From a virus, in IMG/VR virus record IMGVR_UViG_3300027708_000022, positions 64,001 through 128,000 of that record: 64,000 bases of DNA. One strand, given 5' to 3'. Below the pieces are notes generated by a model. It saw nothing but the letters and a program-made list of their open reading frames with translations. It was not told where the DNA came from and did not search any database. The translations under genes were made by a program, and so were the position numbers. This document shows, piece after piece, positions 1 through 64,000 of the stretch (positions are counted from its first letter, which is position 1; each line of letters starts with the position of its first letter).

Positions 1-631
1 CATCAAACAATGCAGACATACCAGCAAATTCTGACTTGTCATAGTTGCGATAACCTTCAACATTACGAATCTTCAATTTGAAGTTAGCACCTTCCCACAT
101 ATCAAATGGGTTAACTGGTGATTCATCAGCAAATTCTGGATTCATTGCTTCGGAAATCTTATCGAAAATCTTTTTACCAAACTTATAGAGTTTGATTTGA
201 CCTTCGTTTTCTGGATTGCTTGGGTCAGAAAGAACCAAGATATTAGCCATGTAAGTCAACTTACGTTTCTGTTTACGGACAATCTCTTTGTTGGCTTCGA
301 TGCCTGAATTCCAAAGAGTGCTGTTGTGTTCACAGACAGGACATTTATCGTTTAATGTTGTCAAGCAGTTGTCAATAAACCAACCGCCAGGTCCCTGAAA
401 ACCATGACTGAAAGTACGAACCCAAGGAAGAGCATCATCACCGTCTACAGCAGGTGCAGGCAAGAAACGAATCTGTGCCATACCGTTACCTGATTTATCT
501 ACTGATGGTTGCCAAAGGCGGGTGTCATCTTTTGAACCGGCTTCTGAAGAACCGGATTGAGTATCGTTGATTGCTTTGGTGAGTTTGTCCAAAGAACTAC
601 GATCACGTTTTAAATTTGCGAAATTCGACAT
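1..631 (-). CDS. 32: T4-like single-stranded DNA-binding protein gp32 (3' end runs off the window)
   Basis: Manual translation from ATG at 631: MSNFANLKRDRSSLDKLTKAI...DDTRLWQPSVDKSGNGMAQIRFLPAP...HGFQGPGGWFIDNCLTTLNDKCPVCEHN...YKFGKKIFDKI; adjacent to gp59. Confidence 0.95.
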   Translation of the reverse strand, partial: MSNFANLKRDRSSLDKLTKAINDTQSGSSEAGSKDDTRLWQPSVDKSGNGMAQIRFLPAPAVDGDDALPWVRTFSHGFQGPGGWFIDNCLTTLNDKCPVCEHNSTLWNSGIEANKEIVRKQKRKLTYMANILVLSDPSNPENEGQIKLYKFGKKIFDKISEAMNPEFADESPVNPFDMWEGANFKLKIRNVEGYRNYDKSEFAGMSALFD

Positions 632-733
632 TTTTTATTACCTCGTATTTAATGTATGTTAATGTATATTTTTTATCCACATGATGCATGATATACTAGT
701 ATATATGCTTCTTCCAAGTGGGTGGATCACAAC

Positions 734-1327
734 TCATAATATAACCTTCTTCAAAATCAACTTGTATTTTACATCATCTAGCATAAGAAATGCGGCATAC
801 TTGGTCAATTTCATTTCATATTCTGGCCATCGGATAGTATCCGTAATTCTTTTGTTCCACATGGGCAAGAAATTAAGGATTCTGTTTAGGATGATTAGTG
901 TCTCTGGAGATATCTCTTTACGCAAAGCTTTAGTTAAGAGTACTGGATAGTCTCCATTCGTCACCAAAACATCGTTTGGATTCTTACAGACTGAGAACAA
1001 GTTTCTACATTCATTTTCAAAGGTATAAGACATTGATTGTATAACCTTCTGTCTTTGCCTATAGATAATTTCACACTCTTCACCTAGTAGAGTGCCAACC
1101 CAAACTTTGCTATCTTCCAAAAGATTAGCCACAAGAAAATTGATGTAATCATCTTTAATTGGATGTTTACGGGATAACTTGTAGAAGTGGAATTTATCCT
1201 TACGATTTTCAAACGTAATAACGCTGACGTTACTTTTCCCATTATATTTTAGATAGTCATAAGATTTTTGGGTAAAATGTAACTTGAGTCCGTTGTATAT
1301 AGAGAAGGCTTCATAACCTGTCATCAT
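734..1327 (-). CDS. 59: helicase loader gp59
   Basis: Y.GLKLHFT..SYDY.KYNGK...F..RKDK..FYKLSRK motif; gene order 33-59-32. Confidence 0.85.
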   Translation of the reverse strand: MMTGYEAFSIYNGLKLHFTQKSYDYLKYNGKSNVSVITFENRKDKFHFYKLSRKHPIKDDYINFLVANLLEDSKVWVGTLLGEECEIIYRQRQKVIQSMSYTFENECRNLFSVCKNPNDVLVTNGDYPVLLTKALRKEISPETLIILNRILNFLPMWNKRITDTIRWPEYEMKLTKYAAFLMLDDVKYKLILKKVIL

Positions 1328-1557
1328 ATTGGTAATCGTGGACTTTTATTCTTCAGTAAGTTAAATTCAATTGCATTACATTCAATTTTGCCTTTAAGGT
1401 TGGCGTTAATTAATGTTGATGCTACCTCGATTTCCAATCCAGTCTTTCTACAGTATTCAACGATAGCCTCAATGTAATTGTAGTCGGTACCAGAAACCAT
1501 TTTTTCAATCTCTACTGCAAACTTCATCATTTCATCCTTAGTTGGCATTATTTTCAC
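1324..1557 (-). CDS. 33: late transcription coactivator gp33
   Basis: IEKMV...NYIEAIVEYC....LEIE....LI...LK.KIE..A..FNLLK; T4 synteny. Confidence 0.85.
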   Translation of the reverse strand: MKIMPTKDEMMKFAVEIEKMVSGTDYNYIEAIVEYCRKTGLEIEVASTLINANLKGKIECNAIEFNLLKNKSPRLPI

Positions 1558-1826
1558 TTAACAATTGTTTCATATAACGATTCAAATTGTTCATGAGTAG
1601 CAACTTCTTCATCAAAGTTTTGTCTATGATAAACCTTAACTAATTTGCTAACCAATCGTTTAGGTAATTGCAGGTCTTTTGCAATGGCGGCTACAGACTC
1701 TTTGATATAGTCCTTTTCACCTTCCATTCGTGTCATTGCACCAGAACATTCTTTGAGAACATCCAACAATTTCTTTTGATCTGCTGGATTAGAAATCTGA
1801 TTAACACTCAATTGTACTACAGCCAT
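1554..1826 (-). CDS. dsbA: T4-like dsDNA-binding protein DsbA
   Basis: 90 aa with KLVKVYHRQNFDEE motif, immediately upstream of gp33 as in T4. Confidence 0.75.
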   Translation of the reverse strand: MAVVQLSVNQISNPADQKKLLDVLKECSGAMTRMEGEKDYIKESVAAIAKDLQLPKRLVSKLVKVYHRQNFDEEVATHEQFESLYETIVK

Positions 1827-1861
1827 AATATAACTCCTGTTTAATTATAAAAAAAATATGA

Positions 1862-2512
1862 TTAGTCCCAAAGACCTTCGTAATACTTACCAAACAGGCG
1901 AAATCCGTTTTCTTTGCGCTTTTGCCAAGCCTTTAAACCAACCCAATCTACCTTGAGTTTACTTTGATAGTTACTATCATTATCCCAAGGAAATTTATCA
2001 TCACATTCAGAGTGGTCAAAAAATCTACCTTCGGCATCATCATCAACTTTCTGTTCAAATGCCCAAATCATTTCATCAAGAACCCATTCCCATCGAGCAT
2101 GAATATTTGGATAATCATCGTCATATGATTTATCTTCTTTATAAAAATCAAAGACGGATTGTTCTTCATACTCTTGTGTACCTGTTGTACGCAGGTGCTC
2201 AGGAACATCCTCAAGGTCAACAAAAGGTGAACCGTGTTTGGTTGCTTTAAGCTGCTTAAGCATTGGTAAAATGATTGGTGCTAGAGTGCTATCCATACTC
2301 CAAGTATCCCAATAATCAATCTTCGCATAGTCGATCTTTGGATGTACTACATCAAGGACTTTTCGGAGAGCTTCACAGATTGGATTTAGGCGGTCAGACC
2401 ACTTATCAATAAGCGGTTCTTTATAGTCAATCTCACGCCAGAAGAATACTTTCTCCAGTATGGTGTAAGGACTTAACCAATGGTTTCGGTATTTGTTGCT
2501 ATACACACGCAT
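1862..2512 (-). CDS. hypothetical phage protein
   Basis: 216-aa ORF; DTWSMDSTLAPIILPMLKQLK...W.WVLDEMIWAFE...GFRLFGKYY. Confidence 0.7.
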   Translation of the reverse strand: MRVYSNKYRNHWLSPYTILEKVFFWREIDYKEPLIDKWSDRLNPICEALRKVLDVVHPKIDYAKIDYWDTWSMDSTLAPIILPMLKQLKATKHGSPFVDLEDVPEHLRTTGTQEYEEQSVFDFYKEDKSYDDDYPNIHARWEWVLDEMIWAFEQKVDDDAEGRFFDHSECDDKFPWDNDSNYQSKLKVDWVGLKAWQKRKENGFRLFGKYYEGLWD

Positions 2513-2576
2513 TATTTTTTATCCTTACAAAAATTGAAATGACAGTTTTTCAACAGAACTGCCAAACTGAATTAAA

Positions 2577-3023
2577 TTAGAACTTGTACTTGATACCCGC
2601 AGTGATGACACTACCATTAAATCGAGTAACGCCAGATTCAGCATATTGATATGCATAGTCAAGTGTTCCTGCAACCGACTTTGTAAATGGTACAGTCAAA
2701 CCGAGACCAACAGTCCCTGCTGAACCACTTGTAGCGCTTTGATTGTTGAGGTATACATAACCAACTTTACCAGCAACTACCAAACTGTTCGTAGTATATA
2801 AATCATATGAGCCAGTAAGAGACCAACGATTCTGAGTAGAACCATTTAACCATGCTTGACCATATCCAGCTTCTAAACCTAGTTTGTCAAATTTCTGACC
2901 AGCGGTAACACCAGCTAAACCACCTGATGCACTACCAGTAACAGCACCACCATTAACACCAACTTCAAAAGCAGCTACGTTAAATGCTGCCAAAAGTGTT
3001 GCAATCAAAAGTACTTTTTTCAT
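2577..3023 (-). CDS. outer-membrane beta-barrel protein (OmpA-membrane/Ail/Lom-like)
   Basis: Signal peptide MKKVLLIATLLAAFNVAA, alternating beta strands, C-terminal AGIKYKF beta-signal. Confidence 0.75.
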   Translation of the reverse strand: MKKVLLIATLLAAFNVAAFEVGVNGGAVTGSASGGLAGVTAGQKFDKLGLEAGYGQAWLNGSTQNRWSLTGSYDLYTTNSLVVAGKVGYVYLNNQSATSGSAGTVGLGLTVPFTKSVAGTLDYAYQYAESGVTRFNGSVITAGIKYKF

Positions 3024-3095
3024 TTATAAACTCCAAAGTTAATAAGAATGTTAGGTTATTATGATACAGGGTCAACCTAACAAAAACCCAACAAA

Positions 3096-3332
3096 TTATT
3101 TCGAATCAATAAATTTATAAAGTTTGTTTGCTTTTTCTAGAATCTTTTCTTCTGTTGGAAAATCAGGAAATCCAGGATGTGATGGTGGTGTAGTATTATT
3201 TTCCCGAGCGGTGGTAACCTGTGTATGAAAATTCTCATCAATTACCTGTCGTTTGCCATAATATTCATCATTAAGCATTCCTGCGGCCATCTTCAAAACT
3301 TCTAAACGCACTTCATATGGATTTAAACTCAT
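3096..3332 (-). CDS. hypothetical protein
   Basis: 78-aa ORF with GGAG RBS; NPYEVRLEVLKMA...FPTEEKILEKANKLYKFI. Confidence 0.7.
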   Translation of the reverse strand: MSLNPYEVRLEVLKMAAGMLNDEYYGKRQVIDENFHTQVTTARENNTTPPSHPGFPDFPTEEKILEKANKLYKFIDSK

Positions 3333-3371
3333 TTTACTTCTCCTTAGTGTGTGTAACTACTGTGTGTGTAA

Positions 3372-3665
3372 AGCGATAGTTGATTCTGTTTCCAAGTTCA
3401 ACTATCAAAACTCAGATGGTTATGCTTACGCAGCCATCAAAAAGCGATTATCGTTTGCTTTTATAGTTTTTTACTTTTAGCGACTATCTGTGTCGAGTTG
3501 TCCATTCCGTTACTTGTTGCCCAATCGAAACCTGGTCAGCCCATCAAAAGCATACTCGATCGTTTCCTGTCTTATCAATCTTATGACACCAAGTATGCTT
3601 TTGGTGGAGCTGGAGGGAATCGAACCCTCGTCTTGAACACTTTTCTCTTTACTTCATACAACTAT
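3372..3665 (-). ncRNA. ssrA: circularly permuted (two-piece) tmRNA, tag ANDNRFLMAA*
   Basis: The acceptor piece GACGAGGGTTCGATTCCCTCCAGCTCCACCA (3632-3602) lies upstream of the 5' piece TGGGCTGACCAGGTTTCGA (from 3543); G3:U70 pair retained; tag GCA AAC GAT AAT CGC TTT TTG ATG GCT GCG TAA at 3458-3426; ends approximate. Confidence 0.9.
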
Positions 3666-3671
3666 ACAACC

Positions 3672-3700
3672 ATTATATATCACTTCACGATTTTAGTCAA
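3672..3700 (-). promoter_or_regulatory. sigma70-type promoter of tmRNA
   Basis: TTGACT-17 nt-TATAAT directly upstream of the acceptor piece. Confidence 0.8.
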
Positions 3701-4360
3701 TGGTGAATTCGCTAAAAACGACAATAATTGGGTACGGTACATATACTTTTGCCTAACAAAGATTTGTGGTTGCCCGCCTTCTACTGCAATGGCAACAACT
3801 ATAGTATCAATTGTTTTGTTAGTTAATTCCTCAAACATTTCAGCATAAGCCGTACATTGTAGGAAATAATTTAGAATGTTTTCTTCCAACTTTTCTTTTG
3901 ATGAGGACTTATAATCTATGATTGATAACCTTTTATTCCATTCTGCAATAGTATCAACACGACCAGCAATTCTCAGCTTGTCAGAATAAAGTGGTTGTTC
4001 AATTGCATATATCTTACCGATATTTTTATCCAATTCAGGACGCAATTGAAAAAACAACTCTTTAATATTTGGCATCATATTGCGAATTTTTAAATCACTC
4101 ATTTCATTGAGCAAATATTTTTCACAAGCCAAATGCAATGCTTCACCTCGGCGTGAGGCACGACCTGATACTTTATTGGCTTCTTCTTCACCAACTCGGT
4201 TACGCCATGCATCAATAGCACCTTTGTTCATAGACCCAAGTACTGTTGTTACTGACGGGTATGCTTTGCCTGAAGGTGTATAATATAACCGACCAGATTC
4301 TGTTGTCTTTGCTTCCATCTCAAAATCTAATTCAGGTAACTTCTCATGTGTGAAAATCAT
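3680..4360 (-). CDS. PD-(D/E)XK exonuclease
   Basis: YPSVTTVL, GEALH, IEQPLYS, AGRVD, IIDYKSS, QCTAYA motifs. Confidence 0.85.
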   Translation of the reverse strand: MIFTHEKLPELDFEMEAKTTESGRLYYTPSGKAYPSVTTVLGSMNKGAIDAWRNRVGEEEANKVSGRASRRGEALHLACEKYLLNEMSDLKIRNMMPNIKELFFQLRPELDKNIGKIYAIEQPLYSDKLRIAGRVDTIAEWNKRLSIIDYKSSSKEKLEENILNYFLQCTAYAEMFEELTNKTIDTIVVAIAVEGGQPQIFVRQKYMYRTQLLSFLANSPLTKIVK

Positions 4361-4680
4361 CTATTTCTTGTTCTTTTAGTAATGCGGTCAACGTGCTTTT
4401 TAACTACTTGTGAGGTTCTAACTTCTTTGATAGATTTTTTATAATATCTTTCACCAACGGTACTGCTAGGGTGTGCCTCTGCAACCTTTGATAAAACTTC
4501 TTTCCATCCATCACCAGCCTTTTGGTCTGGAGTTCCACCTGAAGATGAAACGATAGCAGGTGCTGTCATCACAGTTTCAATATGTGGATTTTCAAGAAGA
4601 TACTTTTCTCTTTCTGATATCTTCATAAAAGATTCAAAAACTTCACTTGTCTTGGTATCAATAAATCTATAAGTTGGCAT
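4357..4680 (-). CDS. FmdB-like small regulatory protein
   Basis: Likely start MPTYRFIDTKT at 4680; GWKEVLSKVAEAHP motif. Confidence 0.55.
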   Translation of the reverse strand: MPTYRFIDTKTSEVFESFMKISEREKYLLENPHIETVMTAPAIVSSSGGTPDQKAGDGWKEVLSKVAEAHPSSTVGERYYKKSIKEVRTSQVVKKHVDRITKRTRNR

Positions 4681-5230
4681 TAAACCACTCCGGTACAGGA
4701 CGACTATTAACCTTGCCTTTCCATGATGCAAGGTGTTGCTTATTACTTATGTAATAATTCCTGTAGGATGCCAAAGAATTACCTGCAATTTTAACATCAT
4801 CAGGCATAGCAGTTGTAGGTTCTGTGAAACCAGTAAGTGCAATATTATCAGGTACCATATCATGTAACATCTGTACTAATCCATCACGCTCACATTTATG
4901 GACTTTACCATAGCGATAGGTATATTCTTTACATAATTCAACTAAAAGGTTTGATAACCAAAAATAGTTACCAACAGAATGTCTCACCCAAACAGCGGAA
5001 GGATGATTAATGTGAGTTGCACTATACATAACAGATTCACGAGCATCCGGTAAAATCCATCTTTTGACATTGCGACCAGTAAAAGATTTTTGTACAGATT
5101 CATCACCATCTAAAACTCGATGAGCAGTGGAAAGAAGCTGACAATATTCTAATATCATTTTAATGGTGTGTTTGTCATTGTGCATTTCGGCACAAAGCTT
5201 AGGATCATGGTGTAAGTAAAAAATGTTCAC
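4667..5230 (-). CDS. pyrimidine-dimer DNA glycosylase (DenV-like family)
   Basis: GTG start, NIFYLHHDP..CAEMHNDKH.IKMILEYCQLLSTAH; THINHPSAVWVR; YRNYY. Confidence 0.7.
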   Translation of the reverse strand: MNIFYLHHDPKLCAEMHNDKHTIKMILEYCQLLSTAHRVLDGDESVQKSFTGRNVKRWILPDARESVMYSATHINHPSAVWVRHSVGNYFWLSNLLVELCKEYTYRYGKVHKCERDGLVQMLHDMVPDNIALTGFTEPTTAMPDDVKIAGNSLASYRNYYISNKQHLASWKGKVNSRPVPEWFNANL

Positions 5231-5372
5231 TTCGCTTGAACCCACTTACGAACAACATCGGTCAAACCTTGATGGTCATAGATTGGGGTAACACTCGGTT
5301 GGAAAACATCAAACATTTTTTTCCATAGAATCTGATAATTAAAATGATACATTTGAAATCCTATTGCGTGGG

Positions 5373-5765
5373 TTAAACTGATTCTTCAATTTTAGTAACT
5401 GTAATTGTTTCAGGTTCTTCGGCCTTAGGCAATTCGGTTGCTTTCAACTCTTGCAAACTAGCAACAGGTTTTTCTGCTGTAGTATTGTGTATGCCAGCAC
5501 GGCGCATATATTGTTTCAATTCATCAACATTCACTAGCTGGTAGCCAGCAACTTTACGACCGTCTTTGATAACTTTAATTATACCACGCATTTTTGTTTT
5601 GATTGCCCACATATAGGTCGACAATTTATACATTTGAATTTGGTCACCCAAGAGGATCCCAATTTCTTCCGTTGTTACAACCTTACCAGAAATCATTACA
5701 GTTAATACTTTTTGGGTATGATTCAACCTAACTGTTTTTACTTTTGCCATTATATAAAACTCCAA
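5373..5765 (-). CDS. hypothetical protein
   Basis: ORF track; upstream TTGACT..TACCAT promoter-like site. Confidence 0.6.
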   Translation of the reverse strand: MEFYIMAKVKTVRLNHTQKVLTVMISGKVVTTEEIGILLGDQIQMYKLSTYMWAIKTKMRGIIKVIKDGRKVAGYQLVNVDELKQYMRRAGIHNTTAEKPVASLQELKATELPKAEEPETITVTKIEESV

Positions 5766-5829
5766 TTTAATTATTAATAACTACCATGGTATCACAATAC
5801 TGCCTGTAAGTCAAGCAGTCTTTCGGCAA

Positions 5830-6057
5830 TCATCGGTAATATACCGAAAAACGATTGGCGAAATCTTTCAGGCAATCCTGCATACGTTGATGGCGTGGCC
5901 GAATATCAGAAAAGCAGGTTCGTGGCCCACGATACCGAATTCGGAACTTCTTGCCTTTTTTACGCAATAGCGTTTTCACTTCATCAAGGTATTCAATAGG
6001 AACATTTTTGTACCGTGCCATTTCACGATAATTCACGAAAGGGGATAAATTCATCAT
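5830..6057 (-). CDS. hypothetical basic protein
   Basis: ORF track; coupled to upstream gene. Confidence 0.55.
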   Translation of the reverse strand: MMNLSPFVNYREMARYKNVPIEYLDEVKTLLRKKGKKFRIRYRGPRTCFSDIRPRHQRMQDCLKDFANRFSVYYR

Positions 6058-6857
6058 GCCGCCATTGTCATCATAATTGTTGGAAACTTAGGAATCGGCA
6101 TAAACTTGCTAAATGCCGATGGACCGTTAGGAACATATTTCACAAAACCGGATGTATCTTTTTTGGCTTTGCCTTTTGCATACAGACCAACAACAACATC
6201 TTTAGGATCCAAGAAACGGAGGTCGGATTCATCACCGTTAAACACAGGAGTGTCCATGTAAAATTCAGGCATCGGTACCGTTTTCTTGAGACCGAAAACT
6301 GTAGCTACATTATAACCTTCGAACATAGCACGGTTAACATCAACGTCATTACCGTCAGCTGCCGAAAACGTCAGATGGTAATTTTTAAAAGCTTTCACTT
6401 TACGACCAAGAACCTTGGTGTAATCGTAGAATTGTATTTCAGGAAATGCCATGAAAACATTGGTGTATGATTGTTCATTCACCAGAACCTCATACTTCTC
6501 CCATGAAAGGTCAGAAGTACCGTTCAAACGGAAAACAGGAATCAGACCTTTTTTTGCAGCCTGCTTAATTCCTAATTGAATGTCTTTTACCAACAAATTC
6601 ATAAATGTAATACGATCCTCGAAAAACATTTTTGTTTTACGGATTCTTGCTTTTTGAATCATGTTAGTGGTTTCGCCTTTTTTGAACATACCGCCACGAC
6701 CGGCAGTATTCAAGCAAGCAGAAGTGCATCCAACGGTTGCTTTTGGACAAGTGTTATGTCCCGATAAATCAGCAGGTGCTAAATGCAAGATAAAAGTCAA
6801 ATATCCAACTGATTGACCTTTGAGGGTCTTGGGATTGCCCGTAGATAATAATTTCAA
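6054..6857 (-). CDS. GP88-like Cys-motif protein
   Basis: LHLAPA....NTCP.AT.GC..ACLNTAGRG, FRLNGTSD, FYDYTK, GDESDLRFLD. Confidence 0.7.
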   Translation of the reverse strand: MKLLSTGNPKTLKGQSVGYLTFILHLAPADLSGHNTCPKATVGCTSACLNTAGRGGMFKKGETTNMIQKARIRKTKMFFEDRITFMNLLVKDIQLGIKQAAKKGLIPVFRLNGTSDLSWEKYEVLVNEQSYTNVFMAFPEIQFYDYTKVLGRKVKAFKNYHLTFSAADGNDVDVNRAMFEGYNVATVFGLKKTVPMPEFYMDTPVFNGDESDLRFLDPKDVVVGLYAKGKAKKDTSGFVKYVPNGPSAFSKFMPIPKFPTIMMTMAA

Positions 6858-6887
6858 AATACTTCCTTTTTCTAATCAACAGGTACC

Positions 6888-6972
6888 ATTATACACGAAC
6901 CAAGGCAGGTGTCAAGGATTATCTGGTAGTGTTGTAAAAAAACAACATACATAATGTTGTAAAAAAACAACA
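6888..6972 (-). promoter_or_regulatory. early promoter cassette (TTGACA-16-TATAAT) with two TGTTG-N8-CAACA palindromes
   Basis: -35 at 6915-6910, -10 at 6893-6888; tgttgtaaaaaaacaaca at ~6929 and ~6955. Confidence 0.8.
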
Positions 6973-7326
6973 CTATCTCCGCATCGTTGCCTGGTCTCTT
7001 GCTTCTTCCTCTGTAAAGATAGGAACTGCATTGGACTTGTGTAGCGTGCCTATCCCCATCATTTTAGATCCTGTGTATACGACCCCCTTAACTTCTTTGG
7101 TCGCCGTTCCTACAGACGTTCCTACAGAGGGATAGACGGGGGTTTTGCGACTAGCTAAAACAACCCCAAGATTAGGTCGTTTAGTAGATACTAAAGACTT
7201 TTTAGACTTGGTAAAGTTAGTCTTAATACTATTGATTTCTTTAAGCCAATCATTATATTCTGCCATTTCTTTTTTGGTTTTATTTTTAATAAACTTTTTT
7301 GGCGATTTTGTACTAGTATAAATCAT
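6973..7326 (-). CDS. hypothetical protein
   Basis: YTG..MMGIGTLHKSNAVPIF motif typical of T4-like phages. Confidence 0.65.
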   Translation of the reverse strand: MIYTSTKSPKKFIKNKTKKEMAEYNDWLKEINSIKTNFTKSKKSLVSTKRPNLGVVLASRKTPVYPSVGTSVGTATKEVKGVVYTGSKMMGIGTLHKSNAVPIFTEEEARDQATMRR

Positions 7327-7727
7327 AATGAATCCTTCACAGCATCAACGTGTTTGCATTTACCGCGGTAACCAAAGCCAACGCAGCTGCATGAAAAATA
7401 ACGGTTATCCGTAACTTCTACGGTATAATTTTTATCGTTTGAATTTACATTAAATAATTGGACATTTTTAGGAATAATACGTTTAGTATTATCCTTCGTT
7501 TCATCTTTTATTAATTTTGATAATCCATCATGTTGGATTTTGATAAACTTCCGCCTAGATTTACTAAATTCTAGCGGTGTTTTTAATTGATTAATAATAG
7601 TATCTCCCTCTTTAATATAGGCGATTAATTTGCCTTTATTGTTGAGCAAGTAGGTATTATTAGGGACGTTATACTCGCAGTCCCAAACGGTGATTTCTTT
7701 TATAATTTCCATACCACCATTATACAC
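7323..7727 (-). CDS. SWIM zinc-finger protein
   Basis: C-terminal CSCVGFGYRGKCKH; true start may be ~7712. Confidence 0.65.
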   Translation of the reverse strand: MYNGGMEIIKEITVWDCEYNVPNNTYLLNNKGKLIAYIKEGDTIINQLKTPLEFSKSRRKFIKIQHDGLSKLIKDETKDNTKRIIPKNVQLFNVNSNDKNYTVEVTDNRYFSCSCVGFGYRGKCKHVDAVKDSL

Positions 7728-8088
7728 TAATGATGGTAGGTGTCAAGGTTTATTCCTAGTAATGTTGTTTTTCTACAACACTACCCTTGGAGTAGTTGCT
7801 TCTCTCCGGATTCTCTCAGGTCTTCCTCAAATGCGTATAATTTCAGGCGATTCAATTCACGGCGCATGGATTCCAAGTCACCAATGTTTTCAGCAATCAA
7901 TGCTTCTAGCTTAGCAATTTTCATTTCGATTTCTTTAACTAGCATTTTTTTCCTCATCTTTAAGCATACGATACGTTGCTTTATCTTTGTGTTTCTTACG
8001 AAACTGTTTAAGGGTTTCTCTATCTATATTTTTTTTAAACTTAGATTTTTGAGTTTTTTCAATCTTAGAACCACCGACTATCATGTTA

Positions 8089-8667
8089 CTAACCTAAAAT
8101 ATGGTCTGCAATATTTAACTTAATCAATTCCTTGGCCGTTAGATATGCATCACTTGGTCCAAGGAGTTTTGATTTAATAGTACGAGATTCCAGACCGGAT
8201 GCACCTCGTAAAATTTCCATCATTCGTTCGTTACAATATTCGGCTTCTTTCATTGCTGCTTTGATATCATGGTATTTGCCTTCCATAACATCTGAAAATT
8301 GATGACACATGATACCGGTGTTCGGTGATATGTATCGTTTACCTTTTGTGCCACAAGCAAAAATTAGAAATGCTGCGGACATAATTGATCCTGTGCCAAT
8401 AGTAACAATAGGGTATTGGCTAGTACGCATAATATCAATCAAAGCAAATGCTTGATATAACTCACCACCCATTGAATTGATATACAACTTCAATTCTTTA
8501 CCCTTTACATAATCACACATATTTTCATACATAATCCATTGTATAACTTTCTTTATGTTATCTTCCGCAATATCACCGGAAAGATAGTGTGTACTATTTT
8601 CTAAAAACTTCAGCTGAATCTTATCTTCCGCTGGCAAAAACTCTTCTTGTACATAACTGTGCTTCAT
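8089..8667 (-). CDS. ClpP-like protease subunit
   Basis: LYINSMGG, IMSAAF (catalytic Ser), IMCHQ (His), YLTAKELIKLNIADHI. Confidence 0.85.
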   Translation of the reverse strand: MKHSYVQEEFLPAEDKIQLKFLENSTHYLSGDIAEDNIKKVIQWIMYENMCDYVKGKELKLYINSMGGELYQAFALIDIMRTSQYPIVTIGTGSIMSAAFLIFACGTKGKRYISPNTGIMCHQFSDVMEGKYHDIKAAMKEAEYCNERMMEILRGASGLESRTIKSKLLGPSDAYLTAKELIKLNIADHILG

Positions 8668-8710
8668 TCTTTTCCTATCACTTTTGATTATTTAGATTTT
8701 AAAGAAATCA

Positions 8711-9457
8711 TTAAGTTAAAATTGTAATTCCTGGACCGACACTCATTGGTGTTCTGTTTGATAACCATGGGAAACTTCCATTATACTTCTCACTATTAAT
8801 CCTGTTACCTTCTTCAAAAAACTCTTTGGTAACGGAGTTTGGATTTCCATCTAATCGGTAATTCATTGTGTATGCATTGGTACAAGCAAACTTTGGAAAA
8901 TGACTTTTCAGGTTGCTAAAGAATTGTCTATCAGCACCCCATTGTGCGTACCATGCATGACCAATTTTAACAGCAACATCACACTTAACTGCAAACGATG
9001 AGGTGTCGATATGATGTACTTGGTCATTAAAGTATACTGGCCACTTACCTAGTGATTCACAATTGTCATCACAGAGGTAATTGCCATCTTTGTCGTATAT
9101 CTTTCTTAGGGAATAAGCCCAATCATTACCTTCTTTAATTTTGTTAATTAGTTTTTCCACATGACATGGATCATACCAATTGTCCTCATCAAGGTAACAA
9201 ATGATATCAGCATTAACAAGGAAGGAACAGGCAGCGTATACACGATGCCCATACCAGCCCTTGCCAACATTTTCTTCTAGAATAATACTACGCACATTTT
9301 TAAGGCCGTTTAATTCCATTTGGACATCCAGGTGATGCTCTTTACCGTCCGTGAATACATAGTGAACCAAATTTTGGTATGTTTGGTTGTTGACACTCAA
9401 CAAACAATCTTTTAATTCTTTTTTACAAATTGTGGGAGTTACGACAGCTACTTTCAT
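8711..9457 (-). CDS. glycosyltransferase family 2
   Basis: VAVVTPT...SVNNQTY...DG; YLDEDNW DxD-type motif; GADR. Confidence 0.8.
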   Translation of the reverse strand: MKVAVVTPTICKKELKDCLLSVNNQTYQNLVHYVFTDGKEHHLDVQMELNGLKNVRSIILEENVGKGWYGHRVYAACSFLVNADIICYLDEDNWYDPCHVEKLINKIKEGNDWAYSLRKIYDKDGNYLCDDNCESLGKWPVYFNDQVHHIDTSSFAVKCDVAVKIGHAWYAQWGADRQFFSNLKSHFPKFACTNAYTMNYRLDGNPNSVTKEFFEEGNRINSEKYNGSFPWLSNRTPMSVGPGITILT

Positions 9458-9460
9458 AAT

Positions 9461-9904
9461 TTACACCGGAATGTCAATTTCAGGGAAGGCTTCTTTACAG
9501 ATTTTAGCCGTTAGGTATTTAATACCCAAATCTTTCTTCAATAAACGAACAAGCAAATCAGCCTCATCTTTATGTAATGCTTCAAGGATGACAATCATCA
9601 ATTGTTCTTGCTTCTTGGTTGTGATTGCTGTTTTCAATGGATGATTAGTAATGAATCTATACATCTTATTCATTTCACTATCAAGGTATGCAAAATTTAA
9701 ACCAGCTGGTTCAACCGCAGGCCGATATGGTGGTGCTTGAATATCGAACTTGACATGGGGGTTTAATCCCATAATCAAAAACTCTTTAAAACGTGGATCA
9801 GCGTGTTTGCGTAAAACTGCAACCCGAGTTTCACGGGTAGTTGCTTTATTAAACTCTTGGAATATTTCGGAATATAACAGATTAGAACTCATCAATGGAT
9901 CCAA
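9461..9904 (-). CDS. conserved T4-like hypothetical protein
   Basis: PPYRP...ILEALHKDEADLL...KDL..KYLT....KEAFP. Confidence 0.65.
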   Translation of the reverse strand: MDPLMSSNLLYSEIFQEFNKATTRETRVAVLRKHADPRFKEFLIMGLNPHVKFDIQAPPYRPAVEPAGLNFAYLDSEMNKMYRFITNHPLKTAITTKKQEQLMIVILEALHKDEADLLVRLLKKDLGIKYLTAKICKEAFPEIDIPV

Positions 9905-10730
9905 TTAAATTAGTTAGTCGGTTTGCTATCATATAATTCAAAAATTCTTGTTTAGTATGAACCTTCGTGGTTTCATAGGTATCTATGATACTTTGTTTTA
10001 GGGTCTCAGGTATTTGTGTTAAATCAATCAGCATTCGATTACGATTGAAATTACGCAACATCAACTCATTGCAAAATTCTTCAGGTGGTTGGTTCATCCA
10101 TTGACCAATCTTAACTTCTGTAATTGCTTTTTGACGAATGCCATCAACGATTACATTATCTGCACTTAGAATATTTGGAATACCATCACCTTTATCACCA
10201 CGAATAATCATCTGTTTCAATTGAGCCGTTGGGTCATTTTCTTTGATAAACTTCTTCATAATAGGCGAGTATTGGTCAACATTTGGATATTTCTGTAATT
10301 GAGCAAAGTCTTTATCAGAGGATAAAATCATCACTTTACTAGAACCAGAATATCGCCTCGTCAATACACCAATGATATCGTCAGCTTCTGCTGTGTCAAT
10401 ATCAAGCACTTTATATGGTGAATGATTCCTAAGCTCATCTTTGATTTTATGTAATACTTCAAAGATAGAAGTCCAATCATGTCCAGAAGCTTCACGGCTT
10501 TTCTTACGAAGTCCTTTGTAAAAAGGAAAGATATCACGGCGCCAATATTTTCTATTGTCGCAGGCAATGACAACTTCCGGGCCATGTGATTGTTTAAATT
10601 TCTTCACATAGGTACGGATAGTATTGAGGATCATGTGGCGAACCAAAACCTCATCAACAGGAGTTTTGGAAGAACCAATTTGTTCCATCAAGTTAGCAAT
10701 AGCTACCTGATTATAATCGAATATTATCAT
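9882..10730 (-). CDS. rnh: T4-like RNase H (5'-3' exonuclease)
   Basis: WRRDIFPFYK, EADDII, SSDKDFAQLQ, IIRGDKGDGIPN. Confidence 0.92.
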   Translation of the reverse strand: MIIFDYNQVAIANLMEQIGSSKTPVDEVLVRHMILNTIRTYVKKFKQSHGPEVVIACDNRKYWRRDIFPFYKGLRKKSREASGHDWTSIFEVLHKIKDELRNHSPYKVLDIDTAEADDIIGVLTRRYSGSSKVMILSSDKDFAQLQKYPNVDQYSPIMKKFIKENDPTAQLKQMIIRGDKGDGIPNILSADNVIVDGIRQKAITEVKIGQWMNQPPEEFCNELMLRNFNRNRMLIDLTQIPETLKQSIIDTYETTKVHTKQEFLNYMIANRLTNLIGSIDEF

Positions 10731-10743
10731 AATGATCCATAAT

Positions 10744-11826
10744 TTATTTTATAACTTTCAATAATATTGTATCACGATTCAGACGACCATTGAGGCAAGA
10801 TTCCTTTGCTTTTACCGATTCGATGACATTACGCAAGAATACCTTAGACCCCTTTACAACTTCAGGCAATATTGCCTCTGGTTTTCGTAAGGTCTTTTGC
10901 ACAGATTTCATTTCGCTAAAATTCAGCAAACTTGTTCCTTTGATACTAAAACCAGCAGCATCTAGAGCATGATAAACACCTAGTTTTCTAGTTTTAACAT
11001 TAAACACCCATAGCTGTGTTGCACCAATAATTGTTTTAGGCACCTCAGACTTCAATTTCAATTCATCATTAGATTCACAGAATTGGACTTTTGCAACTAA
11101 TTGGTCTGCCGATATAGCCTTACGCTTGCGAGGTTTTCTTGTTAATTTGGATGCTTCACTTAATTTCATTGCATCGGTGATAATTAAATCACAGAATGTC
11201 ACAAGCTTTTTTAATTCTGATTTACTGAAATTGGAATAACCTTCTTTCAATAACGAATCATCGGTGCTCAATACTTCATCAAATTCAGCTCTACGTTTAC
11301 GGAAGATTTCAATCAGGCGAGTAGCGTGCATTGCCTTAACTCTATCGTGCATAATGCCGAAAGGTGAAGTTTGCTTCGAGAATTCACTAGTGATATAATC
11401 ATCAATAGCACCTTCCAACTCTCCTGCAACTTCAGAGACTTTTTCCGCTAGTCGGTCTTGTATAGTGACTACTGGAACTTTTTTTGTATCCTCGGTTGTT
11501 TTGGACTCATCCAGAGACATTAACTCGGTAACAGTTTGTTTAAGATTACCAACGGTTGCTTCAGGTAGAATTGTGCCATTGGCAACAATACGACACAAGA
11601 AACCTATTGTAACATAGGTCTTGCTAGTATCCAATTTGCCTAAGATTTTATGTTTCTTGGCATAATCCGCAATGTACTTAGCCGCAGTTTTAGCATCCTT
11701 ACTAGAATGATACCAATTCAGAGCTGCTGAAATTTCACTTTGAGATTCTAACTTTTCATGTTTTGGTTCTGCTGTCTTACCTAAAATACGGTCAATCTCT
11801 TCCGAAGTTTTTATTTGCTTTGCCAT
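10744..11826 (-). CDS. conserved T4-like hypothetical protein
   Basis: 360 aa; IIGA.QLWVFN.KTRKLG.Y, KTLRKPE, NGRLN.DTILL. Confidence 0.7.
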   Translation of the reverse strand: MAKQIKTSEEIDRILGKTAEPKHEKLESQSEISAALNWYHSSKDAKTAAKYIADYAKKHKILGKLDTSKTYVTIGFLCRIVANGTILPEATVGNLKQTVTELMSLDESKTTEDTKKVPVVTIQDRLAEKVSEVAGELEGAIDDYITSEFSKQTSPFGIMHDRVKAMHATRLIEIFRKRRAEFDEVLSTDDSLLKEGYSNFSKSELKKLVTFCDLIITDAMKLSEASKLTRKPRKRKAISADQLVAKVQFCESNDELKLKSEVPKTIIGATQLWVFNVKTRKLGVYHALDAAGFSIKGTSLLNFSEMKSVQKTLRKPEAILPEVVKGSKVFLRNVIESVKAKESCLNGRLNRDTILLKVIK

Positions 11827-12106
11827 TTAATAATTCCTCATAAGTATATTTGCCATAGGAGTCTATGAACATAATACCATTTACCGTTTCTTGTACCGTG
11901 TTACTTATATACTTAGCTGCCTTTAAAACCGATTTTGCATCAGAAAATACGGCACACTTGCCAAACATCTCATTTAGTACAATCGGATTTAAATCATAAG
12001 CCATCGTATCATCATTAAAAGAATCGTAGAGGTAAATATACTTATCTTCTGAATAGGTAACTCGGTAACCGTCTTTTGTGATTAGAATATAAACGCCATC
12101 TTCCAT
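11792..12106 (-). CDS. hypothetical protein
   Basis: ORF track. Confidence 0.55.
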   Translation of the reverse strand: MEDGVYILITKDGYRVTYSEDKYIYLYDSFNDDTMAYDLNPIVLNEMFGKCAVFSDAKSVLKAAKYISNTVQETVNGIMFIDSYGKYTYEELLNGKANKNFGRD

Positions 12107-12321
12107 TATCTTTCCAGAACCACATAGTCTCCGAAATACTTATCGAAAACAGCTACCAAATTCTCATAATCACCAGCCATCATTTCTTCACGGATTTGAG
12201 TTGCATCCAATTCTAATTGTTTAGCAAATCGTACGGCATATCCCATTAAGGCATATGCATTACCATCAGGACCGGTCAGGTCGATTACTCTTTCATATAC
12301 ATCTTTTTTATCACGAATCAT
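12106..12321 (-). CDS. hypothetical protein
   Basis: IDLTGPDGNAYALMG...EMMAGDYENLVAVFD. Confidence 0.65.
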   Translation of the reverse strand: MIRDKKDVYERVIDLTGPDGNAYALMGYAVRFAKQLELDATQIREEMMAGDYENLVAVFDKYFGDYVVLER

Positions 12322-12454
12322 AGTAAATCTCCGTTGGTTAACAGTACCATTGTATCATAGTATAAGACTAATTGCAAGACAAAAAAAAGATAGTGTTGTT
12401 TTTACGCAACACTATCAGGCAAATGGTACTTTCAAATAAATTCAGGATGCTTTG

Positions 12455-12530
12455 TGGGACCAACTGGATTTGAACCAGTGACCCATTTCTTATGAGGAAA
12501 TCGCTGCTAACCTGACTGAGCTATAGTCCC
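12455..12530 (-). tRNA. tRNA-Ile2 (or Met), anticodon CAT
   Basis: ATTTC-CTCATAA-GAAAT; no encoded CCA; flanked by a 12-bp inverted repeat. Confidence 0.85.
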
Positions 12531-12575
12531 ACAAAGCATCCTTTTAAAAAGAATACAAACATTATTTAATTGATC

Positions 12576-13562
12576 TTAATGTCCTAACGTCTTTTTAAAT
12601 TTATGTAAATCTTCATCTTTATCCAAATCAATATGACTCTTATTTAAACCTTTGACTCCATCAGGATGAAAAGCTACTGTTCTAGCACTCTTGTTACCTT
12701 TTTGTTTTTCACGAATTCTCCATTTTCCTTTACCTGAAATAGAAGGTAATCCATGTCCAGTTTCATCTTTATCACCAACCTTATAGGTTCCGTGGCCGCC
12801 AACTTGTAATACATGAACATGATGATCTTTTAAATAACCTTCGGCTGGATGTAAATTTGGATGTTTAATTTCAATTGATTTTGTTCGACCACTAGCGGTT
12901 GTTTCGGATTTTTCTGGATCAGGATCATGTTTATTCATATGTTCTAGAATACCAGATTTTTCAATATGTTTTGCATATTCTGGTCGTTTTGCTTTTTGTG
13001 CATCCTTAATATGCCAACCTTTTGGTTTACCAGTTTTAGTATCCTTCTCTTTACTATGATGAATCGTTAATTGTCCCATGGCTGCGGTTACACCATCTTT
13101 GGTTTCACCGTTAAGTAAGTGTCCTGAAACAACGCCAGCATGAAAATGCCCCTTTTTCTTATTCTCAACCGAGAAATCTGTGCCACTAGTTGAACCGGCA
13201 CCAGATAAATGTTTAGGCATAACACCATGTTTTTTCAATCTATCAACAAAATCAGATTCATATTTGTGGCCTTTGTTACTAGGCTCATCACCGGGTTTAT
13301 GTAACTTGGAAATAGGAATAACATGATGATTGCCAGTTTCATCTTCGGCATGGACATGAATCTTACCATTGATATGTTCAGATTTGTGAATTTTGATAGC
13401 TGAGCCTTTTGGAAGGTCATCATGCTCTTTAGCTAAAACGTGGGTTGGTTTATTTGAACCAACATGAGGGTCAATGTATCTTTTTTTATGGTCCTCACCA
13501 GTTGCACCAGATGCAGTTAAAATTCCACGTGCTTCAATAATAAATGTTTGGAATGAAATCAT
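12576..13562 (-). CDS. His/Lys-rich probable internal virion protein
   Basis: N-terminus MISFQTFIIEA resembles the T4 capsid-targeting sequence; downstream of a late promoter. Confidence 0.6.
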   Translation of the reverse strand: MISFQTFIIEARGILTASGATGEDHKKRYIDPHVGSNKPTHVLAKEHDDLPKGSAIKIHKSEHINGKIHVHAEDETGNHHVIPISKLHKPGDEPSNKGHKYESDFVDRLKKHGVMPKHLSGAGSTSGTDFSVENKKKGHFHAGVVSGHLLNGETKDGVTAAMGQLTIHHSKEKDTKTGKPKGWHIKDAQKAKRPEYAKHIEKSGILEHMNKHDPDPEKSETTASGRTKSIEIKHPNLHPAEGYLKDHHVHVLQVGGHGTYKVGDKDETGHGLPSISGKGKWRIREKQKGNKSARTVAFHPDGVKGLNKSHIDLDKDEDLHKFKKTLGH

Positions 13563-14752
13563 TTTCTCACCTTTAACAAATTTTGTTTAGCAAACTCAGC
13601 ACGATTAACTAATTTATCTGGACCGTGTTTGCTATTAACAACAAAACCCTCTGGTTTAGATTTTTTACCTTCAATATGGTGGTCATAGTCACCCTCATGT
13701 GTTTCTAAAGATTTAACCAAGTGATTCTTTGCTTGAGCTAAATGATGGTGCATTGATAACAAATTAGCATAGTGTTGTTTGTTCTTTTCAACGTGAGCAA
13801 TTTGTTCTGCACCTTCAGCAGTTTTAGCGTTTTTCGATTTCTCAGTCTTAACCTTTGATGCTTCTTTTTCATGATGAGCAGCAAGATGTTCTTTGAATCC
13901 TTTTACATTTGGTACTTCATCATGGCGAACTGTCTTGTTAATATAAGTTGAGAGATGACCAACATCACCAGAATGTTTTGGATGAATAGCATTATACATT
14001 GCATGACCATGAGTATCATGAATTTCTTTTGCTGCATTCATGTGTCTTTGAAAACCTGATTCGTTTTCTTCTGAATGTCTAACCTTTGATGTATCATGTT
14101 CAGCACCATGTAAGTGTACATCAGGATGATGTTTGAATTGACTTATATCTACATGAGGAGATGATGATAAACTTGCAATATCTTTACCATGATACTGTTG
14201 ATGAACAACTACGCCAATCTTTGATCTTTTAATTGCTTTAGCGTTTTGACCCTTGGCTGTGTAAGTAATTGTATTAGGCGTGAAAGAAACATCACCCTTT
14301 GCTTCAAGAATGAAAGATTCATGAATCCTGTGATCTTCGCTTGTATGCATCAAATCACCGTGAAATACTCCAGTTTTTGGTGATACTTTCTTCAGATGGT
14401 CAAGTGCGGTATGTAATTTAGAAGCAAGACCTGGAGCATGACCATGATTTCGATCAATATCTTCATGAGTATGGTTGATTTTTGGATTCTTGTTACCGAT
14501 AGATTTAGTGGCAACGAAGAACTTACCATTCTCCGGGTGATGACCAAAAACAATTGCTGGAGAACCATCATACTTCATTGTCAAGTTGGAACTTTGGCGT
14601 CCAGCTTTCATATGAGCATGAGCATTCATTAAAGCAGCATGAGCTTGTTCAAATCCAGCGTGACCATGCATCAATGGACGATCTTCTGGATGAGTAATAT
14701 GCTGAAGTTTACCTTCGGTTTCTTCTTTTAGAAAAGATTTAAAATTTAACAT
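13559..14752 (-). CDS. His-rich probable internal virion protein
   Basis: MLNFKSFLKEE N-terminus; HITHPED, TMKYDGSPAIVFG, EGFVV, KLVNRAEF. Confidence 0.65.
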   Translation of the reverse strand: MLNFKSFLKEETEGKLQHITHPEDRPLMHGHAGFEQAHAALMNAHAHMKAGRQSSNLTMKYDGSPAIVFGHHPENGKFFVATKSIGNKNPKINHTHEDIDRNHGHAPGLASKLHTALDHLKKVSPKTGVFHGDLMHTSEDHRIHESFILEAKGDVSFTPNTITYTAKGQNAKAIKRSKIGVVVHQQYHGKDIASLSSSPHVDISQFKHHPDVHLHGAEHDTSKVRHSEENESGFQRHMNAAKEIHDTHGHAMYNAIHPKHSGDVGHLSTYINKTVRHDEVPNVKGFKEHLAAHHEKEASKVKTEKSKNAKTAEGAEQIAHVEKNKQHYANLLSMHHHLAQAKNHLVKSLETHEGDYDHHIEGKKSKPEGFVVNSKHGPDKLVNRAEFAKQNLLKVRK

Positions 14753-14795
14753 GGTTTTTCTCGATTACTTTATAAAAGTATAAAAAGTTATCTTA

Positions 14796-14803
14796 TATTT
14801 ATA
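14796..14803 (-). promoter_or_regulatory. T4-type late promoter TATAAATA
   Basis: Exact match ~45 nt upstream of the 14752 start. Confidence 0.7.
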
Positions 14804-14838
14804 TTAAAATAATTTACTACTTATACAAAAATATAAAT

Positions 14839-14915
14839 TGGTACGGATGACGGGACTCGAACCCGTAGAACCTTAATTTTAAGTCAAGTATGTAAACCAA
14901 TTCCATCACATCCGC
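14839..14915 (-). tRNA. tRNA-Leu(TAA), short variable arm
   Basis: CTTGA-CTTAAAA-TTAAG; GTTCGAGTC; CCA. Confidence 0.88.
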
Positions 14916-14920
14916 ATTAC

Positions 14921-14995
14921 TGGCACCCCCAGCAGGAATCGAACCTACGTTTACCCTTTAGAAGAGGGATGTATTTTCCACTATACTATGGGGGC
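14921..14995 (-). tRNA. tRNA-Arg(TCT)
   Basis: CCCT-CTTCTAA-AGGG; CCA. Confidence 0.9.
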
Positions 14996-15000
14996 ATTAC

Positions 15001-15077
15001 TGGTGCCTCAGGCGGGACTCGAACCCGCAGAATTTCGCTTCTAAGGCGAACACGGCTACCAATTACGTCACCGAGGC
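15001..15077 (-). tRNA. tRNA-Leu(TAG), short variable arm
   Basis: TTCGC-CTTAGAA-GCGAA; CCA. Confidence 0.88.
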
Positions 15078-15078
15078 A

Positions 15079-15312
15079 TTACCTACGCATCTTCCAAGTG
15101 TATTCTTCACCACTTGGGAGTTTTCCATCTTCTACTGAATCAACACCCATCTTACCAACTTGGTTTGGATTCTCACCAACCATAGTGACATAAGAAGCAC
15201 GACCAACATTACGCAAATGGTTAGTTAATGTTAACGCTTCAACCATATCAATGTAATCTTGACTACACGCTTGTCCATTAGGATTTGTCCAATACACTTT
15301 GTACATAATCAC
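15079..15312 (-). CDS. hypothetical protein within tRNA array
   Basis: ENPNQVGKMGVDSV.DGKLPSGEEYTWKMRR. Confidence 0.6.
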   Translation of the reverse strand: MIMYKVYWTNPNGQACSQDYIDMVEALTLTNHLRNVGRASYVTMVGENPNQVGKMGVDSVEDGKLPSGEEYTWKMRR

Positions 15313-15325
15313 CTTATATAATACT

Positions 15326-15401
15326 TGGTGCTGCCCACAGGAATCGAACCTGTTTCAACGGTTCTTCAAACCGCCGCTATGACCACATCAGCTAGAGCAG
15401 C
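15326..15401 (-). tRNA. tRNA-Phe(GAA)
   Basis: GCGGT-TTGAAGA-ACCGT; CCA. Confidence 0.9.
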
Positions 15402-15407
15402 ATAACT

Positions 15408-15482
15408 TGGTACATCGTGACGGGATCGAACCGCCGACAATCTCGGTGTAAGCGAGGAGCTCTACCGCTGAGCTAACGATGC
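15408..15482 (-). tRNA. tRNA-Val(TAC)
   Basis: CTCG-CTTACAC-CGAG; CCA. Confidence 0.9.
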
Positions 15483-15494
15483 ATTAATTCACTT

Positions 15495-15568
15495 TGGGGT
15501 GACTACTGGGAGTTGAACCCAGACTAGCAGAATCACAAACTGCGTTGCTACCGTTACAACATAGTCAC
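15495..15568 (-). tRNA. tRNA-His(GTG)
   Basis: Loop TTGTGAT, C discriminator, CCA. Confidence 0.88.
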
Positions 15569-15623
15569 ACCAAAATGAATTAACATTTTGGACTTGGTGT
15601 TGCGTACACCAAGTAAAACGATA

Positions 15624-17030
15624 TTAGACCTTGTATCGGTCAGACATAATGGCTTTCAACATGATAGCTTCTGGAGTAAACTCTGAAGTATCTGCTGCAA
15701 GAATTGCTTTAACGATTGAAGGACTGAACCCTGAAACCAAAGCAACACCTGATTCATCATGCTTAACAGGTACGTTATCTGATGAATTGATATTCCAAAA
15801 AACAACTTTAGGAACTTCATAGCCATTTGAGGCGAATTGACGAGCAATCATCTCCATGGCCGAATCATCATGTTCTACGCAAGCATTGAATTGCATATCA
15901 GACAGAATCAACAGCATTGATGGCATATCTTCCTGTGGTACTTTGCCTTTTACAGCAACATTTAAAATCTTCATCATGGCTTTCACCAAGTCAGTAGACA
16001 TACCCCATTCGGATCTAACCATTTGATCCATCTTCTGAATGACATTACCTTTTAGGTTAAGCAATTGCGGATCACTTGAGAATGTTAAAAAGGTGTCTTT
16101 GAAAACTCCTTTGTTCTTATCTGCAAGGTATAGACCAAGAGATACAGAAACATCCATACATGATACTGAACTGTTACGACCAGCAGGGCATGACATAGAA
16201 CCAGAAACGTCAACTAAAGGTAATACATTCGCATCACCAACAAAATTCTCTAAAGCATCCCATTGGGCTACAATGTGGTCTTTTTCGGTTTTGTTGTATG
16301 AACCGTATGCTACGCCTTTCAATACATCATAAGGGAATACTGCACCAGCATTCACCTTAACTTTTGGATCGGTACCTTTAACCAATTCAGCCACATACTC
16401 CGCAAACTTTTCAGTATTACGGTAGAATGCTTTCTTGTAACGGCTAGCCGCCAAAGAAGGCACATGACTGAAATTGATGTTATCCCAATCCTTAGCACAC
16501 ATTTGAGATTCTACCACTTTAGTCATTTCAACCAAAGACTTACGATAGAACTTAGGTGTCATGCCGAAGAACTCACGCAATTCACGAGCAACTTCACCTT
16601 TGCGGGGTGTCCATTTTGCCGCCAATCCGTTTTTAGCTCTCAGAGCATCACCAAGCAAAGTGTATGCTTGTGACTTCAATTCAGAAGTCTGGAAAACAAA
16701 TAGGTCATCCCAACGACCAACTTCAGGTACTTTCCCAAGTAGCTTCATTGCCAAATCAGGACGATTGGTTTCCAAATACTTCAGAATCTGGCGAAACAAC
16801 TCACGCTCGCCAGCGCCACCACGAACATCACGAGACCATAAGGCAACTCGCAATGCTAATTCTTCATCCTGCACCAAAGCAGAAACGAAGTCAGCTGTGA
16901 TATCTTTACCGCGGCTGGCACCGATTTTATAGAACAAATCAACTACAGCATTAGCAGTAGATTTGCGAGCTTTCATACCATTGTCGGTACGAGCTTCTTG
17001 ATTTTGAACTGCGTTTACAAATGAATTCAT
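15624..17030 (-). CDS. TROVE/Ro60-related protein (DUF2828-like) with C-terminal vWA domain
   Basis: RDVRGGAGER, GRWDDL, AAKWTPR, VPSLA in the helical part; MIDAS motif VDVSGSM, ILSDMQF, VFWN, SGFSP. Confidence 0.8.
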   Translation of the reverse strand: MNSFVNAVQNQEARTDNGMKARKSTANAVVDLFYKIGASRGKDITADFVSALVQDEELALRVALWSRDVRGGAGERELFRQILKYLETNRPDLAMKLLGKVPEVGRWDDLFVFQTSELKSQAYTLLGDALRAKNGLAAKWTPRKGEVARELREFFGMTPKFYRKSLVEMTKVVESQMCAKDWDNINFSHVPSLAASRYKKAFYRNTEKFAEYVAELVKGTDPKVKVNAGAVFPYDVLKGVAYGSYNKTEKDHIVAQWDALENFVGDANVLPLVDVSGSMSCPAGRNSSVSCMDVSVSLGLYLADKNKGVFKDTFLTFSSDPQLLNLKGNVIQKMDQMVRSEWGMSTDLVKAMMKILNVAVKGKVPQEDMPSMLLILSDMQFNACVEHDDSAMEMIARQFASNGYEVPKVVFWNINSSDNVPVKHDESGVALVSGFSPSIVKAILAADTSEFTPEAIMLKAIMSDRYKV

Positions 17031-17049
17031 AATATTACTTCCTCAATTT

Positions 17050-17101
17050 AACAGGTTAACTTTTTCAAGTTGGCTTTGAATTTTATTGCTGAACTTAACC
17101 T
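17050..17101 (-). ncRNA. CAGCAA-motif small RNA, copy 1
   Basis: AGGTTAA-GTT-CAGCAA...TTAACCT-GTT. Confidence 0.55.
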
Positions 17102-17107
17102 AAAAAC

Positions 17108-17206
17108 AACAGGATGGTTTCTACTTTTTGTTTTTCAAGTGAGAAAATCGAAACTCACTATCCGATGGCGATTTTACCCGCCGAGTATTTTTGCTGCACC
17201 CATCCT
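17108..17206 (-). ncRNA. CAGCAA-motif small RNA, copy 2
   Basis: AGGATGG-GTG-CAGCAA...CCATCCT-GTT with two internal hairpins. Confidence 0.55.
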
Positions 17207-17212
17207 AAACCT

Positions 17213-17286
17213 TGGAGCGAGATATCAGAATCGAACTGATAACAACAGATTGGAAATCTATAGTTTTACCATTAAACTAATCTCGC
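17213..17286 (-). tRNA. tRNA-Gly(TCC)
   Basis: ATAGA-TTTCCAA-TCTGT; CCA. Confidence 0.9.
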
Positions 17287-17295
17287 CTACTTAAA

Positions 17296-17772
17296 CTATG
17301 CTGCTTTATCTAATACGAATTTTAAACGATCCGCAGCGAAAGATGCGGCAAACGCTTGAGGTTTTACCAGAGGGATAACATTACACATACCTCTAATATA
17401 CCCAACTGCCTCATTGATAACGCATGAACTACCGTGCATTTCATCAGGATTAATATCCAAATGTACCTCAACATCACGGTCTTCCAAAACGTCTTTTAAC
17501 TTCAAATATAATTCGGCAATTTTATATACTTCCGTCATTAATCTCATTCTTGGTTTATCTTTTCTTTGATCCCAATCTCTTTCAGTTTGGACTTCACCAA
17601 AGATTTTACAACCATTCTTACCATTAATATGTACTACAATAGCTAAAGTGTAATCAGCATACCAATCTTTACCAATGAGGAAACGAGCCGAGTCCGCACC
17701 GATATAAATCTTAGTCTCAGGACTTTGTGCTTCAATAAACTCTTTCACTTCATTAACATCAATCTTACGCAT
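17296..17772 (-). CDS. RNase H-like YkuK family protein
   Basis: IYIGADS, RLMTEV, VHLDIN, VKPQAFAASFAADR. Confidence 0.75.
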   Translation of the reverse strand: MRKIDVNEVKEFIEAQSPETKIYIGADSARFLIGKDWYADYTLAIVVHINGKNGCKIFGEVQTERDWDQRKDKPRMRLMTEVYKIAELYLKLKDVLEDRDVEVHLDINPDEMHGSSCVINEAVGYIRGMCNVIPLVKPQAFAASFAADRLKFVLDKAA

Positions 17773-17795
17773 GATTACTACTCCTTTTAAAAACT

Positions 17796-17869
17796 TGGAG
17801 CGGGTAGAGAGAATCGAACTCTCAAATATTCCTTGGCAAGGAATTAGGTTACCTTTACATCATACCCGC
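17796..17869 (-). tRNA. tRNA-Gly(GCC)
   Basis: ATTCC-TTGCCAA-GGAAT; CCA. Confidence 0.9.
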
Positions 17870-17875
17870 ATAACT

Positions 17876-17950
17876 TGGCACCGCCCGAAGGATTCGAACC
17901 CTCACCAGCTGATTTGGAGTCAGTTGTGCTGCCGTTGACACTAGAGCGAT
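17876..17950 (-). tRNA. tRNA-Trp(CCA)
   Basis: CTGA-CTCCAAA-TCAG; CCA. Confidence 0.9.
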
Positions 17951-17957
17951 ATAATAC

Positions 17958-18020
17958 AACAGGATAGATTTTAACGGTTTTGATTAGAAGTCAAATGTTT
18001 TAATTTGCTGTTACTATCCT
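17958..18020 (-). ncRNA. CAGCAA-motif small RNA, copy 3
   Basis: AGGATAG-TAA-CAGCAA...TTTGA-CTTCTAA-TCAAA...CTATCCT-GTT. Confidence 0.6.
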
Positions 18021-18025
18021 AAAAC

Positions 18026-18102
18026 TGGTACAGAGTATTGGGCTTGAACCAATGACCTACGCCTTATCAAGACGTTGCTACTACCAACTGAGCTAACTCT
18101 GC
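18026..18102 (-). tRNA. tRNA-Ile(GAT)
   Basis: ACGTC-TTGATAA-GGCGT; CCA. Confidence 0.9.
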
Positions 18103-18111
18103 ATTAATACT

Positions 18112-18186
18112 TGGAAGGTCCTGAAGGAATCAAACCTTCACTTTTTCGTTCGTAGCGAAATGTAATATTCATTTTACTAAGGACCT
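18112..18186 (-). tRNA. tRNA-Arg(ACG)
   Basis: TTTCG-CTACGAA-CGAAA; T-loop TTTGATT; CCA. Confidence 0.85.
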
Positions 18187-18192
18187 AAAACT

Positions 18193-18269
18193 TGGTGGTG
18201 AAAGTAGGATTCGAACCTACGACCGTTACCGTATGAAGGTACTGCTCTACCAAACTAAGCTACATCACC
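18193..18269 (-). tRNA. tRNA-Met(CAT), probably elongator
   Basis: TACC-TTCATAC-GGTA; CCA. Confidence 0.85.
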
Positions 18270-18282
18270 ATAATGTTCTTTG

Positions 18283-18357
18283 TCTGGATAGTAGGATTTG
18301 AACCTACAGCCTCCTCGTTCCAAACAAGGCCGTCTACCAGATTGACAATATACCCAG
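18283..18357 (-). tRNA. tRNA-Pro(TGG)
   Basis: CCTTG-TTTGGAA-CGAGG; no encoded CCA; flanking inverted repeat. Confidence 0.88.
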
Positions 18358-18379
18358 ACAAAGAACACTACCTAAAAAA

Positions 18380-18454
18380 TGGTGGACCGTGAGAGAATCG
18401 AACTCTCAATTTCTGGTTGCAAACCAGATGTGTTCCCATTAGCACTAACAGCCC
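18380..18454 (-). tRNA. tRNA-Ala(TGC)
   Basis: TCTGG-TTTGCAA-CCAGA; G3:U70; CCA. Confidence 0.9.
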
Positions 18455-18461
18455 TCTAAAC

Positions 18462-18518
18462 AACAGGATGGAATTTTCTTTTTATCAATAAAAGTTTTTT
18501 TGTTGCTGTTACCATCCT
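18462..18518 (-). ncRNA. CAGCAA-motif small RNA, copy 4
   Basis: AGGATGG-TAA-CAGCAA...CCATCCT-GTT. Confidence 0.55.
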
Positions 18519-18524
18519 AAAACT

Positions 18525-18608
18525 TGATGCGTCAGGTAGGGATCGAACCTACTTGTCCTAAAACCACGGGGTTACAGCCCGCTGCCCTGCCATTAGAGCA
18601 TCCAACGC
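18525..18608 (-). tRNA. tRNA-Tyr(GTA)
   Basis: GCGGG-CTGTAAC-CCCGT; long variable arm; ends TCA. Confidence 0.88.
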
Positions 18609-18616
18609 ATTAAAAC

Positions 18617-18691
18617 TGGCTCCGTGATTAGGAATCGAACCTAACTATGACAAATTAACAGTTTGCTCCCACACCTTGCGGGTCTCACGGA
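18617..18691 (-). tRNA. tRNA-Asn(GTT)
   Basis: GCAAA-CTGTTAA-TTTGT; CCA. Confidence 0.88.
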
Positions 18692-19230
18692 ATTATTTTT
18701 TTCAATCTCTTTCTTATCGCTGTATCCGAAATATTTAACTTTTCAGCCACATTAATTATAGTATCATTCTTTAATAATTCTGTTAAATCTATATTATCCC
18801 AATCTACTTTAAATTTTGATTTAGAAGAACAAGATAAAGAACAATATTTATTGAACAATGGTTTATCTTTTTCACAAACAGGACATGAATCCATTTCAGT
18901 TAGTTTTTCTTGTTTATAACTTGTAAAATTTTCATCAAATTTTGTATAATCTTCAGGCATTTTTACAATATCACTATGAACCTCACTATGACAATTATGA
19001 CATAATAAAATGCATTTTCTCAATTCTTCAACAATAGATAACCAATTTTTAGGATTTGCTCGTATTGCTCCAAAAGATAATTCTTTCATGTTTGGGTCTA
19101 TATGGTGTAGGGCTAAAGCACTATCACATTTATTATATCCACATATTTGACAACAATTTCCCATAGACTCTATTATTCGTTTTTTGGTATTTTGTCGCCA
19201 TCTTTTTACTGCTTCTGAATTTTTACTCAT
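18685..19230 (-). CDS. HNH endonuclease
   Basis: CQICGY..C...L.LHHIDP...ELRKCILLCHNCHSEVH; TATAAATA late promoter at 19264-19271. Confidence 0.8.
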   Translation of the reverse strand: MSKNSEAVKRWRQNTKKRIIESMGNCCQICGYNKCDSALALHHIDPNMKELSFGAIRANPKNWLSIVEELRKCILLCHNCHSEVHSDIVKMPEDYTKFDENFTSYKQEKLTEMDSCPVCEKDKPLFNKYCSLSCSSKSKFKVDWDNIDLTELLKNDTIINVAEKLNISDTAIRKRLKKIIP

Positions 19231-19293
19231 AAAACCTCTGTTTTAAAAATTAACTTAATTTGTTATTTATAATTTTAAGGTTTTATAAAAACT

Positions 19294-19370
19294 TGGTTGC
19301 GGAGTCCTGGATTCGAACCAGGGGTCTACAGCTTATGAGGCTGCCGGGATGACCTCTTCCCTAACCCGCA
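19294..19370 (-). tRNA. tRNA-Met(CAT), initiator-like
   Basis: TGCGGG.../CCGCAACCA acceptor; GCAGC-CTCATAA-GCTGT. Confidence 0.82.
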
Positions 19371-19379
19371 ATTAAAACT

Positions 19380-19497
19380 TGGTGTCGCACTCAGGATTCG
19401 AACCTGAACCACTTCCTTTTCGATGGAATTTTGGTATGCTGTTTATATTCTTGTCAGAATACGTTAATAAGTGTGCTACCGTTTACACCAATGCGAC
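19380..19497 (-). ncRNA. tRNA-like RNA with the anticodon arm replaced by a ~60-nt domain
   Basis: Acceptor GTCGCAT/GTGCGAC-ACCA, D arm GTGTAAACGGTAGCAC and T arm TCAGGTTCGAATCCTGA are intact; no canonical anticodon loop. Confidence 0.75.
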
Positions 19498-19506
19498 ATT
19501 AAAACT

Positions 19507-19580
19507 TGGTGCCCTATGACAGAATCGAACTGCCGTGACCTGATTACAAAACAGGTGTAATACCATTATACTAATAGGGC
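19507..19580 (-). tRNA. tRNA-Thr(TGT)
   Basis: Loop TTTGTAA; CCA. Confidence 0.9.
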
Positions 19581-19586
19581 GAAACT

Positions 19587-19661
19587 TGGCGACTCATGGG
19601 AGAATCGAACTCCCGTAACAGGATAGACAATCCCGTGTAATAACCATTATACTAATGAGCC
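19587..19661 (-). tRNA. tRNA-Asp(GTC)
   Basis: CGGGA-TTGTCTA-TCCTG; CCA. Confidence 0.9.
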
Positions 19662-19737
19662 ATATTGAAATACACTATACGGGTCTACGTCCCGTGGCAC
19701 TTTAGACTTTCATTGCCTATAAATGTACTTCAATATG
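19661..19737. repeat. element bounded by CATATTGAARTACA...TGTACTTCAATATG inverted repeats, copy 1
   Basis: Same termini at 20954-21029 and 31258-31371. Confidence 0.75.
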
Positions 19738-19742
19738 ACAAC

Positions 19743-19816
19743 TGGTGGGGGCACAGAGAATCGAACTCTGATAGACCGGTTAAAAGCCGGATATTCTACC
19801 TTTGAATTATACCCCC
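19743..19816 (-). tRNA. tRNA-Lys(TTT)
   Basis: CCGG-CTTTTAA-CCGG; CCA. Confidence 0.9.
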
Positions 19817-19873
19817 AAAAGTTTGTCACTCTTGTCACTATCCATGACAATACTCCTATAAAAACAAACAATA

Positions 19874-19948
19874 TGGTACACCGTATGGGTTACGATCCCA
19901 TCTAGCCACCTTGAAAGGGTGGTGACCTCACCAGAAGTCTAACGGTGC
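19874..19948 (-). tRNA. tRNA-Glu(TTC)
   Basis: CCACC-CTTTCAA-GGTGG; CCA. Confidence 0.88.
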
Positions 19949-19955
19949 ATTAAAA

Positions 19956-20034
19956 TTTACTACTCTAATTTTTAAAGAACATCACTGCATTTCTTACTAT
20001 GTGTCCATTATACATGAACCACTTGGTAAGTCAA
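19956..20034 (-). promoter_or_regulatory. internal tRNA-operon promoter with boxA-like leader
   Basis: TTGACT-16-TATAAT (20034-20007) then TGTTCTTTAAAAA; a 27-nt stretch identical to 21107-21133. Confidence 0.75.
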
Positions 20035-20078
20035 CAACTAATTTTATTGTTGCCTAAACAACACTAAAGCTACCTTAC

Positions 20079-20156
20079 TGGAAGTGCGAGTCAGATTTGA
20101 ACTGACGATTTTACGGGTTTGCAATCCGTTGCTTTTGACCACTCAGCCATCGCACT
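20079..20156 (-). tRNA. tRNA-Cys(GCA)
   Basis: Loop TTGCAAA; U discriminator; CCA. Confidence 0.88.
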
Positions 20157-20164
20157 ATTAAAAA

Positions 20165-20251
20165 TGGCGGGTAGTATAGGATTCGAACCTATGCACCTTT
20201 ACGGTGGACGGCTTAGCAAGCCGCTGCCTTCGACCACTCAGCCAACTACCC
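20165..20251 (-). tRNA. tRNA-Ser(GCT)
   Basis: GCGGC-TTGCTAA-GCCGT; long variable arm; CCA. Confidence 0.9.
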
Positions 20252-20842
20252 ATTTCCGTTACTAAAACCTACCTTACCGCCTTGTGCTTCAATTCTCTTA
20301 ATTACATCTTCAAAAAGAATCGGTGCAAAATCTGTTTGTTCAACGCATACACAATGATAACGAGGATCAATTTCCGTTTCGCTGTAGATAATTTCTCCAG
20401 TCGGATAATTAATACCTTTCGCCTTCATAACACGATTCGTATGGAGGTGTCCATGAATGTTTACACCAAATCTTCCAAGATTTTCTGGATGAAGTGGAAT
20501 ATGGCTAAGAATCATTCCGTTCATTACATGATAAGCACGAAGCTCTCTGAAATGTTCACGATATTCATCATCTTTAAAAATATCATGGTTACCACGAATA
20601 AGAACTTTGTCACCATTAAGTCTACGCATAATACCAAGGCTTTTGCGTTTCATCACTACGTCACCAAGGTGATATACTTTATCGTTCTTTCCTACTCTTT
20701 CGTTCCAGAGTTTGACCATCGCTTCATCCATTTCATCAGGATCAGTCCATGGTCTAATCTTAACTCCGGTATCTTGGTGTGTAAAACGACATACACCAGC
20801 GTGTCCAAAATGTGTGTCGCTAACAAGAAATACTGCTGGCAT
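20246..20842 (-). CDS. calcineurin-like metallophosphoesterase
   Basis: SDTHFGH, HLGD, GNHD, SHIP, HGHLH. Confidence 0.9.
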   Translation of the reverse strand: MPAVFLVSDTHFGHAGVCRFTHQDTGVKIRPWTDPDEMDEAMVKLWNERVGKNDKVYHLGDVVMKRKSLGIMRRLNGDKVLIRGNHDIFKDDEYREHFRELRAYHVMNGMILSHIPLHPENLGRFGVNIHGHLHTNRVMKAKGINYPTGEIIYSETEIDPRYHCVCVEQTDFAPILFEDVIKRIEAQGGKVGFSNGNG

Positions 20843-20861
20843 ATTAGTCTCCTATAAAATA

Positions 20862-20954
20862 TGGCGGGCGGCAGAGGAGTCGAACCCCATCCCCATTACA
20901 GAGAACCTGGTTTTCAAGGCCAGTCGCAGGACCATCCCCGCTGCATTACCACCC
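20862..20954 (-). tRNA. tRNA-Ser(TGA), 8/4-type fold
   Basis: Loop CTTGAAA; 8-bp acceptor GGGTGGTA/TGCCGCCC; 4-bp T stem; long variable arm; GCCA end. Confidence 0.8.
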
Positions 20955-21029
20955 ATATTGAAGTACACTCCTGATTCTGTTCGATAAAACAGAATGTTGG
21001 CTAGCCTACCTGAAATGTACTTCAATATG
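20954..21029. repeat. CATATTGAAGTACA inverted-repeat element, copy 2
   Basis: Fills the whole gap between tRNA-Gln and tRNA-Ser. Confidence 0.75.
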
Positions 21030-21101
21030 GCAGCGGTACTTGGGATCGAACCAAGGATAACGGATTCAAAATCCATCGTGATACCATTTCACTATACCGC
21101 A
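21028..21101 (-). tRNA. tRNA-Gln(TTG)
   Basis: ATGGA-TTTTGAA-TCCGT; CCA. Confidence 0.9.
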
Positions 21102-21106
21102 ACATA

Positions 21107-21181
21107 TTTACTACTCTAATTTTTAAAGAACATTTATTTCTTACTATAGGTCCATTATACACGAACCACTTAATAAGTCAA
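21107..21181 (-). promoter_or_regulatory. tRNA-operon promoter with boxA-like leader
   Basis: TTGACT(21181-21176)-16-TATAAT(21159-21154); TGTTCTTTAAAAA at 21132-21120. Confidence 0.75.
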
Positions 21182-21216
21182 CAACTATTTACAGTCTGTC
21201 GTTTTTACACAACATC

Positions 21217-21254
21217 AAAACAAAAACCCTAGAAACTTTCGTTTACTAGGGTTT
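21217..21254 (-). terminator. intrinsic terminator (candidate attenuator)
   Basis: AAACCCTAG-T-AAAC-GAAA-GTTT-CTAGGGTTT followed by TTGTTTT. Confidence 0.8.
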
Positions 21255-21281
21255 GTGATGAATTAGATTTTATCTAATATA

Positions 21282-21410
21282 CTACGTTACACAAACCCCA
21301 TTTGATCCAATAAAGCCGCTATTCTCATTTTTTGATGAGCGATAATCGGCCGGCCATGTCGCTAACGACTGGCATCTTGGTGTTGAGAGTGTATGTATAG
21401 TTTTCATCAT
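21282..21410 (-). CDS. candidate attenuator leader peptide containing all 20 amino acids
   Basis: MMKTIHTLSTPRCQSLATWPADYRSSKNENSGFIGSNGVCVT*; 3' end complementary to the terminator 5' arm. Confidence 0.7.
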   Translation of the reverse strand: MMKTIHTLSTPRCQSLATWPADYRSSKNENSGFIGSNGVCVT

Positions 21411-21416
21411 AGTCCT

Positions 21417-21445
21417 AGTATATATGCTTTTTGTTCTGCGGTCAA
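21417..21445 (-). promoter_or_regulatory. sigma70 promoter giving a probable leaderless leader-peptide mRNA
   Basis: TTGACC(21445-21440)-17-TATACT(21422-21417); 6 nt to the ATG at 21410. Confidence 0.72.
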
Positions 21446-21476
21446 GCACTTTTTTCACTGTTACCTAAAAATATTT

Positions 21477-21764
21477 TCACTTTACCAATACATCTTTATT
21501 TTTAACAACTTCACCATTCGGATGATTATAAGCAACGAAGCCATCTTCATCTTTGAATGCTACTCCTTCCCAAAAATACTCTTTTTTCTTAAAATGAGTA
21601 ATCTGTTCTTCGGTAAATTCAGATACATCCATTCGCATTTCACCTAAGTGTTCTTGCCAATTATCATCAGCTACATTAGCGATACGGAATGCTTCATCTT
21701 TATTTTCGGCCTCGACCACATGAACCATACGGAAGACACCGATACTTTCAACAATATATTTCAT
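21477..21764 (-). CDS. hypothetical protein
   Basis: ORF track. Confidence 0.6.
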   Translation of the reverse strand: MKYIVESIGVFRMVHVVEAENKDEAFRIANVADDNWQEHLGEMRMDVSEFTEEQITHFKKKEYFWEGVAFKDEDGFVAYNHPNGEVVKNKDVLVK

Positions 21765-21766
21765 AA

Positions 21767-21994
21767 TTATCCTTTAACAGAAATTTTAACTCGCAGAAAC
21801 CATGCTAAAACAATAACTGCACACCAAGTACTAAAAGTATAAGGAATCTCCAGAATTGGGAATAACGTATTTAATGCCCAAACGACAAAAATCGGGCCTA
21901 AAGTAAAAATTGCAACAACCAGCAAGATAGCGGTCAGTCCGCCAAGTGCCATAATAATATTTTCTTTAAGTTTATCCGACATTTTTATCTCCAA
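21767..21994 (-). CDS. small membrane protein
   Basis: Hydrophobic segments; WALNTLFP.L.IPYTF.TW. Confidence 0.6.
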   Translation of the reverse strand: MEIKMSDKLKENIIMALGGLTAILLVVAIFTLGPIFVVWALNTLFPILEIPYTFSTWCAVIVLAWFLRVKISVKG

Positions 21995-22271
21995 TCGAAA
22001 ATTCTAGCTTGGAAAGTGAGTCCCAGCGAAAACTTCGCCAACCTTTTGCTTCAACATCATACACAGGTTGTGCTTCATCTGAATATTTTCGTGTTCCAGC
22101 ACTTTCCGACGACTTTTCCGACTTAGGAATTCGTGATTCTGACAAAGTAGAGACCATTTTACGCTCAGTACCGTCTTTTTTCGTAAAAGTCAGCGTTACA
22201 ACTTCACTTTTCAGTAAACCCTTCAACCAATTTCTTGCTTCAACATCACTAAAATCAAATTTTTCACTCAT
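21972..22271 (-). CDS. WYL-like SH3-fold protein (DUF2693-like)
   Basis: VTLTFTKKDGTERKM.STL...VYDVEAKGWRSFRWDS. Confidence 0.75.
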   Translation of the reverse strand: MSEKFDFSDVEARNWLKGLLKSEVVTLTFTKKDGTERKMVSTLSESRIPKSEKSSESAGTRKYSDEAQPVYDVEAKGWRSFRWDSLSKLEFSIGDKNVG

Positions 22272-22274
22272 TTT

Positions 22275-22661
22275 TCAATTCTCCGCAATTTCTTTAGCAT
22301 AATTTTTCAGTTTTAATAGTGTAACACGACTCAAAGTACTTTTGAGGTAATCATCGACCCATTTATAACTATTTTCCGTCTTTCTAACAAAGCATCCATA
22401 CACATTTGCACGAATCAAGCCGTAAACATATGCCTCTGGATCACTAAAAATGGCTTCAAAGTGGTCATCAAATTCTGGATCGCCATTTTCACTTCGTTTA
22501 AAAAATATAACATGGTACATATCACCGAATTTAGTGCCATCAACTTTTTTACCTTTATCAAAACTATCCAAAAAATCAAAATAGGACAATTTCAGGGAAC
22601 CTTCATCGTTTCCCGGCATAAGGTAAAACCCATCAAATTGGGTCGCATTAGGTTCCGACAT
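22275..22661 (-). CDS. hypothetical protein
   Basis: ORF track frame; start uncertain. Confidence 0.5.
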   Translation of the reverse strand: MSEPNATQFDGFYLMPGNDEGSLKLSYFDFLDSFDKGKKVDGTKFGDMYHVIFFKRSENGDPEFDDHFEAIFSDPEAYVYGLIRANVYGCFVRKTENSYKWVDDYLKSTLSRVTLLKLKNYAKEIAEN

Positions 22662-22788
22662 AAACATCCTTTTGTACGGTACGCTTGGTGCGGTTACGGT
22701 CATAGACCTTTTTTGAAACCGCAACTCGCATACGGTACTTGGGTGTTCTCAAATCCTTTGCGATAAGGTTACGCTTGGTCAAACTCAT
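22648..22788 (-). CDS. small basic ArfA-like peptide (46 aa)
   Basis: Manual translation MSLTKRNLIAKDLRTPKYRMRVAVSKKVYDRNRTKRTVQKDVYVGT. Confidence 0.5.
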   Translation of the reverse strand: MSLTKRNLIAKDLRTPKYRMRVAVSKKVYDRNRTKRTVQKDVYVGT

Positions 22789-22943
22789 TCAAAATCCTTT
22801 AACGAGCCCGCTTTACGGGCACCACAAAACATTAGTAGAAGGCCGACAGCCGAAATTCCATAAAAAATTAAATCAGAACCACCCTCAATACCAGAGGCGA
22901 CAAACACGATTAAAAATCCCAAAAGAAAAGTAGCTATGCCCAT
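22785..22943 (-). CDS. small two-TM membrane protein
   Basis: Manual translation MGIATFLLGFLIVFVASGIEGGSDLIFYGISAVGLLLMFCGARKAGSLKDFE; coupled to neighbours. Confidence 0.5.
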   Translation of the reverse strand: MGIATFLLGFLIVFVASGIEGGSDLIFYGISAVGLLLMFCGARKAGSLKDFE

Positions 22944-24573
22944 CAGTAATTATCATCCGAAACAGCATCAGAATAATCCAAAACGTCAAATACCCACTCA
23001 ACAGGTATGCCTAACTTCCGAGCTATCATCAGAGGAGTATTGTCGGAATCTTCCAACAAAATCTGAATATCGGTAAAAACATCTTTCATTACAGCCATTT
23101 TAAATCCTTGACAAATTAATAACACGACCTGGATAATCATTGTGAAATACCGCAACAGGGCAATACACGATTTTACCAACTCGACCCTTATCTTCAGCAT
23201 CCGACCATGAGTCCTTGGTCACAATGATTTTATAGGCATTGTAGCCTTGCTCATTGGTGATTTCTAAAATTTCACCTTCAACGAAACAATCTTCACGACC
23301 AACCATTGGTTTAAAATCGTAAGAGCGAATAACATCACGGACTTCAAATTTTTCGGCTTTCAACATTTTATTTCCTTTCTCATTCAACAGGAACCATTAT
23401 ACACTAACCGGCAAGGGAGTCAAGGACTTTTTGGATAATGTTGTAAAAAAACAACACTAGAAATTTAAATATTTACTTGCAATAAGAGCAAATACCAAAG
23501 CAATTCCTGCCAATATAATCGGCGCAATAATAATACAACCTATTGCAAGTAAAATACTAATCATAATATAAAAAATACATATACTAAAAAACAATTAATA
23601 ACTACATAAACAGCACCAATTAATAAAATGGTTGCTATGTCATAAATGAATCTTGGCATCAATCTTCCTTAGGTGGGTTTGACCGCTCATCCCAAATTTT
23701 CTCACACTCTTGCTTGGTGTAATCACCGTAACGCTGGCAATCAATTAAGAACAATGGTTTATTTCTATCTATTTCTTTTTTAATCCTAGCTTCTTCAACT
23801 TCAATCGGATCTCTCAGAGCTACTGCCGCATTAGCATCAGCTATTGCTTCATTTTTCACTCCCATAACCGGCATAGCTAAGACATAAACACAAAAAATGA
23901 TACCTGCGCCAATCACGACATACTTCCAAATAAACCCTAGTATAAAGACGCAAATAACGGCGAACACAGCATACTGGAGAATGCTTGTTGTAATTCCAAC
24001 AGAGGCTAGATTATCAAAAAGATTCATTTTAGTATGGTTCACAATGCACATTAACTGGAACTAAAACACGGCCACCTGAGTCCACCTTTTGTGCGGTGTA
24101 TTCAACATTAGGCCGCAAGCGAGCACGGATACATTCACGAGCAGCCTGTACGACCTCATTACGGTGCATTGCTTCCGGGCCAGTATACCCACTTAGTTTA
24201 TACACAGGAGCTTTTGGTGCTGAAGAACAACCGGAAAGAACCACGATACCAACAACCAATAATAATTTAAATTTCATTTTCAACTCCATGTACGGTGACG
24301 TTCCGCCACCCATTCGTTACCATCGTATTCTTCAATATACCAATCGACCTCATCTGGAACTTCCACGATTTTCAAATCAGCACAAGCACCGTTTGCCATT
24401 CCACCCATTTCATGGACTAGTTGAACCAAAGCCTCATCATTACGAAGGATCTCACGGTCATAAAAGTGATCCGTGAATTCCATACCTTTCAATTCTAGGT
24501 AACGAGCAATTCCCGCATCTGACAAACTAAAACCACCATAACAATTATTAATTACAACTTTCATAATATTCAC
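22943..24573 (-). other. run of small early hypothetical genes (about 22943-23098, 23100-23365, 23659-24027, lipoprotein-like 24029-24277, 24280-24573)
   Basis: Tightly packed minus-strand ORFs; LSGC lipobox in the 24029 ORF; promoter cassette near 23396-23460. Confidence 0.6.
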
Positions 24574-24885
24574 CTAAAAAGTATTAAGAGTAGGTTCCAA
24601 TTCCGCAATCAACTCACGTTCCCGTTGATGAGCAGGTTTTCGACCACGAACAATTTCCAAAACTTCATACCGATAATCAGCCTCGATATTGTCACGGAGA
24701 AAACAACAGAAAGACCAATCCTTGTTTTCTTTCATAGCACGGCTGACGTGCTTCTGCCAGCGAACCTTAACTGACCGAACAAACGCTTGACCCTGTGCAA
24801 CGGTTAGACCGATATACGAATCACCGGTATCCTCGCAGATAACACGATATAAAACATGGTTACGGTCAGACCGTTTTTTTCTCAT
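24574..24885 (-). CDS. GIY-YIG-like small nuclease
   Basis: HVLY..ICEDTGDSYIGLT...VRWQKH...ERELI....PTLN. Confidence 0.6.
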   Translation of the reverse strand: MRKKRSDRNHVLYRVICEDTGDSYIGLTVAQGQAFVRSVKVRWQKHVSRAMKENKDWSFCCFLRDNIEADYRYEVLEIVRGRKPAHQRERELIAELEPTLNTF

Positions 24886-27800
24886 AAAATTCTTTTCTCA
24901 TTCAACAGGTACCATTATACACTAATCACGGTATAAGTCAAGGACTGTGCTAAAATACAACACTTTAATGTTGCATAAAAACAACACTATTCCCTCTCAC
25001 TCAACAGGTACCATTATACACGAACCGTGACCAAAGTCAAGGTCATTGTTGTATAGGGACAACACTATCAGACCATCTGATCCTAAAGAGGGTCATCATA
25101 AAAGAGTCCTCAAAATCCATCCATGGGTAATAGGCATCACGGTCTTTGATTATTGTGCCTTGTTCTTTCATCCATGCATTGAATTCTTCAATATCATGGT
25201 TTTTGTTTTCCAGCCACCAAATGGCTGCATTAAAATAATAAGGGTCAACAGGAAGTTTGTACATATATCACCATGAGGAACTGTAGTAGAAATTGATATT
25301 GTGTTCCTTGACCTGAGTTAAATCAAGGAGAACATCCAGACGTTCCACAGTATACTTTAATTGCTCTAAGTACCATTCATCAACCTCTGTAGAACCAAAA
25401 AAGAATCCAGATTGTGGAGGAAGCAGCTCATCTGCTCTGGATGGATCAGCTAAAACCTTATTGCAGATATCTCGCAATTCCACCAAATCTTCGGTACTAA
25501 CATGATACTCAGCACAGTTATCCACACCATCTTGGATTTTACTTACGAACCAACGGTGGATAGCATTCGCCTTGCGCCAATACATAGCTTCAAAGCTAAT
25601 CTGTTCAACTTCACCAGAGAAACCAAAATCAATGGCTGAAACTAATTCACGCAGCTTAGCATCCTCAGGATTATACTTTGAGAGGTACCGCTTGGCTGTC
25701 AAATACATATCTAAACCCATCACTTACTCCTAATATCAATAACTTCAATAGTTGCAACTCCTTCAAGGTCTTTCTTAAAGGACTCAAGAACACCACTTGC
25801 ATAACCACTTAGACCAAACGAATTCTTACCACACTTGTAGACACTACCAGAATGGTTAATAAAGTCATAATGATCCTCATGCTCAATCGTTTCAGTAATC
25901 CCGGAACTTAACTTCCAAGAATCACTTCCAAGATAACCACCGTACCATGAAGCCATCACCTTGCGGTTAACTTCTCCATCATTAGTTCTAAACTCCACAA
26001 CAATCCATCCATCTGGAGTATATGTTCTTTCACCCATCATTTCACCTATCTAATTGACTCAACGCTTCACAGATACAAGAATCTGCACAGGACATTTGAT
26101 CCTCAATCTCCGTCAGACCAGCTTCACAGGCCTCATGGTATACATCAGAAAGTAAACCCTGAGCATGGTTAAGTTTTGTAATCATACCGTCACGGTCGTA
26201 GGAGGATTCCAAAGGTTTCCCCAAGCACAACTCAAGCATACGAGCTCTCAAATCTAGAATCGTTTTCTCTTGTTCCTCCATAACCATACCATACCGTTTA
26301 ACGATATTTTTAAGGGACTCATTTTCTTTCAATAATTGTTTTTCACTCACTTTAAATCCCATAATCACGTTTAATCAAGTAGCGTATATAATCAATGTCA
26401 CCAGAACCATCATTAATGGTTTGCAGGATATCTTGGACAACCAGCTCACCGAATAACGCAAGGTCACCATCAGTACCTGGTTCTTTTGTATGAACCAAAG
26501 TAACATTATCTCCAGTTCTCTCAAACTTAATAAAGTAACCAGCTTGTTCCGCAAGTACTGCTAATCTACCGTTCATTCGTGTCCCTCTTTAATCAAACCG
26601 TTTACAAGGTTAAGGTCAAACTGTAAATTACCAATAATGTCTTTGAGTACCTGATACTCATGGCTATGCACATCACGGTCATTGATAACAATATCAAGGT
26701 ACATTTTGGCAGCCTTAGATTGTGCTTTCGCCAATTCAGCCTCTAACAAAACTCGTCTATCTTTTAACATTCTTCATCCTCATAATGTTCATCTTCAGGG
26801 TGACCCTGATCCGGGCCAGTATAATGAGGGTTGCGTTCCCATGTATCATAATCGGAAAGAACCCATTGCTGGTCTGCTCTATCTTGACCAACATTCCACA
26901 CCCACTCACGAACGGCTTCTCGCATAAAACTCATTTTAACATCCTTTTAAACACGGGAACCAAACGGCGCCGTAGACGCTCTTGACGAGCTTCCGAATCA
27001 TTACGCCAATCTAAAGTATTGCGCCAACTATAACAATCGTAGTATTCATTATTAGAATGCTCTGCATAAAACTTAGCAGCCTGGTGTGCTGATTTAAATC
27101 GTTTGGTATACAGATATTCTTTGTTGAGGTAATAATCTTTCAATTGCCAATTAATTACAATTTGTTTAACACTCTCAACTTTAACAGGAAGTCTTTCACT
27201 CATTTCTGTTCCTCCATAGACCTAACGAATGCTGCGAATTGCTCAAGGTTCAGATTATCCTTCAACTCTCTGGCAGCTGCTAATGCCTTCACAGCAATAC
27301 AATCATCCAAATGGTCAAACTCAATATCAGCACCACAGCAGGCCATATAGTCAACACCATACTGGTCAGTATCTCTGCATTCCGTATACTCTTTAAGAGC
27401 TGCTACGATTAGATCCAATTGCTTCATAATTCAATCCTTGCTGATGGTTTATATACTTCAAAATCTGCTGAAAATTCTTCATTGTATTTCTTGATACTTG
27501 TCCAGTACCCATTATCCCAATCGGAACTGTTTATGTAAAATATCACAGAAAAATTATCCGTTAGCTTTAATACTACTTGATTATCTTCTAATGTAAACCC
27601 TTGCTCAATCCTATCACCAAGATAGAACACATGATAACCTTTCTTGAGGTACCGATTAATCTTAGCAGCCTTCTTTAAGGCATTCAAGTAGCGGCGCTTG
27701 TGAATGGTTAAAATCATTCCGTCACCTCCATATTTTTGCCAATCTCTGCCGCTGCTCGCACGATCGCTCGTCTTGTGGCTGCGTAGGGATCATCGTTAGT

Positions 27801-30800
27801 TACTGGCTCAATTGATTCAATATCAAAAAGCCACACACAAGCTTCTTCTCCGTTAAACACAACTCCAAGAGTCAATTTCACCGCCAGTCGCAGAGCATCA
27901 CCATCATCGGTTAATGGATTCCAAAACTTCTTTTCTTTTGTGTGTTTTTCTCCAATGATTAGGCCAATCCAAAGGTCGTCTGCGTTTACTGATTGCGCCT
28001 TTACGTTTAAGCCAGCAGACTTAGCTGCAAGTTCTAGCAGTTCTTGGTCTGTCATTTCGTCACCTCGTCTAGTGCGTAGAGTGGTCGGTATCTTAAATAA
28101 CTAGGCAAATCATTTGGTTCTAAGTATGAAAGCGCTTGTCCACTTGCAAACTTCAAAGCAAATGTTTCCCACGCCACAGGCTTCAACTCCCGCAACTCAC
28201 GGGCTGCGGCAAGGGCTTTTTCTACAATGTGATACTGAAAGTTTGCTTTATCAGAATTGTCTGACGCAAACTCTAAAGCTGCGATAATTGTTTCAATCTT
28301 GTTCATGTGTTTTTTCCCATCAATCCTTTGCCAAGTCGGGCTTTTTCCATTCCACGCCTGTCCTGTTTGATGCGCCGTTCGGTAGCCCAATGTTCTTTCA
28401 TTGTGATACCACTGCGATACATTTCCCCGTAACCATTCAAGGTGTCTTTACGTTTGTTCACTTCGCCACCTTTGTTAATGACTCTAGCAGTACCAACGTG
28501 CCTGTCATCACCTCGTAAATATTTTCCAACATTCATTTAGAACCTCTTGCTCTGATTAAATCAGCCAGTCTATAGCATTGTTTATGTAAAATTTCGTTTT
28601 CAGTAACTGGCGCTACCCGGCCTGCATCATCGCATAATTGAGCACAGGCCTCCCGTTCTCTTGCCACAGCCTCAGCTGTTACTAGTTCGGCAAAGCGATC
28701 CAGTTGATCCAGAAGCATTGCATTTTCATGTGCATAGTCCCGTTCATTGTGAAATACAAACCATGCTTTTTCAGCCATACGTTTCAATTGCTCGTATCGT
28801 TCGTTCATTTTAATCCTTTGAGATTAGTGAAGCTAACCAATAGATAATTAAAGTTGTACCAGTACCGGTAACCGTACCGATACAGAGACCAAGAAAAACA
28901 GCTGTTGAAATTTCAGACACATCCATCTCATTTACCTCTAATAGTTTTAATTTTTTCCATGCGCTCATATTCATCACGACAGTCCGCGGAACAGAATGCA
29001 CCTTGCGTAGGTTCTTCACACTCTAAGCACTTACCAGTCTTTTCTGGTACAGCTAAGCGATTCTGCCTAAGCTCATTAATATAAGCCTCGACCTCAACGC
29101 TACTATCTCTAAAGGTTGACATATCTTAACCCTCAAAGTAATCAGAATAGAGTTCCACCAAGCGCTCGCTAGGGAGACCAGAGAGCATATCGGTAGTGAA
29201 ACCGGGAACAAAGCTAAGAACCTCAATCAATTCAGGGCGAGTCATATTTAATCTCCAGAATAACCGTAATCTTCATCGGTACCATAACCGGCAGAAGCCA
29301 TACCAGAATCAAAGTCACCATCCATCGAATCATCAAAGTCCGATTCATCTTCTAAGAGCTCATCGGTATCAATATCACAGGAATCCATGTAATCACTAAA
29401 ATTAACATCATAAGCAATTGGATCCATCTCTTTCAGAATAGCAGAGGGAGAGAATTCAATACCTGCAATAATGACAGGGCCAGATTCATCTAGCATATCA
29501 TCGAAGCTCTCATAGGCTTCTTCCATAGTCTTAATCATACAATGCTCGCTAAAAAGAGGTAAGAGACAAAAAAGGCCACAGTACAGAGTACCAGGCAAAT
29601 AACATCTTCCACAAAACTGTATTTCATAATCTTTCCTTTAGTGATTCAACAGGATCCATTATACACGAACCAAGGCAGGTGTCAAGCTAGACTGTTGTTT
29701 TTAGGCAACACAGATAACTCACGATTATCGGACACATAATCCACATAATGGTTTTCAAGACTAACCCGCTCACGAACTGCACCGTAAACCACGATTGGGT
29801 GATCTAGAACCACACCGTGTTCGACTTCTCCACCGTATTTGACACGGCTGTATTCTACACGACCGGTAATGGGAAACTCTCCCATGTAATGACCTGAAAC
29901 GAACATACCTTCAAGATTCCAATTCATAATCTTTCCTTTAGTTACTGCACAAGTAGCAATCACCGTTTTCGGCATCAACATCAACGACCTGGTACCAGAC
30001 ATATTTAAAACCATAGTGTGATGCCTTGATGAAGTCACAACGATCCTCTGCCTGTGCTTCGGTTGGGTACACACCCAAGATGACACCATCTCCGTTCTCA
30101 AATTCACCACGGACAATGTGTATTAAATTCATTTAACTTCCTTTCTTAACTCAACAGGATCCATTATACACGAACCAGTGGTGGTGTCAAGGACTATCTT
30201 AGCACTAATGTTGTATTTAAGCAACAATGTAATAATCTCAAAGGAACGACACCGTCCATTATACAGTACCCTTTAAAGGTGTCAAGCCCTATATTAGGTA
30301 ATCTTTGTTGTATTTAAGCAACAGTCTACCGCCAGTCAAAGGCATATTCATGCCCCACCAAAGATACATCGACCTTGCCATTGTAGTCCTTAAACAACTT
30401 GGAGAACACCTGGCGAGCTTGAGGTTCACTTGCAAGGACAAACAGAGTACCATTCACAAAGTAAGCCTGACGTTCCTGTTTAAGAACCTTTGCTACTTTG
30501 TCCAAAACGATTTTCTCGAAACCCATTTTTATTCCTTATTCTGACATACTAAAGTAAGCCTGTGCCACCGACTGAAGCATACTGTCAGAGAGACCCAGCT
30601 TATGCTTGATGACTTCAGGTGGTAAACGGAGGTGTAGCAGATTAGCAAACTGCCAAACCAAGTCCTCTGAAACGGTATTGCCTAGTTCTGTATAAGTTTT
30701 CATTCTGTAATTCCTTATTAACTTTATCAACTCAACAGGATCCATTATACACTAACCGAGGCAGGAGTCAAGGACTTTCGGCAAAGCGCTAGCGCCTTGT

Positions 30801-31257
30801 TGTATTTTTGCAACATAAAAGAGGTTGAGTATCCGCCACGTCCATCCCCTTTCGTTCGACAGGTACCATTATACTCGGTACCTGTCTGGTGTCAAGGGTT
30901 ATGTGGAGACTTGTTGCTTGGAAACAACAGGCATAACAGGGTGAGACCGAACAAAGTACAGAGTACAGTCCTCAGAGTTATCCTGTTCCATCTGCTTAGC
31001 GACCAACTCAGCATTACCAAGGTCTGCAAAGGCAAATCGAACCTGCTCTGCATACTCGCCCCCATCATCTAGAGGTGAATTGTCCATGGTATAACGCAGC
31101 ATCACAAGGTGGACTTCATTCATCTTTATTCCTTATTCATACGCATAAGTTTAGCCATGAGCATGGCTGTTTCCAGTTTAGCTTTCAACTCAGCACGAAC
31201 CCTTGCCAGGTCAGCACTCATTTTCTCGGTTTCTTTCATAACAACTCCTTTGTTTAC

Positions 31258-31371
31258 CATATTGAAGTACACTACAACTCTGGCAAGGATGATTTACGCC
31301 TCTAAATTTGGCAACATCATCGGGCTTTCCTAGGAACCCTTTCCAGTCATAAGGTAGTGTACTTCAATATG
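31258..31371. repeat. CATATTGAAGTACACTAC inverted-repeat element, copy 3
   Basis: 18-bp perfect terminal inverted repeat around a structured ~80-nt interior, intergenic. Confidence 0.75.
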
Positions 31372-31406
31372 AGGTCTGGTATCCGCCAGACCTTGCGGTC
31401 AACAAC

Positions 31407-31727
31407 TTATGCTGCGAGCAAGTCAGGCATAACCATCTTAGTCACAACGACCTTAGAAGGCTTCTTAACTGCTTTGCGAACAGCTTTGAGCCCGACAGGT
31501 TTTGCCATCAGCGCATCGAGGCGTGCCTGTGCCTTAGCGATAGCGTTAGCACGTTTCACTTGCACGAGGTCAGCCTTGACCTGTTTAGTGAGTGACTTCT
31601 CAGCACGAGCCTGTTTAACTAAAGCGCTGACAATCAGTTTAGCTTCAGCGGTTTTCTGACGAGCTGCAACAAGAGCGGCACGAGCGGCGACCAATTCGGT
31701 CTGCGAGGGGGTGAGAACTTTTGACAT
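31407..31727 (-). CDS. Ala/Lys-rich basic protein
   Basis: Start MSKVLTP at 31727 after an AAGGAAG RBS; ends ...PDLLAA. Confidence 0.65.
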   Translation of the reverse strand: MSKVLTPSQTELVAARAALVAARQKTAEAKLIVSALVKQARAEKSLTKQVKADLVQVKRANAIAKAQARLDALMAKPVGLKAVRKAVKKPSKVVVTKMVMPDLLAA

Positions 31728-31774
31728 TTTTACTTCCTTAAAAAAGAGAATCAATTAACAGCGTTAGCACTACT

Positions 31775-32121
31775 ACAGGAACCATTATACACGAACCACT
31801 ACCAAAATCAAGCATTATCTGGTATTGTTGTTTTTTAGCAACAGCAGATATGTTGTATTTAAGCAACACTAAACAGGACTCATTTCCGTTAACATTTCGG
31901 AAATATTCATCAAGAGGTCAGCATAGGCGTCCTCATCCAACGCAAGAGCATCAGCATAGGACTCGATCAATTCAGTAATGAGGGACTTCAATTTCGATTC
32001 AGACATTTTTACTTCCTTATCAACTCAACAGGAACCATTATACACGAACCACTACCAAAATCAAGCATTATCTGGTATTGTTGTTTTTTAGCAACAGCAG
32101 ATATGTTGTATTTAAGCAACA
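31775..32121. repeat. 94-nt perfect direct repeat (31775-31868 and 32028-32121) of the promoter cassette
   Basis: acaggaaccattatacacgaaccactaccaaaatcaagc...tgttgtatttaagcaaca occurs twice, flanking a short acidic ORF. Confidence 0.9.
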
Positions 32122-33130
32122 TCAAAAGGTACTGGAAACTTCTTTGCATGGAACTCGATCAAGTCAGCATCGGTCATGCAAGCAACCACAATTGAGTGCA
32201 ACCCAACCGAGGTATCAATTAAATCAAACGCCAGCTTACGGCGCATTTCAGCACTCAGAGGAGCTGTCCTCTGGGTCACCAAGAAATCATCTAAATTCAT
32301 TTTTACTTCCTTTCTTATTCAACAGGATCCATTATACACGAACCATTGCCGGTGTCAAGGACTTTCGAGCATTTGGCTGTTGTATTAAAGCAACATATTG
32401 GCACGGATGGTATCACGAGCCATCCGCATGGTTTTGGCATGAATTGCCTGTACCCTTTGGGTGCATATACCATGCTCTTTTGCCAACTCAGCAAAGGTCA
32501 TGCCGTGAACCTCATGGCCAACTATGATATCAAGCGCACGAGCAGCGAGCTCTTTAGTGAATTGGTGGTCATGCGGGCCACGATGGTAGACTATACGTTG
32601 ATATACCAATCCAAGAGCTTTCTTTTGGTCTATGATATCGTCAAGCATATTACACACCAACCCAGCGGACAGTCTTGAAATTAAACTTAGGGTCAAGGAT
32701 GTTACCACGAGCGAAGTTGGTGGCAGGTGCCTTGTAGGACTTGGCCATCAAGATATCACCGACCTTAAACTTAGGTGTCTCCCGAGCAACGATAAACGAG
32801 TGGACAGAACCTTTGATAACCACTTTGAGGTACTTACTGCCAGCCATCACGACCACACCCTCATTGAACCGCTTCACCATCTCTTGGTGTGCTGATAGAG
32901 GTGCGCTAATGTCAGCATAACTTGCCTTGATGGCCTCTAGGTACTTCTGAATCTGTTCTTTCATCTTTATATCCTTAATCATTCAACAGGTACCATTATA
33001 CACGAACCCTGGTAGGTGTCAAGGTGGTAAAGATGGATGTGCTTAAATACAACAGTTTTTATGTTGTATTTAAGCGACAGATACAGTGTTGTATTTAAGC
33101 AACAAACAGCAGCTTTTTTGGATTTATCGC

Positions 33131-33158
33131 TTGACTTTGGGGCTGGTTAGCGTATAAT
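33131..33158 (+). promoter_or_regulatory. divergent plus-strand promoter of the same class, with no ORF downstream
   Basis: TTGACT-16-TATAAT; palindromes at 33038-33104. Confidence 0.7.
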
Positions 33159-33206
33159 GGTAGGTGTCGAAGGAAACGGGGTGGACACGGAGAGTGGGCG
33201 ATAGTT

Positions 33207-35683
33207 TTATAATCTATAACCATCGTCATCATCGTCCAAATTCGGTATATCCACCCAATAATCGTCAGCCAATAATGTCCGAAGTGGAGTATTAATTACC
33301 GATTGTCTCGCAATAGCCTCAGGTGTCTGATTATATTCGGTGGCAACTTCACGCATGGCCTCCCGCATTCTCTCTGTGGGTTCTCGGTCGGTACTCGCAC
33401 AGGATTGTGAGCAATATGGCCCACGTTTCCTGTGTTTTTTCTCGCAAAATTTACAGTTCTTTTCTTTGTATATTCCGGGCATTTTACTACAGGCTGGTTG
33501 TTACCTGTTTCCGCAGTATATTATTCTGTTTATTATATATATTGCAGCATATTATTCTGTGTTGAAAATGATATAGCATCTTGCTCACTAGCAAATGAGA
33601 ATGTAAATGTAGTCCACATATGGTGCCCATCCTCAAAGAAACAATGCCAAACTTTATTAGTATCAAGCCCTTGCCGCATCTCACCATGTTGTTCTCGGCA
33701 CCAATCCACCATTCGTTCGATATCATTCAGGGATCTATTATGATCCAATACTATGATAACTTTATGCATTAGTTCTATCATTCTGTTACCATCATATTAT
33801 ACAATACAACATAAACTGGTTTCATTCTGATTTAATCTTTATAGAATTTTTTTAAATCGCTTATCTTCTTATCCATCATCTCTGGAGTGACAGGAATAGT
33901 ACATTCTCGTTCCTTTCTTTTCTTGATGATATATGAATTGTATGGTGAGGTAATAGCCGCCCATAAAACGAATAATATCCATTGAGTGTAGCCAATAATA
34001 TAATCAAGGTACTCTTTAATTGTTTTCATTCTTTATCCTCTATGCACGGAAGAAATAGGCTAACACTAGCATACCAACAATGACTAGCACAACCTTACCA
34101 ATAACTAACCATTTCTCAATTGGATCAGGAGTATGGTGACTTTCTATAACTTTATATTCATCTGACATATTACTTCCCTTTAATTGTTTTAATACCTGAT
34201 GGTCAATATACTTGGCTATCTCTTTTGATTTCTCAGTTAATACTCTCTCCGGTCTCATAGGCGGACAGGTATGTACTTTATTACACCGTGGGCATATCAT
34301 TTATTCCCTCTATCCATGCTCGGATAATCTTACCATCATGTCTAATTACTCTATTCTCTACCCACTCCATATACCCAACTTTAGGGTCATTTGAATTGCT
34401 AGGACGATATTCATGGCATTCTTTACGCTCAACTTTCAATAACTTAGGTCGGCGTAGGGTTTTCTTAATTACTCTGATTGGTCTCATCATTTATATTCCT
34501 AATCATTTCTGCATATTCTTTTTTAAGTATACTGGCATAGGCATTGTCTAGCTCATACTTACCATACTTTTGTTCTGATAATACTCTAATAAGTAAATCT
34601 TGCTCTCTTACTCTGGATTCCAATTCTTTCAGTCGGTTCTGAGCGGCCTCAGCCTTTTTGTGTGATTCATAATCTCTTTTAATATATGGGTGTAGTGATA
34701 GCATACTATTGCACAAGGTATTCTGTTCTTTGAAATGGTCACGCTGCTTCTGTAGCTTTAATATCTTTTTCTTCAGTCGGCCTATGGTTACAGATTCTTC
34801 AGTCATTTCGTCACCTAATCAAGAATGTAAACAGGTATTGCGCCATACTCATCGGAGTCGCACGTTAAAAATCCGTCTAGCACATCACCCTCGCTAGTTG
34901 TGCGCCGACCAATCCACGCAACAGGATTCAACTCTTTCAACTCACGGGCTGCGTCGAGTGCTACAGTGTGGCGTAATTTTGTTAAACCCATAATGCTTGT
35001 GTCGTTTGTATGATGAGCAGACTCAAGAGCATCAATAATCAGATCAAGTTTGTTCATTTACTATCTCCACCGGTGGTAATTGTTCTCTCTGACTCTTGAT
35101 ATTGTCCATTATACCTTTCACCTCACCTCTGATTGGGTTATCATGTGGCATATAGCAATATATTCTATTCAATAGTCTTAATAGGTTGTTCGGATCCATC
35201 AGTCATTGTCACATATATCTTTTGAATTTTTTGTTCTATTAGCGGCTCTTGCTCTGATTGCATTTGCACAATACCAAGCACCATCTGCGCCGCTAACATC
35301 ATCACCCACAAGCCCTTCTGCCTCGTCCTCGCAAACTCTAGCACAAGCCTCACGCTCATCCTGTCTGATTAACTCAGTAAATCGTGTTAGGTTTAATGTC
35401 CCCGACATGAAACACCCCCAGTCTTCCGACCAAACGCCACCCGCTTGCACCGCTAACTCTTTTAATCGTTCGTTCATTTTTTATCTCTCAATTTACCAAT
35501 AAACCCTAGATTCTTACCGCATTGACGGCATATCGCATCACAGGCCTGTGTCTCATTATACCCACCGTCATGCTTACACCTTGATTCTTTGTACCATTGT
35601 ATAACACTAATGATTGTAATTGTGGCAATAGCTAATACTATTGCCAACACAGTCAATATATCACCAATTGTATAGATAAACAT
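33207..35683 (-). other. run of small hypothetical genes
   Basis: Packed ORFs ending at 33207, 33533, 33832, 34040, 34281, 34465, 34815, 35199, 35474. Confidence 0.6.
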
Positions 35684-35855
35684 TAGTATATACTCCCCTC
35701 TTGATTAGGTTCATTACTATTGGTACACTCAAGCTTATGGTCGGTGGCCTTTGGGCATCGTTTGTTCCCGCAGGTCGGACAGAGGCGCATACGCATAGTG
35801 AATGGTTTAAATGCAGTTAATGGTGTGCAAGTATGGCACCAACATTCAAGTTGTT

Positions 35856-36119
35856 TCATAATAAATCTCCAACGATGTTACTATATTTTTTAAGTTTCTC
35901 TAGTTTACGGGACATGGCCAGTTCTATGCCTGTCTCAGATATAAACCCTTGTTGCTCCAATAATACCACAATGCATAGCATATCACCAATCTCCTGTTCA
36001 AGGTCTAATCGGTTATTACCATTATCACCAAACCTACGGTATTTGGATACTGCCTGAATTACCTCGGCACATTCTTCCTGCAATATACCGAGGGTCTCCA
36101 TTAATTTGTTATCACTCAT
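35856..36119 (-). CDS. MazG-like nucleotide pyrophosphohydrolase
   Basis: LQEECAEVIQAVSK...LEQEIGDML. Confidence 0.75.
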   Translation of the reverse strand: MSDNKLMETLGILQEECAEVIQAVSKYRRFGDNGNNRLDLEQEIGDMLCIVVLLEQQGFISETGIELAMSRKLEKLKKYSNIVGDLL

Positions 36120-36273
36120 TTAATATTACACACAGCCCGAATCTCTGATGCATCAAAACCTGCCATCATACCGGCAACGGTGCATTTATATTGAGTTTGA
36201 GTATGATACGCCGCAACACCAATCATCATAGCAATAAATAATAGGCCTGTGATACAGGCTAAAATTCCTTCTT

Positions 36274-37108
36274 TCATTTTACTTCTCCATTGTTAATATC
36301 ATTTTTTAAATCGTAAATCTGCCATGCACCAGCATTTTTAAGCATTATACTAGTTGGTGCAACACCCATGCCGGCATTTGGATCCATGCCATTACTATTA
36401 AAGGGTGTGGTCGGCATATGAGGCGGTAATGTCTGTGAAGCTGACGCTTTGTGTACCTTACTTTTGTGTTTGATTATCTGTATCAATTCATTGATTTGGT
36501 TGAGGTCAGGTCTATCTTTATATGACCCGAGATAGAACCCTTCAATATTTTCCACCCCACGCAATTGTATGGGATCACTCACATAAACATATTCATTCGG
36601 GTTGTATCCCATCTTATCAATATGGTGGTTATATTCATGCCGATTACCAGCAACAACGAATTTCATTCTTTATCCTCTATGCATTTCATATATTCCCGCT
36701 GCTCAAATTTCTGCTCTTGCATGGTCTTTTCACCCCAAGCCTTGCGAGGGTTCATGCAAGCAATACAATTTTTATTACCACAACCAAACATAGAACGCTT
36801 TGCATACTTGTGTGGATTGTCTACCACATTATCATAACCATAGGCCTTGGCTATCTTTACCTTTCTTACCACTTTCTTGGACTTTTGCTGTAAACGCTCT
36901 GAATGCTTGAGTTTATCATCTGTACTCATTTCTTAATCAATCTCTCTATCATTCTTTGTGTTTTACTAACCAATTGGCCACCATGTAATTGGTAGGCTAA
37001 TATTTCAATTAAATCAACTGAATTAATTTCACCATCATAATCATCATCAAACCATTTTTGAATCTTGTATAAACCATTTTCTTGTGTAATTTTGTATCTA
37101 ACATTCAT
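36274..37108 (-). other. three small hypothetical genes (36274-36666, 36663-36929, 36926-37108)
   Basis: Coupled ORFs; CGNKNCIACMNPRK in the second. Confidence 0.6.
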
Positions 37109-37722
37109 GATTTTAGCTCCGTAAGTTCACCTGTGTTACCAATATCACCACGAATAAAGGTATTGAAGGCAAGGCTAGTTCTAAGGTTTTTGCCTTCTTT
37201 TTGTTCAACCATATGCTGCAGCTCAGATGGAAACATAACAAGGGCACCTGTACCGACAGGGAACCACCATGATTCTGAATTGTATAGATTCCATGTGGCT
37301 ATATCAGGTTTGATTCTTTTGTATGCATCGGAACTATAGAACATGATCTTGTCTTTGTCCTTATTAGAATCAAGGTACAATACACCTGAGACCAGACTAT
37401 TTGGGTGTGCATGGCGATGGTGGTATTCACCAGGTTTTGTGTAATTGATCCATGATTGTGTGATATATGGTTTAACCTTATCTTTCACACACATAATATT
37501 GGTATAATATTCGGTAACATATTCATCCAATACCTTTTTGATATTAGCCATCACAGGTTGATTCAAAATGTAAGTATCAACTGTGTTAACATTACCATTA
37601 TTCTTTACAGTCTTGGATTGTTGTTGTTTAAAGAACGCCAGTTCTTCTTTAGTGTATGCTCGACCCATTTCACCAAACATAACAGGTGTCGGGAATAGGC
37701 CATGTACGATTGGTGTAATCAT
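37105..37722 (-). CDS. 2OG-Fe(II) oxygenase
   Basis: HHRHAHPNSLVSGVLY, LVMFPSELQHMV, RTSLAFN. Confidence 0.85.
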   Translation of the reverse strand: MITPIVHGLFPTPVMFGEMGRAYTKEELAFFKQQQSKTVKNNGNVNTVDTYILNQPVMANIKKVLDEYVTEYYTNIMCVKDKVKPYITQSWINYTKPGEYHHRHAHPNSLVSGVLYLDSNKDKDKIMFYSSDAYKRIKPDIATWNLYNSESWWFPVGTGALVMFPSELQHMVEQKEGKNLRTSLAFNTFIRGDIGNTGELTELKS

Positions 37723-38003
37723 ATAAGTTTCTCTAATCTAAGTGTTTTGACTTGATTATCGGGTAGAACAAAGGCTCTTGCTCTGAATGATGCTGTACCT
37801 GAAAGTATATCTTCAGATTTAGTAAACTCAACGAGTTTGAGCTCAATCATAGCTTCAGCTATTTTATGTGCAAGTCTTTGTTTGATTTCATTTTCGGTCA
37901 TGGTTCGACCAATTGTATCATAGTCACGAAGTTCCCATTGGCAAACTAAGGCCTTGCCGATGAGGTCAAACGATTTGATTTCTATTTGAGGGAGGTTGTT
38001 CAT
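37719..38003 (-). CDS. hypothetical protein
   Basis: ORF track. Confidence 0.55.
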   Translation of the reverse strand: MNNLPQIEIKSFDLIGKALVCQWELRDYDTIGRTMTENEIKQRLAHKIAEAMIELKLVEFTKSEDILSGTASFRARAFVLPDNQVKTLRLEKLI

Positions 38004-38036
38004 AATATAGTCCTAATGTCACCAGTATATCATAGT

Positions 38037-38651
38037 CTATAAAAACTTGCGGCAAGGATGAAAGAACATTGCCACAAATTTCTTACCGTCTTTAGATGCA
38101 GCATCTAATTTGTACCCAATGTTGATTACTACCGCACGATCAATTGTATAGAACCATTTCATCTTGTACCACCAACCAATCTGGCCTTTTGAATTGGTTA
38201 CTTTCCAAAAACTAGAGTGACTAGTCTTAGTACCCCATAATTCATTGTTATCTCTTGCAACCAAATATACCATGTCGTTTGAATCATAACCAAGGCTCTG
38301 ACCGAACCCATATGCAGGGTTGCGACACAACCATAATATACGATAGGCATAACGCACCAACCAATTTGTATCATAATCATACCTGCGTAGGAATTTTATT
38401 ACACCACTCTGAAGTTCATAGTCGGCATAGTACATTTCATCAGCAGGTGCATCCGGTGTACTGAACCCTTTGAATATAGGCAATAGAAAGTCTCTCTTGA
38501 GGCCTGGATGTAATGATGGGAAACCTGTAACTTCTGATTCTTCTGCCTTGTATGTAAACAAAGCGATGATAGGTGAAAATACAATTGTCACCAGATCCAA
38601 TAATAATAGTGCAGGCACCTTCAGTACCCATAATAGGATAGATAATAACAT
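38037..38651 (-). CDS. hypothetical membrane-anchored protein
   Basis: N-terminal hydrophobic segment; WLCRNPAYGF. Confidence 0.6.
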   Translation of the reverse strand: MLLSILLWVLKVPALLLLDLVTIVFSPIIALFTYKAEESEVTGFPSLHPGLKRDFLLPIFKGFSTPDAPADEMYYADYELQSGVIKFLRRYDYDTNWLVRYAYRILWLCRNPAYGFGQSLGYDSNDMVYLVARDNNELWGTKTSHSSFWKVTNSKGQIGWWYKMKWFYTIDRAVVINIGYKLDAASKDGKKFVAMFFHPCRKFL

Positions 38652-38946
38652 TTTTTATTCCTTTTCTTGGATTATACTATTGTTCCATTACTTATAGTGG
38701 TAATGGTACAAACCCACCAGAAAGGTGGGTTTATTTGAGACAATTGCCTATACTGACAATTCTTCTTGTGGATCTTTTGAGGTCACAAAATTGACATACT
38801 CTACTGCATCATCTTCCTCTGTAAAATACCGAACGATGGTCTGTCCGGTATATAATGAGGTGAACAACAATAAAATATTACAATTTCGATATACGGAAAA
38901 CTTAATAGCCCACCCGTTGCGGGATACAGGGCTAAAACTTTTTGAT

Positions 38947-39204
38947 TTAGCCTTTATTTCCAACATAAGCAAATGACTTGAGTTTTCCGGTTTTGACGAT
39001 TTCTTTTGCATTTTCGCTACATTCTTTAACAATATCTATTACCTTACTGGTGTATGTAGTAAATGTAGAATTTGTAAGTTGGTCAAATGATTTGATGTTG
39101 GACACCTGAAATGCTTCAATAGTATTTAATACTGATTCAGCATATGATTTAATTTTGGCGTCAAATTGACTGACCATTGATTGTGGGTTAAACATATTAA
39201 ACAT
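38947..39204 (-). CDS. hypothetical helical protein
   Basis: ORF track with RBS. Confidence 0.5.
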   Translation of the reverse strand: MFNMFNPQSMVSQFDAKIKSYAESVLNTIEAFQVSNIKSFDQLTNSTFTTYTSKVIDIVKECSENAKEIVKTGKLKSFAYVGNKG

Positions 39205-39554
39205 ATTATTTTCCTGTTTTAGTGTAGTATTCGATTCGTTGCAATCTGGCTTCTACGATTGCTGTAAATAGAACGGTGAAATATTTTGAAATTGTTTGCA
39301 TGGCTATTCCTAATTAAATTTGGTTTGCGTATAGATTCTCATTAAATTCTCAACTTCTGAAATAGTCTGAGGATTATTCTTTAGAATAAATGCCTCAAAC
39401 TGACACTTTGGTTTTAAATAAGATAAAAGTTTCTTAATCATAAATTGTCCTTACTAAGTATTTTAATAGGTATCGTTTGTACTAATACTTTTATTTAGAC
39501 AATATTATACTGCAAACGCACATTTTTTTAGGTATATTTGAAATTAACAACTGT

Positions 39555-39562
39555 TATAAATA
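39555..39562 (+). promoter_or_regulatory. T4-type late promoter TATAAATA
   Basis: Upstream of the only convincing plus-strand gene. Confidence 0.7.
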
Positions 39563-39620
39563 GGTGTAGGTCACCGAGCTGTAACTCGTACCTACTCTAA
39601 CATTGTAAAGGAATGCCAGC

Positions 39621-40247
39621 ATGAATATTTATAAATCGCCAACACAGCGACAAATTGACAATTTCAAACCAACATTTTTATACTTAAAACGCCATAAGGA
39701 TACTAAACTTTATTATTTTGGAAAAACTGCTACATCCGATCCTGTAAAATACAACGGTTCTGGTAAATATTGGAAAAACCATTTGAAAAAATATGGCAAA
39801 AATATTGAAACTGTTTGGTACCAGAAATTTTACGACATACAGAAGTTAATTGGTTTTGCTTCAGCGTTTTCAGAAATTTTTGATATATCAAATTCAGAAT
39901 TGTTTGCAAATTTATGTGAAGAAAATGGTTTAGATGGTGGAGATCCAGGTAAAGCCGCATCAAAAAAAACTAGTCTTGCTCTGAAAGGCAGAAAACAGCC
40001 TCAATCTAGTATAGATAAACGAAAGAAAACCCTTTCAGAGAATCCTATCATTTTTACAGAAAGTCGTAAACAAAAAATATCAAAATCTTTAACTGGTAAA
40101 AAATTATCACAAAAACACATTGAAGCTATGAAACTTGGTTCAAAAACTGAAAAAAGCGTAGAATCTAGGAAACTTAATTTTGACAGAACCGGTAAAATAC
40201 CTTGGAATAAAGGTATTAAAACCGGTAATAAAAACTTAATCTCCTAA
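39621..40247 (+). CDS. GIY-YIG homing endonuclease (Seg-like)
   Basis: FLYLKRH..TKLYYFGKT....Y.GSG..W; NUMOD-like SKSLTGKKLSQKH and PWNKG; opposite strand to neighbours. Confidence 0.8.
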   Translation: MNIYKSPTQRQIDNFKPTFLYLKRHKDTKLYYFGKTATSDPVKYNGSGKYWKNHLKKYGKNIETVWYQKFYDIQKLIGFASAFSEIFDISNSELFANLCEENGLDGGDPGKAASKKTSLALKGRKQPQSSIDKRKKTLSENPIIFTESRKQKISKSLTGKKLSQKHIEAMKLGSKTEKSVESRKLNFDRTGKIPWNKGIKTGNKNLIS

Positions 40248-40979
40248 TTTTTCGCAAGCTATAATCCAAGATTTAACCAATGAAGATCGGCAGATATCTT
40301 CAGGAGTAAAATGAATCCTACTGAATTCAGGCATGGTTTCAGCAACCCTAAGAAAATCACCTAATCCGGAAATATCGTGTTTATTCTTAATTAGATCATT
40401 TTGTTTTGTGTCACCACAGAAAATTATCTTGGATCTGTAACCAACTCTAGTCACAATAGAAGATAACTCGTGGAATGTCATTGATTGACATTCATCAACT
40501 ACTACAATAGCATCATCAAAAGTACAACCTCTAAGAAAACTTGTACTTACAAATTGAATAAAATCCTGTTCACAAAGTCTCTGGTAAGCATCTTTGCGAC
40601 CAAATAGAGTTTCGCAAATTTGGTGATAAGGTTGTTCATATAAACTCATCTTATCTTCGACCGATCCTGGAGTAAATCCCATGTCTCGGCCTTGAACAGC
40701 TGACCGCACAATGATAACCTTTTTGAAAGGATTGGACTTATCCAATACTTCTTCTAAAGCTTTGTATAAAGCAATAAAAGATTTACCCACACCAGCTGAT
40801 CCTGACAACATCATAAAGTAGTCTTGTCTCTTGTATGCATCAAAAAATAGTTTCTGATTCTCAGTCAATGGGTCAAATGTCTTTAGGTCATCTATCCTGA
40901 TCTTCAGTTGTGTACCAGGTCGTGGTGTTGTAGGTTTAGGTTCTACAAAGGTGTCGGTTGTTTGCTGCTTTCTGGCCAT
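40236..40979 (-). CDS. phoH: PhoH-like ATPase
   Basis: GSAGVGKS, GFTPG, FLRGCTF, VVDECQ, IIFCGD..Q.DL; likely start MARKQ. Confidence 0.9.
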   Translation of the reverse strand: MARKQQTTDTFVEPKPTTPRPGTQLKIRIDDLKTFDPLTENQKLFFDAYKRQDYFMMLSGSAGVGKSFIALYKALEEVLDKSNPFKKVIIVRSAVQGRDMGFTPGSVEDKMSLYEQPYHQICETLFGRKDAYQRLCEQDFIQFVSTSFLRGCTFDDAIVVVDECQSMTFHELSSIVTRVGYRSKIIFCGDTKQNDLIKNKHDISGLGDFLRVAETMPEFSRIHFTPEDICRSSLVKSWIIACEKLGD

Positions 40980-41389
40980 TTTAGTTTTCCTAATACATGG
41001 GTTTTGTGAATCTTGCAAGTTACCCAAGAGTTATAATACTGGTCACTCAATAGGGCGTGCCTGTTAAAAATCTCAAATGTTTCTAAATAATTACATTCGG
41101 ATCTAGTCTTACAAAGGTGTAGTATCTCTCTAGTAAATTTGTCCTCTCCTTCATGTTTAACTTCTGCTTGCAATTCTGTATTGCTTCCCCAATACTCTAG
41201 CCAATCACTGGCCTTCCGTACCTTTTTCTTTTTACCCTTGATTTGACGATAACCAGCCTTAGTGAACAATTTCTTGCCCACATACCGTTTACCTGTTTGA
41301 ATATTGGTGATAAGATACACATAGCCAATGTTATCGGCTATGTGTTCTTCTTTGAATTCTTCTGCTGTATTATGATAAAACCAAGTCAA
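40943..41389 (-). CDS. GIY-YIG family endonuclease
   Basis: GYVYLITN..TGKRYVGKK, YWGS, FTREILHLC. Confidence 0.75.
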   Translation of the reverse strand: MTWFYHNTAEEFKEEHIADNIGYVYLITNIQTGKRYVGKKLFTKAGYRQIKGKKKKVRKASDWLEYWGSNTELQAEVKHEGEDKFTREILHLCKTRSECNYLETFEIFNRHALLSDQYYNSWVTCKIHKTHVLGKLKWPESSKQPTPL

Positions 41390-41668
41390 TATTATTCCTC
41401 GTCTTGTTCCAACTCATTCTCTAGTATATATTCTGCACAGAAGGGACAAAACTTTGGATCATCTTCACATAACAACTCATCATAATCAATTGTAAATTTA
41501 GAATCACAATTTGAACAATGGTGCTTTAAACTTTTCATTTATTTACCAAAATATGATTTAATTTTTGCCTGTGCGGCTACAGCCCAAAATGGTTGCGGAA
41601 AATTCCACCCAACAAAAACACCAACTGCGGACCAAAATAGAATTTCTAGCATTTAAATCTCCTTGTTA

Positions 41669-42472
41669 TCATTTACATTTACTATGTTTTTCTTTGAGTG
41701 CTGCATCAAAATTGACAGGCCATAGTGGCAATTTTGAGTTCTTATTTGCATTGGACGGCACAGGTATTACCATACCGGCATACTTCTCAATCTCCGCAAC
41801 CGTTGTTTGTACAGATGATATATTAGAACCTAATCCATTCTTATGTGGAAATAGAAAAGCGAAAGTCTCTCCTGTTTGAGTATCTATAACAACTTTGAAA
41901 AACGCTTTAGGAACAACAACTTTATTCACACCTATGGATGGGTCTCCGTATGCATATATTGGTCCAGTCGTAATTTGTAATGTGTGATTGCGCTGCCAAG
42001 CCCATACACGAACATCAGTTTCTAATACCTTCCAAATACCACGATTAAGGTTTGGTAATTGTGGAGACATATTGGTCATTAAAAATGATTCTAACTGAAT
42101 ATATTGGTCATATGATAAATCACCATCAGGAACATTATGTCCCTTATCATATCCTGTATCTGCATAGTCATCTGGTGTAGACCTTTTGTCTTTAGGTAAG
42201 GACACATCAGTAGCAAATGAATTAGTGCGTGGCCAACAACCCAACGCATTCTCAGGTTTTAGTGTGTATACTACATAAACAGGAATCTTTGCAATATTAT
42301 CATATACAGTATAGTAACCGTGCCGACAAATGGATGTTGTGTCTTTCTTTTGTATCACTGGTGCACCATAAGGTACAAACTGAGCACATGATTGGACAGG
42401 CAATGGTGCCTGTTGATCCCAACCAAACGCTGAAGGTACCACAAATAGTAATGTTAATAATAGATGTTTCAT
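41669..42472 (-). CDS. DNA/RNA non-specific endonuclease (NucA-like) with signal peptide
   Basis: YDKGH, SFLMTNMSPQ...LNRGIWK.LE, VPKAFFKV; start MKHLLL. Confidence 0.85.
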   Translation of the reverse strand: MKHLLLTLLFVVPSAFGWDQQAPLPVQSCAQFVPYGAPVIQKKDTTSICRHGYYTVYDNIAKIPVYVVYTLKPENALGCWPRTNSFATDVSLPKDKRSTPDDYADTGYDKGHNVPDGDLSYDQYIQLESFLMTNMSPQLPNLNRGIWKVLETDVRVWAWQRNHTLQITTGPIYAYGDPSIGVNKVVVPKAFFKVVIDTQTGETFAFLFPHKNGLGSNISSVQTTVAEIEKYAGMVIPVPSNANKNSKLPLWPVNFDAALKEKHSKCK

Positions 42473-42473
42473 T

Positions 42474-43484
42474 TTAATCCTTATTAGCACTACCCCACAC
42501 ATCATTCCATGTACCACTCAATGCACCCTTCGCATAGTCGGTAGCACGATTCTCAAAGAAATTGGTGTGAGTCGGTGCGTTAATCATTACTTCCACCCAC
42601 GGTAATGGGTTGCGTTTGACTTTGAAAATGCCTTTCATGCCTAGGCCAATCAATCGTCTATCTGCTATATATCTAATATATTTCTTTACATCTTCTTTAG
42701 TGAGGTTTTCACCTTCTACAATACCAAAGGCTAGGTCAATAAACCTATCTTCTAGTTCAACCATTTTCTCTGCAATGGCGTATATACTTGATTTCAGTTC
42801 ATCATTCCAAATCTCTGGGTTCTCGTTAATATAGGTCTTAAACAACTTCATCATGTTCTCAGCGTGCATTGTTTCATCAACAATAGACCAAGTAATGATT
42901 TGACCCATGCCCTTCATCTTACCGTGACGAGGAAAGTTTAGTAACATAATAAAGGAACTAAACAACTGCATACCCTCTGTGAATGCTGAGAACACCGCAA
43001 TGTGACGAGCTGTGTTCTCTTTTGTGCCATTCTTGTCTGAAATATCTAGAACATAATCATGTTTGTCTTTCATCTCCTGATACTGTAGAAATTCATTGTA
43101 TGTGGTATCAGGCAAACCAAGTGTTTCAATCAGGTGTGAGTATGCAGCAATATGTAATGCCTCACGAGCCGCAAAGCCCATCAACATCATACGAACCTCT
43201 GGTTGTGGGAAATATGGTAAATAGTTCTTTACATAACCACCTGCTACATCAATATCACCTTGAGTAAAGAATCGGAAGATATGTGTTAGAAATTGTTTCT
43301 CACCTTCTGTTAGTTTCTTTTTCCAATCTTTAACATCTTCAAGCATTGGTACTTCTGAGTGAATCCAATGCGACTGCTCATGTTTTAACCATGCATCATA
43401 TGCCCAAGGATAGTTAAATGGCTTAAAACTATCTCTTGCATCTGTAATTTTACTTTCTATTTTCTTAATCATCTTTTTTCTCAT
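42474..43484 (-). CDS. nrdB: ribonucleotide reductase class Ia beta subunit
   Basis: FFTQGD, EALH..AY, EGMQLFSSF, DETMH, NFFENRATDY. Confidence 0.95.
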   Translation of the reverse strand: MRKKMIKKIESKITDARDSFKPFNYPWAYDAWLKHEQSHWIHSEVPMLEDVKDWKKKLTEGEKQFLTHIFRFFTQGDIDVAGGYVKNYLPYFPQPEVRMMLMGFAAREALHIAAYSHLIETLGLPDTTYNEFLQYQEMKDKHDYVLDISDKNGTKENTARHIAVFSAFTEGMQLFSSFIMLLNFPRHGKMKGMGQIITWSIVDETMHAENMMKLFKTYINENPEIWNDELKSSIYAIAEKMVELEDRFIDLAFGIVEGENLTKEDVKKYIRYIADRRLIGLGMKGIFKVKRNPLPWVEVMINAPTHTNFFENRATDYAKGALSGTWNDVWGSANKD

Positions 43485-44100
43485 ACATTGTGGTGTTTGT
43501 ATCTCCTAGTGCCCATTTAGCATCAGTCTCTACAGACCATCGCTTCGTTGCTACTCTGAAATCAGGGAGTTTTAATTCTTTGGGATTGCTACTTGGTTCC
43601 AAGATTATCATTCTATTGTTTGGTTGTGCTGCGTATTGACCATTATCACATTTAATAAAGTTATATGACTTATGATCTTCAACATCTTCACTAAAACCAG
43701 TATCAATTATATTAAAATCAGGGTGAGCCGAATCAACTGTAAACATATACTCACCATATCTCCAATCACCGACTTTCGTTTTAAACTTACACTTCATAGA
43801 TTGCAATTGTGCCTTTTTAATTACTGTAATATCATATGACAAACAATCCCACAATTGTAAATAATCTAAAGGCATTTCATTTTCAACTTTTTTCCAACAA
43901 AATGCATGAAGTGGTAACTTATCATACAATGCACCATATTCATTAAGATAGGCTTCAATACGGAAGGCCTGACCTCTTAATGATTTGATTGATACCCACC
44001 AACAAGGAACTAATTCACCAAATCCTTTTTGAAAATCATAAAGAAACTCTTTACGAACAAAACATTTTACTGGTGGTAGATTTGCAATAATATGTGCCAT
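43465..44100 (-). CDS. conserved phage hypothetical protein between nrdA and nrdB
   Basis: ANLPP..CFVRKEFLYD, GALYDKLP, LQLWDC, NGQYAAQPNNR. Confidence 0.7.
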   Translation of the reverse strand: MAHIIANLPPVKCFVRKEFLYDFQKGFGELVPCWWVSIKSLRGQAFRIEAYLNEYGALYDKLPLHAFCWKKVENEMPLDYLQLWDCLSYDITVIKKAQLQSMKCKFKTKVGDWRYGEYMFTVDSAHPDFNIIDTGFSEDVEDHKSYNFIKCDNGQYAAQPNNRMIILEPSSNPKELKLPDFRVATKRWSVETDAKWALGDTNTTMYEKKDD

Positions 44101-44104
44101 GTTG

Positions 44105-45895
44105 CTAGCCTTCGCAAGCAATGCAAATTTCACCGGCAGCAATTGCTGACATATCCAATTCTTTAATAATTTCTCTTTCTATTCTTTTTGATACCTTATC
44201 AGCTTTAGCTAATTTCTCTGAGCGAGCATAGTAAAGCGTTTTTACTTTTCTTTTCCAGGCCATAAAATGAACAGCATGGAGATACTTCACATTAACATCT
44301 GGCCTAAAGAATAGATTTAACGATTGAGCTTGGTCAATATGTTGTTGGCGATCAGCAGCGTGTTCAATTACCCAAAATTGGTCAATTTCCATTGCTGTCT
44401 TGAATACAAACTTTTCATTTTCATCAAGCATCGTTAGGTGTTGTACTGAACCATCATTAGCAATGATACTAGACCATGTATCGGCCATCTGGTCATCAGT
44501 TAAATTTTTACTGCGAAGCAATGCATCAAGAAATTTATTCTTATTCAGGTGAGAACCTGACAAAGTATCTTGACGGTAAGCATTAGCCCGATAAGGTTCA
44601 ATACTAGGGCTAGTATTACCCATGATAATGGAACTGGATGCATTTGGTGCTATCGCCATAACATGACTAAAACGAAAACCAGTGCCCACAGCGTCAGGAG
44701 CTTCACCCCGTTCTTGGCCAAGTTGAATATTAGCATCATTTAATCCTTTTCTAATATGACTAAACATTTGATTGTTTGCGATTTTAGCCATCACACCTTC
44801 AAATGCCAAGTTTTTCTTCTGTAGGTAGGCATGGAAACCTAATGCACCAACACCAATCGACCTCTCACGCATTGCAGAGAATTTAGCACGAGCAATACCA
44901 TCATGTGCATGGTCAATGAAATACTGTAATACATTATCTAGCATCTCAGCTATGTCTTTTAGAAACAATGGATTATCTTTCCATTCATCATAGTATTCTA
45001 GGTTGACTGATGATAAACAACACACCGCGGTGCGGTCTTTGTCAGTAGGTAGAATAATCTCGGAACAGAGGTTTGATTGCTTAATTGATAGACCAAGTTT
45101 CTTTTGAAACTCAGGCATGGCACGGTTGCTTGTGTCGATGTAATGAATATATGGTTCACCTGTTAACATACGAGTTTCAAGTATGCGTTGCCATAATTCA
45201 CGAGCAGGAATGGTATCACGCACTTCACCAGAAGCGGGGTCTTTTAGTTCCCATGTATCGTCCACATTGGCATCCAACATAGAGGCCTCAACCAATTGCA
45301 TGAAGTCATCGGTGATATTAACACCGTGATGCAGGTTAAGTGTACGCATATTCTGGTCACCCGTTGGTTTACGCATCTCTAAAAACATTAGAATGTCTGG
45401 ATGATTGATATCAAGGTATGCAGCATAACTACCACGGCGTGTGCGGCCTTGACGATATGCCAATGACGATGCATCATAGGTTCTAAGGTGAGGCATAACA
45501 CCGGTTGATTTATCACCTGCACTACGAATGCCTACACCAATACCAATGCCACCACCCAACATTGATAACCAGTTTACTTCCGAGAGACAATCGACCAAAC
45601 CTTCTGCGCTATCATGAAGATAAGGTAAGAAGCATGATATAGGAAGGCCACGAGCACTACGCCCAAAAGAAAGAATGGGAGTAGAATAACTGAGCCAATG
45701 GTTACTGCTGTAGTCATATAATCTCTGCGAATGTTCCAAGTTTGACCCGAACGCTTTCGATACATATGCAAACCTCTCCTGTGGTGATTTTTCTTCTTCT
45801 TTCATGTACGATTCTTTCAATCGTAAAATACCTAATTCATCAAACAAACCATCACGAGAATAGTCTACCATAATACCGTTAACGATATCTTGCAT
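44105..45895 (-). CDS. nrdA: ribonucleotide reductase class Ia alpha subunit
   Basis: PISCF, QSNLCSEI, CCLSS, APNASSS, KTLYY, C-terminal CIACEG. Confidence 0.95.
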   Translation of the reverse strand: MQDIVNGIMVDYSRDGLFDELGILRLKESYMKEEEKSPQERFAYVSKAFGSNLEHSQRLYDYSSNHWLSYSTPILSFGRSARGLPISCFLPYLHDSAEGLVDCLSEVNWLSMLGGGIGIGVGIRSAGDKSTGVMPHLRTYDASSLAYRQGRTRRGSYAAYLDINHPDILMFLEMRKPTGDQNMRTLNLHHGVNITDDFMQLVEASMLDANVDDTWELKDPASGEVRDTIPARELWQRILETRMLTGEPYIHYIDTSNRAMPEFQKKLGLSIKQSNLCSEIILPTDKDRTAVCCLSSVNLEYYDEWKDNPLFLKDIAEMLDNVLQYFIDHAHDGIARAKFSAMRERSIGVGALGFHAYLQKKNLAFEGVMAKIANNQMFSHIRKGLNDANIQLGQERGEAPDAVGTGFRFSHVMAIAPNASSSIIMGNTSPSIEPYRANAYRQDTLSGSHLNKNKFLDALLRSKNLTDDQMADTWSSIIANDGSVQHLTMLDENEKFVFKTAMEIDQFWVIEHAADRQQHIDQAQSLNLFFRPDVNVKYLHAVHFMAWKRKVKTLYYARSEKLAKADKVSKRIEREIIKELDMSAIAAGEICIACEG

Positions 45896-45912
45896 TAAAA
45901 ACTCCGTTATTA

Positions 45913-46593
45913 TTATTTTGTTACAAACTCTGACGCCATCGGGAATACTTTGGCAATTACTTCAGCACAGGCTCTTGCGACCTGCATATGTTCTTTTTGC
46001 GTACCGTTACCTGAACGCACTTGAATAAAGTGTAGCCAACTTCTGAGAGTGCCATTAACATATAAACGACTTACTGTTAGACCTTCTGGTAATACAACAC
46101 GAGCTTGTTCTTTTGCAATACCATGTGTTACTGCCCACTCATAAGCTTTCTTTGAAGAATTGATTACGTCTTGTTGTAACCATTTCCATTGTTCTTTAAG
46201 ATTTTCACCAAATAAAGTATCTTCAATCTCTACACTATTCTGACGATTCTTTGTGTCTTGCAACCTTGCTTCTCTCAATACGAAATCCAAATCTTTGGTT
46301 GGGTCAGCATATCGTTGACTAAATTCCTGGAAGGAAAAACTTCGGTGTCTTAGTATTTGTCTAGCAATATCCCTGGTGGTGGTAACCTCTAGACACACAC
46401 TCACAGTTTCCAATGGACTCCAATGAGCATTCTTTACCAAATAATTGATAAGTTTTTCTGAGGTTTCTGTATTGAGTTGGTTACTAGGGTTTGATACACG
46501 AGCGCAGAATGCAACCAAGTCTTGCATATTTTCTAAGCCTTCATTACGCATTTCTTCTGTTGGCTGACTATAGCTTATAATTTTCACGTTCAT
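45913..46593 (-). CDS. thyX: flavin-dependent thymidylate synthase
   Basis: HWSPLE, RQILRHRSFSFQEFSQRY, TQKEH. Confidence 0.95.
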   Translation of the reverse strand: MNVKIISYSQPTEEMRNEGLENMQDLVAFCARVSNPSNQLNTETSEKLINYLVKNAHWSPLETVSVCLEVTTTRDIARQILRHRSFSFQEFSQRYADPTKDLDFVLREARLQDTKNRQNSVEIEDTLFGENLKEQWKWLQQDVINSSKKAYEWAVTHGIAKEQARVVLPEGLTVSRLYVNGTLRSWLHFIQVRSGNGTQKEHMQVARACAEVIAKVFPMASEFVTK

Positions 46594-47618
46594 ACTTTTT
46601 TCCATTGATTAAATTTTATTTGAGCTTGCAACCCTCTGAAGGTGTTACTACTTATAATACTTTCTATTTCATCCGGTGAAATACCAGACATTATCACCTC
46701 ATTTATATCTTTACCTTGCAACGTATCAGGCCAAATCACAATGTTATGTCCTAATGTAATTGCAGATTGCATCATTCTCACAATATCCTTGTTTCGGTTT
46801 TCATTGTCATAAATTAAAACCTTATTAACGGCAGAAATTTTATCTGCTACTTGTATAAGGTTTGCATCAGCAGCTGCAAGACAGTTATTTATGAATAAAC
46901 TATCTATAGGACCCTCTACAATCTTTACCGTATCATGTATATTTAATCTATCCATACCGAATATAAGTTTATTATCACTAGTATCTGTCCGCACAGTAAC
47001 ATATCTCAGAGTCTTGTCCGAAGTCTCCAATGCACGGCCAGACACAGCTACAAGACTGTTGTACTCATCATAGAACGGTATAACTAGTCGTGCATCATCA
47101 AACAATACTTTGCCGTGATCTGGTACCAAGGCATCAATAAACTTCTTATAGTGTTGGGTGAACAATAATTTGCCATGTACACTATTGGGTATCTTTCTCT
47201 TAGTTAGGTATGTTAGGCAGAAATGACCAGTAGGCAACTTGTCACACCATTCGGCGTGTTCAAATGTTTTTTCTTTATCAACCTTATCAAATCTAGGTGA
47301 TGGTACATTAAAGGTTGGTTGTTTGGCATTAGTATGACCACTATTGCCAGACCTATATCGTTCAAGGATATATTCCTTGTATAGTGTACTATCAACGTGC
47401 TCAAGTAACTTACCTAGACTAGTGCCTAGGCCACAGTTTTTACATGAGTAGAAGAGGTTATTGCCTTTTTTGTAGACGTAACCGCGAGCCTTGGTAAGGT
47501 TCTTGGTTGAGTCGCCACAAACAGGACAGGAAAAGTTCCAAAGGTAATCATTTTTACGTTTGAAATTACGGAGACGGTGGGACAAGAGTCCCACAAATTT
47601 TGTTTCAATATGTATCAT
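46590..47618 (-). CDS. 61: DNA primase gp61
   Basis: CPVCGDS...KARG...CKNCG; VEGPIDSLF; YDNE; KDINE. Confidence 0.92.
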   Translation of the reverse strand: MIHIETKFVGLLSHRLRNFKRKNDYLWNFSCPVCGDSTKNLTKARGYVYKKGNNLFYSCKNCGLGTSLGKLLEHVDSTLYKEYILERYRSGNSGHTNAKQPTFNVPSPRFDKVDKEKTFEHAEWCDKLPTGHFCLTYLTKRKIPNSVHGKLLFTQHYKKFIDALVPDHGKVLFDDARLVIPFYDEYNSLVAVSGRALETSDKTLRYVTVRTDTSDNKLIFGMDRLNIHDTVKIVEGPIDSLFINNCLAAADANLIQVADKISAVNKVLIYDNENRNKDIVRMMQSAITLGHNIVIWPDTLQGKDINEVIMSGISPDEIESIISSNTFRGLQAQIKFNQWKKV

Positions 47619-47655
47619 AATATAAGTATAACATAAAAACTAAGGCAATGCAAAC

Positions 47656-48153
47656 TTATTTTAACAATTTCTCTACAATATCTAGATGCCCAAACAACCA
47701 TCCACCAATACCGATGGCACCAACAATCATCCATTTCCACTTTTCTATTTCAGCAACCCTGTCACCAATTTTGCCTTTGTCCACATCTTTCTCGACAACC
47801 TTGTTTTGATTTTCATCTTGAGGTTTATGGTTAATCAAATCAGATCGTAATGCATCAATCCTTTCGGTAATGCGATGCTCAACTTGGTCTATCCTATCAT
47901 GAATTTCACGGTTGATTGTTGTAATTCTAGAATGAAGCTCTTTATAATCTTGCTTCAAATCATATTCTGCTCTCTCATGTTGCTCATGTTTATTATCATG
48001 CAAAGCGATCATCCTTATAAGGTTCATATTCATTTCTTGAATCTTTTCGATAGATTCGGATAGCTTGTCACATAACAAGCTGGTGTGCTGAATGTCTTTG
48101 TTCAACAAACCGACTTGTAATTTGACTTCATTGAATTCTTGTTCGATAGCCAT
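47656..48153 (-). CDS. coiled-coil protein with C-terminal TM helix
   Basis: EKWKWMIVGAIGIGGWLFG; TATAAATA at 48226-48233. Confidence 0.6.
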   Translation of the reverse strand: MAIEQEFNEVKLQVGLLNKDIQHTSLLCDKLSESIEKIQEMNMNLIRMIALHDNKHEQHERAEYDLKQDYKELHSRITTINREIHDRIDQVEHRITERIDALRSDLINHKPQDENQNKVVEKDVDKGKIGDRVAEIEKWKWMIVGAIGIGGWLFGHLDIVEKLLK

Positions 48154-48339
48154 TGTTTGATTCCATGTTTCTATATACCTTTATGATTGTTATTGCCCTA
48201 TAAAGGCCTTTGGTATAAGTATTCTTATTTATATTGATCTTACCATGGTAATCTATAGACTATCAAAAGCATACACCACCAATTATAACATCGTCAAGAG
48301 GGTTAAAGTGGTAATGTTATCAATTTATTTTAAGAATAC

Positions 48340-48594
48340 CTACAATGGTGGTTGGTGTGCAGGTGGTTGTGTGAAATTAGAAGTTATTTGAGTATTGTTG
48401 TTTTCACTAGAACTTATATCATCCATCGTTGCAAAACCCATATACGAACCAACCACAGCAGATACAAAGAGATAAAACGGCATTGCAATTGTACCAAGTG
48501 TGGGTGATTCAGATACTAAAATAAGTAACGGAAACACCAATCCAGCAAGCATTGATAGCCATGCCATTCTGCGCCTGTTTTTCCAACGATCCAT
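48340..48594 (-). CDS. probable holin (2 TM)
   Basis: RRRMAW plus two hydrophobic helices, next to the endolysin. Confidence 0.55.
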   Translation of the reverse strand: MDRWKNRRRMAWLSMLAGLVFPLLILVSESPTLGTIAMPFYLFVSAVVGSYMGFATMDDISSSENNNTQITSNFTQPPAHQPPL

Positions 48595-49238
48595 TACACA
48601 CCTAATATTCGTAATGCGTTTTCATAATATTTCTTTCTTTCTTCAAGACCATTATAACCACCATTGATGGCTCTTGTCAATCCTACTATATCACCGATAT
48701 CAGCAAATCTATTTAGATTATTAATTTTCCAGAACCAGCAGGCAGATTGTACAGCTAAATTTGGTTGTGAAACCAACTCAGGTTTAAGTAACGCTTCGTT
48801 ATCTTCAGACATGGAAAAGGATGCATAGTTATCTTTACCTGTTAACTGAATTAAACCACGACCACGATATTTGTAGCCATCACCAGAAGCTTCATCACCG
48901 TTACCTAAATCAGCACGGTTACCATATGCTCTGTTTGCAATAGCCTCTTGTTTGTTAGGCATTGCAACATAACGTGCAGCCACATCAGGAGGAAATCGAG
49001 TTGGCCATAGTCTTGTCAATGTTTCAGCACGATAATTCAAATTCTCTTCTAGTACCGTAAACTGACCAGACTCATGTGAACATTGTGCAATAAAGGCAGC
49101 AATGCGTAATGGTGTGGTTATATCGTAATTTGGCAATACCGACAACAGAGCTTCATGCCATTGAGCAACATAGTGGTTATTTGGAATCATTTGTTGCAAT
49201 TGTTCCCGTGATAAATCCATGTTATTTAACCAGTTCAA
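48594..49238 (-). CDS. glycoside hydrolase family 19 endolysin
   Basis: FIAQCSHESG, YRGRGLIQLTG..NY, TRAINGGYNGL. Confidence 0.9.
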   Translation of the reverse strand: MNWLNNMDLSREQLQQMIPNNHYVAQWHEALLSVLPNYDITTPLRIAAFIAQCSHESGQFTVLEENLNYRAETLTRLWPTRFPPDVAARYVAMPNKQEAIANRAYGNRADLGNGDEASGDGYKYRGRGLIQLTGKDNYASFSMSEDNEALLKPELVSQPNLAVQSACWFWKINNLNRFADIGDIVGLTRAINGGYNGLEERKKYYENALRILGV

Positions 49239-49488
49239 ATATTTGTTTTTGTTTATTATACCAATTAATCCATGACTCTGATTTTATCAAACACTCTTGA
49301 TATAAACCATAATTTACAGAAACAACCCTAACAACATCGCTGAATTTTTTTGTGTTAGGATCAATTTCCATTAGATCTGGACATTTTACTTTTAAGTAAC
49401 TAGGTACTTCAGGGAATTTACGCTCGACGGGTGTTGCTACACACCCAGTTAAAACCATAATAGATAAGACCATAAGTATTTTTTTCAT
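49222..49488 (-). CDS. o-spanin (Rz1-like lipoprotein)
   Basis: Lipobox LTGC, Pro-rich, next to the endolysin. Confidence 0.7.
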   Translation of the reverse strand: MKKILMVLSIMVLTGCVATPVERKFPEVPSYLKVKCPDLMEIDPNTKKFSDVVRVVSVNYGLYQECLIKSESWINWYNKQKQIFELVK

Positions 49489-49928
49489 TTCTTGTTTCTC
49501 GCAGCATCATTTAAAATTGAAATAGCTTCAGGTGGTACAACACAAACAGAATCAAGTTTTACAATCTCTTTAAGTATTCTATCTTGTATTGCAATTTGCA
49601 CATCTTTTATTTTTTGATTATTATCGTCTAACAATTTTTGTAATTCTTTATTAGCATTGTCAGATTGTAGTTGACTAACTTTAACTTTTTCTTCTAAGAC
49701 CAAAACTCTTTCTTTCCAAACCTTCTCATTATATAATGTGCCCTCAAAAAACACACCCACAACAAAAAATATCGCACAACCTATACGCAATGGTAAATTA
49801 TATTGTGTGATAAATGGAATATTTTTGATGAAATAAGTGGCAACACATCCAGCCATGCCAATTAAAACCATTAAGTGGATTAAAGATGCCCATATAGAAT
49901 GAAATAAATCTGTTATGAAAAACATCAT
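49485..49928 (-). CDS. i-spanin (Rz-like)
   Basis: N-terminal TM segments and coiled coil, upstream of the o-spanin. Confidence 0.65.
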   Translation of the reverse strand: MMFFITDLFHSIWASLIHLMVLIGMAGCVATYFIKNIPFITQYNLPLRIGCAIFFVVGVFFEGTLYNEKVWKERVLVLEEKVKVSQLQSDNANKELQKLLDDNNQKIKDVQIAIQDRILKEIVKLDSVCVVPPEAISILNDAARNKK

Positions 49929-50100
49929 GCAACCTCCTGTGGGATTTTCCTACGAAAAAATGATTTAAAAGGTATAGGTTTCTTGCGCTTACCAACACCA
50001 GGTTCGCCTTTCGGGCCAACACCGAGGCCTGCAATTTCACCATCACCAGTATTGTTTACAGGTATACCACCTACCATTACAACACCATCTTCTTTTAATT

Positions 50101-50493
50101 TCATTTGATAGTCCTTAATGCATTTGCAATACTTGTATCAACCGGTATTTCCGATGATAGTATATCTTTACCTTTAATACTCCTCACGGTATCTGGCATA
50201 CAACTTAGGAATACCAAATAGGTTTTTAATGATGAATAATCTTCTTTTGCCATCTTATAGAACAATAACCTAGTAGCAGGTTCTGGACCAAATACATTAC
50301 AGAGTACAACAAGGTGATTCAATATCAGACGCTCTCTTATTTCACCAGTCTTACGGTGTCTAAAGAATAATCGTTTAAGATAATTGAATCGTTTCATGTC
50401 CTCTTTAAATTCACTCATTATACAATTAGGTTTGTCGTAAACTTTCATTGCGTAAATCAAGATATTTTCACTACTCAAGTCATCAAAGGACAT
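50101..50493 (-). CDS. conserved T4-like hypothetical protein
   Basis: YDKPNC...EF.EDMKRF.YLKRL...RERLILNHL..L.NVFG. Confidence 0.7.
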   Translation of the reverse strand: MSFDDLSSENILIYAMKVYDKPNCIMSEFKEDMKRFNYLKRLFFRHRKTGEIRERLILNHLVVLCNVFGPEPATRLLFYKMAKEDYSSLKTYLVFLSCMPDTVRSIKGKDILSSEIPVDTSIANALRTIK

Positions 50494-50879
50494 TAATCTT
50501 CTTCTTCTAAACCCTCATCCTTAGATAGCATTTCTTCTACACCAGCTTCATCTGTCAATTTAGCATAGAAATCATAATTACCATCATCGGTGAGATAATA
50601 TAAAACATACAATAAAGAACCATCATGCAAATCAAAAACCGACTCATCTCCTTCTTCTTCGATATCATAAAGCACTGGCAAGTCAAAACCATACCTATGC
50701 AACACTTTACGCATCTTATAGAAACCAATTTCAGGAGACAATATGATATCATCAAGTTCCATTTCCAAATCGTGATTGACAGCGCCAGCAACAACCAAAT
50801 CTAAATCTGGTACTGTTACTGGCATAGCCAATTCTTTAAGAAACTCGGTGAATTTCATATTAGAATACTGGATCGCCAT
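50493..50879 (-). CDS. acidic hypothetical protein
   Basis: ORF track; internal MKFTEFLKE. Confidence 0.55.
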   Translation of the reverse strand: MAIQYSNMKFTEFLKELAMPVTVPDLDLVVAGAVNHDLEMELDDIILSPEIGFYKMRKVLHRYGFDLPVLYDIEEEGDESVFDLHDGSLLYVLYYLTDDGNYDFYAKLTDEAGVEEMLSKDEGLEEED

Positions 50880-51420
50880 CGCCAGTCATTGAACCCATAG
50901 AAACTATAGTTTCAGTTGTTACACGATTAGCACGGCCACCCATTGTTACTGTGAACACAGCATTACCTGTATTTGGTGTAGCGATTGGTGTATTTGCATA
51001 TGAACCACCGCTAACAACAGTAATTGATGTAATATATCCAGCGGTATTAACGGCTACGTTTGCAACAGCAGCTGTGTTACCTGTACCACCGGCACCATTA
51101 CCTTGAGTGATAGTAATAAAACTATTAACTGCAACGGCACCTGAGTTAGCTGTGATAGATACAATCGGACCAGTTCCAACTTTACGAACAACCCAACCTG
51201 CGTGCTGCGGTTTGCCAGATAATCCAGTTGCATTGGTTTGTTCTGTTGTATCTACACCAAAAATACCTAGTGCAGAGTTGGCCATGAAAGCGTTAATTCT
51301 TGTGTTCGCAAAATAGACTTGGCCATTTTGCGATACTTGTGGTGTATTGCCGCCGTAGCCAACCATTTCTGATTGCTTTGGTACATTGTTAGCAGCATCT
51401 AGGTTCCCCCATAAACTCAT
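50860..51420 (-). CDS. probable virion structural protein
   Basis: MSLWG..D, HAGWV, GGRANRVTTETIV.M; Gly/Thr/Asn-rich. Confidence 0.65.
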   Translation of the reverse strand: MSLWGNLDAANNVPKQSEMVGYGGNTPQVSQNGQVYFANTRINAFMANSALGIFGVDTTEQTNATGLSGKPQHAGWVVRKVGTGPIVSITANSGAVAVNSFITITQGNGAGGTGNTAAVANVAVNTAGYITSITVVSGGSYANTPIATPNTGNAVFTVTMGGRANRVTTETIVSMGSMTGDGDPVF

Positions 51421-51452
51421 TTTATTTCTCCTAAAATTCTGTTATATTCTAT

Positions 51453-53402
51453 TTATGTGTTTTTTGTTATACTGGAAGTTAACTCAGGCTCTGATTGAAA
51501 CTTATCATCTCCACCTGGAGTAACCTTTTGTTCTTTTTTTTTAATTGCATCTTTTTTCTTTGCATCAGCCATGGCTTCACGAACAATCTGTAATTGACGA
51601 GATTCATATACGAGAGTTTCTAGTTTCTTTGGTGTTGCCTTCAACGACAATTGTGCAGGTGTTCCAATGTCAGCAGGCATATTAGCCGTAGTTTTAGAAA
51701 CTTCTTCTTTAGCTAATTTTCTAGTTGCTTTGATAATACCATTATATCTTTTTTCAAAATGGTCACCGTATTCTTTTGTTACTCCAGGTTTACCAGATTT
51801 AGCCTCAATACCAGCATTAATACCCTTTTTACTTAAATCTCTGGCTGCAGCAGGAATATAACTTTTTAAAGTATTCTTGCTCAATTCTTCGATTGGTTCT
51901 ACTTCTTCTTTCATCTCGGAGTACATATAGTCAGCTGCGGTTTGAATGTAATCAGTAGCAAGAGTAATCTTAGACTGCACCCACTCTGGCATATCTGTAT
52001 CAGGCTTCAATAATTCTTTAATCATATCAGCACAACGAGTTAGCGTTGCTAATTGATTCAAAGCCATATCGCCTTCATAGCCATACTCTTGCTCATCTTT
52101 GGATTCTTTGATGTGACCATACTTCTTTTTATACCATTCAGGCATTCCATTCTTTTGACGGAAATATCTAACGGTTGCAGAATCATTGGCTTGGTCACGA
52201 TATTTGTTTTCTGCGGTTGTGTTATGACTCTTCATTGCTTCAGCAGCTGCATGAGCATCTTTAGCAATATGAATCAAGGCCTCATTAGATTTTTTATGAT
52301 ACTCATGGCCTTCAAGTGGGTGTCTTTGTGAAGGACGGCCTTCTTGAACGAATTCTTCTTTAACTGAAGATTTTTGTGGTGTGACTGAGTGGATGTTAAT
52401 GTTCTTTTTACCACGCTTCTTCAAATCACTTTCTGCATAACGTCTTGCTGAATCTTTATCCGGTGCGTGTAGTGATAAATTACCAGAAGCAATACCATTT
52501 CCACTTGAGGAATCGTGACTATATCGAACACGATGTAAAGTTCCTTTAGCAGCTTCATCAACAAGTTCTGATTCTTCCGATACAGATTTCCAACCACCAC
52601 CCATTTCTTTATATTTTTTTGATGCCCAACCATTAGCATAGGCAGATGGATATACATCAAATTTAGATTTTGCTTGAGCAATTGCTCTTGACCATAACTC
52701 AGGGTTAGTTGGTTTATTTTTTTCGTCTAATTGTTTCATATTTTCATTTACCTTACTTTTAACATTGATTGGTGCGCCTTGTCTTTCGGCATTTGGATCT
52801 TGTTGCCTTTTTCTTCTCACAGCAGATGCTCTTTCTTTTTTACTTAAAGATGCTCTTTGTGCTTGTGACATACACTTAGGTTTAGGTTCACCAGGTTCTC
52901 TTGCACAAGGACCAATTGCTTCACCCTTACTATTAATTCTTTTCCAATCGCCTTTTGGATCGGTCTTACTAAACCATTTTCGTAAATCTTCTTTGAGTTC
53001 TGCTCTTCTCTCAGCATTAGATTTACGATTTGGGCTATCTGGATTCTTATAAGGAGTTTTTCTCATTCCTTCTTTGTCGTAATCACCTGATTTCTGTTTT
53101 GCGATTGCAGTAGCAGCAGCAATTGCAGCCGCAGCAGATTCATTCACAGCACCGTGAATTTTACACATACCACAATCTGGACAAGTCATTTCCATAACCT
53201 CATGACTCTCGTTGTGTTTATTTTTGCCAGCACAATGAGCTTTTTGACTGAATCCTTTAGGATGTGAACAGTTAATTGAACTCTTATATTTCTGACTCCA
53301 ACTTTCTTTCATGCAAGAGCCAGGAGAGAATGCTTTTTTGCCTGGCTTTGGTTTATAACCAGGCCAGCATCTTCCCTCTAAGAACTCAGACCACTTTTTC
53401 AT
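51453..53402 (-). CDS. modular probable internal head protein
   Basis: MKKWSEFLEG N-terminus; modules separated by xxE sites; AKSKFDVYPSAYANGW...GGGW module. Confidence 0.65.
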   Translation of the reverse strand: MKKWSEFLEGRCWPGYKPKPGKKAFSPGSCMKESWSQKYKSSINCSHPKGFSQKAHCAGKNKHNESHEVMEMTCPDCGMCKIHGAVNESAAAAIAAATAIAKQKSGDYDKEGMRKTPYKNPDSPNRKSNAERRAELKEDLRKWFSKTDPKGDWKRINSKGEAIGPCAREPGEPKPKCMSQAQRASLSKKERASAVRRKRQQDPNAERQGAPINVKSKVNENMKQLDEKNKPTNPELWSRAIAQAKSKFDVYPSAYANGWASKKYKEMGGGWKSVSEESELVDEAAKGTLHRVRYSHDSSSGNGIASGNLSLHAPDKDSARRYAESDLKKRGKKNINIHSVTPQKSSVKEEFVQEGRPSQRHPLEGHEYHKKSNEALIHIAKDAHAAAEAMKSHNTTAENKYRDQANDSATVRYFRQKNGMPEWYKKKYGHIKESKDEQEYGYEGDMALNQLATLTRCADMIKELLKPDTDMPEWVQSKITLATDYIQTAADYMYSEMKEEVEPIEELSKNTLKSYIPAAARDLSKKGINAGIEAKSGKPGVTKEYGDHFEKRYNGIIKATRKLAKEEVSKTTANMPADIGTPAQLSLKATPKKLETLVYESRQLQIVREAMADAKKKDAIKKKEQKVTPGGDDKFQSEPELTSSITKNT

Positions 53403-54856
53403 TACTCGCCTTTAGCCTGTTTGGTTGCTGTTGCATACATCACAGACTTAGCATCTTTACCGTAACGATCTTTGAAACCAGATAATCCTTTTTTCATTGA
53501 TTTAACAATTTCTTCTTTCTTATCCGTTTCTGCATCAGTCAACTTACGTTCTGTTAAATCAATCTCAGCATACTTAACACCATTCACATCATTGTAGTCA
53601 ATGAATTCTACGGTTGTGTGAGTTTGTTCTTCAACTTGTTCAACACCTTCTTTAGCTAATCTATCAACTGCTTTTTTAACTCCAGCATCTCTATTTTTGA
53701 GAGTTACTGATGCCTTTTGGTATGCTTTTTTACCTTCAGCACCATCTGGTATGTCATTTGCTTTACGTGCTATCGAATCATACGACTTAAATGCTTTTTT
53801 GGCATATGATCCTAGTGTTTTCTTTGACAATTCATCCAACTGCTCATACTCTTCAGTCTGCATAAATTCTTCAAGTTCTTCTGGTGTGAAATCTTCCAAA
53901 GTTAACTCAATTTCTTCATTCTGAACAGCCTGAACAGCAGCCTTTGCAACTTCTGGTTGCTTCTTTGTACCAGCAGCACGTTGCTTTGCATCATCCAATT
54001 GAGCATCAAACTCAGCACTTGTTGGTTCTTCTGCTAATACTCTAAAAAGACCCTTAACACCACCTTCTGTGTAAGATTCAATCATCTCTGAGAATTTACG
54101 GCGGTGTACAACACCCTTACCTGTTTTCTCCATTTCACCTTGAGTAGTTTTCTTCTTCTCGCCTTTCTTCATATCTTGTGGTGCCTTACCATATTTCTTT
54201 TCGTATTCTGGAGTACCTGGAAACATTTCTTCAATTTCTTCTACTTCTTCTTTTCTCATTGAAGCCATAGCTCTTTGCGCTAATGATTTAGCACGATCCA
54301 TTTCTTTACCTTTTTGTACAGGCTTCTTGAAATTGCTTGGGTCATAATGTGATTTAGGTTTACCATATTCTTTATGGAAATCATTATGACTTAAATCTTT
54401 TAAGTCAGCATCTAATTGTGCCATTTTACTTTCATCTAAATCAACTTCTTCTGGTAATTTACCTTTTGGGCCATGTGTACCTAAAGCCGCTTTGATAGCT
54501 GGCTTAAGTTGCTTTGCTCTATCTTCACGGCGTTTTTTGGCATAAGCATCAGTTTCTTTACTATTACCTGGAGTATTCATTGCTGGAATATTTTCTAGAT
54601 TGGTTTGACCCGACCGAGGAAACTTATGAGGCAAGTTCATACCTGTGCGGGCAAGCAAGGTATCAGCTTCTTCAACACTTTCAACTTCTTCTTTCTTCAT
54701 TGAGCGAAGCTTCTTAAAGTCCTGAGCAGTCAATTCATCTTTTTCTGGTTCATGTACATCTAGTTTTTGTTGATTTGCGGTTAATGCTTTCTCACCCATC
54801 ATAATGCGAGCAGCAGCTTCAGCAACACTTCTCAGTTTTTTATTTTCGAATTCCAT
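53402..54856 (-). CDS. Glu/Lys-rich probable internal head protein
   Basis: LDELSKKTLGSY.KKA module shared with the neighbour; ends KSVMYATATKQAK. Confidence 0.6.
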   Translation of the reverse strand: MEFENKKLRSVAEAAARIMMGEKALTANQQKLDVHEPEKDELTAQDFKKLRSMKKEEVESVEEADTLLARTGMNLPHKFPRSGQTNLENIPAMNTPGNSKETDAYAKKRREDRAKQLKPAIKAALGTHGPKGKLPEEVDLDESKMAQLDADLKDLSHNDFHKEYGKPKSHYDPSNFKKPVQKGKEMDRAKSLAQRAMASMRKEEVEEIEEMFPGTPEYEKKYGKAPQDMKKGEKKKTTQGEMEKTGKGVVHRRKFSEMIESYTEGGVKGLFRVLAEEPTSAEFDAQLDDAKQRAAGTKKQPEVAKAAVQAVQNEEIELTLEDFTPEELEEFMQTEEYEQLDELSKKTLGSYAKKAFKSYDSIARKANDIPDGAEGKKAYQKASVTLKNRDAGVKKAVDRLAKEGVEQVEEQTHTTVEFIDYNDVNGVKYAEIDLTERKLTDAETDKKEEIVKSMKKGLSGFKDRYGKDAKSVMYATATKQAKGE

Positions 54857-54872
54857 GTTTTTTCCTTTTGAA

Positions 54873-55178
54873 TTAACAATTCCATTTTCTTAGTGCTTTA
54901 TTAATACGGCTATCAGGATCTCTGGCGGTTTCAGCAGATGTGAGTTTTGATTTCATGCCACCCATTCTGGCACAAAATGATTTGCGGCGATTTGCTGATT
55001 TAGAACCTGGTTTCAACTTAGAAGGTTTAGTAGTAACTGCCATTGAAAGTTTTGAACCTGGATTATCACGGCGATATGATTCAATACCTTTACGATTCAA
55101 ACCACCTGCCTCTGATTTACCTTCTTTGCGAGTCCATGCAGGAGAGGCCTCAGCAATAAAATCTCTTAGTCTTTTCAT
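54873..55178 (-). CDS. small basic conserved T4-like protein
   Basis: AWTRKEGK..AGGLN.KG...RRKSFCARM.GMK...SRINKALRKWNC. Confidence 0.7.
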   Translation of the reverse strand: MKRLRDFIAEASPAWTRKEGKSEAGGLNRKGIESYRRDNPGSKLSMAVTTKPSKLKPGSKSANRRKSFCARMGGMKSKLTSAETARDPDSRINKALRKWNC

Positions 55179-57313
55179 GCTGCGTAATTCCTTTTACGGA
55201 AAGAAGTTAGGTTGATACCAACTTTCTTTAGTTCATCTTCTTTTTGGTCACCAATAGATGCCGTAGTTTCATCACCTTGTATTTCTTTAAATGGTTTCAG
55301 TTTGCCATTCTTGTCATAATTATCACCACCACCACGACCAAGACTTTCTCCAGATTGTGCCATCGAAAGTCCTGGTTCAATACTCATATCTATAGCTTCG
55401 GTAATGGCTTTTTCTTTTTTGGCCCGGATTTGTGCGAGGGTGATTTTGGTTTTGGACTTGGAGATTTCTTCGGTGATGGTTTCGCTTGAACCACTGGCTC
55501 TTCCACCGGTACTATTGGTATGACGTATACTGGCGCCGACACTTCCAAAACGGTCGGTGATTGAACTTCTTTCTTCTTGAATAGACTCATTAGTTTCTTT
55601 AGCATTTGGATTTCCTTTGATTTTGATAACATAAACTTTACCCATTGGATAAACAACACCATCATGTGTATGGGCTTCTTTAGCAGCAGAACGGCGTAAA
55701 ATGAATGTTCTTACTTTACCGGTTTTATCTTTCAATAGCTGACTATAATTTGAGTTAGAATATTCATTTATTTCTTCAAATGATTCATTAAAGAAACTTT
55801 CAAATTCTTCGTTAACTTTCTTAGTCACAGGTGCTTGCACTGGTTGTAGTTTATCATGTACTGAACGGTGTGTAACTTTATTGTCTTTACCGTAGCGACC
55901 AAAACCATAATAGTCCAAACCTAGTTTACGAGCTTCTTCTGCGGCCTTTGAATCTGGATGTGGTGAGGTCTTTGCGTCTTTCTTTGATACGGTAAGACTG
56001 TCTTTCTTTTGCAATTCAGCAGAAACCCACTCTCTAGCCTGTTTGCTTTTTGGTGGTGTACTTACAAACTTTTGTATTTGTTTGTAAAGGTCCAGCATTT
56101 CTTTCTTTTTAGCCTTAACAATATCAGGGTGTGCTGAGCGCAAATCTTCTGAATTATCAAACTCAGTATAATTTTCACCAAATATTTTTGCTAAATCTGG
56201 TCTTGCATTTTGCACAGACTGCCATTTCTCTCTTCTAAGGTTCTCTGGTACTGTACGACCACCACGTTGTCCACGTTCAACATTACGCATGGATGATACA
56301 TCATCTTTAGTATTAATTAAAACCATTGAAGTATCATAACCTAATTCTTCTAGGCGACCTTTGATTTTCTTAATTTTCTCTGGATCATCACCAGTACCAT
56401 TGATGATAACACCATTACGACCATGCAAAGCAAGACGCTCTCTCAATTCGGTTATACTCTTTGCTCTACCACGAGTAATATCACGTTCAGTTTTTTCAGA
56501 ATCAGGCATGGTTTTATTCAGACCCTGCTTGTCCATAAGATATTCAAGTGCTTTATCTGAATTGATTTCTGTTAGACCATGACCTGAAAGTGTGTTATCA
56601 AGAATATAATCTTTACCTGAACCTGGACCACCCGCTAAGAATACAGCCTTAAAGATGGCCTTATCATGTACACCTTCAACCAACAATTCTTCAAATGATG
56701 CATCAACATCTTCTTTAACACCCATGTGGTGACGTACATCATTGTACAATTCTTTTGCATGGTGTTCTGGTACATGACTAGGAACACCCTTCTTGAATTC
56801 ATTGAAGTTACCACTAGAAGCGTGTGCTCGCATTTTCGAAGCAGACATACCTTCTGCACCTTCGGCATCAGGGTCTCTCTCACCTGCGGAGTGTACTTTT
56901 ATGTGTTTAAAATTAAACAATGCACCTTCGTGGGTGCCATTGTATTTGTGTAACAACTTGTGATATTCTCCAGTGCGGTCTGAACCAGCAACCATGTGTA
57001 GGTGTGTCACACCTTGTTTGTGGAGTTTTGCAGCTTGTGTTAGGAAGTTTGGATGTTCTTTGTTCGATACTGTAATATTAGTTTTCGGAAAGAATCTTTT
57101 GGCGTGTTTGAATTTTGTTTCTGATGATAGAGGATTCTTCGTCTTATCCTGCGAATGCGATAAGACTACATGATGTGAAGCATTATGCTCTTTGGCAATT
57201 TCTTTTACTTTATCAACCAGTTTACCGTGACCGATTGTTGGAGGATTCATACGACCAAAGGCCAATACAGCGTGATTGTCCTTTGATTCTCTAATAAATT
57301 CTTTAAACTTCAT
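55175..57313 (-). CDS. HxGH nucleotidyltransferase fused to a zeta-like P-loop kinase
   Basis: FGRMNPPTIGH, VAGSDR, MSASKMR; then AVFLAGGPGSGKD, INSD, RNVERG; late promoter at 57348-57355. Confidence 0.8.
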   Translation of the reverse strand: MKFKEFIRESKDNHAVLAFGRMNPPTIGHGKLVDKVKEIAKEHNASHHVVLSHSQDKTKNPLSSETKFKHAKRFFPKTNITVSNKEHPNFLTQAAKLHKQGVTHLHMVAGSDRTGEYHKLLHKYNGTHEGALFNFKHIKVHSAGERDPDAEGAEGMSASKMRAHASSGNFNEFKKGVPSHVPEHHAKELYNDVRHHMGVKEDVDASFEELLVEGVHDKAIFKAVFLAGGPGSGKDYILDNTLSGHGLTEINSDKALEYLMDKQGLNKTMPDSEKTERDITRGRAKSITELRERLALHGRNGVIINGTGDDPEKIKKIKGRLEELGYDTSMVLINTKDDVSSMRNVERGQRGGRTVPENLRREKWQSVQNARPDLAKIFGENYTEFDNSEDLRSAHPDIVKAKKKEMLDLYKQIQKFVSTPPKSKQAREWVSAELQKKDSLTVSKKDAKTSPHPDSKAAEEARKLGLDYYGFGRYGKDNKVTHRSVHDKLQPVQAPVTKKVNEEFESFFNESFEEINEYSNSNYSQLLKDKTGKVRTFILRRSAAKEAHTHDGVVYPMGKVYVIKIKGNPNAKETNESIQEERSSITDRFGSVGASIRHTNSTGGRASGSSETITEEISKSKTKITLAQIRAKKEKAITEAIDMSIEPGLSMAQSGESLGRGGGDNYDKNGKLKPFKEIQGDETTASIGDQKEDELKKVGINLTSFRKRNYAA

Positions 57314-57360
57314 TTTATCCGCCTCTATAGCGTTATTGTTTATGATCTATTTATACAATT

Positions 57361-58140
57361 TTAAATTCTATAAACCTCAGCAGAAGTCTTAGAATTAGAC
57401 CTTTTTTTAATCAAATCCAAAACAACCGGGTCATTCATTTGGTCACCATAAGGTGCAAAGAATGCTCTATCGTGCTGTTCTGAATTGACTCTAGGCTCAC
57501 ATAGGTAGTATATCGCCAGACTCTTACGATACACATTTTTTGGACAATCAATAGCCTCTGGCAATCCATGCCATGAGTTTTGTGTGGTATCAAACAACAC
57601 AGCACGATTGAATTTATTATGGACTTTGGTTACACATTCTTTTGGCAAATTGGTATCAGGGTCATGTGACCAAAATTCAAGTCCACCACCCCATTCTTCT
57701 TTCCAATTCGGTGTCAAGTAAATAATAACATTGATTCTTCTTTCCATTCCTAATTTAGGATGTATAGAATAATCCTTGTGCATATTCAATTTACCACCAC
57801 GTTGATGCATATGCCAACCACCACCATGCATACCATAATCAGCCACCAGATCATTAATACCCGTAAGTAACCTAATCTTGTGTACATATTCTGGTGTGTT
57901 CATTAAAGAAAATGCCTGATATGTGGTCTTTGGAAACAAATCCCAATTTGGTGTCAGTTTCTTATCTTCAATAGCATTCTTATACACAGACCAAATTTTT
58001 GGGTCATTGTAATCTGGAAATTCATCAGATAACTTTAGTGCTGTTTCTTCATCAAAGAAATTGTCAATTATCACATAATTAAATGGTTTAGCAGTTTTAA
58101 ATTCATTGTGAAATTTTAAGTAATCAAAGTAATTAATCAT
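57361..58140 (-). CDS. 2OG-Fe(II) oxygenase
   Basis: GGG.H...GGKLNMHKD, WGGGLEFW, FNRAVLF, SWHG, RKSLA.YY. Confidence 0.85.
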   Translation of the reverse strand: MINYFDYLKFHNEFKTAKPFNYVIIDNFFDEETALKLSDEFPDYNDPKIWSVYKNAIEDKKLTPNWDLFPKTTYQAFSLMNTPEYVHKIRLLTGINDLVADYGMHGGGWHMHQRGGKLNMHKDYSIHPKLGMERRINVIIYLTPNWKEEWGGGLEFWSHDPDTNLPKECVTKVHNKFNRAVLFDTTQNSWHGLPEAIDCPKNVYRKSLAIYYLCEPRVNSEQHDRAFFAPYGDQMNDPVVLDLIKKRSNSKTSAEVYRI

Positions 58141-58787
58141 AAAGGGTATTTTTTGACAGTTATATTTTTATGTAATATGTTATGTAAGGAGAATAACCTT
58201 TCTACCACAAATGGAAAGTTTGGCACAAAATGGCCATTATATTCTTTACCTTTCACATATATGTATTCGTTCAGAACCGGATCTTCTGCACATATCTTTA
58301 AACATTTATCAATAAAATTCATATAATTTGTCCAAAATTTAGAATTACCTACAAAATAATTACAAGTTGCAAACTCTTCGGCTGTGTACCTGTATTCTCC
58401 TACTCTAGTTTCAATACCAAGTTTTGGAAATAATCTGTTACAGAAATCTATCATTCCAGGACACCACACATCTCCTTGTGTCCAAATATTTGCATATTGA
58501 TGTGGTAACTCTGGAAATGGGTCAATGTGATATACATCAAATCCAGGATTCTCTAGCATCCAATTCTTAAACACCTGTGCAGGTACTCTTGTTTTGTCAA
58601 ACCATAACCAAGACATAAGACCCCAATAAGCATCAGAGTCTTTGTGTTTCTCCAATAGTTTTTGCCACATTGGATATTCTCTCAAATGTGGCTGTGCGTT
58701 GATTGTATTGTCGTATGTTATGAATGCAGGATCTAAATGTGGTATTTGTTCCTGTCTATAGTATGCCTGATATATCTCTAGTTTCAT
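58137..58787 (-). CDS. hypothetical glyco-cluster protein
   Basis: YWGLMSW...K, CNYFVGN..FW, PFVVERLF. Confidence 0.55.
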   Translation of the reverse strand: MKLEIYQAYYRQEQIPHLDPAFITYDNTINAQPHLREYPMWQKLLEKHKDSDAYWGLMSWLWFDKTRVPAQVFKNWMLENPGFDVYHIDPFPELPHQYANIWTQGDVWCPGMIDFCNRLFPKLGIETRVGEYRYTAEEFATCNYFVGNSKFWTNYMNFIDKCLKICAEDPVLNEYIYVKGKEYNGHFVPNFPFVVERLFSLHNILHKNITVKKYPL

Positions 58788-59605
58788 TTTACCATATCTT
58801 CAACTATTTGTCTGATATCATACTTAGGAATGTAACCTAATGACTTTAACTTATCGTTTTTCATCCACATTGACTTGACCTGCACCTTCTGATGGAACAT
58901 AGGGATTTCGATTGGAACTAACTTCCCATCACCACCGATCAGGTCTTTTGCATACCCAATAATATCTTTGAAAAAGATTCTCTTGCCGTTGCCTATATTG
59001 TAGATAGTATCAGTCTCACCCATTTCAATTACCAAATTGATAGCAGCTGCAACATCTTCCACATGGATGTAATCACGATAAAGGTTACCGCCATCATATA
59101 CATTCACATCACGACCAGCTTTCAATTCATTAATCATATGTTGTAGGGCATTCTTCTGTGGTGATGCCTTCTTGTCTCCTTGACCCGCTACATTAGCTAA
59201 TCTAAGAATTCTATATTTAATATTGAATGTTTCACAATAAGAAATTAATAATTGTTCAGCACACCGTTTGGTGATAGAATAGAAACCTGTTGGGTTACAG
59301 TATGATGTTTCTTTTGCAGGCATCTCAGTATCACCATAGACAAACCATGAGCTGATGAAGTTGAAGATAATACCTGTATCTTTACATTGCTCAAGTACCC
59401 TTATCATAGTAGTTAGATTTGTATCAATATCAACATAAGGGTCAACCTTAACATTATAATTGGTTACAGTTGAAATGAAATACACAATTTCAGTTGCATC
59501 TAAGGACACTCTGTAATCGTTTCGGCCATTTACAATCATATCATGTTTTGTTTTAACATACTCAGACCCAACAAACCCTTTACCACCAAATACTTGTATT
59601 GTCAT
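58784..59605 (-). CDS. NAD-dependent epimerase/dehydratase
   Basis: GGKGFVG, ISSWFVYG, YSITK, RDYIHVED. Confidence 0.9.
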   Translation of the reverse strand: MTIQVFGGKGFVGSEYVKTKHDMIVNGRNDYRVSLDATEIVYFISTVTNYNVKVDPYVDIDTNLTTMIRVLEQCKDTGIIFNFISSWFVYGDTEMPAKETSYCNPTGFYSITKRCAEQLLISYCETFNIKYRILRLANVAGQGDKKASPQKNALQHMINELKAGRDVNVYDGGNLYRDYIHVEDVAAAINLVIEMGETDTIYNIGNGKRIFFKDIIGYAKDLIGGDGKLVPIEIPMFHQKVQVKSMWMKNDKLKSLGYIPKYDIRQIVEDMVK

Positions 59606-59787
59606 AATGCAGCTTTTAATTTTTCAATTTCTGAACTTGACATATAAATTTTATTAGTATAAGTTTGAACCTTATCGTCCTTTTTCACCTCACGGCGAAA
59701 TACCAATTCATATGTATCTGGTATATTAGTTAATTTGTTTTTTTCCAAAATTAACTTATAATCATTTCTTTCTATAATTACGGACAT
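59602..59787 (-). CDS. hypothetical protein
   Basis: ORF track. Confidence 0.45.
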   Translation of the reverse strand: MSVIIERNDYKLILEKNKLTNIPDTYELVFRREVKKDDKVQTYTNKIYMSSSEIEKLKAAL

Positions 59788-61058
59788 TTTTTTAATACCT
59801 CTTCGATATATTCAAAAACTTTATCATTCCAAAATGGTGGGCATCCTAAGATAAACACATGAGACAATGCTTTGTTTGCTAGTGGATACTTATTGTAATC
59901 ATCTAAATGTTTAAAACCTGGATGTAACAGAATATTACCAGCAAAATAATTGCGTGTTTGGATCTTATTAGCTTCTAAGTATGCAACTAATTTCTCTTTT
60001 TCTTGTTGTGTCTCACAAATGATTGGCACACCAAACCAAGACGGATCAGATTGAGGTAAAGTATCTGCAATTCGAACATTCAAATATTTTTCTAACAATA
60101 GGGACAATCGAGCTTTATGTTCACGGCGTTTTGTATCAATAAAGTCCACTTTCTCCAACTGAGCAATACCAATTGCTCCTTGCATATCGAGTGGCTTTAG
60201 ATTGTATCCTGCATGGGAGAAAATATACTTGTGGTCAATGATACCATCATATGTATCTAACCAACGGTCAAATCTATTACCACAAGTACCGCATGGCAAT
60301 TGGTTATTTGAACCAACACAATAGCAATCTCTACCCCACCAGCTTAGTGAGCGCACAATGTCAATAAATTCTGGTGTATTGGATGAAACCATGCCACCCT
60401 CACCAGTTGAAATGTGGTGTGCAGGATAGAATGATGTTGACCAACAGAAGTACATATCGGTAAGAAGTTTACCATTCCATTTTGTACCCAATGAGTCACA
60501 GTTATCACCAACTAGAATCAAATTATGTCGTTCACATAATTCTCTAATAAAATCCATGTCAGGTGGATTAGCAAGAACAGGTGATACAACAATAGCCTTT
60601 GTTCTAGGTGTAATCTTTGCTTCAATTAGATTAACATCAAAGTTTAGTGTATCAAACTCAATATCAACGAATACAGGTTTAAGATTGTTCTGCATCAATG
60701 GTGCAATCGTTGTTGGGAAACCAACTGGTGATACAATCACCTCATCATTATCTTGCCATTTGAAATGCTTCTTCAATGCACCAATCATCACCAAGTTGGC
60801 TGAACTACCTGAGTTGACCATGTGTGATTGTTTTACATTATATTTCTTTGAGAATCTAATTTGAAATTTCTCAACATTCTCGCCAGCAGAAATCCATTTG
60901 CCAGTTAGGAACGCCTTGAGAGATAACTCCATCTCCCTTTCGTCCCACAATTGACCTGAGTACATGACATAATCTTCACCGGGTTTGAAGTTGTCATAGT
61001 TCTGTAGGTACTTTGGTTTAGCCAGTTTTGCTAATTCTTTAATTTTCTCGTCAATCAT
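59778..61058 (-). CDS. DegT/RfbH-family PMP-dependent sugar 3-dehydrase
   Basis: VNSGSSANL, DNCDSLG, SFYPAHHISTGEGG (His at the usual Lys position), WGRDCYC...CG.RF. Confidence 0.85.
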   Translation of the reverse strand: MIDEKIKELAKLAKPKYLQNYDNFKPGEDYVMYSGQLWDEREMELSLKAFLTGKWISAGENVEKFQIRFSKKYNVKQSHMVNSGSSANLVMIGALKKHFKWQDNDEVIVSPVGFPTTIAPLMQNNLKPVFVDIEFDTLNFDVNLIEAKITPRTKAIVVSPVLANPPDMDFIRELCERHNLILVGDNCDSLGTKWNGKLLTDMYFCWSTSFYPAHHISTGEGGMVSSNTPEFIDIVRSLSWWGRDCYCVGSNNQLPCGTCGNRFDRWLDTYDGIIDHKYIFSHAGYNLKPLDMQGAIGIAQLEKVDFIDTKRREHKARLSLLLEKYLNVRIADTLPQSDPSWFGVPIICETQQEKEKLVAYLEANKIQTRNYFAGNILLHPGFKHLDDYNKYPLANKALSHVFILGCPPFWNDKVFEYIEEVLKKCP

Positions 61059-61780
61059 TAATATCTCTCAATTTGGCCATTGCCTGCCAAAACCCCCTCA
61101 CAATATAAATTATCAAATTGTACCAAGTATTCTTTCTTAATGTTACCAAAATGTGCGTGTTCAGTATCCACACCAAACTTATTGATAGTATTATATATCT
61201 GTGGTAATGTGTGTAAGTAATCATCCATTAACGATACACAGAACGAATACATTCTTGTAATCAATAAGTGGTCACAAGAAGATTCAATTTGTTTATTTGG
61301 TGGCAACCAAGACGGAATAGATTTTTTAAATACATACTTACCATACAAGTCATCATATGCCTTTGGATCATATCCTTCAAGTATATTTGTTCTACCTGAC
61401 AATTTGAATACTCTACGAACACCAGCCATCATTTGCTGTAATTCAGGATGAAATTTCAAAGAATTTAAAGTTTTAAACAATAACACAATTTCGGCTTGGG
61501 ATTTAAGACCTGCATTTGCAAGAGACATTGAATCTTCATTACCAAAAAGATTGATAAATTTATCAGAATATTGGCAAACACTAGCCATTGTGGCTTCGTC
61601 AACCATTCTTGATGAGGCATCTACTAATAAAATTATAGCAGAAGGTACACGTTTGCGTAAAGATTTTAATCCTAAAATTGTTTGATTCAATCTTGCTTCA
61701 TCATCAATAACACCAATGCTAGTTTTTAGGGCGGAGGTTACGATGAACAAGTCTCTATTAGGTATAATCATTTGTGCCAT
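61058..61780 (-). CDS. hypothetical glyco-cluster protein
   Basis: FIVTSA, QT..G..SLR, RVFKLSGR, TRMYSF. Confidence 0.6.
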   Translation of the reverse strand: MAQMIIPNRDLFIVTSALKTSIGVIDDEARLNQTILGLKSLRKRVPSAIILLVDASSRMVDEATMASVCQYSDKFINLFGNEDSMSLANAGLKSQAEIVLLFKTLNSLKFHPELQQMMAGVRRVFKLSGRTNILEGYDPKAYDDLYGKYVFKKSIPSWLPPNKQIESSCDHLLITRMYSFCVSLMDDYLHTLPQIYNTINKFGVDTEHAHFGNIKKEYLVQFDNLYCEGVLAGNGQIERY

Positions 61781-62454
61781 TCCGTATCAGGAAACATCTT
61801 AATCGTTTTATATTCAATGTTGAATTTACTATTATACACGAAGTCAATCAATTTTACAAGTTCTATTGGTGAAATTGCCTTACTTACATCACCACATGGG
61901 TAAGGTATATCTCTATTCCATAATGGTGTATCAATACCGCCTGGATGAATACTTGTTACTTTGATTCCTCTTGGTCGCAATTCTTGGCCAAGAACACCAG
62001 CAAATCCTGTAAGTCCGTGCTTAGAAGAACAGTATGCTGATTGATTCTCCAGTTCTTCAAGACCTGCAACTGAATTAATAAAGAAGATACGACTGCCTTT
62101 TTTCATCTTCTGCAAAGCAAATTTAGTCACATACATAGCTCCTTTAAGATTGATATCAATCATATCATCAATTTCATCAATACTAGTTTGTGAAAATGGT
62201 TTCATCTTAAACACAGCTGCATTGTTAACTAGAATGTCAATATTGCCAATCTGTTCAAAAACAACACTTAGTAAATATGGATTGGTGATATCAACCTCAA
62301 AGTGTTTATAGTTTTCAAATTGAAATATAGATTCACCACGAGCAAAACCAATTACAGTCCATCCCTTCTCAATGTAATCATGTGCGATTGCTGCACCAAC
62401 ACCACTGGTTGTACCAGTAATCAAAATAGTCTTATTCATAGTTAACTTCTTCAA
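61768..62454 (-). CDS. short-chain dehydrogenase/reductase
   Basis: TGTTSGVG, NNAA, YCSSK, HPGGIDT. Confidence 0.9.
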   Translation of the reverse strand: MKKLTMNKTILITGTTSGVGAAIAHDYIEKGWTVIGFARGESIFQFENYKHFEVDITNPYLLSVVFEQIGNIDILVNNAAVFKMKPFSQTSIDEIDDMIDINLKGAMYVTKFALQKMKKGSRIFFINSVAGLEELENQSAYCSSKHGLTGFAGVLGQELRPRGIKVTSIHPGGIDTPLWNRDIPYPCGDVSKAISPIELVKLIDFVYNSKFNIEYKTIKMFPDTEWHK

Positions 62455-63574
62455 ACAAATCTGAAGCTTTCTTTATCTCTTCATCGGTTACATCATTCAG
62501 TATCATATAGTTACCAATGCCAACAGGTACAGGTAAGTATTGATTACCGTTTCGATGTTTCATTGTATCAGATAATGATTTTTTAAGCAAGTCAAAATTA
62601 CAGAAATCTTTATGAAATACAGGCAATTTTAAACTGTGTGCTGTCTTAAAGATTCTTTCTAAGGTTTCAGTATCAATATAACCACGAACATTAGCAAGAC
62701 AAGAACTCAACAGGCAATCTAGCACAACAGCCTCACCATGCTGTAATGTGTCCATATTCTGCATTTCAATAATAGGACTAAATGAATGACCAAAGTCAAC
62801 GCATCGGTCTAGTTTTTTCTCCCATAGATTTGGTGCTAATTCTTCAATCATGCCTGTAATGGCAGAATTGATTACTCGAACTGGTACGGCACCAAACTGG
62901 AATTTCTCGGTGATTAATTGCTCTGCGCTTGTCTCTAGCAACTCAAACAATTCTTTGTCTTTGATTACTGCAAGTTTAAATATCTCCGCAATACCATTAA
63001 CAATGTTTCTCTCATCTTGTGTAGCAATAAACTTCTTATCCAATAATGTTGCAATTGGTGGGTAATATGCACCTATACGATTTCTACGACCAAAGTGGTT
63101 AGCCGCAACTTTAACACCAACCGAAGCATCTACAATGGCCAATAGTGTAGTTGGCACCTTAACATAAGGAATGCCTCTACGATAGATTGAGCAACAGAAA
63201 CCAACCAAGTCTAACAGAACACCACCGCCAATAACGATGATGGCTTCTCTACGCAAAACACCAACTCTTTCAAAGAAACCTAAAATCTGGTCGGTATGAT
63301 ACCAATCTTTGTTTTCTTCTGTGGCATCAACCACAAACAATTCTAATTCTACCTGAAATGTTTTGAAGTATGTTTCTAATTGTTCGCCATATAGTTTATA
63401 TACAGTTTCATCTATGACAACCACTCTGCGATTGGACTCACCAAAACTCAACAGGTCGTGATTGTTTACATTGAATACATCACTAGAGTACTTTAATGTA
63501 AACTCAATTGGTAGTTCGGCCTTGACAGACCATGTGCGTTTGTAATTATCAAATTTCGTTAATACATTTTCCAT
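62432..63574 (-). CDS. sugar-phosphate cyclase (DHQS superfamily), 2-epi-5-epi-valiolone synthase-like
   Basis: GGGVLLD, PTTLL..VDASVG.K, AEIFK, MIEELAPNLWE..LDRCVDFGHSFSP, LQHGEAV. Confidence 0.8.
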   Translation of the reverse strand: MENVLTKFDNYKRTWSVKAELPIEFTLKYSSDVFNVNNHDLLSFGESNRRVVVIDETVYKLYGEQLETYFKTFQVELELFVVDATEENKDWYHTDQILGFFERVGVLRREAIIVIGGGVLLDLVGFCCSIYRRGIPYVKVPTTLLAIVDASVGVKVAANHFGRRNRIGAYYPPIATLLDKKFIATQDERNIVNGIAEIFKLAVIKDKELFELLETSAEQLITEKFQFGAVPVRVINSAITGMIEELAPNLWEKKLDRCVDFGHSFSPIIEMQNMDTLQHGEAVVLDCLLSSCLANVRGYIDTETLERIFKTAHSLKLPVFHKDFCNFDLLKKSLSDTMKHRNGNQYLPVPVGIGNYMILNDVTDEEIKKASDLFEEVNYE

Positions 63575-63999
63575 TATTTAAAAACCTTACTCAATAAATG
63601 GCAAGCATGGACATAGAAGAACATTGCCTTCTCTGTTTCACCCGCTGCACATTTGAATGGCAACATACGAATGAATTGTGTTGCCTCTAATACATCAATT
63701 GTCTTTTTCTCCCATGGGTCAATTCTATCTTCAAATAGTTTATTAAATACAATAAAATTATTTGGAATACTACCGTGATATCCCACCGATGGGCCAACAA
63801 CTTTTACTCCTCGGTCAGTAATATAACCATAATGACTTCTTGAGCATTGTAACACCTGTGAATAATCTAAGAGGCGAGAATCAAGACAACTTTCTTCATA
63901 AGGATCAATAAACATCACTCTATCCTCTTTAAAGGAATACATCATGTTTTCAAGAGTTGGATTACCATGGATAGTTTCTTCTGTTGTAAGATTTAGCTG
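63574..63999 (-). CDS. APH/kinase-like phosphotransferase (5' part outside window)
   Basis: Frame stays open to the window end: ...TIHGNPTLENMMYSF..RVMFIDP. Confidence 0.55.
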   Translation of the reverse strand, partial: QLNLTTEETIHGNPTLENMMYSFKEDRVMFIDPYEESCLDSRLLDYSQVLQCSRSHYGYITDRGVKVVGPSVGYHGSIPNNFIVFNKLFEDRIDPWEKKTIDVLEATQFIRMLPFKCAAGETEKAMFFYVHACHLLSKVFK

Positions 64000-64000
64000 A

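What the first reader, a model, noticed from the sequence alone, without database searches (positions are those of the whole stretch)
19380..19497. tRNA body with the anticodon arm replaced by a ~60-nt structured insert
Seen in sequence: intact acceptor stem with ACCA end, D arm and T arm. Between ACTT and AAGT lies TATTCT-GACA-AGAATA, then AACAGCAT (close to the CAGCAA motif of the neighbouring small RNAs), then TTCC-ATCGAAAA-GGAA. I found no simple excision that restores a canonical 7-nt loop. Inference: the conserved elbow and acceptor argue against decay; it may be a tRNA mimic, a chimera with the CAGCAA family, or an intron-containing tRNA.
Basis: partly seen in the sequence, partly recalled or inferred. 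Interest (0 to 1): 0.7.

Follow-up and report, generated by a model that had tools for sequence, protein, structure and literature searches.

The report
tRNA carrying a Y-RNA docking arm
This phage gene encodes a complete tRNA-shaped RNA with an extra conserved arm, probably a docking site for the phage's Ro60-like protein; it is a known kind of tRNA-mimicking Y RNA in an undescribed layout that keeps a free CCA end.

Summary
The 118-nt element (minus strand, 19497..19380) is real. It lies in a 25-tRNA array of an uncultured ~162-kb T4-like phage.

The anticodon arm is split, not replaced. A 42-nt insert sits inside the 5' strand of the anticodon stem. Removing it in silico gives a 76-nt cloverleaf that ARAGORN calls a tRNA.

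**A conserved family.**
- The same architecture occurs in 46 viral contigs, giving 39 distinct sequences.
- The acceptor stem is 100% paired with 4-5 pair types per position.
- The tRNA core nucleotides are invariant.

**What the insert is.** It is a hairpin AUYCUG-loop-AGRAU followed by N5-CAGCA. This matches, in register, the terminal stem of the neighbouring "CAGCAA" small RNAs. Those RNAs include YrlA-like circularly permuted tRNAs, and a profile test shows the two layouts are circular permutations of each other.

**The likely partner.** The DUF2828 gene 2.3 kb downstream folds like Ro60. All seven complete genomes with this RNA, plus a cultured cyanophage, carry that gene.

**Best reading (0.55).** It is a Y RNA in tRNA topology. 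Rivals are a chargeable tRNA with an extra arm and a new kind of tRNA intron.

I judge it a new variant of a known kind.

The parts
19491..19497 (-). Acceptor stem, 5' strand (RNA nt 1-7, GUCGCAU)
   Evidence: Pairs with 19384-19390. All 7 pairs are kept in 39/39 family members, with 4-5 pair types each.
19473..19490 (-). U8-G9 and the D arm (RNA nt 8-25; stem GUGU/GCAC, loop AAACGGUA)
   Evidence: The D stem is 100% paired. U8, A14, G18, G19 and A21 are invariant in 39/39.
19471..19472 (-). A26 and C27. C27 is the first base of the split anticodon stem and pairs with G86 at 19412.
   Evidence: A composite 5-bp stem is found in 37/39 members against 5% of shuffles. Pair 27:43 occurs as C-G, G-C, A-U and U-A.
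19463..19470 (-). 5' linker of the insert (RNA nt 28-35, UUAUUAAC), A/U-rich and apparently single-stranded
   Evidence: Variable in sequence and length across the family.
19445..19462 (-). Docking-arm hairpin G-UAUUCU-GACA-AGAAUA-U (RNA nt 36-53)
   Evidence: AUYCUG and AGRAU are invariant. The stem is 96% paired, with C-G in 28 members and U-A in 11 at one pair. G after the 5' strand is invariant. The same stem forms the open end of the CAGCAA small RNAs.
19436..19444 (-). AAA-CAGCAU (RNA nt 54-62), the family signature CAGCA at fixed spacing from the stem
   Evidence: CAGCA is invariant in 39/39. The pattern AGRATNNNNNCAGCA gives 5 hits against 0.36 expected in the window.
19429..19435 (-). 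3' linker of the insert (RNA nt 63-69, ACCAAAA)
   Evidence: Variable and A-rich.
19412..19428 (-). Anticodon-like arm UUCC-AUCGAAAA-GGAA plus G86 (RNA nt 70-86), with an 8-nt loop
   Evidence: 28/39 members have a 7-nt loop of the form [A/C]U-NNN-AA and 11/39 have 8 nt. After excision ARAGORN reads 'cgaa' here.
19408..19411 (-). Variable loop UGGU (RNA nt 87-90)
   Evidence: The variable loop is 4-5 nt in all members. Pair 15:48 is A:U in 24 members and G:C in 3.
19391..19407 (-). T arm UCAGG-UUCGAAU-CCUGA (RNA nt 91-107)
   Evidence: G53, U54, U55, C56, A58 and C61 are invariant. The stem covaries.
19380..19390 (-). Acceptor stem 3' strand GUGCGAC, discriminator A73 and the encoded CCA (RNA nt 108-118)
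   Evidence: 36/39 members encode NCCA. The CCA-AGUUUUAAU spacer is the same as for the flanking tRNAs.
15624..17030 (-). Gene for a Ro60-like protein (Pfam DUF2828 + DUF7788, PHROG 850), the proposed partner of the docking arm
   Evidence: Pfam and PHROG. The 12 best Foldseek matches of the AF2 model are all Ro60/TROVE structures aligned over about the full length (E from 1e-7 to 5e-4, best TM 0.57). Present in all 7 complete genomes that hold this RNA type and in phage BUCT-ZZ01.
17108..17206 (-). Open-ended CAGCAA small RNA directly upstream of the Ro60-like gene, carrying the same stem and CAGCA signature
17958..18020 (-). Open-ended CAGCAA small RNA displaying an anticodon-arm-like hairpin
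Evidence: Motif hit at 18006-18020. The homologous units in L005/L006 appear.
18462..18518 (-). Open-ended CAGCAA small RNA
Evidence: Motif hit at 18504-18518.

Best explanation
The element is a Y-type non-coding RNA built in tRNA topology. Its body is a complete tRNA: a 7-bp acceptor stem, D arm, anticodon-like arm, 4-nt variable loop, T arm and encoded ACCA. A 42-nt module is inserted into the 5' strand of the anticodon stem, between nt 27 and 28. The module is a hairpin AUYCUG-loop-AGRAU followed, at fixed spacing, by CAGCA. This is the same signature that forms the open terminal stem of the neighbouring CAGCAA small RNAs. Several of those RNAs are YrlA-like circularly permuted tRNAs with a closed acceptor.

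Proposed course:
1. The RNA is transcribed with the tRNA array.
2. RNase P and 3' trimming release it like a tRNA.
3. It folds into the L shape.
4. The inserted arm docks on the phage's Ro60-like DUF2828 protein.
5. The tRNA body, with its free CCA end and anticodon-like loop, then acts as a tRNA look-alike. It would tether a tRNA-binding factor to that protein or divert such a factor from real tRNAs.

Shown here: the anatomy, its conservation and covariation, the shared module, the permutation relationship, the Ro60 fold of the neighbouring protein, and their co-occurrence.

Inferred: processing, binding to the protein, and the tether or decoy role.
For: Anatomy and conservation:
- A pattern with 23 specified bases finds 46 viral stretches (I estimate about one by chance).
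- 39 distinct sequences align.
- The acceptor stem is 100% paired in 39/39, the D stem 100%, the arm stem 96% and the T stem 89%. The covariation score is 0.47 against 0.14 in shuffles and at most 0.20 when partners are slid.
- U8, A14, G18, G19, A21, G53, U54, U55, C56, A58 and C61 are invariant.
- A composite 5-bp anticodon stem is found in 37/39 members against 5% of shuffles.
- All 39 are called tRNAs after in-silico removal of the insert.
- Model R1 scores the element at 107.5 bits and ordinary tRNAs at 35 or less. There is one copy in the genome.

Shared module: AGRATNNNNNCAGCA gives 5 hits against 0.36 expected in the window. The AGGAU/AUCCU to AGAAU/AUUCU change is compensatory and also occurs in open forms.

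Permutation: a profile of the family matches open YrlA-like forms as one collinear hit (positions 13-111, E 7.6e-12) only after they are cut in the acceptor loop and rejoined. Unpermuted forms match in two separate halves. No shuffle scores below E 1.

Partner:
- The 12 best PDB matches of the DUF2828 model are all Ro60/TROVE.
- The gene lies 2.3 kb downstream on the same strand.
- It is present in 18/45 fetched stretches, always downstream on the same strand.
- It is present in 6/6 further complete records, in the window's own genome, and in the cultured phage BUCT-ZZ01, where two such RNAs lie within about 300 nt downstream of the gene's stop, separated from it by a tRNA-Met.
- The base rate of DUF2828 in cultured phage records is 704/50,697.

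Precedent:
- YrlA RNAs lie next to Ro60 genes on the same strand and mimic tRNA. M. smegmatis YrlA is cut by RNase P and receives CCA (PMC4201824).
- YrlA is described as a circularly permuted tRNA lacking CCA and an anticodon loop (bioRxiv 10.1101/312249).
- A phage Ro60 binds two Y-like RNAs encoded upstream of its gene (PMC12135203).
Against: - No binding, expression or processing data exist for any member.
- The protein does not match Pfam TROVE. It is Ro60-like only by predicted fold (model pLDDT 72, TM 0.57).
- The RNA motif CAGCA differs from the GNCGAA motif of YrlA. No Rfam Y-RNA family matches, even at E up to 10.
- Most DUF2828 phages lack this RNA type: 4 strong hits in 45 records and 0 of 6 complete ones. 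It is therefore an accessory, not an obligate partner.
- The retained anticodon-like arm (U33, A37, three variable central bases) and the encoded CCA are more than a docking scaffold needs. They fit a real tRNA function as well.
- Co-occurrence could reflect shared ancestry of these phages rather than function.
Confidence: 0.55

Rival explanations
1. It is a working tRNA with an extra arm. The RNA is aminoacylated and perhaps decodes (in the window through an 8-nt loop, i.e. a possible four-base anticodon CGAA). The inserted arm is a permanent appendage that couples this tRNA to a protein.
For: - Complete cloverleaf, invariant tRNA core and encoded CCA.
- Loops of the form [A/C]U-NNN-AA, with U33 and A37, in 28/39 members.
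- All 39 are called tRNAs after excision.
- Within one clade the central triplets are GAC, UAC and CAC, all Val. In the window's clade they are UGA and CGA(A), both Ser. The discriminator base fits the E. coli rule for Asp (G73 in 8/9), Val (A73) and Ser in L202 (G73) (identity rules are from my own knowledge).
- The window and L005 lack a tRNA-Ser for UCN codons.
Against: - 11/39 members, including this one, have 8-nt loops.
- Nine members combine G3:U70 and A73 (the alanine identity set, from my own knowledge) with non-Ala triplets UGA, UGU, GUU, GAU and GUC. This would cause mistranslation.
- The triplet usually duplicates a canonical tRNA in the same locus.
- L006 has both tRNA-Ser(UGA) and this element.
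- There is no special similarity to the cognate tRNA.
- A branch inside the anticodon stem is unknown in decoding tRNAs.
Confidence: 0.17
2. It is an intron-containing pre-tRNA. The 42-nt arm is cut out by a protein endonuclease, and a ligase joins the halves to give a 76-nt tRNA. The open CAGCAA/YrlA-like forms would then be permuted tRNA genes matured by the same machinery.
For: - Precise removal restores a cloverleaf in 39/39 members.
- The insert has conserved sequence that could be a recognition site.
- Neighbouring genes include a phosphoesterase and an RNase H-fold protein.
- Precedents exist in archaea and a red alga for introns at non-canonical positions and for permuted tRNA genes (my own knowledge; PMC3400036 is listed but I did not read it).
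Against: - At 42 nt the insert is far too small for a group I intron.
- I saw no bulge-helix-bulge motif or pairing between the insert's two ends (by eye).
- The insertion point shifts between nt 26/27, 27/28 and 28/29.
- The same module ends many short RNAs (50-70 nt) that hold only a hairpin and could not yield a tRNA.
- The restored tRNAs have the defects listed for the previous rival (8-nt loops, G3:U70 with non-Ala triplets, redundancy).
Confidence: 0.1
3. It is a tRNA mimic whose arm binds something other than the DUF2828 protein, such as another phage or host protein or an RNA. The link to the Ro60-like gene would then be only genomic neighbourhood.
For: - Only a minority of DUF2828 phages have this RNA type.
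- The distance between the RNA and the gene varies from 0.2 to 7.6 kb.
- The motif differs from known Ro60-binding motifs.
Against: - All 7 complete genomes with the RNA, plus BUCT-ZZ01, have the gene, against a base rate of about 1.4% in cultured phages.
- Open-form members sit directly before the gene's start.
- The arrangement matches that of Ro60 and Y RNAs.
Confidence: 0.15
4. It is a decayed tRNA gene with a junk insertion.
For: Not called by default tRNA finders. The loop is 8 nt.
Against: The architecture is conserved with compensatory changes across 39 distinct sequences in phages of 160-385 kb. The insert itself holds the most invariant bases.
Confidence: 0.02

Closest known systems
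YrlA (Y RNA-like A) of bacteria and mycobacteriophages (Chen et al. 2014, PMC4201824; Wang et al. 2018, bioRxiv 10.1101/312249)
   Same: - A tRNA-like L-shaped body with conserved D and T arms and tertiary nucleotides.
- A separate module with a short conserved single-strand motif next to a stem.
- Encoded within a few kb of, and on the same strand as, a Ro60-type gene.
- Found in phages.
- The open forms in this phage group have the YrlA order: stem, motif, V, T, acceptor-like hairpin, D, stem.
   Different: - The topology is the reverse. Here the acceptor stem is open with encoded CCA and the protein-binding stem is closed by a loop.
- YrlA lacks a free CCA and an anticodon loop. This RNA has both.
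- The motif is CAGCA, not GNCGAAN0-1G.
- The partner protein is DUF2828/DUF7788, not Pfam TROVE.
- No Rfam match.
Mycobacterium smegmatis YrlA after processing (PMC4201824)
   Same: A Y RNA with a 7-bp acceptor stem that RNase P cuts and that gains CCA. The cell therefore ends up with a Y RNA bearing a tRNA-like free end.
   Different: There the open acceptor arises by cleavage of a closed loop and leaves a two-piece RNA. Here a one-piece RNA with tRNA ends is encoded directly.
Thermus phage phiLo Ro60 with Yrl1/Yrl2 (PMC12135203; PDB 9KOP, 9L5Y)
   Same: A phage-encoded Ro60-fold protein with Y-like RNAs encoded beside the gene. It is the best structural match of the DUF2828 model.
   Different: Yrl1 and Yrl2 are stem-bulge-stem RNAs with a CGAA motif. 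They are not described as tRNA-shaped and have no CCA end.
tmRNA
   Same: A tRNA-like acceptor/T domain with a CCA end joined to a large non-tRNA insert. Nine family members share its GGGGC acceptor with G3:U70 and A73.
   Different: There is no tag reading frame and no pseudoknots. A D arm and an anticodon-like arm are present. The window element has C3-G70. The phage has a separate tmRNA at 3369-3714.
Class II tRNAs, tRNAs with introns at non-canonical positions, and permuted tRNA genes (my own knowledge)
   Same: An extra arm leaving the tRNA near the D-stem/anticodon-stem junction, an insertion outside the anticodon loop, and pairs of permuted and unpermuted layouts.
   Different: The arm is on the 5' strand of the anticodon stem, not in the variable region. 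There is no bulge-helix-bulge motif. The insert is conserved in sequence and shared with free-standing small RNAs.

Membership tests
YrlA-type Y RNA | Encoded within about 4 kb of a Ro60 orthologue, on the same strand | tested here: met
   The element lies 2.35 kb upstream of the DUF2828 gene on the same strand. The gene is Ro60-like by fold only.
YrlA-type Y RNA | tRNA-like domain with T arm, D arm, acceptor-like stem and tRNA tertiary nucleotides | tested here: met
   Covariation and invariant core nucleotides.
YrlA-type Y RNA | RNA ends lie in the Ro-binding stem, the acceptor-like stem is closed by a loop, and there is no free CCA or anticodon loop | tested here: not met
   The acceptor is open with encoded ACCA, the arm is closed by a GACA loop, and an anticodon-like loop is present.
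YrlA-type Y RNA | GNCGAAN0-1G motif near the 5' end | tested here: not met
   The invariant motif is CAGCA, or CUGCA in phage BUCT-ZZ01.
YrlA-type Y RNA | Match to a curated Y-RNA covariance model | tested here: not met
   No Y-RNA family among the Rfam matches at E up to 10 on 19200-19700. Nothing but tRNAs at gathering score in loci holding open forms.
YrlA-type Y RNA | Bound by the Ro60 protein in vivo | not testable with these tools
   Needs immunoprecipitation or a gel shift.
Canonical tRNA | 7-bp acceptor, D arm, T arm, discriminator and CCA, conserved core | tested here: met
Canonical tRNA | Uninterrupted 5-bp anticodon stem with a 7-nt loop | tested here: not met
   The stem is split by 42 nt between nt 27 and 28, and the loop is 8 nt.
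Canonical tRNA | Called by ARAGORN (default) and the Rfam tRNA model | tested here: not met
   It is called only after in-silico excision or with the intron option.
Canonical tRNA | Aminoacylation and decoding | not testable with these tools
   Needs charging assays.
Intron-containing tRNA (group I or bulge-helix-bulge type) | Group I intron in the anticodon loop (over 200 nt, conserved P-helices) | tested here: not met
   The insert is 42 nt and lies in the stem, not the loop. No intron family among the Rfam matches.
Intron-containing tRNA (group I or bulge-helix-bulge type) | Bulge-helix-bulge motif at the exon-intron junctions | tested here: inconclusive
   None seen by eye in alignment A1. 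No dedicated search was run.
tmRNA | G3:U70 acceptor, tag reading frame, pseudoknots | tested here: not met
   The element has C3-G70, is 118 nt and has no tag. ARAGORN and Rfam place the tmRNA elsewhere, at 3369-3714.

The most novel reading that the evidence does not exclude
The RNA is a chargeable tRNA that permanently carries a docking arm for a Ro60-like protein, physically linking an RNA-surveillance particle to aminoacylation or translation. Alternatively, the arm is a new protein-dependent tRNA intron in phages, with the open forms being permuted tRNA genes. Members with G3:U70, A73 and non-Ala anticodon-like loops would then be alanine-charged tRNA look-alikes, acting like tmRNA without a message.
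Probability: 0.2. Interest if true: 0.9.

Novelty: new variant of a known kind. Interest (0 to 1): 0.7.

Why it matters
Known bacterial Y RNAs of the YrlA type are described as circularly permuted tRNAs without a CCA end or anticodon loop. What their tRNA-like part binds is an open question.

This family shows the same parts in the unpermuted order, with a free CCA end and an anticodon-like arm. It sits in tRNA arrays of many large aquatic phages, next to a Ro60-fold protein that standard domain searches file only as DUF2828.

- **Origin.** Finding both layouts in one phage group bears on how such Y RNAs arose from tRNAs.
- **Testable partners.** The free CCA end makes RNase P, the CCA-adding enzyme, aminoacyl-tRNA synthetases and EF-Tu directly testable as partners.
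- **Counter-defence lead.** Phage counter-measures against tRNA-targeting host defences are an active field.
- **A tractable system.** Two unannotated copies lie in a cultured phage of a genetically tractable host: Synechococcus phage BUCT-ZZ01 on S. elongatus PCC 7942.
- **Annotation gap.** tRNA finders miss these genes.

Tried and rejected
- **blastn for homologues.** Searching the element against 50,697 phage records and against 86 fetched loci found only ordinary tRNAs or near-identical copies. Homologues appeared only through structured patterns.
- **Too loose a pattern.** It needed filtering.
- **Rfam.** No family other than tRNA for the neighbours.
- **PDB sequence search.** Searching with the DUF2828 protein found nothing. 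NCBIfam also found nothing.
- **Replacement for the missing tRNA-Ser(UGA).** Rejected as a general rule. L006 has both, and in other phages the loop triplet usually duplicates a canonical tRNA.
- **Copy of the cognate tRNA.** Rejected. There is no excess similarity. The two apparent exceptions seem to be ARAGORN calling part of the element itself, judging by the start of the called sequence.
- **Hammerhead-like core in CUGANGA.** Rejected by eye. The fourth base is not conserved.
- **ACCA/UGGU helix of the single-sequence fold.** By eye it does not recur in the other members I checked.
- **Searching within ±6 kb of DUF2828 in 78 relatives.** This gave no strong hit, because the RNA often lies further away or is absent.

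Full report
**Setting**

The window is part of a 162-kb IMG/VR virus record, 95% complete. The closest cultured relative of its DUF2828 gene is a Kyanoviridae cyanophage.

On the minus strand between about 12.4 and 21.1 kb lie 25 ARAGORN tRNAs covering all 20 amino acids. A tmRNA lies at 3369-3714. The element occupies a tRNA-sized slot between tRNA-Thr(UGU) and tRNA-Met(CAU). It has the same CCA-AGUUUUAAU spacers as its neighbours. No ORF of 60 aa or more overlaps it.

**The observation**

The single-sequence fold gives the acceptor stem, D arm, T arm, the UAUUCU/AGAAUA hairpin and the UUCC/GGAA hairpin. The MFE is -32.1 kcal/mol, z -3.6. ARAGORN in default mode and the Rfam tRNA model skip it, and no Rfam family fits it even at E 10.

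**Finding relatives**

- blastn found only two near-identical contigs.
- Reading the gaps between tRNAs in 80 loci fetched through the neighbouring DUF2828 gene showed a large family of small RNAs. They have the form AGGAUNN-NNN-CAGCAA ... NNAUCCUG-UU.
- The element contains the same two strands joined by a loop: G-UAUUCUG-ACA-AGAAUAU-AAA-CAGCAU.
- The in-register signature AGRATNNNNNCAGCA occurs 5 times in the window against 0.36 expected. Four hits lie on the minus strand in the array.
- A pattern demanding the D-loop GGTAGCA, then AUYCUG, a short loop, AGRAU, N5 and CAGCA has 23 specified bases. It matched 46 stretches of IMG/VR, one contig of a cyanobacterial MAG, and nothing else among 185,579 prokaryote genomes.
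- A covariance search found two more copies in the cultured Synechococcus phage BUCT-ZZ01.

**Structure of the family**

39 distinct sequences of 115-129 nt align well.

| Feature | Result |
|---|---|
| Acceptor stem | all seven pairs formed in 39/39, 4-5 pair types each |
| D stem | 100% paired |
| Arm stem | 96% paired; one pair C-G in 28 and U-A in 11 |
| T stem | 89% paired |
| Covariation score | 0.47, against 0.14 in shuffles and at most 0.20 with slid partners |
| tRNA core (U8, A14, G18, G19, A21, G53, U54, U55, C56, A58, C61) | invariant |
| AUYCUG, AGRAU, CAGCA | invariant |
| Encoded NCCA | 36/39 |

L202 is a diverged relative of the window's copy. It has compensatory changes in the acceptor stem (U2-A71 becomes C2-G71) and in the T stem.

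**The anticodon arm is split, not replaced**

- In 37/39 members the bases just after nt 26, together with the hairpin before the variable loop, make a 5-bp stem in the canonical register. Only 5% of shuffles do so.
- Pair 27:43 occurs as C-G, G-C, A-U and U-A.
- The insert enters after nt 26, 27 or 28, depending on the clade.
- The loop is 7 nt of the form [A/C]U-NNN-AA in 28/39 members. It is 8 nt in 11/39, including the window (AUCGAAAA). L202 has AUUGAAA.
- Removing the insert in silico (RNA nt 28-69 in the window) gives sequences that ARAGORN calls tRNAs in 39/39 cases.
- With its intron option ARAGORN also calls the intact element, as tRNA-Phe(aaa) with a 45-nt intron. It can place introns only in the loop, so I regard that parse as forced.

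**Relation to YrlA-like RNAs**

Among 231 distinct open-ended CAGCAA RNAs in the fetched loci, many of the longer ones have the following order: stem, CAGCAA, hairpin, T arm, a closed acceptor-like hairpin of 7-8 bp, D arm, stem. This is the published order of YrlA (PMC4201824). YrlA is described as a circularly permuted tRNA that lacks a free CCA and an anticodon loop (bioRxiv 10.1101/312249).

I built a profile HMM of the closed-arm family and tested it on ten open forms.

- Cut in the acceptor loop and rejoined, they match as one collinear hit, mostly spanning positions about 13-111. The best E-value is 7.6e-12 (37 bits).
- Unpermuted, they match only as two separate halves (24 bits at best).
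- No shuffle scores below E 1.

The two layouts are therefore circular permutations of one design.

**The neighbouring protein**

- The 468-aa product of 15624-17030 matches Pfam DUF2828 and DUF7788 and PHROG 850, "RNA-binding protein". It has no sequence match in the PDB.
- An AlphaFold2 model built from 18 homologues has mean pLDDT 72.
- The 12 best Foldseek matches of the model are all Ro60/TROVE structures. They include Thermus phage phiLo Ro60, D. radiodurans Rsr and Xenopus Ro. The alignments cover about the full length, with E from 1e-7 to 5e-4 and best TM 0.57.
- For phiLo Ro60, binding to two Y-like RNAs encoded beside the gene has been shown (PMC12135203).

**Co-occurrence**

- 18 of 45 stretches that hold the RNA also hold the gene, always downstream on the same strand.
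- Of the other 29 records, 13 have the gene elsewhere, including all 6 that are at least 90% complete. The negatives are fragments no more than 38% complete.
- Counting the window's own genome gives 7/7 complete genomes, plus BUCT-ZZ01.
- The gene occurs in 704 of 50,697 cultured phage records.
- The converse does not hold. Only 4 of 45 DUF2828-bearing records gave a strong hit, and none of 6 complete ones did.

**Weighing the readings**

The arm is the most conserved part of the RNA, and it is shared with RNAs that could not be tRNAs. This points to a common ligand. By position, fold and precedent, that ligand is most likely the Ro60-like protein.

Against an ordinary decoding role:
- 28% of members have 8-nt loops.
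- Nine members combine G3:U70 and A73 with non-Ala triplets.
- The triplet usually duplicates a canonical tRNA in the same locus.
- There is no special likeness to the cognate tRNA.

Against an intron:
- The insert is too small for group I.
- No bulge-helix-bulge motif was seen.
- The insertion point shifts between clades.
- The module also ends short RNAs that hold only a hairpin.

In favour of more than a scaffold:
- The loop is anticodon-like.
- Triplet changes within two clades are synonymous (Val: GAC, UAC, CAC; Ser: UGA, CGA).
- The CCA is encoded.

I therefore keep both rivals open, at 0.17 for the working tRNA and 0.10 for the intron.

**What is shown and what is inferred**

Shown: the anatomy, family, covariation, shared module, permutation relationship, Ro60-like fold of the neighbour, and co-occurrence.

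Inferred: transcription with the array, RNase P and 3' maturation, binding of the arm to the protein, and a tether or decoy role toward tRNA-binding factors.

**Novelty**

I found no paper describing a Y RNA in tRNA topology, or DUF2828 as a Ro60 relative with partner RNAs. The nearest precedent is M. smegmatis YrlA, which becomes open-ended only after RNase P cleavage. I file this as a new variant of a known kind.

Two earlier notes flagged the CAGCAA RNAs and the Ro60-like gene. I tested those claims here rather than relying on them.

Noticed in passing
window 18685-19230 (-): An HNH-like ORF (weak Pfam AI2M-like_HNH match) lies between tRNA-Met and tRNA-Asn. In the 99%-identical relatives L005 and L006 these two tRNAs are adjacent. 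This looks like a recent mobile insertion into the array.
   Followed up: partly
L006:2252 versus window ~20950-21030: tRNA-Ser(UGA) is called in L006 but not in the window or L005. These near-identical phages therefore differ in whether they carry a tRNA for UCN codons.
   Followed up: partly
L204, L206, L215, L218, L222, L228, L233, L236, L238 (coordinates): Nine family members have a GGGGC acceptor stem with G3:U70 and A73, the alanine/tmRNA identity set. Their anticodon-like triplets are UGA, UGU, GUU, GAU or GUC.
   Followed up: partly
L255:10581-10696 and 10711-10827 (ON615601.1:111332-111447 and 111201-111317, minus strand): The cultured Synechococcus phage BUCT-ZZ01 has two tandem copies of this RNA type (100 and 68 bits). 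They are unannotated and lie just after its DUF2828 gene and a tRNA-Met. They carry CUGCA instead of CAGCA.
   Followed up: yes
loci L005-L240, e.g. L027:2043-2162, L053:3763-3863, L005:5007-5082: The open CAGCAA family has at least 231 distinct members in several architectures. These are a hairpin with an anticodon-like loop only (50-70 nt), YrlA-like forms with 7-8-bp closed acceptors, cloverleaves joined through a short acceptor, and a type with a GAGUUUCGAUUUUCUCAC arm directly before the DUF2828 gene.
   Followed up: partly
L004:5429-5534: A 106-nt tRNA-like sequence with acceptor, D and T arms and a different, unrelated insert, in a more distant phage contig.
   Followed up: no
L108, L186, L213, L218, L255:3627-3702: ARAGORN calls suppressor-type tRNAs (anticodon CTA labelled 'Pyl', TTA labelled 'Stop') in several related phage arrays.
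   Followed up: no
window 3369-3714 (-); L255:4749-5167: The window phage encodes a tmRNA that Rfam matches with its permuted-tmRNA model. BUCT-ZZ01 also encodes a tmRNA, flagged by ARAGORN with an asterisk, which I take to mean permuted.
   Followed up: no
window 59929-59943 (+): A fifth match to AGRATNNNNNCAGCA, on the other strand and far from the array. Probably chance.
   Followed up: no

Follow-up and report, generated by a model that had tools for sequence, protein, structure and literature searches.

A putative translated attenuator with a leader of all 20 amino acids ahead of the tRNA array of an uncultured T4-like phage

Why phages carry tRNA genes has been a question for more than 50 years (PMC10264068), and a sensor placed ahead of a tRNA array would record what the phage monitors. 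The locus described here raises the question of whether a short ORF lying between a promoter and an intrinsic terminator, 5' of such an array, is a sensor of this kind and what it would read. The locus was found in a window of 64,000 nucleotides, which is the whole stretch of DNA analysed, taken from a 162-kb virus record with a completeness of ~95%, a GC content of 36.7% and a T4-type Gp23 capsid gene; the source of the leader is an uncultured T4-like phage. An earlier interpretation made from the letters alone (the sequence-only reading) had proposed that a leaderless peptide containing all 20 amino acids gates the array by attenuation and reports on the whole tRNA pool. We regard it as highly probable that the element is a translated attenuator. 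Its interpretation as a gauge of decoding is well supported by the comparative evidence and remains unproven without experiment, as no RNA, ribosome or reporter data are available.

Promoters, leader ORF and tRNA array of the window

The tRNA array (14839–21101, on the minus strand like the other genes, promoters and RNA elements given below) contains 24 tRNAs called by ARAGORN and a Ser-UGA candidate, represents all 20 amino acids and is interspersed with protein genes; its first tRNA starts at 21101, on the 3' side of the terminator where the sequence-only reading had placed the array. The tRNA-Ser(UGA)-like gene (approximately 20953–20864) fell below the default threshold of ARAGORN and had a weak Rfam score; Ser-UGA is kept in relatives. 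The interspersed genes encode a calcineurin-like phosphoesterase (20842–20246), an HNH endonuclease (19230–18685) that has a late-type motif of its own, ATAAATA, at 19270, an RNase H-like protein (17772–17296) and a DUF2828/DUF7788 protein annotated as “RNA-binding” in PHROG (17030–15624). A WYL_2 Sm-like protein is encoded two genes 5' of the leader (22271–21972) and is often syntenic with the leader in relatives. Long inverted repeats forming stems were seen between or around tRNAs (21020–20955, 18369–18271 and 12542–12444), with 20-bp arms between Pro and Met and perfect 17-bp arms around a lone Met-CAT tRNA. In the arrays of two relatives (L155 and L185), ARAGORN called a tRNA whose anticodon, UUA, would read a stop codon.

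The leader ORF (21282–21410) has 42 codons, contains all 20 amino acids and ends with a TAG stop at 21284–21282. It is preceded by a sigma70-type promoter, TTGACC-17-TATACT (21417–21445), which was found as the earlier reading had given it and ends 6 nt ahead of the ATG at 21410. The transcription start is therefore inferred to fall at or next to this ATG, giving a leaderless start. The −10 box lies mostly 6–9 nt 5' of the leader ATG in relatives, and no conserved Shine-Dalgarno was found in the spacer between the −10 box and the ATG of these relatives. A T4 late promoter overlapping the window leader was considered and found to be unsupported, the late-type motif of this genome being ATAAATA and CATATATA occurring at only 2 intergenic sites. 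The sole other intergenic GCATATATACT followed by an ATG 6 nt later was located at 707 (minus strand) and resembles the leader promoter. T4 late-promoter-like motifs were observed directly 5' of the leader ATG in L209 (TATAAATA) and L085 (CATAAATA), both without a sigma70 pair. Because these motifs replace the sigma70 pair, some members of the family may run the sensor late in infection.

Downstream of the terminator, motif matching identified a bypass promoter module (21154–21214) made of a palindrome (21214–21197) and a TTGACT-16-TATAAT promoter (21181–21154), the latter being the second promoter on which the earlier reading had based its caveat that the leader is an additional and not the only input. 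This caveat held and can be extended, as a second bypass promoter was found within the array ahead of tRNA-Glu (19967–20034; promoter at 20034–20007 followed by a boxA-like site at 19980–19967). The two bypass promoters share 89% identity and match the consensus at 11 of 12 positions each, compared with 10 of 12 for the leader promoter. Thus, in the window genome the attenuator is one input among three. The palindrome is an imperfect TGTTG-N8-CAACA and is a genome-wide phage motif, not an array-specific one; about 20 such modules are spread across the genome. Palindromes of this type were recorded on the minus strand at 21214–21197, 23456, 24986, 25064, 29710–33104, 12411, 7780, 6972 and elsewhere, and most of them sit shortly 5' of strong sigma70 promoters. 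They are probably operators of a phage regulator, and we infer that the bypass promoters linked to them are probably regulated in time.

An rrn-type boxA-like motif was recognised by sequence match right ahead of the first tRNA (21118–21131). It agrees at 10 of 12 positions with the E. coli boxA consensus UGCUCUUUAACA (taken from PMC13753749) and precedes a long non-coding transcript. The two boxA-like sites of the window (21131–21118 and 19980–19967) each follow one of the bypass promoters, and 19 of the 28 curated loci described below have a boxA-like motif in the stretch that separates the terminator from the first tRNA. These observations suggest Nus-factor antitermination along the long tRNA transcript; this function is inferred from sequence alone. 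The sigma70-type promoters together with the E. coli-like boxA also suggest, by inference, a proteobacterial host.

Mutually exclusive hairpins at the end of the leader and their conservation

The end of the leader ORF carries the 5' strand of an antiterminator (region 2, 21290–21300), which ends 5 nt ahead of the stop codon. The earlier reading had pointed to a complementarity between the last codons and the 5' arm of the terminator, and this was found to be exact: GGGTTTGTG (21298–21290) pairs with CACAAACCC (21257–21249) and the helix extends to 11 bp. The 3' strand of this helix (region 3, 21247–21257) serves in part as 5' arm of an intrinsic terminator (21217–21254), a GAAA-loop hairpin followed by a U-tract with a folding energy of −16.3 kcal/mol (z −6.2) and support from covariation. 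Through the common strand 21257–21247, the antiterminator and the terminator hairpin (21254–21224) are mutually exclusive. A small AU-rich hairpin is predicted by folding inside the antiterminator loop (21262–21278), and inner hairpins of a similar kind occur in many relatives.

The leader was folded with and without the end of the ORF, as the sequence-only reading had proposed. The RNA from region 2 onward adopted the antiterminator (−20.9 kcal/mol), and removal of the ORF end gave the terminator (−19.3 kcal/mol). In a footprint model that assumes a 9-nt footprint 3' of the A site, the antiterminator of the nascent RNA is predicted to form with the ribosome at codons 1–34 and not from codon 35 on, and in the nascent RNA without a ribosome it forms with P 0.83 in the window. 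Geometry and the folding model agree that a ribosome at the stop codon would cover region 2 and one on the sensing codons would leave it free. If full equilibrium is assumed, the terminator prevails in the window genome for almost all positions of the ribosome, and the switch therefore needs co-transcriptional kinetics. A conserved trp-like 1:2 helix acting as anti-antiterminator or pause hairpin had been suspected from single folds, and such a helix is predicted in the full fold of the window leader; it was not supported as a conserved feature, being no better than in shuffles across 28 leaders (Fisher P 0.69). Searches of the leader with Rfam models returned no family at threshold and no T-box; a sub-threshold NsiR1 hit (31 bits against a cut-off of 39) was discarded, its match being to the terminator shape alone.

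The peptide is too short to search with, and loci were therefore fetched mainly through neighbouring genes, using two upstream neighbour proteins that impose no selection for a leader, and separately through DNA patterns. A rule-based finder, which required a first tRNA, a terminator and an ORF with a −10 box just 5' of its ATG, recovered the same layout repeatedly; three loci missed by the finder (L164, L208 and L083) were added by hand, and two false calls (L100 and a second ORF in L211) were excluded. The open frame and the ATG position are kept in the resulting 28 curated loci, 12 of which came from DNA patterns. Outside this set, blastn of the leader against cultured phages gave just tRNA-Gln and chance matches, and no such leader was seen in the inspected array heads of Stenotrophomonas phage DLP_6 and Synechococcus phage BUCT-ZZ01, both reached via the DUF2828 gene; for BUCT-ZZ01, the true array start may fall outside the stretch examined. 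A scan of bacterial genomes yielded five contigs with a leader in L218 only; we infer that this contig probably belongs to a phage and was binned into a MAG.

The ORF strand that complements region 3 did better than shuffles (P ≤ 0.017) in each of the 28 curated leaders; the best partner of region 3 was at the ORF end in every one and terminated between −6 and +1 nt from the stop codon in 25. When the analysis was confined to 17 loci that had not been selected by pattern (the window and 16 neighbour-gene loci), 92% of antiterminator cells were paired, and two-sided changes were found in 5 of the 11 pairs that form the antiterminator and in 5 of the 8 that form the terminator, a result met by 0–1 of 500 shuffles. 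Shuffled and slid controls scored lower than the real alignment for pairing and covariation; the covariation counts are inflated by the kinship of the loci. Thus, the arrangement of ORF, antiterminator, terminator and tRNAs, for which the earlier reading had advised a search in relatives, is kept with compensatory base changes. The comparison of loci demonstrates, as far as sequence can, the parts of the switch, their exclusive pairings and the fixing of region 2 at the stop codon.

Residue content of the leaders and its match to the arrays

The claim that the 42-codon ORF contains all 20 amino acids was confirmed, and this content exceeds what chance would give. All 20 residues occur in 0.54% of the 37,906 coding 42-codon windows of the genome, and together with at least 33 codons in 0.013% of them; they occur in 2% of stop-free shuffles of the leader ORF. 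The leader is also the sole all-20 ORF among 212 ORFs of 36–48 aa in six frames of the genome. Two further features had been put forward as unusual and fared less well: the number of 33 distinct codons is correct and is not exceptional against shuffles (P about 0.11–0.12), and the GC-ending codons (16 of 42 vs 26% genome-wide) show no more than a marginal excess (P = 0.06). Neither codon count nor GC3 was therefore accepted as evidence in its own right. The sampling of different isoacceptor boxes was upheld, as the window leader uses each of the two decoding classes that Ser, Arg, Leu, Ile and Gly have; other long leaders use 7–10 of the same 10 classes, for which no null was computed. The Met-Met start provides an elongator-Met codon. 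The predicted sensing zone, codons 1–34, holds 19 residue types and no Val, which appears in the last codons only, where a stalled ribosome would already mask the antiterminator; Val is therefore probably not sensed. The proposed coverage of the whole tRNA pool thus stands for 19 of 20 residues here and fails for Val, which 14 of 24 leaders, that of the window among them, do not have in their sensing zone.

Among the 16 curated leaders of the neighbour-gene set (window included), 12 of 31–45 aa contain all 20 residues and one contains 19; the remaining three are short with 14–18 types. After clustering of peptides at <60% identity, the full set was present in 12 of 15 clusters and 19 residues in a 13th. 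The shuffle P for residue coverage was 0.3–3% per leader. Alternative frames of the leaders hold 12–19 residue types, so that the all-20 content is limited to the ATG frame. The peptide itself varies among relatives while its all-20 content is retained, a point that the sequence-only reading had wanted tested. Since the antiterminator sequence itself imposes Gly, Val, Cys or Phe on the end of the ORF, the tail was removed before composition was tested, and the remaining sensing zone still had 17–20 types against 13–16 expected (combined P 8e-19 for 17 representatives, an overstated value because these are related and not fully independent).

Cys, Asp, Glu, Trp, Tyr, His, Gly and Phe occur mostly as single copies (Cys in 24 of 24 leaders, Asp in 23, Glu in 22, Trp and Tyr in 21), and their order is permuted among families (HCWDYEF, HFWYCED, CFWEHFDY and HEYCDWF). 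Aligned leader pairs showed 116 non-synonymous and 38 synonymous differences (~3:1). This permutation and the excess of non-synonymous changes demonstrate, at the level of sequence comparison, that selection acts on composition, in favour of one of each residue, and not on the peptide sequence; a codon checklist would fit the leaders better than a folded protein. A caveat to this interpretation is that a central Trp and a Tyr-Arg keep their position in part of the family; single-copy residues were conserved in place only marginally more than multi-copy ones (P 0.05). As a separate observation, 13 of 16 leaders, each from a different family, use GAG for Glu vs 22% in the window genome, although the arrays carry tRNA-Glu(UUC); with this preference, the leader may respond to modification of the wobble base.

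The content of the leader also follows that of the array. The relatives L208 and L085, with 8 and 7 tRNAs, have leaders of only 23–25 codons, in which 16 of 22 (P 0.0004) and 17 of 24 codons (P 0.0008), respectively, specify residues of their own arrays and every array residue is represented. L164 has neither Phe in its leader nor tRNA-Phe in its array, and its relative L209 has both. This matching of leader to array, evident from the compared loci, has exceptions: Leu is present in the L164 leader though no tRNA-Leu was found in the stretch examined, the L048/L049 family combines a full array with a 26-aa leader of 17–18 types, and in L072 an all-20 leader precedes only 6 detected tRNAs. In several relatives with 1–9 tRNAs, the array begins without a leader ahead of it. 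In other phages, L025 and L226, a short leader and a terminator were observed with small tRNA blocks, with weak enrichment in the block residues (P 0.035 and 0.021).

The gap between terminator and first tRNA contained a promoter in 9 of 28 loci (window included) and none in 19, some promoter-free gaps being as short as 9–14 nt. Because these 19 loci lack such a promoter, the attenuator is the predicted main gate to the head of the array in most of the family. Promoters further down inside the array were found in many relatives.

Proposed mechanism, alternatives and known attenuators

We propose that RNA polymerase would start at the leader ATG with a ribosome following it, translation of the leader being inferred. 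If all codons were read promptly, the ribosome would reach the last ~8 codons and cover region 2, and the terminator would form. A shortage of usable tRNA for any residue in codons 1–34 would make the ribosome lag, region 2 would pair with region 3 before the 3' arm of the terminator was made, and transcription would pass through boxA into the array, whose new tRNAs would then close the switch by feedback. Read-through upon stalling, as the earlier reading had it, is supported by the conserved anatomy and the leader–array matching and remains an inference; the trigger, be it nuclease cleavage, starvation or general slowing, has not been shown. We infer that tRNA loss (cleavage, decay or poor host decoding) would be a more useful trigger than amino-acid starvation, because extra tRNA would not cure starvation; this agrees with a role of phage tRNAs against anticodon nucleases (PMC10264068). 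That this ribosome-coupled attenuator works as a broad decoding gauge and is in effective control here is, judging from the sequence evidence, likely. A wider proposal is evenly balanced in our estimate: the leader as a completeness test of the genetic code, in which selection retains roughly one codon each for almost all tRNA classes, so that almost any loss of host tRNA, including that by anticodon nucleases, would induce a full replacement set. The system would then be a tRNA homeostat and at the same time a counter-defence that is inducible and defence-agnostic, and its sensor would be re-spelled when tRNAs enter or leave the array.

An identical architecture would also serve a device that senses only general ribosome speed or the loss of transcription–translation coupling (antibiotics, host shut-off or late infection) without reading codon by codon. 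As the antiterminator forms readily in the absence of a ribosome, any failure of translation would open the switch, and whiB7-type leaders respond to general stalling too (PMC10274678). Such a device leaves unexplained why nearly every residue is present as a single copy in permuted order and why leaders have shrunk to match small arrays, and we consider it unlikely. Quite improbable, in our judgement, is that the attenuator is real in the family and marginal in the window genome, where the promoters at 21181 and 20034 would supply the array and the leader would add little: the leader is intact in the window and its close relatives, the bypass-promoter loci L037, L038, L211 and L212 retain all 20 residues despite high divergence, and the palindrome-linked class of the bypass promoters is, by inference, probably regulated in time. 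These points have to be set against the closer consensus match of the bypass promoters, each with its own boxA, and against the small-array relatives L032/L035, L132 and L159, which have no leader.

Very little credence is left to a functional small protein or arrest peptide, whose residue variety would reflect protein function. The central Trp..Tyr-Arg and an N-terminal His are partly conserved in position, as such a protein would have them, yet the ~3:1 ratio of non-synonymous to synonymous changes, the permuted order, the length range of 23–46 across the family, the lack of any Pfam or NCBIfam match to the leader peptides and a stop codon tied to the antiterminator strand all oppose it. A structured RNA that is not translated, carries the ORF by accident and is switched by a ligand, a small RNA or a protein would account for the stable fold of the whole leader (−58 kcal/mol, z −4.7, terminator included); it would not account for an all-20 content confined to the ATG frame or for the conserved open frame, stop position and ATG position after the −10 box, and with neither an Rfam family at threshold nor a T-box detected we find it hardly credible.

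The decoding gauge that we favour can be compared with the attenuators of amino-acid operons. In trpL, hisL, pheL, thrL and the multivalent ilv leaders, a short ORF is followed by mutually exclusive 2:3 and 3:4 hairpins and a U-tract, and a ribosome at the stop codon masks region 2; the codons that these leaders use for sensing come in runs of one to three types, and their targets are biosynthetic enzymes. The phage leader shares with the trp/his/thr/ilv class the short ORF between promoter and terminator, the exclusive hairpins and the geometry of region 2. It is unlike them in that residues are present singly, a tRNA array follows, the start is probably leaderless and no conserved 1:2 helix is detectable. 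As it lacks clustered control codons for the end product of a biosynthetic or synthetase operon and the downstream genes are tRNAs, it is not a member of the amino-acid operon families, though it works like them in the proposed mechanism. T-box riboswitches need no ribosome and each bind a single uncharged tRNA directly; they resemble the phage leader in that a choice between terminator and antiterminator reports the state of tRNA.

Closer in content is the whiB7 (wblC) uORF attenuator of mycobacteria, where a uORF of broad content likewise precedes an antiterminator/terminator pair and stalling leads to read-through. Only one of the 20 residues is missing from the whiB7 uORF of M. smegmatis, and replacing its sole Trp codon strongly reduces the response to Trp deprivation, so that sensing through a single codon, the most doubtful step of our proposal, has an experimental precedent (PMC10274678). 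The whiB7 uORF differs in that it controls a transcription factor, is Ala-enriched and lacks several residues in some species. The phage leader, with ~40 codons and nearly one of each residue, is phage-borne and has tRNA targets that allow direct feedback; of the whiB7-class features tested in it, the broad-content uORF was present, and a downstream whiB7 gene and Ala enrichment (2 Ala codons of 42) were absent. No sequence relationship between the two is claimed. In Anabaena PCC 7120, the trn operon is a 26-gene tRNA array that, like the phage system, is switched on by translational stress; it is plasmid-borne and controlled at initiation by the DNA-binding repressor TrcR, without control by a leader ORF and terminator (PMC10272220).

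Phage tRNAs have been described as a counter-defence that replaces tRNAs destroyed by host anticodon nucleases (PMC10264068, PMC11555353, PMC11464382), and by analogy this is the likely purpose of the array. Judged by their abstracts, these papers concern the tRNAs themselves and mention no switch triggered by stalling. A literature search, which left subscription journals mostly uncovered, turned up no report of tRNA genes being attenuated through a leader peptide. That the leader covers almost the whole code suggests an insurance against losing tRNAs and not a fixed compensation for a few codons. The principle of the trp-type and whiB7 attenuators is known, and its application to tRNA genes is without precedent in the literature covered; if the proposal is true, it extends attenuation to direct feedback on tRNA genes by a compact (~200 nt) sensor of decoding failure.
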